Part shown: piece by piece, positions 1-32,000 of the stretch
How positions within the stretch are numbered: the first letter of the stretch is position 1
How the letters are laid out: every line of letters starts with the position of its first letter
Program-made: the position numbers and the translations under genes
Notes under the pieces: model-generated
Database searches by the model: none
Told to the model about the DNA's origin: nothing
Seen by the model: only the letters and a program-made list of their open reading frames with translations
NCBI GenBank assembly: GCA_951812855.1
Contig: OX638337.1
Span: 570,001-602,000 of the forward strand
Origin: an uncultured Lentisphaeria bacterium
GTDB taxonomy: Bacteria; Verrucomicrobiota; Lentisphaeria; JABSQK01; JAJFLO01
Direction of reading: 5' to 3'
Length of the DNA: 32,000 bases

Positions 1-1092
1 TCACATCATCGAACCGGCAGTAAATGGCATATATATCCCATGTACGATTATGCACATCCTTTGTCCGATTCAATTGAAAACATAACACACTCACTGTGCA
101 CCCTTGAGTTTGAGATTCATCGGCCTTTATATGATTGGTTTATAAATGCACTGGAACTTGAATCCCGCCCTGAACAAACTGAATTTTCCCGATTAAATCT
201 AACCTATACGATAATGAGTAAACGTAAGCTGTTAGAACTCGTAACTGAAAAATTGGTCAACGGCTGGGATGACCCGAGAATGCCGACAATCTGTGGATTG
301 CGGCGGCGTGGATACACGCCGGCATCACTGCGCAATTTTTGCAGTAAAATCGGTATTACAAAATTTAACAGTCTAACCGACATTGCACTATTAGAACACT
401 GTGTCCGTGACGATTTAAATAAAACAGCAAATCGCGTTATGGTTGTTTTAGATCCACTAAAAATCATTATCGAAAACTATCCTGAAAACAAGACTGAAGA
501 TCTGGATGCAATTAATAATCCGGAAGATGAATCGATGGGCAAACGAAAGGTACCATTTTCAAGAGAAATTTATATCGAACGAAATGATTTCCTCGAAAAT
601 GCACCCAAAAAGTTCTTTCGATTGTCTCCGGGTAAAGAAGTAAGACTTCGATACGCCTATTATATTACCTGTACTAACGTCGTAAAAAATGAGGAGAGTG
701 GAGAAATCATCGAACTAACTTGTACCTATGATCCGGAAACTCGAGGCGGATCTTCTCCGGATAAAAGAAAAGTCAAAGGGACACTTCACTGGGTTTCAGC
801 TGAGCATGCTCTCAATGCAGAAGTCCGTCTCTACGACCGGCTCTTCACCGTTGAGGAACCCGATGCAGTAAAAGGTGATCACGGATACGAAAAATTCCTT
901 AATCCCGAATCATTAAAAATACTTACAAATTGCAAAGCTGAACCAAGTTTGTCAACGGCAGCAGCAGGCAGCAGTTTCCAATTCGAACGGCAGGGATATT
1001 TTAATGTCGATCCGGATTCATCTGATTCTAATCACTTAATATTTAACAGGACAGTCGCCTTGCGCGATTCCTGGACAAAGAAAAACAAGTAG
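1..1092 (+). CDS. glnS: glutaminyl-tRNA synthetase, C-terminal ~360 codons (5' end outside window)
   Basis: Frame 1 is open from base 1 ([37 protein letters not shown]...). It has the class-I GlnRS core end plus an anticodon-binding C-terminus ([14 protein letters not shown]). Stop is TAG at 1090-1092. Confidence 0.95.
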
Positions 1093-1141
1093 TCAGATCA
1101 AGCAATTGACGCCATTCCATGGTAGAAAATCAGTAACCTGA

Positions 1142-1363
1142 TTAGTCTCTAAAAAGTCTAATGATACAATTAGCATTCCAGATTGGAAATTTTCCTGTAC
1201 AGCTTGTGATGAATGCTGCCGACGTTGGCATGTTGCACTGTCAGACGACGAGATAAAACACCACGAAGGATTTGAATGGGACGAAAACGATAAAATTCCT
1301 GATGAGGTAATCACAACGATTAACGATTATAAATACATCGCTCATGTCAAAAAGAGTCATTAA
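1142..1363 (+). pseudogene. YkgJ/UPF0153-like CxxCxxCC zinc/iron-chelating domain fragment, with no start codon and no C-terminal Cys cluster
   Basis: The stop-to-stop frame reads ...WKFSCTACDECCRRWHVALSDDEI..., the N-terminal signature of the family. There is no ATG/GTG/TTG after the upstream TGA (1139-1141). The second Cys motif is absent. The frame ends where the IS256-like remnant begins. Confidence 0.4.
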
Positions 1364-2531
1364 TCATCCATTTTCAGGTCCCGTTTTCCAGCGTCCCGTT
1401 GGTCATTGATTCCGATCAAAATAACACTTGCAAATCTGAGCAGTGATGCCTCGTTTGGGGAAAATGATGCGACGTGTGTTCGTCGCTTTAATCGTTTATT
1501 TATGTTTTCTGACATATTAGTAGCGGTACGTCATCGTCTATGGTGATGTCCGGGCAACTGATATACAGAGAAGCCGTCCTGGATATTATCGTGCATCAAG
1601 GCCGTCGATTTTGATGCTTTTTGTTCCTATTTTCCGATACTGATTTCGAGTAATCGCTCAGCTTCCTTTATCAAGGGGGCATTGAAGATATCCCGAATAT
1701 CCTGGGCAACCTCACGGTGCATTTCTTTTCCTCGATACGTAAGCCGTGGCATTGTACTGAAGGTGAACTTGGCAGCGTTGCCGGGGACTCAGGGGAAGCA
1801 TGTTTTTAATGCTGATTTAAGTCCTTCATGGTCATCAGCTGTTATCATTCTGATCCCTGATAAACCCCGTTTTTTCAAGGATCGGAGAAAATCTCGCCAA
1901 TGGACTTCTGCTTCACTAAAGAGATACACTTACACCGGGAATAGATCGTTTTCCCCCGGTATTCATCCCGATGGCAATAAGGACAGCACATGACCGTACA
2001 GCTCCGTCCTGACGAATTTTTCGCAGCGTGCATCAAGGATTAAATAGGCGGTTTATGAAAGAGTTCTGCAGCACCATTTTTCAAGTTCATCATTCAGCCG
2101 TGCTGTGGCACGGCTGACCCGGTAGCTGCTGACCTGAGTTCCACACAGAGTTTTCATAATCTGCGTTACTTTTCGCGTCGAGACACCTTGACTATACATT
2201 TCTGCTGAAGCCGGGTTTAGAGCCCGTTCGCTGCGTTGTCTTTGCTCAAGAGCTGAAGAATAAAAGCCTTCTTCTCCTCTAACCTGAGGAATCTGAAGGT
2301 CCCGTTTTCCCAGGCGGGTACTCAAGCACTTGGGTTTAAATCCATTGGCATGACATTCACGTTCCGCGGTTCTTTCCCGGGCTTGGGCACCGATAAATTC
2401 GGAACGTTCAATTTTCACAGCCTCGTTTAGCAGCATAGCAAAAGCTAAGCTGTTCCCATTCCTTCAAGTCCATTTTCAAGTATTGCCTGCACAGCTTCGG
2501 TTATACTATTATTATTTTCATTGTGGGTCAT
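1360..2531 (-). mobile_element. IS256-family (mutator-type) transposase gene, heavily degraded
   Basis: The N-terminal half is readable (MTHNENNNSITEAVQAILENGLEGMG.. / ..AMLLNEAVKIERSEFIGAQARERTAERECHANGFKP..MYSQGVSTRKVTQIMKTLCG). The C-terminal half is recognisable only by hopping frames (..YLILDARCEKIRQDGAVRSCAVLIAIG.., ..RQRCQVHLQYN.., ..RTATNMSENINKRLKRRTHVASFSPNEASLLR..). There are several frameshifts and in-frame TAA/TGA/TAG codons. Terminal inverted repeats could not be located. Confidence 0.85.
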
Positions 2532-2940
2532 AATTAGAATCCTTTGTTTATTGGGTACAAAAAAAGAATAATTCATCATGACCTGCGTTTTTATCAACTC
2601 AAAAATTTCCCCCCGGGGAAAACATTCTCTGCTGGTTGTTAGATCAGACAATACTGCTTGTCCTGTCTGGCCCCTCCGCAATGCCCGGCCTGTCGGCCCA
2701 ACCGATTGCTGCTGAAACCGCCCGGGTCCCCCTCCGGTCATGCACCGAGAGAAGTGAAATTACAGAACGAAAGTTACACCTTTTTTAGCTAAAACACTAA
2801 TTTGAATTAAGAAACTGCTAAACTAACTTTTCGGCGATAACTTTACCCTTATATTGCAACAAATACAGATTAAAATAAGATAGACGAATCAAAACTAATT
2901 ATTACTTTAATAATTGGAACTGAAAAATTCATGGTGAACT

Positions 2941-3879
2941 ATGTCAGCAACTGGCTATGTGTGCGAATTGACAAAAAAACAAATTGATAAACTCAAAGGA
3001 ATTCTTGAATATCAGTATTGGGAATTAGCAACAGTTCAGTATGCACATTGGCAAGCTCGAAAAAATAAAACCACTATCACAGCCTACACCTCAGGAAAAG
3101 TATCAATGCAGGGAAAGGGTACCGCTGAAGTCGTGCAATTCATTATTGAACCCTATATCTCAAAGGAGTTTAGATTCGGTTATGAATCTGAATGGACTAA
3201 GATGGATAATCCTAAAATGCTGGAACCCCATAGCGGGATTGATGAAAGTGGCAAAGGAGATTATTTTGGTCCCCTGGTGATCGCCGCAGTTTTTGTTACT
3301 GAAGAATCCGCAAGAGTACTTATAGATGCAGGAATTCAGGATTCAAAAAATATCAAGAGTGACAAAAAGATGGCTTTTTTAGCTCAAAAGGTTAAAACAG
3401 CAACAAATGGTGGATTCGCATTGGTCAGCATCGGAAATGAAGCTTATAATCGAATGTATGACAAGCTGAAGAATATCAATAAGATACTCGCCTGGGGCCA
3501 TGCAAGATCACTTGAAAATTTGCTGGAAAAACGTCCAGAATGTAAACATGCTATTTCTGATCGATTCGGGAGAAAATCAACGGTATTAGAGGCATTGATG
3601 AGTCGAGGGAAAAAAATTCATTTGGAGCAGTATACTAAAGCAGAAAGTGATGTGGCTGTAGCCGCAGCCTCAATCGTCGCAAGAGACGAATTTGTGAAAC
3701 GGTTAGGTCAGCTGGGGGATCAAATAGGTAAAGTATTACCGAAAGGTGCATCATCAAAAGTAGTCGAACGTGCGAGTGAAATTATTTCGGAATACGGTGA
3801 AGAAGAATTGGGAAAATATGCAAAACTGCATTTTCGAATCACTGAAAAATCAAGAAATTCAGCTAACAAAACTGACTAA
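2941..3879 (+). CDS. rnhC: ribonuclease HIII
   Basis: 312 aa. It has an N-terminal RNase HIII-type duplex-binding domain followed by an RNase HII/HIII fold with GIDESGKGDYFGPLVIAAV and DSK motifs. Confidence 0.85.
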   Translation: MSATGYVCELTKKQIDKLKGILEYQYWELATVQYAHWQARKNKTTITAYTSGKVSMQGKGTAEVVQFIIEPYISKEFRFGYESEWTKMDNPKMLEPHSGIDESGKGDYFGPLVIAAVFVTEESARVLIDAGIQDSKNIKSDKKMAFLAQKVKTATNGGFALVSIGNEAYNRMYDKLKNINKILAWGHARSLENLLEKRPECKHAISDRFGRKSTVLEALMSRGKKIHLEQYTKAESDVAVAAASIVARDEFVKRLGQLGDQIGKVLPKGASSKVVERASEIISEYGEEELGKYAKLHFRITEKSRNSANKTD

Positions 3880-3881
3880 AT

Positions 3882-5261
3882 TTATGATCTCAGATTCCGT
3901 CGGCTCCGCATATGGCCACGTTCTAAAAATCCGTCATAGTGATGCATAAGCAAATGAGATTCGATTTGCCGAATCGTATCAAGCATTACTCCAACGATAA
4001 TCAACAAGCTGGCACCGCCAAAAAAAGACGCAATTAAAAACGGGATATTTAACTGTTGAGTAAAAATCATTGGACAAAGTGCCAGTGCTGTTAAAAAAAG
4101 AGCACCTGCTGTGGTAACCCTGGTCATTGATTTATCAAGAAAATCTGAAGTTGGTTTTCCCGGTCGGATTCCAGGAACATAAGCACCTTGTCGTTTTAAA
4201 TCGTCAGCAATTTGAATTGGATTAAATTGATTTGCCACCCAGAAAAATGAAAACAGGATAAGTAAACCTGCATACAATGCCATGTATGAAAGAGTTCCAT
4301 AAGAAAACCAACTGCCAACATATCCCATCCATGAAACGCGCGTTGACAGAAAATTAATTATAATAGGCGGAAACATCAAGATTGCACTTGCAAAAATAAT
4401 AGGCATAACATTCGCAAAATTTACACGTAATGGAATATACGAATTTTGAGAAGATGCCCCTTTTCTTCCAGCCATTGCTTTTGCATATTGTACCGGGATC
4501 CGGCGAACACCGACTGTCAAGGCCACTGTTGCTGCTGTAACAAGAATAAACAAGGCAATCAAAATACAAATATGAATCACTGTAAACTGTTGCTCGCCTG
4601 TTCCCTGCGTGCGAAATAAACTCCACATTCCATAAACTGCTGATGGGAGTTGTTCCAAAATTCCAACGGTAATAATCAGCGATGCACCATTTCCAATTCC
4701 ACGATCTGTAATCTGTTCACCTAACCACATTAAAATCATCGTTCCACAGGTCAAAATAATAACTGTCGTTGCTATAAAAGTTCCCCCGGGGTTTATTACG
4801 ATATCCGGTACTCTTTGACCTAATAATGCACTTGGATTCAACATTCCTTTAGCCAACAATCCACCCTGAATTATGCAAATAATCAATGTTAAATACCGAG
4901 TCCATTGAGTGATTTTTTGATAACCGCTTTCGCCTTCACGCTTTAACTTCTCCAATTTGGGAAGAACCGGGGTCATTAGTTGCATAATAATTGAAGCAGA
5001 AATGTAGGGCATAATTCCTAAAGCAGCTACCGCAAACCGCTGCAGTGCTCCACCGCTAAATAAATTGACCATTCCCACAATACCTTGTGAACCACCGGAA
5101 CTTTGTTCAAGTAGTTCGAATATTTTCTGAAGAGCATCAGGATCAATACCAGGACAGGGGACATTTGCAGCAACTCGGCATAATGCAATAATACCCAACG
5201 TAAAAAATATCTTTTTTCGAAGTTCTTTTACTTTTAGACTGTTCGCAAATGCAGATATCAT
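3882..5261 (-). CDS. secY: preprotein translocase subunit SecY
   Basis: 459 aa polytopic membrane protein with typical SecY N-terminus (..LRKKIFFTLGIIALCRV..) and conserved GIMPYISASII and GxSLLI segments. It follows rplO. Confidence 0.95.
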   Translation of the reverse strand: MISAFANSLKVKELRKKIFFTLGIIALCRVAANVPCPGIDPDALQKIFELLEQSSGGSQGIVGMVNLFSGGALQRFAVAALGIMPYISASIIMQLMTPVLPKLEKLKREGESGYQKITQWTRYLTLIICIIQGGLLAKGMLNPSALLGQRVPDIVINPGGTFIATTVIILTCGTMILMWLGEQITDRGIGNGASLIITVGILEQLPSAVYGMWSLFRTQGTGEQQFTVIHICILIALFILVTAATVALTVGVRRIPVQYAKAMAGRKGASSQNSYIPLRVNFANVMPIIFASAILMFPPIIINFLSTRVSWMGYVGSWFSYGTLSYMALYAGLLILFSFFWVANQFNPIQIADDLKRQGAYVPGIRPGKPTSDFLDKSMTRVTTAGALFLTALALCPMIFTQQLNIPFLIASFFGGASLLIIVGVMLDTIRQIESHLLMHHYDGFLERGHMRSRRNLRS

Positions 5262-5364
5262 GTTTTTGACTTATATTTGTTTATCTGGTGCATCGTTTGA
5301 TTTTTATTAGGAAAGGATTTCTATACACATAATGTATCGATTTACTACTTTGGCTGAAAAAATT

Positions 5365-5820
5365 CTATACACTTAACTTAACTAACTTGCATGTTCCTTC
5401 AGCAGCTTCAATCTTAGCCTTAGCCGGTGCTGAAAACTGAGTTGCTTCCACTGTAAGAGCCTTGGAAATTTTTCCGTCTCCCAGTATCTTGATTTCCTTT
5501 ACATTTTTACCAACCATACCTTTTGAAATTAAGACTTCGGCGGTAACATTATCGCCATCCTCAAAGTTTTTTTCCAAAGCCTTTACATTTACCAGGGTAT
5601 ATTCAACATTAGAAGGATGATTAAAACCTCTTTTAGGTAACCTGCGAAACAAAGGAATTTGTCCACCTTCAAAGTAAGATTTTCTGGAATATCCGCTCCT
5701 TGACTTTTGGCCTTTTTCGCCACGCCCACAAGTTCGACCCCAGTTATTTCCATTTCCTCTGCCCACTCTTTTACGGTTTTTACGCGGACACGTATTTTTT
5801 AAATTATTAAGCTTCATCAT
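5365..5820 (-). CDS. rplO: 50S ribosomal protein L15
   Basis: 151 aa, MKLNNL..RKRVGRGNGNNWGRTCGRGEKGQKSRSG.. L15 signature. Located between rpsE and secY. Confidence 0.95.
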   Translation of the reverse strand: MMKLNNLKNTCPRKNRKRVGRGNGNNWGRTCGRGEKGQKSRSGYSRKSYFEGGQIPLFRRLPKRGFNHPSNVEYTLVNVKALEKNFEDGDNVTAEVLISKGMVGKNVKEIKILGDGKISKALTVEATQFSAPAKAKIEAAEGTCKLVKLSV

Positions 5821-5835
5821 GATCTGGTTTATTCC

Positions 5836-6345
5836 TTATAATGAGGTCAAATCCCGCTTCGCTAAAACGGAATCGCGACTCGACAACCTGGATAATGAAA
5901 TGAATGTCGCTTTTACAACGTTAATCGGATTATTAGATCCAAGTGATTTTGTCAAAACATCACTTACTCCAGCTAAATCCAATACTGCTCGCATACCTCC
6001 GCCTGCAATCAATCCGGTACCGGGTGATGCAGGTCTCATCAGAACTCGACCACCACAAAATTTACCCTCAATTTTATGCGGAATTGTATGCTTATAAAGA
6101 GGAACATCTATAATATTTTTCCTGGCAAGTTCATTTCCCTTTCGGATAGCATCTGCAACTTCGTTTGCTTTGCCTAAACCGTAACCTACTTTCCCACTTT
6201 TATTGCCAACAACAACCAACGCACTAAAACTGAAATTACGTCCGCCCTTAACAACTTTACTGCACCGTTTGATACAGACGACTCTGTCTTCAAAGTCCTT
6301 CACGGAAGATACCGCATTTTCTGATTTTGCTTCTTTGGTTGTCAC
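5836..6345 (-). CDS. rpsE: 30S ribosomal protein S5
   Basis: 169 aa, ..[35 protein letters not shown].. S5 signature. Confidence 0.95.
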
Positions 6346-6361
6346 TAAATAAACTCCTATG

Positions 6362-6724
6362 TTAAAATTCTAACCCACATTTTCGGGCAGCCTCAGCAAG
6401 CGTTTTAATTCGACCATGATACTTGAATCCTCCCCGATCAAATATAACCTTTTTAATTCCGGCTGAAAGTGCTTTCTCAGCAACAGCATTTCCCAATATT
6501 TCTGCACCTTTACAATTTAAGCCAACTCTCTTTTTACGCATTTCCTTATCGAGAGTTGAAAGTGATGCGAGTGTATGTCCGGCATCGTCATCTACAAATT
6601 GTACGTAGAGATGTTTACCAGAGATATACACAGAAAATCGAGGAATTTCGGATGTTCCTTTTATTTTTTGACGAATCCGCATATGCCGAATATGTCTAAG
6701 TTTTTTTCTAGATTTTAATGCCAT
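6362..6724 (-). CDS. rplR: 50S ribosomal protein L18
   Basis: 120 aa, ..[43 protein letters not shown]18 signature. Confidence 0.95.
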
Positions 6725-6750
6725 AACAGTTATCTAAAATCCTATCAAAA

Positions 6751-7284
6751 TTATACAGTTTTTCCTTCTTTCATTCGGATATATTCGTCAGCATAACGAA
6801 TTCCCTTACCTTTATATGGTTCTGGTTTCCTAAACTGACGAATCGTAGCACTGACTTGACCGACCCGCTGCTTATCAATTCCATCAACAGTTATTTTTGT
6901 ATTATCGGCTACAGTAATTTTTACATCATCCGGTACTTTATATTCAACGGGATGAGAGTACCCAACATTTATTACCAACTTTTTGCCACTGACCTGTGCA
7001 CGATATCCAACGCCATTGATTAATAACTCTTTTTGGAACCCTGAATCAACGCCTTTAACCATATTTGCAAGCAAACTGCGGGTTAAACCATGCAATGCTT
7101 TGGTTTTACGACTTTCATCGGCAACCGTAACCGTGATTCGATTTTCAATAATTTCTACATTGATAGAATTCGGGATGACATGACTCAATTCACCTCTGCT
7201 GCCAGTGACGGTAACATCCTTGTCTTTGACATTAACCTTGACTTTATCGTTCAATAAAATTGGTTTACTTCCAATTCGTGACAT
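6751..7284 (-). CDS. rplF: 50S ribosomal protein L6
   Basis: 177 aa, MSRIGSKPI....GVGYRA..GYSHPV..EPYKGKGIRY L6 signature. Confidence 0.95.
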   Translation of the reverse strand: MSRIGSKPILLNDKVKVNVKDKDVTVTGSRGELSHVIPNSINVEIIENRITVTVADESRKTKALHGLTRSLLANMVKGVDSGFQKELLINGVGYRAQVSGKKLVINVGYSHPVEYKVPDDVKITVADNTKITVDGIDKQRVGQVSATIRQFRKPEPYKGKGIRYADEYIRMKEGKTV

Positions 7285-7355
7285 AATCCGTTTCTCTAAT
7301 TATTGTAATATTCGGGTAATCTACTAATTTGAGCAAATTGTGACATTTTTATTCG

Positions 7356-7754
7356 TTACCAAACATAACATAAAACTTCGCCACCAAGACTTTCTTTCTC
7401 TGCCTGTTTCCCATTCATCACACCATTCGGGGTTGTCATGATTACAATACCAAGGCCGCCTAAAACACGTGGTATTTCCTTAGCACTGACATATACCCTT
7501 AATGATGGTAGACTAATTCGCTTTAAGCCCTCAATTACATGGGTATTATTTTTATATTTAAGATTGATTTTTAATCTTTTTTTATTGTTGCCGTCATCCT
7601 CAATCGTGTAATCTGCGATATATCCTTCTTTTTTTAATACGTCAACAATTGCATTTTTCAATCTGGATGAAGGCAGAGATACTTCGGGATGCATAACCTT
7701 TCCGGCATTTCTTATTCGTGTCAACATATCTGCGATTGGATCACTCATGTTCAT
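7356..7754 (-). CDS. rpsH: 30S ribosomal protein S8 (true start may be the Met at 7748)
   Basis: MSDPIADMLTRIRNA... and C-terminal ..GGEVLCYVW S8 signature. Confidence 0.95.
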   Translation of the reverse strand: MNMSDPIADMLTRIRNAGKVMHPEVSLPSSRLKNAIVDVLKKEGYIADYTIEDDGNNKKRLKINLKYKNNTHVIEGLKRISLPSLRVYVSAKEIPRVLGGLGIVIMTTPNGVMNGKQAEKESLGGEVLCYVW

Positions 7755-7768
7755 GTCATCTATTCCTT

Positions 7769-7954
7769 TTACCAGCTTGCCTTAATAACACCGGGTAATT
7801 GTCCCACAGCTGCTAATTCTCTAAAGCAGATTCGACAAAGCTTAAAACGTCTCATATAAGCACGCGATCTTCCACAACGCTGACATCTGTTATAAGCCCG
7901 TGTTGAAAATTTAGGTTTCCGATTTGATTTAACTATTAATGACGTTTTTGCCAA
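7769..7954 (-). CDS. rpsZ: 30S ribosomal protein S14, short zinc-binding type Z
   Basis: 61 aa with CQRCGR...CRICFRE Cys pairs. Located between rplE and rpsH. Confidence 0.95.
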
Positions 7955-7964
7955 AATTCACCTC

Positions 7965-8501
7965 TTATTTTCTAAACGGAATTCCCATCATTGACAATAA
8001 CTGGAATCCCTCTTTGTTCGTGTTTGCTGTCGTAATTATATTAATATTCATGCCGATTGTATGTTTCATTTTGTCCAGATTCACCTCCGTAAATATGGAT
8101 TGATCACTAATGCCCATACTGAAGTTTCCCCGACCGTCAAATGATTTTGGGGAAATACCCCGAAAATCTCTAACTCGCGGGAGTGCGACATTCACCAATC
8201 TGGTAAAAAAATCATACATTCGCCTTCCTCTCAGTGTTACTGCTACGCCAACGTTGCTGCCTTTCCTCAACTTAAATCCGGCAACATTTACTCTTGCTCT
8301 TGTAATATAAGGTTTTTGCCCGGTAATATCGGCGATTGTTCTAATCGCCTCATCAAAAACATCTCTATCTTTTCCTGTAGCAATTCCCGAGCTTATCACA
8401 ATCTTCACTATCTTTGGTACTTGAAAAACATTGCTGTATCCACATGACTCTTTTAATTCGGGGATAATTTCTTCTTTGTATTTTGTTGCTATCAGAGACA
8501 T
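7965..8501 (-). CDS. rplE: 50S ribosomal protein L5
   Basis: 178 aa, ..FQVPKIVKIVISSG..GQKPYITRARVNVAGFKLRKG.. L5 signature. Confidence 0.95.
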   Translation of the reverse strand: MSLIATKYKEEIIPELKESCGYSNVFQVPKIVKIVISSGIATGKDRDVFDEAIRTIADITGQKPYITRARVNVAGFKLRKGSNVGVAVTLRGRRMYDFFTRLVNVALPRVRDFRGISPKSFDGRGNFSMGISDQSIFTEVNLDKMKHTIGMNINIITTANTNKEGFQLLSMMGIPFRK

Positions 8502-8517
8502 GGTGCTATTTTTTACC

Positions 8518-8787
8518 TTACGATTTAGCTTTTATTCGCTTATCATAAACATCTTTTAACATTATATTTGAAACATGAATCGGACATTCTTTATCAACAT
8601 ACCCACCCTGAGGATTCTGGGATGTCTTTTTTAGGGTTACTTTTCGAACATTGATTCCTTCAACAACAACACGATTTTTTGTCTTATCAATATATTTAAC
8701 TTTACCAACTCGCTTTTCAAAAGGTAAATGCCGACTATCACCACTGATAACAACAACAGTGTTTCCTTTATGTATTTTCCGTGACAT
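8518..8787 (-). CDS. rplX: 50S ribosomal protein L24 (start moved to the internal Met; the track's 8817 start would overlap rplN)
   Basis: MSRKIHKGNTVVVISGD..GKVKYIDKTKNRVVVEGINV.. KOW-domain L24. ATG at 8787 lies just after the rplN stop (8789-8791). Confidence 0.9.
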   Translation of the reverse strand: MSRKIHKGNTVVVISGDSRHLPFEKRVGKVKYIDKTKNRVVVEGINVRKVTLKKTSQNPQGGYVDKECPIHVSNIMLKDVYDKRIKAKS

Positions 8788-8788
8788 T

Positions 8789-9154
8789 TTATAGAACCTC
8801 AGGTGCAAGTGAAACAATTTTCATAAAATTCTTTTCACGCAGTTCCCTGGCAATCGGTCCGAAGACCCGCGTCCCCCGCGGATTTAAGCTGTCATCTATA
8901 ACAACCCCGGAGTTCCGATCGAACCGTAAACGGGATCCGTCTTTACGTCGAATTGGCGATGACGTCCTAACGACCACCACCTTTACAACTTCACCTTTTT
9001 TTACCATTCCTCCCGGAGTCGCTTCTTTTACGGCTGCAGTAACCAAATCACCAACACCGGCATATCGCTTTCTCTGCCCTAAAACACAAATGGCAACGAC
9101 TCTTTTAGCTCCGGAATTATCAGCTATTTCTAAACTTGTTTCGGCTTGAATCAT
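8789..9154 (-). CDS. rplN: 50S ribosomal protein L14
   Basis: 121 aa, [30 protein letters not shown].. L14 signature. Confidence 0.95.
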
Positions 9155-9164
9155 AAGACTATTA

Positions 9165-9452
9165 TTATTCTGTTGTTCGGATTATTTCTGTCAAGCGCCA
9201 TCGTTTTAACTTACTGAGAGGCCGTGTTTCAACAATTTTAACGACATCTCCCAATTTTGCTTCATTTTTCTCATCATGAACATGGAAACGTTTACTCCTG
9301 ACCAGAATTTTCTTGTATTTTTTATGAGCTGTTTTACGATCAACCCTAATTATAATGGTTTTTTCCTGACAGTCACTGACAACGACACCAACACGCTCTT
9401 TCCTGAGCCCTTGCGATTTTTCCGTTTCTTCACTCATTTGTAGATTCTTCAC
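9165..9452 (-). CDS. rpsQ: 30S ribosomal protein S17
   Basis: 95 aa, ..[47 protein letters not shown].. S17 signature. Confidence 0.93.
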
Positions 9453-9454
9453 TA

Positions 9455-9652
9455 TTATTTCGATTTAACAACACGTTGATGCTGTTCTGTTTTAAATCGT
9501 GCAATCTCCCGTCGCAACAACCGTAGTCTTGCGGTATTTTCCAATTGCCCGATTTTTGCCTGAATGCGTAGATTTAGATGCTCCTTATTTGCATCCTCCA
9601 ACTGCTTATTCAGCTCACTGTCAGTTAATTCATGAATTTCACTTACTCTCAT
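9455..9652 (-). CDS. rpmC: 50S ribosomal protein L29
   Basis: 65 aa, ..EIHELTDSELNKQLEDANKEHLNLRIQ.. L29 signature. Located between rplP and rpsQ. Confidence 0.93.
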   Translation of the reverse strand: MRVSEIHELTDSELNKQLEDANKEHLNLRIQAKIGQLENTARLRLLRREIARFKTEQHQRVVKSK

Positions 9653-9665
9653 AACAACCCTTTAA

Positions 9666-10079
9666 TTATGACGCTCTGCTTAATAAACGACAACGCAAAC
9701 CAAGTTTATTTGCGGCTCTGGACAATCCCTCACGAGCGACTGTTGCCGAACAACCTTTGACTTCAAAAATAACACGCCCCGGCTTAACAACAGCGACCCA
9801 ACTTTCAGGGTTGCCTTTTCCTTTACCCATTCGGGTTTCTAACGGCTTTTTAGAGATCGGCTTATCTGGAAACATTCGAATCCATATCTGACCACGACGC
9901 TGCATATGACGTGTTACAGCAATACGGGCAGCCTCAATTTGACGATTAGTAATCCAACCAGATTCCAGTACCTGAAGGCCAAAATCTCCGAAATCGAGCT
10001 TATTGTTTTTGTACGCGTTTCCGGCGTAACTTCCCCGCTGAACCTTTCGGTACTTTACCCTCTTTGGTAATAACGGCAT
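9666..10079 (-). CDS. rplP: 50S ribosomal protein L16
   Basis: 137 aa, [16 protein letters not shown]...[11 protein letters not shown].. L16 signature. An AAGGAGG Shine-Dalgarno lies just upstream of the ATG, inside the rpsC tail. Confidence 0.95.
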
Positions 10080-10719
10080 CTTTGTCTTCCTCCTTTTTAT
10101 CAGGCAGACACAACCAAGTTTTTATTCCTATAATTCCAGCTGTTGTGTTTGCTTCTGCAAAACCATAATCAATATTGGCTTTCAGTGTATGTAATGGCGT
10201 TTTACCATCTTTAAATTCCTGACTTCGTGCAAGCTCTGCACCGCCTAATCGACCACCACATCTTATTTTTATACCCAAAGCACCCGTATCCATGGCTGTT
10301 TGAATGCTCTTTTTCATTGCACGGCGAAACCCGATTCTGCGCTCAAGCTGCAACCCGATATTATCACATATCAGCTGTGCATTTAATTCAGGCTTTTTTA
10401 TTTCAACAACGTCGACATAAATATCTTTTCCATTCGTCATTTTGTACAATGCATCTTTTAAAACATCATATTCCGATTTTTTCCGGCCAAATACTAAACC
10501 TGGCCGAGCTGAATGCACCGTGACACGCACCCTGTTGGCAAATCGTTCGATTTGAATCCGGGATACAGCAGCCTGACTTAACTGTTTACCGACATAGTCG
10601 CGAATTTTTAAATCTTCGTGCAGTAAGTCTCCGTAATTTTTCTTACTTGCAAACCACCGACCGCGCCAGTCTTTTGTAACCGACACACGAAGACCAATTG
10701 GATTTACTTTTTGTCCCAC
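10000..10719 (-). CDS. rpsC: 30S ribosomal protein S3, with a basic C-terminal tail that overlaps rplP by 80 nt
   Basis: 239 aa, MGQKVNPIGLRVSVTKDWRGRWFA.. with KH and S3-C domains. The tail is ..[33 protein letters not shown]. Confidence 0.93.
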   Translation of the reverse strand: MGQKVNPIGLRVSVTKDWRGRWFASKKNYGDLLHEDLKIRDYVGKQLSQAAVSRIQIERFANRVRVTVHSARPGLVFGRKKSEYDVLKDALYKMTNGKDIYVDVVEIKKPELNAQLICDNIGLQLERRIGFRRAMKKSIQTAMDTGALGIKIRCGGRLGGAELARSQEFKDGKTPLHTLKANIDYGFAEANTTAGIIGIKTWLCLPDKKEEDKDAVITKEGKVPKGSAGKLRRKRVQKQ

Positions 10720-10762
10720 TTATTTTCCTGACTCTATTTTCAATTGTTGTATTTGACTTACT

Positions 10763-11107
10763 CTAGTTATAGGTAGAAACGATAATCTTAATATGACTTG
10801 TCCGTTTTCGAATTCGGCCGGCTACCCCCCGAGCCTTCGGGCGGAAACGTTTCAGCGTCGGACCTTCGCCCACAACCGCTTCCTTAACAAATAACTCATC
10901 TTCGGTGATATTGTTTGATTCCGGATCATTCACAGCATTTTTCACCGCAGAATGCAATACTTTTCCGACAAGATGTCCTGCTCTCCGAGGTGTAAATTTC
11001 ACTAATGCCATTGCATCATTAACCGACTTGTTTTGAATCAAACGCGTAATCTCTCTGGCTTTATAGGGTGAAATTCTAATGTATTTAGCTATTGCCTGCT
11101 TTTCCAT
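10763..11107 (-). CDS. rplV: 50S ribosomal protein L22
   Basis: 114 aa, ..AKYIRISPYKAREITRLI..GPTLKRFRPKARGVAGRIRKRTSHI.. L22 signature. First gene of the block; no rpsS lies upstream. Confidence 0.95.
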   Translation of the reverse strand: MEKQAIAKYIRISPYKAREITRLIQNKSVNDAMALVKFTPRRAGHLVGKVLHSAVKNAVNDPESNNITEDELFVKEAVVGEGPTLKRFRPKARGVAGRIRKRTSHIKIIVSTYN

Positions 11108-11180
11108 ATCGCCTAATATCTACTTCGATTTTGGTACGTAACTTCTACCGATCCTTTAATTTATACAGTAAATGTAAATA

Positions 11181-11210
11181 ATTTTACCATCTGTTTTTAC
11201 TTGAATTCAA
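11181..11210 (-). promoter_or_regulatory. candidate sigma70-type promoter for the rplV-secY block
   Basis: The minus strand reads TTGAAT-N18-TAAAAT about 75 nt upstream of the rplV ATG. This is a sequence match only. Confidence 0.25.
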
Positions 11211-11557
11211 AAAAGAACAAGTAACCTACTAAACAGTGTATGCATTGTCCAACCTTTTTTAACATTTTTTTAATTATTTCAAGATCAAGGTGTTGCAGAA
11301 GTCAAAATTGCTAATTTTTTAAAGTGAGCTAAATGTGTATCATTAAGTCGTACAAATTAATCCACAGATGAAAAAGATCGACTGTCAAAGACAATGATCC
11401 GGAATACATATTCGGTGCTGTAAAACAGGCAGCCGGACTGTGGAAATTATGCACTGTTTGTTAAATGGATACCCGGGGAATAAGTGTCAATACAGTCAAT
11501 AAAACCATAGAAAATTTCTGGACAGGAAAACATAACTGCTTACAATAATAAAATGTA

Positions 11558-12016
11558 CTAAAGTGCTAATGCAGACTTTACCAGCATTGAAACCATTCTG
11601 TTATCGGCATCTTTACCGGAGTCCTTGATCAATGCCATTACTGTTTTCATGACAATGCCCATATCTTTTATGGACGATGCGTTTGAGTCCTCTATCGCTG
11701 TGTCAATAATTTTTTTAAGTTCATCTTCTGATAATTGGTCAGGTAAATAATTTTTTAAGATTGTCATTTGTAATGATTCAATCTCGCTCAGATCGTGCCG
11801 ACCTGCTTTTTCGAACATTGAGATTGAATCCTGACGTTGTTTTATCAACGTTTTTACCAGTTTAACTACATCATCATCCTGAACCTCAGCATTATTCCCC
11901 GATTTAGTCAATTTAATAATTTCATTTCTCAATGCTCTGAGAGAATCCAGTCGTGTACTATCTTTAGCCCGCATTGCTTCTTTTAACTCATCATTTACGC
12001 GATCCGCCAGACTCAT
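11558..12016 (-). CDS. GatB/YqeY domain-containing protein
   Basis: 152 aa, MSLADRVNDELKEAMRAKD..RLDSLRALRNEI...NYLP.QLSEDEL..II.. matches the YqeY family pattern. Confidence 0.8.
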   Translation of the reverse strand: MSLADRVNDELKEAMRAKDSTRLDSLRALRNEIIKLTKSGNNAEVQDDDVVKLVKTLIKQRQDSISMFEKAGRHDLSEIESLQMTILKNYLPDQLSEDELKKIIDTAIEDSNASSIKDMGIVMKTVMALIKDSGKDADNRMVSMLVKSALAL

Positions 12017-12088
12017 AATCTGCCTTTTAATTTTGGGTCTGATTTAATAATTAATTTACAATTCCAAGTTCTAAAAAACACTATCGAT

Positions 12089-12253
12089 TCACAGCACAAT
12101 TCCACTAAGTCCGTATAGTAAAATCAAGAAGCCGAATAAAACAAGAATTACCCTGAAAAATTTTGTCAGATTAGAATGAATGTTATTATTTTTATCGACG
12201 CTGCTGGGATGGTATACCACTTCCCAATTAAATTGACGCGAGTCTTTATTCAC
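12089..12253 (-). CDS. hypothetical small membrane protein (54 aa, GTG start), below the ORF-track cut-off
   Basis: (M)NKDSRQFNWEVVYHPSSVDKNNNIHSNLTKFFRVILVLFGFLILLYGLSGIVL has one clear C-terminal TM helix. It is on the same strand as the yqeY-like gene, 72 nt upstream of it. No homology recognised. Confidence 0.25.
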   Translation of the reverse strand: MNKDSRQFNWEVVYHPSSVDKNNNIHSNLTKFFRVILVLFGFLILLYGLSGIVL

Positions 12254-12376
12254 AACATTATCTATTAGAAATCAGATTCCTTTGATGTATTTTGTGCTGC
12301 CGGTTTCGATTATAGTGACTTTCATTACATATGCTACTGTCACAGATTAAAAATAACAGTCAGTTGAAGATTAAAA

Positions 12377-13132
12377 ATGTATATTTTTGACAGCCATTTC
12401 CATTTAAGTCCCGAAGATGATATCTGTGCGATTATTCAAAGAGCAAATAAAAGTGGTGTGAATGGGTTATTTGTTGCAGGTGCATCCATAGAAAATACCG
12501 AGACGCTGCTAAATGAAATTTCTGATTTTCAAAATGTAAACACCGCGATTGGTGTTCACCCACATGACGCAATTAATTTTACCACGTTAGATTTATTCGA
12601 AAGAAACGTATCCCATCCATCTGTCAAAGCAATTGGGGAAATTGGACTGGACTACTTTTATGATAATTCACCAAAGGAAATTCAGATCGGTGTGTTTAAA
12701 ACATTCCTGAAACTTGCAAATAAAACAAAACTGCCAGTCATTATACATTGTCGAGATGCATTCAATGATTGTTATGACATCATAAAACAAACATTAAGCG
12801 GTGATATTCGTTTTGTTATACACTGCTTCACCGGTTCGATAGAATGGGCAGAAAAGTTTGTTGCATTGGGAGGTTACCTGTCTTTTAACGGTATAATCAC
12901 GTTCAAGAAATCCGAAGAGATTCGCATGGTGTTAAAAAAAATTCCAAAAAATAAACTGCTGTTCGAAACCGATTCTCCCTATCTGACACCTGTTCCCTTT
13001 CGCGGCAAAAAAAATGAACCCGCTTTCCTCATTCATATTATTGAAAAAGCTGCTGATATTCTGGAAATATCTGTTGACGAACTTGCTCAATTATCTGTTC
13101 GAAATGCAAAAATATTCTATAATCTGACATGA
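12377..13132 (+). CDS. tatD: TatD-family metal-dependent hydrolase (DNase)
   Basis: 251 aa, FDSHFHL.., ..GVHPHDA.., ..IGEIGLDY.., ..PVIIHCRDA.., ..ETDSPYL.. are canonical TatD metal-ligand motifs. Confidence 0.88.
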   Translation: MYIFDSHFHLSPEDDICAIIQRANKSGVNGLFVAGASIENTETLLNEISDFQNVNTAIGVHPHDAINFTTLDLFERNVSHPSVKAIGEIGLDYFYDNSPKEIQIGVFKTFLKLANKTKLPVIIHCRDAFNDCYDIIKQTLSGDIRFVIHCFTGSIEWAEKFVALGGYLSFNGIITFKKSEEIRMVLKKIPKNKLLFETDSPYLTPVPFRGKKNEPAFLIHIIEKAADILEISVDELAQLSVRNAKIFYNLT

Positions 13133-13239
13133 TCTGATTTAATCTATTCACAATAGTACCCAAAAATAGAAAAATTGTGTCCCCATATAAGCAAATATTA
13201 TGTATGTAAAAACCAGGTATTTTTTGGCATTTACTCAGA

Positions 13240-13660
13240 TTACATTGGCCAATCCCTCAAAATACGTTCGGTCTCTTCAGCATGTCCAGTTTCATCCCTC
13301 ACCATATCTTCAAGCTGAACAGACAGGCCTTTGTCGCCAAATTCTTCAGCCTCCTGAGTACGTCGAGCATAGTCACCTGTCGCCTGACATTCGGCTGCCA
13401 ATACTGCCTCAAGCATCTTCTGGTTTGATGTGCCCGATGAAACCGCTCTGGCCTGGGTCGCAGGTTCTCCACCGAACGCAACGATTTTATTAGCTGAAAA
13501 CTGTGCATGAAGTTATTCATCCGCCACTTCCGTGAGGAAAAACTGTGACAATTGAGGTCGATAGGGTCCGGATGCCTTCGCCGAATCAGTTTCTATAGAA
13601 TCATTATTTGTATATTTCTTCATCGCTTTGTAGATTTTGGATGCAGCTTAACCTGCACAT
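13240..13660 (-). pseudogene. ferritin-like (bacterioferritin-superfamily) gene with an in-frame TAA and an N-terminal frameshift
   Basis: The minus frame reads ..GPYRPQLSQFFLTEVADE*LHAQFSANKIVAFGGEPATQ...MLEAVLAAECQATGDYARRTQEAEEFGDKGLSVQLEDMVRDETGHAEETERIL... This fits the EE..HA / GG.P / E..H helix pattern of ferritin-like proteins. TAA is at 13513-13515. The first helix (..IQNLQSDEEIYK) is seen only in another frame upstream of 13623. Confidence 0.55.
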
Positions 13661-13870
13661 TTTATGTCGGCAGAATGGCGATGAGTGATTGGATAATTGC
13701 CTTTCAGGCGTAGTGAACATGAACTGATTGATAAAAAAAATCAAAGAAAAAGTAGACGAAACTACCCAACAATGTAAATTCTGCTATAACAAGTAATTCA
13801 ATATTATTTAATTCATAAAAAACTTGCTTTCGTAACAATTAATTTAATAGCTTTCTGGTGGCATAGATCA

Positions 13871-14434
13871 ATGAAACAAACAAAAAGTAAACTTTATTTA
13901 ATCGTAATGGCTATAATGAGTTTATTCTTTATTGGTTGTGTTCCTGACATACCGAGGAAAAACCCGGTGGGGCTGGCGTTTCCTCAAGTACAGGGTACGA
14001 GTCTGAAAGGCAATCCATATACAATCCCTGATGATTTTTCAGGTAAACCAAGACTACTGTTAATCGGTTATATTCAGGACAGCCAGTTCGATATCGATCG
14101 TTGGCTTCTTGGGTTGACTCAATTAAAAACACCTGTTGCTATAAGCGAAATTCCAGCAGTACCGGGAATAATTCCTCGAATGACAGCCAATAAAATTGAC
14201 TCCGGGATGCGCAGCGGAATTCCAAGAGAAGACTGGGGTTCGGTTATTACCGTATACAAAGATGCTGATACGATTACCAATTTTACAGGTACAGCAGATC
14301 CCTTAAACTCGCGGGTCGCATTACTCGATAGAAATGGTAAGATCATTTGGTTCCATGATCGTGGATACAGTGCTTCCCTCGTAAGTGATCTTGATCGCGT
14401 TGTGAGGTCTCTTAATACTTCCTCTGTTGAATGA
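13871..14434 (+). CDS. putative lipoprotein, possibly redoxin-like fold without a CxxC motif
   Basis: 187 aa. Signal peptide with lipobox (..MSLFFIGC). GKPRLLLIGYIQDSQFDIDRW resembles the redoxin active-site strand and helix, but the cysteines are absent. Function unknown. Confidence 0.6.
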   Translation: MKQTKSKLYLIVMAIMSLFFIGCVPDIPRKNPVGLAFPQVQGTSLKGNPYTIPDDFSGKPRLLLIGYIQDSQFDIDRWLLGLTQLKTPVAISEIPAVPGIIPRMTANKIDSGMRSGIPREDWGSVITVYKDADTITNFTGTADPLNSRVALLDRNGKIIWFHDRGYSASLVSDLDRVVRSLNTSSVE

Positions 14435-14708
14435 ATTGTGGCAAATTAGTATTTTTATTATAACAACTTTAAATGATGGGTTTGACCCTGATTCACTTGA
14501 GCCGGATGACAAACTCGATTGGTTTATGAAATATCATGATATTCCATGCTGGAGTACTGTTTTTCAAATTATGTATCTCTGTAGATTTAATCCCGCTCGT
14601 GGGCTTATCCGCGGTGGCGGGTTTAATTCCCTAACGGTTGCGTCGAGTCCAACTTTTTTCAAGCTGGGTCAATCTCCGTTGTTTACGACGGAGTGGTTTA
14701 TTAACTAA
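14427..14708 (+). CDS. hypothetical small ORF (TTG start; internal ATG gives MKYHDIPCW...), doubtful
   Basis: A 93-codon open frame ends 8 nt before the HMA gene. No recognisable family. The same interval also contains hairpins and a T-run. Confidence 0.2.
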   Translation: MNELWQISIFIITTLNDGFDPDSLEPDDKLDWFMKYHDIPCWSTVFQIMYLCRFNPARGLIRGGGFNSLTVASSPTFFKLGQSPLFTTEWFIN

Positions 14709-14716
14709 TAATTAAT

Positions 14717-15136
14717 ATGATACGAACAACTTTAAAGATTGTATTCGCGATTCAACTCATCTTATTTTCAATGTTTCAGGTAAACGCAACTGGTCTACCG
14801 GAAGCCAAACCCGATGAGAGAATCGCAGCGGTCAAACAAAAACTTGCAGCGGCACCTGGTATCGCAACAGTCTATGTTAAGGGATTATGCTGCCCATCGT
14901 GTGCTATCGGCATTCGAAAGAAGATAAGCAAGCTTGATTTTGTAGATAAAAAACGATTTGTAAAGGGAGTAGAACTTGACACAAAAACACAATTGGCCAG
15001 CATTGCAGTTACAGAAGGGCAATCGATCAATATTATTTTACTGACCCAGGCCATACGCGATGCAGGGTATGACCCGGCAAATCTCTATACCTTAGATTCA
15101 GGTAAGGTTAAGTCCCAATCTCTTGTCATGCCCTGA
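14717..15136 (+). CDS. secreted heavy-metal-associated (HMA) domain protein, MerP/CopZ-like
   Basis: 139 aa. N-terminal signal peptide (..LILFSMFQVNA). The HMA beta-alpha-beta-beta-alpha-beta region carries a GLCCPSCAIG metal-binding loop, a variant of GMxCxxC. Confidence 0.75.
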   Translation: MIRTTLKIVFAIQLILFSMFQVNATGLPEAKPDERIAAVKQKLAAAPGIATVYVKGLCCPSCAIGIRKKISKLDFVDKKRFVKGVELDTKTQLASIAVTEGQSINIILLTQAIRDAGYDPANLYTLDSGKVKSQSLVMP

Positions 15137-15145
15137 GGATGATGT

Positions 15146-15951
15146 CTAAGTTGCCTGGAATCACTGGTACTCTTTTTTTCTTATCATCTCTATCACAGAT
15201 TGTGTGATGGCTGACCAGCCCATTTTTAATGAGATGCCCGCTGGGATAACGGTTGGGGATTTCAGCTCATTCATGAATATAAAACAGAAAAAATCTTTTA
15301 CTTAAAGACCGTTCAATAGTACGCGGTTTTTCCGGAGACATACACATTCTTCATCTTGAAGGAGTTTATACCTGGGACAAATTAATCCGGCTGACAGCAA
15401 AACTACCGTATGTTCTCGAGGCACAGCACGAATTACCGGTCGCTGGCAGAAAACGGGTTAAACATGACCAGGGTATTGGATATCTTATTCTCAGCCTGCC
15501 GTTAAAGCACTATCACAATCTGGATGGTCGCAGCAGTTCCTGGACGATCGTGCCGAATTTGCTCATTCCATTAGGTAAAGAGGACGAATTCGAGTTATAT
15601 GACCATGTCTGGGGACAGGGGATCTCATTTGGGTATGAAACCGAAACGTATCGCTTTAGCTTTGCTGCAGGGGTTTCAGCATGGTTTATTCGTGAGGACG
15701 AACCGTTTAAATGTCAGCCGGCATTGACATTGGCATTAACATCCAGAGTTCACGATCGTCCGGTCATATTAAGTGGGAAACAGACTTCCACTATGAGGAT
15801 GATGGTTCCATGACAGTTTCAATTGGTCCATCATTTTACTGTCGAATTTCAGACGCTGTTCATGCATAAATTTCATGGAAATATGATATTTCTGATCGGC
15901 AAGGTTCAGTCGATCACGGTAATGGAGACTCAATCAAATCGGGTATAGCGT
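15146..15951 (+). pseudogene. secreted protein gene broken by several frameshifts and an in-frame TGA; family not recognised
   Basis: A signal-peptide-like start (MSKLPGITGTLFFLSSLSQIV) is in frame 2 and continues as MADQPIFNEMPAGITVGDFSSF.. in frame 3. After an A-run near 15286-15293 it continues as ..KDRSIVRGFSGDIHILHLEGVYTWDK...GISFGYETETYRFSFAAGVSAWFIRED.. in frame 1. TGA lies at 15814-15816 and the frame stays open to 15951. The alternating beta-strand-like pattern is suggestive only. Confidence 0.35.
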
Positions 15952-16054
15952 TTGTATTTTGACGGGTTCAAAAAAATCGAATTGGCAGTTTGACCCTCTG
16001 GAGCCTAAATCTTAACATTAGAGGTGCAAACCTAAAGAACAGGTAATTTTCCCG

Positions 16055-16228
16055 TCAGTTTTTAGTAATTAAATCACCTTCAACATAACGATGGATCAAC
16101 CCGGAAATTAGAATTTGATATGGTAAGCCCATTTCCACAGCCTTTTTCCGAATCCCTTTATAATCGCGATCATATAATCGAATGGTAATTCGTTTATCTT
16201 TTTTAAATGTATTCTGTGCAGCGTTTCT
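16055..16228 (-). pseudogene. ribbon-helix-helix (CopG/BrnA-like) antitoxin remnant, C-terminal domain only
   Basis: ..KKDKRITIRLYDRDYKGIRKKAVEMGLPYQILISGLIHRYVEGDLITKN* matches the (K)ISIRL..L...K..A...G.PYQ.LI...L..Y pattern of this antitoxin family. No start codon follows the upstream TAA (16229-16231). N-terminal-like pieces (..DFDKFKWNKHA*) lie in another frame. There is no toxin partner. Confidence 0.45.
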
Positions 16229-16366
16229 TTACCGAATTCAGAAATTATGCATGTTTATTCCACTTAAATTTATCAAAATCACCTAAATGTGATACTATAA
16301 ATCAATATTAATTACGGATTATAATATTGTAATATTGAATTGAGACTTCATATTTTCTATGATATT

Positions 16367-17542
16367 ATGAAAAAAATAAAGAGATGCAATTCAAAAAAAA
16401 TATTGCAATTATTGGATGAGTTTCCTGCCGTTGTCTTATCAGGGCCACGGCAAGTGGGGAAAACGACTCTGGCCAATATAGTTGCCGGTTACTGTGAGAA
16501 GTTTTTTATATATATTGACCTTGAAAGCCCTCAGGATATGCAAAAATTGGAGGAGCCGGAATTGTATTTGGATACGCATAGCGAAAATCTTGTCATTATA
16601 GATGAAGTGCAGAGAAAACCGGATTTGTTTCCCGTTTTGAGGTCAGTAATTGATCGGGATAGAAAACCCGGACGATTTTTATTATTGGGGTCTGCAGGAC
16701 CGGAGTTGTTAAAAAATACTTCTGAAAGCTTAGCCGGTCGAGTTTATTACACCGAGCTATTTCCTTTTAACATTCTTGAAGTAAGCGATGACAGACTACT
16801 TTGGTTTAGAGGAGGATTCCCGGAAGCTTACCTGGCGAATACTCAAACAGCTGCAAGACGTTGGCTTGAGTCATTTCTGCTTACATTTCTTGAACGAGAC
16901 ATCCCCAATCTCGGTATAAGAATACCATCTCTACAATTGCGACAATTCTGGGAAATGACAGCACATGCTCACGGGCAGTTATGGAACGGTAGTAAATTAG
17001 CGGCAAATTTTGGAGTGAGTTCTCATACAATTAAACGATATTTAGGTATCTTAGAGAACACGTATATGGTAAGACAACTAACGCCATACTATACAAACAT
17101 TAAAAAACGAATTGTCAAGACTCCAAAGGTTTATATCCGTGACACCGGTATACTTCATACCTTGCTTCAAATTTCATCACAGGAAGATTTAGCAGGGCAT
17201 CCGACTATTGGCTCTTCTTATGAAGGTTGGGTTATTGAGCAGATATGTTCATGCTTGTCACACTCATTTGTGAAAGCCTGTTTTTATCGCACACAGTCTG
17301 GAGCAGAAATTGATTTGTTACTTGAAAAAGGACCAGACCGGATCGCAATAGAAATAAAACGATCATTAACTCCAAAACCAAGTAGAGGGTTTAAACAGGC
17401 TGTCTCTGATTTATCATGCAATCATCAATTTATTGTTTATCCTGGAACTGAGACTTATCCATTAAGCTCAACAGTCAAGGCGATCTCTCTTCCTGGCTTG
17501 CTGGAATTTCTAATCGTATTATTTGATGTTCAATATGATTGA
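16367..17542 (+). CDS. AAA+ ATPase with C-terminal DUF4143 domain (COG1373-type)
   Basis: MKKIKRCNSKKILQLLDEFPAVVLSGPRQVGKTTLA (Walker A), ..LVIIDEVQRKPDLF.. (Walker B). The overall layout is typical of the family. ATG at 16367 is preferred over the track's TTG at 16340. Confidence 0.8.
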   Translation: MKKIKRCNSKKILQLLDEFPAVVLSGPRQVGKTTLANIVAGYCEKFFIYIDLESPQDMQKLEEPELYLDTHSENLVIIDEVQRKPDLFPVLRSVIDRDRKPGRFLLLGSAGPELLKNTSESLAGRVYYTELFPFNILEVSDDRLLWFRGGFPEAYLANTQTAARRWLESFLLTFLERDIPNLGIRIPSLQLRQFWEMTAHAHGQLWNGSKLAANFGVSSHTIKRYLGILENTYMVRQLTPYYTNIKKRIVKTPKVYIRDTGILHTLLQISSQEDLAGHPTIGSSYEGWVIEQICSCLSHSFVKACFYRTQSGAEIDLLLEKGPDRIAIEIKRSLTPKPSRGFKQAVSDLSCNHQFIVYPGTETYPLSSTVKAISLPGLLEFLIVLFDVQYD

Positions 17543-17793
17543 CTAAAAGAGAATCACCCGAGGTCAAACCTGTGCTATTGAATTTATTTATGGAATAATT
17601 GGAGGGCTGCAGCTTAAAATTTATGTTTTTGAGAAGGATTTTTATCTTAATTTCTCCCTGCGATTCTGATATTTTATTCTGCTTGTGCAAGGTTTAGGGA
17701 AAATTGGTGATATTCAACAGAAGTAGTTTAATATTAGAATGTTATAAATAATCTAGTTATAACAAATTTAATCTGGATAAGATCTAAGGAAAG

Positions 17794-17870
17794 TGGTCGG
17801 GGCGGCAGGATTCGAACCTGCGACCTACTGCTCCCAAAGCAGCCGCGCTGCCAGACTGCGCTACGCCCCG
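17794..17870 (-). tRNA. tRNA-Pro (anticodon TGG), CCA encoded
   Basis: The reverse complement folds as a cloverleaf: CGGGGCG TA GCGC AGTCTGGCA GCGC G GCTGC TTTGGGA GCAGT AGGTC GCAGG TTCGAAT CCTGC CGCCCCG ACCA. Length 77 nt. Confidence 0.95.
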
Positions 17871-18265
17871 AATGGCTGATTAATTATTAGGATGTGTAAC
17901 AAACATCCAAATAATTTTAAATTGGGTTTAAATCAATAGTTCCGGGTTTCCATAAATCAAGTTATAAATGATAGTTGGTTCATATAGTTGTCAACCATCT
18001 CTTTTGCCGGACTTAAGAAATGTCTCGCTGCCCGGGTTAACTGATTGTCTGTGCCGGAATTTTGTGGCGGAATAAGATTTTTTCACGTGATAACATATAA
18101 AAAAATACTTGGCATAATGGTTATTTTCTTTTTCCATTGAGAAGAAATTATGGTTTAATGAAAATGCCATGTTACTTTGAGTCTAAGATTTTCCTTCACA
18201 CAAAAATCCCGCACAATTTCTTACTGATATTTATTTAACTGCAAAATGGAACTGAATTTATTCAA

Positions 18266-19360
18266 ATGATCACGACAAAACATGAACTGGCAAATTTGTT
18301 GGAGAAGCTGTCGCATGCCGAGTGTATTGCACTGGACACCGAGTTTTTTTGGGAGAATAGTTATTATCCGGTATTGGCATTGATTCAGCTGAGCGTTGAT
18401 CGGAATACCCATTATCTGGTTGATGCAGTTGTAATGGACGATCTCTCTCCGTTGGGACGGATTTTAAGTGATGATCGAATCATAAAAATACTTCATGATG
18501 CACGCCAGGATCTGACGATTCTTCGACGTGCTGCCGGGGCTTACCCGCGAAATGTTTTTGACACCCAGTGTGCGGCCGGTTTTGCAGGTTTGAGTTCAAC
18601 CTTGTCACTTGGTGAATTGATAAAGACGTTATCGGGTATCGAATTGGCTAAATCCGCAACACGGACAAACTGGTTGAAACGTCCGTTAACCCCCGAACAG
18701 CTGGAGTATGCTGTCGATGATGTCCGCTATCTGCCGGAATTACGATCAACATTGATGTCAAAAATTGAAAACAAATTCAGTAAGGCTTGCTTAGAGGAAG
18801 AACTGAAAGGATTTGATAATAAACAGCTCTATGATGATCGAGATCCTGCTGTCCAATATCGTCGGATCAGAGGTGCAAATGGCTTGTCATCAGAGAGTCT
18901 GACTATTTTACGGGAAGTTGCGGTCTGGCGGGAATTTCAAGGTCGTAAACGAAACAGGCCTGTATCCTGGTTAGTAAAGGATAAGACATTGGTCGCTATC
19001 GCCAGGGAAAAGCCGAAATCATTCGATGAACTTAACGTTATATCCCAAAAGTCAGGTGATGGTATTAAATCTCACACTAAACCGTTACTTGACGCTGTTG
19101 CTAAAGGAATTCAATGTCACTTAAGCGAATCCATGTCTCTTTCAGAACCAGAAATCAAAAATAAAAAAGACTTCAAGGCAAATGTAGAAAATATGCTTGA
19201 AAGAATAAAACGGAAGAGCAGGCACTATGGTATCGATGCTGATCTGGTTGCGTCCAAAGTTGAGGCAGAGGCATTTCTCAAGGACAAAGCAACAGCTCCA
19301 ATTCGCTATCCCCGGCTCTTATGTAATTGGCGGAAAGACTTATTAACTATGGAGAATTAA
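18266..19360 (+). CDS. rnd: ribonuclease D
   Basis: 364 aa. DEDD 3'-5' exonuclease motifs (..IALDTEF.., ..KILHDARQDL.., ..YAVDDVRYL..) are followed by an HRDC-like region. Confidence 0.85.
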   Translation: MITTKHELANLLEKLSHAECIALDTEFFWENSYYPVLALIQLSVDRNTHYLVDAVVMDDLSPLGRILSDDRIIKILHDARQDLTILRRAAGAYPRNVFDTQCAAGFAGLSSTLSLGELIKTLSGIELAKSATRTNWLKRPLTPEQLEYAVDDVRYLPELRSTLMSKIENKFSKACLEEELKGFDNKQLYDDRDPAVQYRRIRGANGLSSESLTILREVAVWREFQGRKRNRPVSWLVKDKTLVAIAREKPKSFDELNVISQKSGDGIKSHTKPLLDAVAKGIQCHLSESMSLSEPEIKNKKDFKANVENMLERIKRKSRHYGIDADLVASKVEAEAFLKDKATAPIRYPRLLCNWRKDLLTMEN

Positions 19361-19382
19361 AACAGTTGCAGCATGGTAATAA

Positions 19383-20018
19383 TTAGGTCAGCATGAGTGC
19401 GTTTCGAATATGTGACTGAATGTTTTCCGGTGTATCCGTACCGGGAATTTCGACGACTAAATTCTGTGTGCGGAAAAACTCAAGGACGGGTTCGGTCTTT
19501 TTGTGGTATTCACATATTCTCTCACGGACAGAGTCCTCATTATCATCCGTGCGGCTAACCAGTTCGCTGCCGCAGATATCGCAAATATCCATTACCGCCG
19601 GTCGATGATGGATTAGATTGTAATCCAGACTGCATTGATAGCAAAGTCTCCTGGCGAGTGTACGTTGTAAAACCATTTCATCTGAAATTGTGATATGAAT
19701 AACTCTGTCGACATCATAACTCTCCATAAGGAATTCAGTTTGGGGAAGGTTTCGCGGGAAACCATCAAGTACAAACCCATAATTCCAGTCGTGTTCTCCT
19801 AAACGATCGCGGACGACATGTTCGACTACCTCATCGGGTATCAGGATTCCTGCATTTACCAGGCGGAAGATACGTGCTGCAAGCTTTGTATGATTCTCGA
19901 TATTCCATCGAATAATATCTCCAACGCTGATGTGAACCAGATCGAAATCCTGTTGCAGCATTTTTGATTGGGTTCCTTTACCGCATCCCTGTATTCCCGT
20001 GATGATAAATTTATTCAT
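19383..20018 (-). CDS. adk: adenylate kinase with a zinc-binding lid
   Basis: 211 aa. P-loop GIQGCGKGTQ, ..GFVLDGFPRN.., and lid CYQC...CDICG. It is unlinked from secY. Confidence 0.9.
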   Translation of the reverse strand: MNKFIITGIQGCGKGTQSKMLQQDFDLVHISVGDIIRWNIENHTKLAARIFRLVNAGILIPDEVVEHVVRDRLGEHDWNYGFVLDGFPRNLPQTEFLMESYDVDRVIHITISDEMVLQRTLARRLCYQCSLDYNLIHHRPAVMDICDICGSELVSRTDDNEDSVRERICEYHKKTEPVLEFFRTQNLVVEIPGTDTPENIQSHIRNALMLT

Positions 20019-20190
20019 TACCAGTGTCCTTACTACGATTTTCTGATCAGGTTAAACAGTGTTGAAAGTTGACGCTAAGAAATAACTTAATATGACAAGT
20101 CTTTGAATTTTAGACAGTATCTGAATACATTAATATTAATCTGTATTCCCGCAAATTAAGTGACTATAACTTTTTACCGGGGAGGAACAT

Positions 20191-20589
20191 ATGAAACCTA
20201 AAGCAAGCCAGAGCAAGATAGATCAGTGTGACAAAATGTTAAGAGGGTATAAAAAAGAGCTGGCTGTTCGTGCAAAAGGTTATAGAGCACAGGCGTTAAA
20301 AATGTTTCCCCATATTTGTGCCAGCTGTTGCCGTGAATTTTCCGGAAAACGGCTGCGGGAGCTTACCGTACATCACAAAGATCACAATCATGAAAACAAT
20401 CCGCCTGATGGAAGTAACTGGGAACTTTTATGTTTGTATTGCCATGATCATGAACATGAAAAATACCGCATGAAGGGTTTTTCCGATGGTACCGACATTG
20501 AAGGTAAAATGACCAATCCCACCCTATTCAATCCCTTCGAAAATCTGGATAAGTTACTAAAATCCAAGGACCAAAATTCAGAGTCATAA
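20191..20589 (+). CDS. yajD: YajD-like HNH nuclease family protein
   Basis: 132 aa, ..CASCCREFSGKRLRELTVHHKDHNHENNPPDGSNWELLCLYCHDHEHEK.. matches the YajD-type HNH/zinc-finger core. Confidence 0.75.
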   Translation: MKPKASQSKIDQCDKMLRGYKKELAVRAKGYRAQALKMFPHICASCCREFSGKRLRELTVHHKDHNHENNPPDGSNWELLCLYCHDHEHEKYRMKGFSDGTDIEGKMTNPTLFNPFENLDKLLKSKDQNSES

Positions 20590-20865
20590 CGGTTTAAAAA
20601 CTATTTCCCCGGCGGTTGTTGCCTCCCGTAATCTTAATATTCATTCGTGCATTCTTCTGAAAAAAGTCACGGAATCCTCCCTCATGTCGCGATTAGATAA
20701 CAGATTGTTGATTTTTATTTTCAAATCAAGTTGTATTAATTCGCTGATTTTTCCTATTTAAGTATAGAAACACTATTCAGTTAACTGGGTATTAGATAAA
20801 AACCATCTACCGACTATTCAGCTATTCATAGTCATTTACTAATATGTGCAGTTTTTGGGGGTAAC

Positions 20866-21553
20866 ACTGGAAATGATGTTGGAGGAGTCAGCAGAGGGCA
20901 TAGTACCGCACGGTCAGTACGGGAAAGCCTGAACCTGTCAGGTGTACCTCAGCCACCGAACCGCAACAACCGGAAACGAATCCTAACGGGGGAGCCGGCT
21001 CATATTTGCCCGTCAACACCGGGAACGAATTCGCTCAGCGAGCAGGGAAAAGATATATTATTCGGCAAGAGTTTGTCGGGTACTCATCCCAAAATCAACA
21101 GGGGGTCAACGTCCGTCAGGAATCCCGATGAGGTAAAGATGGCAACTTGCAGTCGTAAAGGATACCGGCGGATGAGCAGTAATCGCATCGTCCAACAGGT
21201 CTTGAGCAATCAATGGTTATGGAATCAAGGTGTCCCTGACATGAGGCAGCAATCAATGGATCGTTCTTCACTGCGGAGCCTCCGGCTCCTGACGAACAGG
21301 AAGTTCTCCGATAAACGAAAATTATGTTTGAGATGTCCAATAACAGGTTCTATAGCTGACCGACGGCGTAATTGCTTCTTCTGATTCAATACCTTATTGA
21401 AGAGTGCAAGCTGTTCGTTATCATGATTTAACTGCTTCGGGGGCAGCTTGCGATCAGGTTCTCGGACCGGACGGTCTGCAATCGTGCGAATTCTTAGGGC
21501 AGCCTTCCGGGCTTTCGCATAACCTGATGGATAACGACGCCCTCTTTGGGCAT
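20866..21553 (-). mobile_element. IS5-family (DDE_Tnp_1-type) transposase remnant, C-terminal third only and frameshifted, plus about 250 bp of unexplained 3' sequence
   Basis: The minus strand reads ..LNQKKQLRRRSAIEPVIGHLKHNFRLSENFL.. then, after a frameshift, ..GSAVKNDPLIAAS... This is the (R)R.AIEPVIGHLK....L.RN.LKG..GD..N..LAA C-terminal signature. The block is visibly more GC-rich than its flanks. No N-terminal or catalytic part and no second end is present. Confidence 0.7.
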
Positions 21554-21726
21554 TCAGTTAATTCTTCGGTTATTTCATTAACTCAATATAATACATAACA
21601 TATTGAATAATAGTATATTAAATCGTTTTCAAGGATCGGTTAATGCAGCATTTCAATGCATAATAATGTCATTTTATTCCTACAGACAGCCTCCTCAGAG
21701 ATATAAGAGGCTAAGCCTGAAAGATG

Positions 21727-22422
21727 CTATCCGTATAAATTCCCTTTGGAGATATCTGTCCACAGTTCAACATTTTGGTGTCCGCTTAATGCCAACCCGG
21801 CAGGTAATAAATCTGGATTGTTTATAAGGTTTAAAATGATATTTTTTTTTGCGTTTCCACATACAGCAAATACAATTAATTCAATTTTTGCTAATAATTT
21901 TGAACTTACTGAGACACGATCAAATCCTGATTGATTATTAATGGTCAAAGTATATTCCTTTTGAAACCCGGCGTCATTTTTATTAAAAATAGATGCGGTA
22001 TGGCCATCAGTACCTAAACCAAGTAATCCTAAGCTGATTCTTCCATTATTATGGATAAATTTTTTTAATTGAAATTCGAATAACTCTTTGGCGTTTTCTA
22101 AACCTAATTCTGTTTCAATCCGAAATACCTTAGGTTTCTCTATTCCCAGATTGTCAAGCATAGATTTAGAATTACCATAATTACTGTTACTTGAATTCGA
22201 TGGCACACTACGTTCATCACTATAAAAGATGTGAAGTTTCTCGGAAATAGAAACGGATAATTTTGATAATTGATCATAAACCGGTAACGGTGTAGATCCT
22301 CCGGACAGCATCATTGCATGATTGGAATCTTCATCAAGCTGCATGTGTTTAACCAATAGGTCTTTCAAAGCTGTATTTAATTTTTTTCTGGTTTCAAAGT
22401 GTTTTAATTTAATAGACAGCAT
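21727..22422 (-). CDS. pgl: 6-phosphogluconolactonase
   Basis: 231 aa, ..AMMLSGGSTPLPVYDQL.., ..LLGLGTDGHTASIF.. are 6PGL/DevB motifs. Immediately downstream of zwf. Confidence 0.88.
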   Translation of the reverse strand: MLSIKLKHFETRKKLNTALKDLLVKHMQLDEDSNHAMMLSGGSTPLPVYDQLSKLSVSISEKLHIFYSDERSVPSNSSNSNYGNSKSMLDNLGIEKPKVFRIETELGLENAKELFEFQLKKFIHNNGRISLGLLGLGTDGHTASIFNKNDAGFQKEYTLTINNQSGFDRVSVSSKLLAKIELIVFAVCGNAKKNIILNLINNPDLLPAGLALSGHQNVELWTDISKGNLYG

Positions 22423-22533
22423 ATCAAATTTATGTGGAACACAGCAGTCCCTCCGGTTGGTATTTATATCTGCTTCAACAATACGATTATTTAATTTTTC
22501 TCTCTGAATAATTGAATGATCAGTTATAAAATT

Positions 22534-23958
22534 TCATATCGGTCCTGAACTGCCAAATGCGTAAAATTCAGGTTTTATTTTTTCTTGTTCAAGACGATTA
22601 AGAACTGGAGTTACTATGTTCCAGGATGCCTCAAGTTCTTCGGCTCGAATAAATAAGTTTCGATCACCTCTTAAAACGTCTAAAATCAATCGTTCATAAG
22701 CATCAGGGACTATTTGCTGAAACGCCGATGCATAATGTAAATTTAATTTAGCTTCCTCAAGCTGCTGATCTAAACCCGGAAGTTTATTAATAATATTTAA
22801 TTCAATCGCTTCATTGGGCTGAACGCGTATAACGAGACTGTTCGAGTTTATTTCACCATGGCTGTTAAAGATCGGATTGGAAATTTTTTTAAATGAAATC
22901 CGTATTTCTGTCATGCTCGTACTCATCGCCTTTCCGGCTGTCAAGTAAAAGGGAACACCTTTCCATCGATCATTGTTGATTGCTAACGTTGCTTTGGCAT
23001 ACGTTTCTGTCAGAGAATCGTCCGGGACATCCGGGTCTTCAAGGTATCCGGGTTCGTTTTTCCCGTTAATTGTAGAATTTGCATACTGACCAACGGTAAT
23101 ATTGTCCAAATCTATCGAATTTACCGACTTTAATAATTCCACTTTTTTATCACAAATACATTCCGCACTAAAATTTTCAGGTTTTTCCATACCAACGAGT
23201 GCAACAATTTGCAACAAATGATTTTGCATTACATCCCGGATGATCCCGTAGTTATCAAAATAACCTGCCCTTCCCTCGCATCCGATCTTTTCTGTCCAGG
23301 AAATTGAAATAGAATCGATAAACCGATTATTCCATAATGGCTCGAAAATGAGATTCGCAAATCGCAAAATCATCACGTTTTGTATAACCTCTTTACCAAG
23401 GTAGTGATCAATTCTGTAGATCTGTTCCTCATCGGAGATTTCAGAAAGAGAATTAATTAATTTTTTTGATGATTCGCTATCCCGGCCAAATGGTTTTTCA
23501 ATGACAATACGTGACCATGGATTTTGCAATTTGTTTCCCTTGGTAAAAGTATGATGAATTGAATTTGCTGATTCAATAAAAATTGATGGTGGGACTGCCA
23601 TGTAGAAAAGCGTGTTTTCTTCGGAAAATCCTATTTCACGAATTCTGTCTTTGAGTTCAATAAATGAATCAATACTATTATAATTCCCGCATACATAAAA
23701 ACATTTGTTTAAAAATTCATTCATTTTTTCATGACATTTACTTTGCTCAAGCTCGTAACGACAGGTGAGGTACCGGACAATGGTATCGCGAAATTTGAGG
23801 TCATCTAAATCTGACCTGGCAAATCCAATAATCGCGATTTGATCTGGCAGAAGGTCATTGCAGTATAATGAAAATAAAGCAGGTATTAATTTACGCCGGG
23901 TCAAATCTCCTGAAGCACCAATAATAACAATATTACATGGTTTTAATCGATAAGGCAT
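22534..23958 (-). CDS. zwf: glucose-6-phosphate 1-dehydrogenase
   Basis: 474 aa. N-terminal dinucleotide site IVIIGASGDLTRRKL, catalytic RIDHYLGKE, ..EKPFG... Confidence 0.95.
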   Translation of the reverse strand: MPYRLKPCNIVIIGASGDLTRRKLIPALFSLYCNDLLPDQIAIIGFARSDLDDLKFRDTIVRYLTCRYELEQSKCHEKMNEFLNKCFYVCGNYNSIDSFIELKDRIREIGFSEENTLFYMAVPPSIFIESANSIHHTFTKGNKLQNPWSRIVIEKPFGRDSESSKKLINSLSEISDEEQIYRIDHYLGKEVIQNVMILRFANLIFEPLWNNRFIDSISISWTEKIGCEGRAGYFDNYGIIRDVMQNHLLQIVALVGMEKPENFSAECICDKKVELLKSVNSIDLDNITVGQYANSTINGKNEPGYLEDPDVPDDSLTETYAKATLAINNDRWKGVPFYLTAGKAMSTSMTEIRISFKKISNPIFNSHGEINSNSLVIRVQPNEAIELNIINKLPGLDQQLEEAKLNLHYASAFQQIVPDAYERLILDVLRGDRNLFIRAEELEASWNIVTPVLNRLEQEKIKPEFYAFGSSGPI

Positions 23959-24184
23959 AGGGAATTAAATCTTTTGTGGTTGATCCGCCACCGGAAGAAG
24001 GTCCTGGAAGACAAGTTAATAATTTATGACAATATGACGAGAACGTTTTTTTTCGTCAATATTGCAGACTCTTGTCAGTATTCTAATAATACAGACTCTC
24101 TTAAAAATTCATTTGAAACCAAATTGCAAATACAACGATGTATTTTTTTGAGGGGCACATACAAATAATAACACGGGAAAAGAA

Positions 24185-24346
24185 TCAAGCCTGAACAGAA
24201 AAATATTCTTTCCCGGCACCACAATCCGGACATACCCAGTCATCAGGTAAATCATCAAATAAAACACCCGCTGAGATTCCAGCCGGTTCATCACCAAGTT
24301 CCGGATCATAAACATAGCCACAAATATCACATAAATATAATTTCAT
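24185..24346 (-). CDS. rubredoxin (53 aa), missed by the ORF track because it is under 60 aa
   Basis: [53 protein letters not shown] has both CxxCG and CPxCG iron-binding knuckles and the conserved D.W. The listed ORF 24109..24330(-) is a different frame of the same DNA. Confidence 0.88.
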
Positions 24347-24537
24347 TGAATTCTCTTATAGTTAAATTCGAACGATAACCCGTGCAAATTGAAAAATCAT
24401 AACATAACAGGTATTAAAATCAGGGTGATACCTAAAAAAACTCCTTCGGAATTAGGATAATATCAACCTCTAAAAGATCAAGTATATTATTATTTATTTA
24501 GAAGGTGACCAGGATAATACGTGTCCATTCCTGATGA

Positions 24538-24681
24538 AAAGCATTAATTATTACGTTAACGACAACAGACGATCCGCTTTAAATTGAAAAATGCTATGAA
24601 CCAGGATGTAATTTTTATGTCACAAAACCTGTTGACTATGGCAAGTTTGTCAGTACAATTAAGAATTTGGCAGGGTACTGA
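24538..24681 (+). pseudogene. response-regulator receiver-domain remnant (last ~45 codons, with in-frame TAA)
   Basis: KALIITLTTTDDPL*IEKCYEPGCNFYVTKPVDYGKFVSTIKNLAGY* matches the beta4-alpha5 end of CheY-like receivers (..vImLTs....d...c.e.GAn.YitKPvd...f...i..l). It is bounded upstream by TGA (24535-24537). TAA is at 24580-24582. Confidence 0.45.
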
Positions 24682-24801
24682 AGGTGTGTAAGATTCCACA
24701 ATTTAAGGCTGTAGAAAAACAGTCGTCGCAGTAACCGTGGCATGTAAATTTGATACAAATTACCTGCATGAGTATTAAAACTGAAATAATTATTAAAAAA
24801 T

Positions 24802-25515
24802 ATGGAACGATCTCAACCCGACATCCGCGAGAAAGGCAAGGATTCCCAGGGAAATCCGATTTCATTGGATAAACGATTATTTATACAGCTTTTATGCTTT
24901 GGAAATTGTGAAAATCATCAGATACTGATTGAGACTTTGCAAGATGAAAAAGTTGAAGGTGTGATATATCACGACGTCAACGATCCAAAAGGAATCGGTC
25001 TATTAACCTTCAATGAAGATCCCGACAGTTTCGTAGTAAATCTTAGAAATCTTATAAATTCTTCTCCATTCTCGAAACTGACTCAAAAGCCTGAATACAC
25101 CATGTTGGGAAGAACCTATTCAACCGGTCATGAACGAGATGTCGAAAACTGGTTATTACATAAGCCCCGCAAAATCGTCACAAACCCTGAATACCCATGG
25201 GCAATTTGGTATCCGCTGCGTCGTAAAGGTAAATTTGCACAATTATCAGATAAGGAACAGAAAGCGGTTTTAATGGAACATGGTAAACTTGGACATGAAT
25301 TTGGTAATGCGGGTTATGCTCATGATATCAGGCTGGCCTGCCATGGGCTGGATAAAAACGATAATGATTTTGTCATTGGCCTTATCGGAAGTGAATTACA
25401 TGCGTTATCGGCAACAATTCAAGCGATGAGAGCGACAAAGCAAACATCCGGTTTTCTAAAAAATTTAGGGCCGTTTTTCATAGGGAAAGCAATCTGGCAA
25501 AATGCCATATTTTAA
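24802..25515 (+). CDS. chlorite dismutase family protein (Cld/HemQ-like haem-binding)
   Basis: 237 aa, ..YPWAIWYPLRRKGKFAQLSDKEQKAVLMEHGKLGHEFG..IRLACHGLDKNDNDFVIGLIGSELHALSATIQAMRATKQTS.. fits the family C-terminal ferredoxin-like domain with the proximal His in ..MEHG... No signal peptide. Confidence 0.7.
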   Translation: MERSQPDIREKGKDSQGNPISLDKRLFIQLLCFGNCENHQILIETLQDEKVEGVIYHDVNDPKGIGLLTFNEDPDSFVVNLRNLINSSPFSKLTQKPEYTMLGRTYSTGHERDVENWLLHKPRKIVTNPEYPWAIWYPLRRKGKFAQLSDKEQKAVLMEHGKLGHEFGNAGYAHDIRLACHGLDKNDNDFVIGLIGSELHALSATIQAMRATKQTSGFLKNLGPFFIGKAIWQNAIF

Positions 25516-25613
25516 AACTAACACCTTTTGACAGACTCTGTGTGGCAGGTTCTACAAATCTGATTATCTGTAATAATTATGAGGTTGAATCTAATACTTT
25601 AAAATCGGATGTA

Positions 25614-27344
25614 TCAATCGCCTAATGGCTGAGAGTCCGATTTCTCATTATTTTTAGCTGTGTAATCAAATTTAGCAACCATATCCCATAGGCATTTTAT
25701 CGCTTCATCTTTCTGCCTGCTTTCCACAAGATCAGCCAATGTTGACAATTTCCGGGAGTATAATTTCTTACTGATCACATCAGTTTTGTGAACATTTATT
25801 TTAGGAACTTCAGTTGCCGTAACCCGCTCCCCATCAATGATTAACTCTTCGTGTAATTTTTCCCCCGGCCGCAGACCAATATATTTAATTTCGATATCTT
25901 CATCCGGAATTAAACCTGACAGTTTAATCATATTATACGCAAGATCTGAAATTTTTATTGGATCACCCATTTCCAGTAAAAATGTTTCTCCACCTTCCCC
26001 AATTGAACCCGCCTGCAACACCAGTTCTACAGCTTCCGGTATTGTTAGAAAATATCGCGTAACATCAGGATGTGTAATTGTAATCGGGCCACCCTTTTCA
26101 ATTTGTTTTTTGAATATCGGAACAACACTTCCATGGCTGCCCAGGACATTGCCAAATCTAACTGAAAATAATTTTGTCTTATTAGATTCTGATGATAAAA
26201 GAACAAGTTCGGCACATCGTTTTGTCGCACCCATAATGCTTTTAGGGTTAACTGCTTTATCAGTTGATATTAGTAAAAGCTTGTTACAATCATATTTTGC
26301 GGCTGCATCCACTAAATTCTTCGTTCCAAAAATATTATTCTGAATTGCAGAAACCGGATGTTCTTGCATTAATCCAACATGCTTAAAAGCGGCTGCATGA
26401 AATACACAATACGGCGAATATTTATGGAATAAATCGTCAATAAATTTCCTGTCCTGAATGTCACCAAAAACGGCGACAACAGGAAGTCCGGGATAGTGAC
26501 TCTTAAGTTCCTCATGGATTTCAAATAATGGTGTTTCTCCAATTTCCAAAATCAGCAGCAGGCTGGGATTATAAGATGAAATTTGCCTGGCCAGTTCAGA
26601 GCCGATTGAACCACCTGCTCCGGTAACCAAGACACATTTATCTTTTAAATTTCCGAAAACTCTATCCCTGTCAAGTTTAATCGGGTCTCGCCCAAGCAAA
26701 TCTTCTACCCGGACGCTGCGAATTTGCTGAATTTGCAGTTTCCCTGAAATAAAATCTTTTATTTCAGGCAGTATCTTGAATTGTACATTTTGGCCGATAC
26801 AACTTTCAACCAGTCCCCGGACAAACTTTTTTCCAGCAGAAGGAATTGCAATTAGAACTTCGTTGATTGAATGTTCATGAACAATTTTCTCCAGACTTTT
26901 TGTATCGCCAATTACATGAAACCCGTGAATAGTTGTTCCATGCAGGGTCTTATTGTCATCTAAGAAACCAACGACATAATGGCTTTTTCCAAGACTATTT
27001 CGCACCTCCCGCAATGCTGCTTCTCCGCAGCCTCCGGCTCCGATAATCAGAGTTTGTACACAGTGACTTTTATCTGATTGAAATTCGGACAATTCCTGAA
27101 AAAATCGAACTGAAAATCGAACACCGCCAAACACCATCATTGATGTCAGCCAGTCAATCAGAAAAATTGCACGCGGGAATCCATGTCCATATAACAATAC
27201 AACAGTGAAAACAAAGATGATGGTACTGCTTGTAGTCGCTTTTGTTAAATGGATTAAATCATCCATTCCTGCATAACGCCATAATCCCTGATAAAGCCTG
27301 AATTTTGCTAAACACAGTGCTTTGATTGTAATGATAAGAGGCAA
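25614..27344 (-). CDS. polysaccharide biosynthesis protein, CapD/PglF/WbpM-type NDP-sugar 4,6-dehydratase (enzyme body; the 5' end is problematic, see findings)
   Basis: 576 aa from a TTG. It has ..LYQGLWRYAGMDDL.. and TM segments, two Rossmann motifs (IIGAGGCG, VTGAGGSIGSEL), and catalytic ..STDKAV.P.S.MGATKR... The frame stays open upstream through the palindrome to a TGA at 27390-27392. Confidence 0.85.
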   Translation of the reverse strand: MPLIITIKALCLAKFRLYQGLWRYAGMDDLIHLTKATTSSTIIFVFTVVLLYGHGFPRAIFLIDWLTSMMVFGGVRFSVRFFQELSEFQSDKSHCVQTLIIGAGGCGEAALREVRNSLGKSHYVVGFLDDNKTLHGTTIHGFHVIGDTKSLEKIVHEHSINEVLIAIPSAGKKFVRGLVESCIGQNVQFKILPEIKDFISGKLQIQQIRSVRVEDLLGRDPIKLDRDRVFGNLKDKCVLVTGAGGSIGSELARQISSYNPSLLLILEIGETPLFEIHEELKSHYPGLPVVAVFGDIQDRKFIDDLFHKYSPYCVFHAAAFKHVGLMQEHPVSAIQNNIFGTKNLVDAAAKYDCNKLLLISTDKAVNPKSIMGATKRCAELVLLSSESNKTKLFSVRFGNVLGSHGSVVPIFKKQIEKGGPITITHPDVTRYFLTIPEAVELVLQAGSIGEGGETFLLEMGDPIKISDLAYNMIKLSGLIPDEDIEIKYIGLRPGEKLHEELIIDGERVTATEVPKINVHKTDVISKKLYSRKLSTLADLVESRQKDEAIKCLWDMVAKFDYTAKNNEKSDSQPLGD

Positions 27345-27349
27345 AGTCT

Positions 27350-27388
27350 GGAGAAATACCCCCCCCCATGGGGGGGGGGTATTTCTCC
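27350..27388. repeat. 39-nt near-perfect palindrome ggagaaata-C9-AT-G10-tatttctcc
   Basis: Direct reading gives 27350-27358 ggagaaata, 27359-27367 nine C, 27368-27369 AT, 27370-27379 ten G, 27380-27388 tatttctcc. The arms are exact reverse complements except for one extra G. Confidence 0.95.
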
Positions 27389-27389
27389 A

Positions 27390-27632
27390 TCAAACCTTAA
27401 TAAAAATGCCAGATAATAGCTGAAACCAGCTAAAATTATATGAACAGATATAACAGATATGTGTCTGAATTTTAATAAAAATTTCATAATTAATTAGACA
27501 GGGATTTACCAGACAGATTTTTTTGATAAAGTTGTGTTTTTTATCTTCAATGTTATGATAACAGATTATGAATAACATCCAACATCTTAATAGATAATAT
27601 GTTATAAACTTATAATTTAAAAATTCAATCAC
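27390..27632 (-). CDS. 80-codon ORF (GTG start) in the same frame as the capD-like body, ending at the TGA; probably the detached, decaying N-terminal membrane segment of that gene
   Basis: A stop-free 80-codon frame in very AT-rich sequence is unlikely by chance. Its tail ..ICYICSYNFSWFQLLSGIFIKV loosely resembles TM1 of PglF/CapD proteins. It is in phase with 25614..27344. Confidence 0.4.
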   Translation of the reverse strand: MIEFLNYKFITYYLLRCWMLFIICYHNIEDKKHNFIKKICLVNPCLINYEIFIKIQTHICYICSYNFSWFQLLSGIFIKV

Positions 27633-27678
27633 ATTCTACTAATAAATGTAAACGGCTTTTTAATTATTCAGTACAATA

Positions 27679-29025
27679 ATGAAACAATTACACAAAAATC
27701 TCCGGAAGAAAAATAAGCAATACATCTGGCACCCATTTACGCAAATGAAAGATTATTTGGAATCGGAGCCTACAATCATAGATCGAGGAGAAGGAATTTT
27801 CCTCATTGATGTTGACGGAAACCGGTTTTATGACGGAGTCTCATCTCTTTGGGTAAACGTTCATGGTCATTCCAACTCTGATATTAATAACGCGATAATT
27901 GATCAGATAAAAAAAATCAGTCATTCAACCCTTTTGGGTCAGGCAAATGTTCCAGCAGTTCTATTAGCTGAAAAAATTGTTAGTATTACACCAAGTAATT
28001 TAACAAGAGTTTTTTATTCAGACAGCGGTTCAGAAGCTGTCGAGATCGGCTTAAAAATTGCTTATCAGTACTGGAAATTAAAAGGGAAAAATAAAAAACG
28101 ATCATTTATTGCAATGACAAACGCATACCATGGCGACACGATTGGTGCTACAAGCGTTGGCGGCATGGATCTTTTTCACGCGACTTATCAGGATCTATTA
28201 TTCAAAACCTGTCGAACCCCCTATCCTGATGTTTATAGATTTGATGGTTCAGTAGAGGAATGTCGTATTGATTGCCTCACTAAACTTAATAATTTAATTA
28301 AATCAAAACATGACCAGACAGCAGGTTTAATTGTAGAACCTCTGGTACAGGGTGCAGCAGGCATGATCTTGATGCCGGACGGATTTATGAAACACATCGA
28401 GTCAATTTGCATCGATCACAACATCCTGCTTCTTACAGACGAAGTTGCTACCGGCTTCGGTAGAACCGGTAAGATGTTTGCCTGTGAACATGATGAGGTT
28501 AAACCTGATATAATGATGATTGCTAAAGGCTTGACCGGTGGCTATTTACCATTAGCAGCGACATTAACTACAGAGGCTGTTTATTCTGAATTTCTTGGCG
28601 AATATTCTGAAAAGAAAACGTTTTTTCATGGGCATTCTTATACCGGGAATCAACTTGGATGTGCAGCTGCAATTGCCAACATTGATTTGTTTGAGAAAAC
28701 CAGGTTAATTGAGTCACTCCCTCAAAAATCATTGTTGATATCGAAACGATTAGGAGAACTCAGTTCTCATCCCCATGTCGGAGACATTCGAATTAAGGGG
28801 ATGATGACAGGAATAGAATTGATCAAAGACAAAAACTCAAAACTTGACTATCCGTGGGAAGAAAAAATGGGAATTAAAGTATGCGATGAATGCAGAAAGC
28901 AGGGAATGATAATACGCCCGCTCGGGAACGTCGTTGTCTTTATGCCACCATTAGTCAGTACCAATGAAGAACTGTCCGAAATGATATCAATCTTGATAAA
29001 GGCTATAAATATCGTTTGCAAATAA
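27679..29025 (+). CDS. bioA: adenosylmethionine-8-amino-7-oxononanoate aminotransferase
   Basis: 448 aa class-III aminotransferase. ..IWHPFTQM.., ..SLWVNVHGH.., ..DEVATGFGRTGKMFA.. with PLP lysine context ..MIAKGLTGGYLPL... Confidence 0.92.
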   Translation: MKQLHKNLRKKNKQYIWHPFTQMKDYLESEPTIIDRGEGIFLIDVDGNRFYDGVSSLWVNVHGHSNSDINNAIIDQIKKISHSTLLGQANVPAVLLAEKIVSITPSNLTRVFYSDSGSEAVEIGLKIAYQYWKLKGKNKKRSFIAMTNAYHGDTIGATSVGGMDLFHATYQDLLFKTCRTPYPDVYRFDGSVEECRIDCLTKLNNLIKSKHDQTAGLIVEPLVQGAAGMILMPDGFMKHIESICIDHNILLLTDEVATGFGRTGKMFACEHDEVKPDIMMIAKGLTGGYLPLAATLTTEAVYSEFLGEYSEKKTFFHGHSYTGNQLGCAAAIANIDLFEKTRLIESLPQKSLLISKRLGELSSHPHVGDIRIKGMMTGIELIKDKNSKLDYPWEEKMGIKVCDECRKQGMIIRPLGNVVVFMPPLVSTNEELSEMISILIKAINIVCK

Positions 29026-29811
<786 letters not shown>

Positions 29812-29908
29812 CTGACTCTGGCGATTTTCCGTGCCTGGACAGGCAATTGCCTGTATCTTTATGGATTTAGGTATGAAATATGACAGTATTACATAAAGGA
29901 AGAACAAA

Positions 29909-30943
29909 ATGATAATGACCGAGGCTATGGCTGATCTCCTGCAAACACAACCATCATATTGGTATGATTTAGCCGAAAAATCACTTTCTGGAAAACGAAT
30001 CGATCGAACGGAATCACTCTCCGTAATTCAGGCTGATGATAATGACCTGCTTTCATTATTAGGAGCTGCATTTGTTATTAGAAAAAATTTTTATGGTACA
30101 AAAGTAAAACTCAATATGATAATCAATGCAAAATGCGGTCACTGCCCTGAAGATTGTGGTTATTGCTCACAGTCAATCGTATCCAAATCTAATATTAACA
30201 GGCATACCTTATTAGATAAAGAAACCATTGTTAAAGGAGCGAAGAGTGCCTTGGAAAAACAGGCGGGAACCTACTGTATTGTGGCAAGTGGCCGAGGCCC
30301 TACAAATAAAGAATTGGATCATGTTATTGAAGCAGTTAAAGAAATTAAAGAAACGATGCCGTTAAAAATCTGTGCATGTCTGGGCATATTAAAGGATAAA
30401 CAGGCTGAAAAATTAAAAGCCGCAGGTGTCGATCGCTACAATCATAATATCAATACAAGTGCAAACCATTTTGATTCAATAACCAAAACCCATTCCTACG
30501 ATGACAGAGTAAATACTGTTAACAAATCAAAATCAGCCGGTATATCCCCATGTTCAGGGGTAATTATTGGTATGGGTGAATCCGATGAGGAAATCATCAA
30601 CATGGCATACGCACTAAGAGAATTAGATGCGGATTCAATTCCGATAAACTTTTTAAATCCTATAAAAGGCACGCCTTTAGAAAAACTGCATGAATTAACA
30701 CCAATCAAATGCCTTAAGGTTCTGTGCCTGTTTCGTTTTGTATGTCCGGGTAAAGAAATTCGTGCGTCCGGAGGAAGAGAATTAAATTTACGATCGTTAC
30801 AACCCTTTGCTTTATACCCGGCAAACTCAATTTTTATTGGGGATTACTTAACCACAGATGGTCAGGAAGCAGCACGTGATCACAAAATGATTGAAGATTT
30901 AGGATTTGAAATCGAAGATCAACCCGTATCTGAACAGCTGTAA
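29909..30943 (+). CDS. bioB: biotin synthase (radical SAM)
   Basis: 344 aa with a CGHCPEDCGYCSQS radical-SAM cluster motif, ..YNHNINT.. and ..GMGES... Confidence 0.95.
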   Translation: MIMTEAMADLLQTQPSYWYDLAEKSLSGKRIDRTESLSVIQADDNDLLSLLGAAFVIRKNFYGTKVKLNMIINAKCGHCPEDCGYCSQSIVSKSNINRHTLLDKETIVKGAKSALEKQAGTYCIVASGRGPTNKELDHVIEAVKEIKETMPLKICACLGILKDKQAEKLKAAGVDRYNHNINTSANHFDSITKTHSYDDRVNTVNKSKSAGISPCSGVIIGMGESDEEIINMAYALRELDADSIPINFLNPIKGTPLEKLHELTPIKCLKVLCLFRFVCPGKEIRASGGRELNLRSLQPFALYPANSIFIGDYLTTDGQEAARDHKMIEDLGFEIEDQPVSEQL

Positions 30944-31008
30944 CAGTATTGCCACTGTAAAATACCTAAAGAGACTAACCGTAATTTTGGGACACCGCAC
31001 GAATTCCC

Positions 31009-32000
31009 ATGTCAATACATCCACGAATAAGAGTTGATCCGTTGTCATTCATTGACCAAGAACTTTCCCGCTTAAAAGACGGCTCCCTATATCGGTCCTT
31101 AAAGGAAGCAAACACAGAGAAAAACAGTAAAATTTGCGTTGAGGGGAATCTCTTACTGAATTTTTGTTCTAACAATTATTTGGGTATCAGCGAAGAATTG
31201 GACTTGTCTAAATTTCAGTTATCTTCCTCGAACCTGGGAGGAAGTGGATCATCCAGATTGATCTCCGGTAACTCAGCACTTTATTCACAGCTGGAGCAGT
31301 CGATTGCAGATCTTAAGGGAACAGAATCCGGCCTGGTGTTCAGCTCCGGATATATGGCAAACTCAGGAATAATTCCCAGCCTTGCAGGTAAAGGAGATGC
31401 TATTTTTTCTGATCGACTCAATCACGCCAGTATAATTGATGGAATTCGGTTAAGCAGAGCAAGCCTTTTCAGATATAAACACAATGACATGGCTCACCTC
31501 GATTCCCTGTTGAACAAAGCTCAATCGTATAAATCAAAATTAATAATCAGTGAAAGCCTGTTCAGTATGGACGGGGATATTGCCCCCCTGAACACACTTG
31601 TTGAATTAAAGGAAAAATATAACGCACTGCTCATGATTGATGAAGCCCATAGTGGCGGGATTTATGGAAGCCACGGTGCCGGGTTGATAAACGAACTTGA
31701 TTTGGTAAAAGGAGTTGATATACAGATGGGCACATTCAGCAAAGCATATGGAAGTTATGGTGCCTATATTGCAGGGAAAAAAAACATGATTGAATATTTA
31801 ATCAACAAAGTGCGAAGTTTTATTTATACAACCGCATTACCGCCTCATATAATTGAATTGAATTTAAAGGCATTGGAACTGGTAAAATCACATCAATGGC
31901 GACGAGATCTGCTAAAAAAGAACAGCGAATATTTTCGTGAGGAACTGGTAAACCTTGATCTAAACATCGGAAAAAGCACGTCTCATATCATCCCGCTAAT
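31009..32000 (+). CDS. bioF: 8-amino-7-oxononanoate synthase, 3' end outside window; not in the ORF track because no stop is reached
   Basis: ATG at 31009. MSIHPRIRVDPLSFIDQELSRLKDGSLYRSL...NFCSNNYLGIS...SGSSRLISGN..., ..DRLNHASIIDG.., ..ESLFSMDGD.. and ..GTFSKAYGSYGAY.. (PLP lysine) are characteristic of the family. Confidence 0.88.
   Translation, partial: MSIHPRIRVDPLSFIDQELSRLKDGSLYRSLKEANTEKNSKICVEGNLLLNFCSNNYLGISEELDLSKFQLSSSNLGGSGSSRLISGNSALYSQLEQSIADLKGTESGLVFSSGYMANSGIIPSLAGKGDAIFSDRLNHASIIDGIRLSRASLFRYKHNDMAHLDSLLNKAQSYKSKLIISESLFSMDGDIAPLNTLVELKEKYNALLMIDEAHSGGIYGSHGAGLINELDLVKGVDIQMGTFSKAYGSYGAYIAGKKNMIEYLINKVRSFIYTTALPPHIIELNLKALELVKSHQWRRDLLKKNSEYFREELVNLDLNIGKSTSHIIPL

What the first reader, a model, noticed from the sequence alone, without database searches (positions are those of the whole stretch)
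27344..27632. C9-AT-G10 palindrome, TGATG junction and a one-base frame offset at the 5' end of the capD/pglF-like gene
Four facts can be read directly from the sequence.
(1) 27350-27388 is ggagaaata-C9-AT-G10-tatttctcc, an 18-bp-arm palindrome that is perfect except for one extra G.
(2) On the coding (minus) strand an 80-codon ORF (27632-27393) ends at TGA 27392-27390. The very same frame then continues without interruption through the palindrome (W R N T P P P W G G V F L Q T) into the 576-aa dehydratase body.
(3) The TGA overlaps an ATG (27390-27388, TGATG), the classic stop-start coupling arrangement. As sequenced, that ATG is out of frame with the body by one base and yields only a 43-aa peptide.
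(4) Deleting one base from either homopolymer places the ATG in frame. With G10 reduced to G9, which also makes the palindrome perfect, the product reads MEKYPPPWGGVFLQTLPLIIT.. and restores a full-length enzyme.
Runs of 9-10 C or G are classic slipped-strand mispairing sites, and surface-polysaccharide genes are classic phase-variable targets. A self-complementary C-run/G-run pair around a start codon is an arrangement I do not recognise as described. The alternatives are a fixed nonsense mutation in a decaying gene, or a homopolymer sequencing error.
Basis: partly seen in the sequence, partly recalled or inferred. Interest (0 to 1): 0.72.

Follow-up and report, generated by a model that had tools for sequence, protein, structure and literature searches.

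The report
Frameshifted sugar-dehydratase gene at hairpin homopolymers

Summary
The sequence facts are correct. 27349-27389 is a perfect 19-bp inverted repeat with a 3-nt spacer (+ strand C9-AT-G10). It holds the only C or G runs of 7 or more in the 32 kb.

The gene model is wrong. The 80-aa ORF and the TGATG junction are off-frame shadows. TGATG is TTT-GAT-GG, the F-D-G of the conserved LRFDG motif, and it is also present in an intact relative.

The real N-terminus is the third frame, starting at ATG 27487 (a 59-codon ORF). It aligns with 89 of 121 homologues; the 80-aa ORF aligns with none. Joining it to the 576-codon body needs +1 nt (C10/G10 or C11/G9 on the coding strand) or -2 nt.

The same C10-AT-G9 occurs in four contigs from two strains that are 99.4% identical. 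Random assembly error is therefore unlikely, and no length variation was seen. The body shows no decay.

The nearest relative (82% aa) has no tract and carries two partner genes that are missing here.

Best reading: a real frameshift at a derived, slippage-prone hairpin tract. Whether it switches reversibly or is an early pseudogene is unresolved. Interest is modest.

The parts
27349..27389 (.). Perfect 19-bp inverted repeat with a 3-nt spacer. Arms are 27349-27367 and 27371-27389. On the + strand it reads TGGAGAAATA-C9-ATG-G9-TATTTCTCCA; on the coding (-) strand it reads C10-AT-G9.
   Evidence: The RNA and DNA folds containing it have z = -6.5 and -6.75. The consensus scan flags it as terminator-like on both strands.
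27359..27367 (+). C9 run on the + strand (the G9 run of the coding strand). It encodes GGG in the N-terminal frame.
   Evidence: Apart from its partner, it is the only C or G run of 7 or more in the window.
27370..27379 (+). G10 run on the + strand (the C10 run of the coding strand). It encodes PPP plus the first base of the His codon.
27308..27487 (-). True 5' end of the pglF/capD-like gene. ATG at 27487; 59 codons (first transmembrane helix, LRFDG motif, PPPHGGG), then out-of-frame codons up to TAG 27310-27308.
   Evidence: ORF; alignment with intact homologues, with phmmer hits to 89 of 121.
25614..27389 (-). Body frame of the dehydratase, open from just after TGA 27392-27390. The mechanical ORF starts at TTG 27344 and is 576 aa. 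It carries CoA_binding_3 and Polysacc_synt_2 domains. Gene callers start it at ATG 27266 (550 aa, P0001).
27390..27632 (-). It is a spurious off-frame ORF that overlaps the real N-terminal coding sequence and the upstream spacer.
   Evidence: No Pfam hit. 0 phmmer hits. The same shadow frame exists in L003.
27488..27678 (.). 191-bp divergent spacer between the pglF-like gene (-) and bioA (+, 27679-29025). In the relative L003 this position holds two extra genes: a DegT-type aminotransferase and a small Bac_transf phosphoglycosyl transferase.
   Evidence: Promoter-like matches here are not above chance.

Best explanation
The feature is a genuine frameshift inside a lineage-specific, hairpin-forming double homopolymer. 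On the coding strand it reads C10-AT-G9. It lies in the codons for the variable loop between the first two transmembrane helices of a PglF/CapD/WbpM-type membrane-bound UDP-HexNAc 4,6-dehydratase gene.

As sequenced, translation from the real start (ATG 27487) reads ..LRFDGEIPPPHGGG, leaves the body frame and stops after 59 codons. The full-length 623-624-aa enzyme is therefore not made; the gene is OFF in both strains sampled.

One extra C or G, or two fewer, restores a full-length protein. The loop length would then be normal for the family.

Inferred, not shown:
- G/C runs of 9-10 are intrinsic slipped-strand hot spots, so the OFF state should revert at an elevated rate. The locus would then behave mechanically as an ON/OFF contingency switch, whether or not selection favours that.
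- The perfect 19-bp stem with a minimal 3-nt loop most likely arose by hairpin-templated (quasi-palindrome / template-switch) mutation. This stretch is the most diverged internal segment of the gene.
For: Shown:
- The true N-terminal frame is established.
- In-silico tract variants behave as follows. C10/G10, C11/G9, C9/G8, C8/G9 and C10/G7 give 623-624 aa. C10/G9, C9/G9, C9/G10 and the other combinations tested give 59-76 aa.
- The LRFD-to-WRY spacing would be 39 (-2 nt) or 40 (+1 nt). Homologues have 39 (23 cases) or 40 (17 cases).
- The same tract lengths occur in the window, in L001 and L002 (100% identical, about 21-22 kb contigs) and in L005. L005 is a second strain, a 1.94-Mb contig, with 52 SNPs over 16.4 kb. 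Random consensus error is therefore unlikely.
- The body is not degraded. It deviates at 7 of 147 columns that are at least 90% conserved, the same number as the intact relative P0002, and 5 of the 7 are shared.
- Between the two strains the body shows 5 synonymous and 3 non-synonymous codon changes, similar to the neighbouring genes at 11:9.
- The closest relative (82% aa, 75% nt) has no tract.
- The palindrome window is 44% identical to the relative against 76% for the whole gene. Only windows around it and in the non-homologous 3' tail score as low.

From the literature:
- Template switching creates perfect stems (PMC8794818, PMC7202029).
- G-tract ON/OFF switches exist in coding regions (PMC2193922, PMC9187656).
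Against: - No tract-length polymorphism was seen in four contigs from two strains. A fast switch would often differ between strains.
- No in-frame allele exists among about 15 billion proteins. The cluster holds only two 550-aa forms.
- No other long G/C tract occurs in about 37 kb of this genome.
- The gene stands alone. The aminotransferase and phosphoglycosyl transferase that flank it in the relative are absent here. No close orthologue of the aminotransferase (at least 64% identity) lies on the 1.94 or 1.95 Mb contigs.
- All the data appear to come from one long-read technology, judged from the contig names. A systematic homopolymer miscall is therefore not excluded.
Confidence: 0.45

Rival explanations
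1. Fixed pseudogene. The frameshift is an irreversible-in-practice inactivation of an orphaned gene in a genome undergoing reduction. The tract is only the place where the lesion happened, and nothing selects for switching.
For: - Tract lengths are identical in two strains.
- Relative to L003, the window lacks the two partner genes upstream. It also lacks a response regulator and histidine kinase on the other side of the neighbouring Cld-like gene.
- There is no close DegT orthologue on the genome contigs.
- Other decayed elements lie in the window: a Mutator-family transposase fragment, and an ORF-poor stretch with a group II intron fragment and a possible transposase-like remnant.
- Substitution density between the strains is 0.52% in the body, against 0.19% in neighbouring genes and about 0.55% in intergenic DNA.
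- A relative was found in a marine sponge metagenome, which fits a host-associated lifestyle.
Against: - 576 codons remain open with no second lesion.
- Conserved-column deviations are no more frequent than in the intact relative.
- Strain differences are 5 synonymous to 3 non-synonymous, not the roughly 1:3 expected for neutral decay. My binomial estimate is p of about 0.03, on tiny counts.
- The relative's DegT is closest to named gammaproteobacterial sequences at 65-68%. The partner genes may therefore be a gain in the relative rather than a loss here.
Confidence: 0.27
2. Homopolymer consensus error. The real sequence is in frame, for example a spacer-less C10-AT-G10 palindrome, and the gene is simply intact with an odd PPPHGGG loop.
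For: - One added base gives both a perfect 20-bp-arm palindrome and a 624-aa protein with family-typical spacing.
- The body looks fully functional.
- Contig names (ptg...c, atg...l) suggest long-read metagenome assemblies, in which runs of 10 or more are the main residual error class (own knowledge).
Against: - Four contigs, including an independently assembled second strain, give the same asymmetric C10/G9.
- Runs of A8, T8 and T9 inside neighbouring genes do not break their ORFs.
- The sequence as read is already a perfect hairpin (19 bp + 3 nt).
Confidence: 0.1
3. Recoding. The frame is restored in a fraction of products without any DNA change. One route is RNA polymerase realignment that adds one G or C on the run, possibly helped by the nascent hairpin. 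The other is -1 ribosomal slippage on C CCC CCC or G GGG GGG. A -1 shift is exactly the direction needed.
For: - The body frame is the -1 frame of the N-terminal ORF.
- Homopolymeric heptamers are present.
- Hairpin-stimulated transcriptional slippage is known (Penno 2015, cited in PMC5009743).
- The tract is stable across two strains and the body appears constrained.
Against: - There is no stimulatory structure downstream of the slip site, because the hairpin contains the slip site itself.
- The closest relative has no tract or frameshift, so the arrangement is not conserved.
- Bacterial RNA polymerase slippage is documented mainly on A/T runs (PMC6260861).
Confidence: 0.08
4. N-terminally shortened but working enzyme. 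Ribosomes reinitiate at ATG 27266, 42 nt after the N-terminal ORF's stop. The 550-aa protein would lack the first two transmembrane helices (inferred from the alignment) and keep the rest of the N-terminal membrane region and the catalytic domain. The frameshift would then be tolerated rather than inactivating.
For: - Gene callers predict exactly this 550-aa product.
- The solved PglF structure is a 366-aa soluble fragment, so the catalytic part folds without the membrane region.
- The body appears constrained.
Against: - There is no convincing ribosome-binding site before ATG 27266, read.
- In the N-terminal alignment of 13 full-length homologues plus P0002, all keep this N-terminal region.
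- The hairpin looks like a terminator and lies upstream of that start.
Confidence: 0.08
5. One reading: an 80-aa upstream ORF translationally coupled by TGATG to a start at 27390, with a -1 nt change restoring the enzyme.
For: The ORF, the TGATG and the -1 arithmetic exist in the sequence.
Against: - The 80-aa ORF has no homologue.
- TGATG is codons F-D-G of a conserved motif and is also present in the intact relative.
- The real N-terminus lies in another frame.
Confidence: 0.01

Closest known systems
Slipped-strand (homopolymer) phase-variable genes for surface glycans, e.g. Neisseria pgtA poly-G (PMC2193922), Helicobacter and Campylobacter poly-G/C tracts (PMC2823697), the Bifidobacterium breve pilus G-tract (PMC9187656)
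   Same: A G/C run of 9 or more sits in the 5' coding part of a glycan-pathway gene. The tract lies in a poorly conserved protein segment. Tract length modulo 3 decides between a full-length and a truncated product.
   Different: - Here there are two complementary tracts forming a 19-bp hairpin.
- No length variation was observed between strains.
- No other such tracts occur in about 37 kb.
- The organism is an uncultured PVC-like, probably sponge-associated bacterium.
- The gene stands without its pathway partners.
Quasi-palindrome / template-switch mutagenesis (PMC7202029; PMC8794818; in coding sequence, PMC8604942)
   Same: There is a cluster of changes relative to the nearest relative. It coincides exactly with a perfect inverted repeat that has a minimal loop, inside coding sequence.
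   Different: The event cannot be reconstructed, because the only outgroup is 75% identical. The origin of the homopolymer cores is not explained by template switching alone.
Campylobacter jejuni PglF (WlaL, PDB 5BJU), and CapD/WbpM-type membrane-bound UDP-GlcNAc 4,6-dehydratases
   Same: The Polysacc_synt_2 catalytic domain (E = 7.6e-110), the CoA_binding_3 linker, the N-terminal hydrophobic region with the LRFDG motif, and the TGAGGSIG and STDKAV motifs.
   Different: The reading frame is interrupted after codon 43. The PglE-like and PglC-like partners seen in the relative are absent at this locus.
Hairpin-stimulated transcriptional slippage (Roseiflexus IS630; Penno 2015, via PMC5009743), and rescue of poly(A) frameshifts in endosymbionts (own knowledge: Tamas et al. 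2008)
   Same: A homopolymer lies next to, or within, a strong nascent-RNA hairpin that has terminator-like features. A one-base addition in the RNA would restore the frame.
   Different: The runs are G/C rather than A/T. The slip site lies inside the stem. There is no conservation and no transcript data.

Membership tests
PglF/CapD/WbpM-type NDP-sugar 4,6-dehydratase (Pfam Polysacc_synt_2) | PF02719 catalytic domain above the gathering score | tested here: met
   367 bits against a cut-off of 20.2, covering profile positions 1-291 of 293; 5BJU, E = 9e-84.
PglF/CapD/WbpM-type NDP-sugar 4,6-dehydratase (Pfam Polysacc_synt_2) | N-terminal hydrophobic region with the LRFD motif, plus the CoA_binding_3 linker | tested here: met
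   This holds only when the frame starting at ATG 27487 is joined to the body.
PglF/CapD/WbpM-type NDP-sugar 4,6-dehydratase (Pfam Polysacc_synt_2) | Uninterrupted reading frame giving a protein of about 600-640 aa | tested here: not met
   as sequenced there is a 59-aa ORF plus a 576-aa ORF in different frames.
PglF/CapD/WbpM-type NDP-sugar 4,6-dehydratase (Pfam Polysacc_synt_2) | Dehydratase activity on UDP-GlcNAc | not testable with these tools
   NCBIfam equivalogs (PseB, FnlA) score below their cut-offs. The substrate is inferred from the family only.
Slipped-strand phase-variable (contingency) locus | Simple repeat of mutable length (a G/C run of about 8 or more) inside the ORF, where length sets the frame | tested here: met
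Slipped-strand phase-variable (contingency) locus | Tract length differs between strains, reads or clones | tested here: not met
   C10/G9 in 4 contigs from 2 strains. Power is low, because there are no reads and all additional contigs come from a single assembly record (ERZ18545485).
Slipped-strand phase-variable (contingency) locus | Reversible ON/OFF switching of the phenotype | not testable with these tools
   This needs culture, reporter constructs or deep amplicon data.
Slipped-strand phase-variable (contingency) locus | Genome holds several such tracts | tested here: inconclusive
   No other run of 8 or more occurs in about 37 kb. The remaining 1.9 Mb was not available.
Pseudogene | Disrupted frame relative to intact orthologues | tested here: met
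Pseudogene | Relaxed constraint or additional lesions | tested here: inconclusive
   There is no second lesion, and conserved columns are kept as well as in P0002. The synonymous to non-synonymous count is 5:3. However, substitution density is 2.7 times that of the neighbouring genes.
Programmed -1 ribosomal frameshift site | Slippery heptamer, a downstream stimulator at 5-9 nt, and conservation in relatives | tested here: not met
   Homopolymer heptamers exist. But the hairpin contains them rather than following them, and the closest relative has an uninterrupted gene without the tract.
Intrinsic (bidirectional) terminator | GC-rich stem followed by a U-rich tail, with an A-rich 5' flank | tested here: inconclusive
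   flags it on both strands (8 overlapping calls against 0.3 expected). The tail UAUUUCUCC is only moderately U-rich, and the site lies 108 nt inside a coding sequence.

The most novel reading that the evidence does not exclude
The C10-AT-G9 hairpin is a selected, working switch rather than an accident. It would be a self-complementary two-tract element in which either arm can slip at the DNA level, or the nascent-RNA hairpin promotes a one-base realignment. Either route would toggle or titrate production of the full-length PglF-like dehydratase, and so a surface glycan, in a sponge-associated PVC-type bacterium. I know of no described phase-variation or recoding element built from two complementary homopolymers that pair with each other.
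Probability: 0.2. Interest if true: 0.6.

Novelty: new member of a known kind. Interest (0 to 1): 0.3.

Why it matters
If the tract really switches, it would extend homopolymer phase variation of glycan genes to an uncultured, host-associated PVC-like lineage. It would also add a hairpin-forming two-tract design, which bears on how non-B DNA and slippage interact.

If it does not switch, it is a clean snapshot of very early gene death in a shrinking symbiont genome: one lesion in an otherwise pristine gene whose pathway partners are absent at the locus.

There is also a practical lesson. Off-frame ORFs and TGATG overlaps inside AT-rich coding sequence can mimic split genes and translational coupling. 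The correct repair of this gene is +1 or -2 nt, not -1.

Tried and rejected
- Pattern scans. I scanned 185,579 species-representative genomes and the JGI metagenome collection with GAAATACCCCCCN{0,14}GGGGGGTATTTC. All 32 hits are unrelated hairpins with mixed-sequence loops, many in Mycobacterium MAGs and other GC-rich contigs. None is Cn-AT-Gn, and the source genome is not in those collections. The motif is therefore not a detectable repeat family, and no further alleles were recovered.\n- Exact-protein look-ups of the 550-aa product, its cluster mate and the adjacent bioA returned only one ENA assembly record (ERZ18545485). No short-read contigs or other samples were found.\n- The exact 59-aa N-terminal ORF is not in the protein collection.\n- A search with the relative's DegT aminotransferase found no close orthologue on the source genome's contigs. 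A distant paralogue would not have been seen.\n- A G6PD search for taxonomy gave only unnamed close relatives. The named distant hits are Planctomycetota, Lentisphaeria and others. One relative's read set comes from the sponge Mycale hentscheli.\n- Accession searches in the literature found nothing on the source genome.\n- The promoter scan of the 191-bp spacer is not above chance.\n- Rfam has no family at the hairpin.\n- My local pattern search used a C9/G9 pattern, which cannot match across the indel, so it was uninformative.\n- Rejected: that the palindrome is an inserted mobile element.
Full report
**1. The observation**

The sequence is as described. On the + strand, 27350-27388 reads ggagaaata-C9-AT-G10-tatttctcc. 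The repeat finder reports it as a perfect 19-nt inverted repeat (27349-27367 / 27371-27389) with a 3-nt spacer. So "one extra G" is the same thing as a perfect hairpin with a minimal loop.

- These are the only C or G runs of 7 or more in the 32-kb window, which is 39% G+C.
- A 101-nt stretch of RNA containing the hairpin folds at -47.1 kcal/mol, z = -6.5. A 61-nt stretch as DNA has z = -6.75. No shuffle of 200 does as well.
- The 80-aa ORF, the TGA/ATG overlap and the short ORF opened by that ATG are all there.

**2.

Three frames are open through the palindrome on the minus strand.

The closest intact homologue is P0002 (635 aa, 82% identical over the whole length). It begins MQDILKFRRLFVVVLHVILAGLSYYLAFLLRFDGAIPIKQLDIFLLTLPLII...

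Results of phmmer against the 121 homologues retrieved:
- the first 43 residues of the 59-aa ORF hit 89 of them (best E = 1e-13);
- the 80-aa ORF hits none;
- the 44-aa ORF hits none.

The 80-aa ORF also has no Pfam match.

The TGATG is TTT-GAT-GG, the F-D-G of the conserved LRFDG motif. The intact relative L003 has the same TGATG, and its off-frame likewise ends ..ILIKV*W. The "stop-start coupling" is therefore a frame shadow of real coding sequence.

**3. What repair the gene needs**

The body frame is the -1 frame of the N-terminal ORF. Rebuilding the gene with different run lengths on the coding strand gave these products:

| Run lengths | Product |
|---|---|
| C10/G10 | 624 aa (..GEIPPPHGGGVFLQTLPLII..) |
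| C11/G9 | 624 aa (..PPPPWGGVFLQ..) |
| C9/G8, C8/G9, C10/G7 | 623 aa |
| C10/G9 (observed), C9/G9, C9/G10 and the other combinations tested | 59-76 aa |

Among 59 homologues the LRFD-to-WRY spacing is 39 (23 cases) or 40 (17 cases). So both in-frame states are normal for the family. The tract sits in a loop that varies freely between homologues.

**4. What the gene is**

The joined protein has CoA_binding_3 (residues 70-241) and Polysacc_synt_2 (residues 286-567, E = 7.6e-110) domains. The closest solved structure is C. jejuni PglF/WlaL 5BJU (E = 9e-84, catalytic part only). The NAD motif VTGAGGSIG and the STDKAV motif can be read directly in the sequence. It is a PglF/CapD/WbpM-type membrane-bound NDP-HexNAc 4,6-dehydratase. 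The exact substrate is inferred only, because NCBIfam equivalogs score below their cut-offs.

**5. Other copies of the locus**

The 550-aa product that gene callers predict (P0001) is on three contigs, and its cluster mate P0121 is on a fourth.

- L001 and L002 are 22-kb and 21-kb contigs, 100% identical to the window over 16.4 and 8.9 kb.
- L005 comes from a 1.94-Mb contig of a second strain. It has 52 substitutions and 3 indels over 16.4 kb.
- All four carry exactly C10-AT-G9 on the coding strand.
- No in-frame allele exists in the protein collection.
- The adjacent bioA leads to the same contigs only.

Random consensus error is therefore unlikely. A systematic miscall is not excluded, because all the data seem to come from one kind of long-read assembly (judged from the contig names). 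No length variation was seen.

**6. State of the body**

Against 147 alignment columns that are at least 90% conserved in 112 other homologues, the window protein deviates at 7. The intact relative also deviates at 7, and 5 of these are shared.

Between the two strains:
- the body differs at 9 nucleotides, giving 5 synonymous and 3 non-synonymous codon changes;
- the neighbouring genes together show 11 synonymous and 9 non-synonymous;
- differences per base are 0.52% in the body, 0.19% in the neighbours and about 0.55% in intergenic DNA.

The ratio argues against long neutral decay. My binomial estimate is p of about 0.03 against a 1:3 expectation, on very small counts. The higher density argues weakly the other way. 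I call this inconclusive, leaning towards a recent lesion or continuing constraint.

**7. Context**

In the nearest relative (L003, GCA_021772675.1, 75% nt identity) the gene is intact and has no tract. It is preceded by a DegT/PseC-like aminotransferase and a small Bac_transf phosphoglycosyl transferase. That is a plausible dehydratase-aminotransferase-transferase trio.

- In the window those two genes are replaced by a 191-bp spacer before bioA.
- A response regulator and histidine kinase on the other side of the Cld-like gene are missing as well.
- A search with the relative's DegT found nothing on the 1.94 or 1.95 Mb contigs among the best 120 hits, all at least 64% identical.
- The nearest named hits of that DegT are gammaproteobacterial, so gain in the relative is an alternative to loss here.
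- The window also holds a Mutator-family transposase fragment, and an ORF-poor stretch with a group II intron fragment and a possible transposase-like remnant.
- Distant named homologues are Planctomycetota, Lentisphaeria, Verrucomicrobia and Kiritimatiellia.
- A relative with 88%-identical G6PD occurs in a Mycale hentscheli sponge metagenome.

The picture is a roughly 1.95-Mb, PVC-like, probably host-associated genome with some decay.

**8. Origin of the palindrome**

- It is not an insertion. Coding length is preserved to within one codon.
- It is not a repeated element detectable elsewhere. Scans of the genome and metagenome collections found only unrelated hairpins.
- The 41-nt palindrome window is 44% identical to the relative, against 76% for the gene. 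Only windows around it and in the non-homologous 3' tail score as low.

A perfect stem with a 3-nt loop, coinciding with a cluster of changes, is the signature of hairpin-templated (quasi-palindrome or template-switch) mutation (PMC7202029, PMC8794818, PMC8604942). This is an inference. One outgroup at 75% identity cannot reconstruct the event.

**9. Mechanism and verdict**

I estimate about 0.9 probability that the frameshift is real in the majority genotype of both strains. On that reading, the full-length enzyme is not made from this DNA.

| Reading | Probability |
|---|---|
| Real frameshift at a slippage-prone tract, likely reversible | 0.45 |
| Early, effectively fixed pseudogene of an orphaned gene | 0.27 |
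| Consensus error | 0.10 |
| Rescue by transcriptional or -1 ribosomal slippage | 0.08 |
| Tolerated truncation with reinitiation at ATG 27266 | 0.08 |

The reversible reading rests on established knowledge of phase-variable loci (PMC2193922, PMC2823697, PMC9187656): G/C runs of 9-10 slip at elevated rates, and here +1 nt restores the frame.

The hairpin also resembles a bidirectional intrinsic terminator. That would further silence the gene, but it is untested.

**10. Novelty**

A homopolymer frameshift in a glycan gene is a known kind of thing. The pairing of two complementary tracts into one hairpin is unusual, and I found no description of it. Nothing here shows that it has a function, so interest is modest.

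Noticed in passing
window 20650-21700: A 1.1-kb ORF-poor stretch between the HNH gene and the 6-phosphogluconolactonase gene. It contains an Rfam group II intron D1-D4 match (20849-20929, 53 bits). A short ORF (21225-21389, -) contains 'AIEPVIGHLKHNF', which to my eye resembles the C-terminus of some IS transposases; no family search was run on it. The two strains differ here by a 51-nt indel (21117-21167). It looks like decayed mobile elements.
   Followed up: partly
window 2053-2436 (-): A 127-aa ORF matches only positions 33-157 of the 379-position Mutator-family transposase profile (PF00872, E = 3e-28). It is a truncated transposase in an ORF-poor stretch (1092-2941).
   Followed up: no
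window 2605-2623: A second, small palindrome of a C-run followed by a G-run with A/T flanks: TTTCCCCCCGGGGAAAA (C6G4). It lies in the same ORF-poor stretch. The style matches the main feature (C-run longer than G-run), but it is short. It could be a terminator or chance.
   Followed up: no
L003 8094-9854 and 12745-14932, compared with window 27488-27678 and 24352-24801: Relative to the closest genome, the window lacks four genes on either side of the pglF-like/Cld-like pair. These are a DegT aminotransferase, a Bac_transf, a response regulator and a HAMP/HisKA kinase. Only 43-nt and 168-nt matching stretches remain around the rubredoxin gene. This is either local gene loss here or gain in the relative.
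   Followed up: partly
window 27031-27033: The two strains differ by three adjacent nucleotides, which changes Gly to His at position 105 of the 576-aa body ORF (in the GAGGCGE stretch). It is a multinucleotide change, and homologues vary at this position.
   Followed up: no
L006, L011, L013, L017 and others: In MAGs labelled Mycobacterium or Actinomycetota, GAAATACCCCCC-loop-GGGGGGTATTTC hairpins recur with conserved flanks (acacacattaac ... catttatt). They are often near contig ends, which suggests a repeated element or the terminator of a mobile element. They are unrelated to this window.
   Followed up: no
window 3882-10719 (-): Part of the ribosomal protein cluster (S3, L16, an ORF at the L14 position, L5, S8, L6, L18, S5, L15, SecY). 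Beyond S3, a YqeY-like gene follows after an 840-nt gap where L22/S19/L2 would be expected. The cluster appears split.
   Followed up: no
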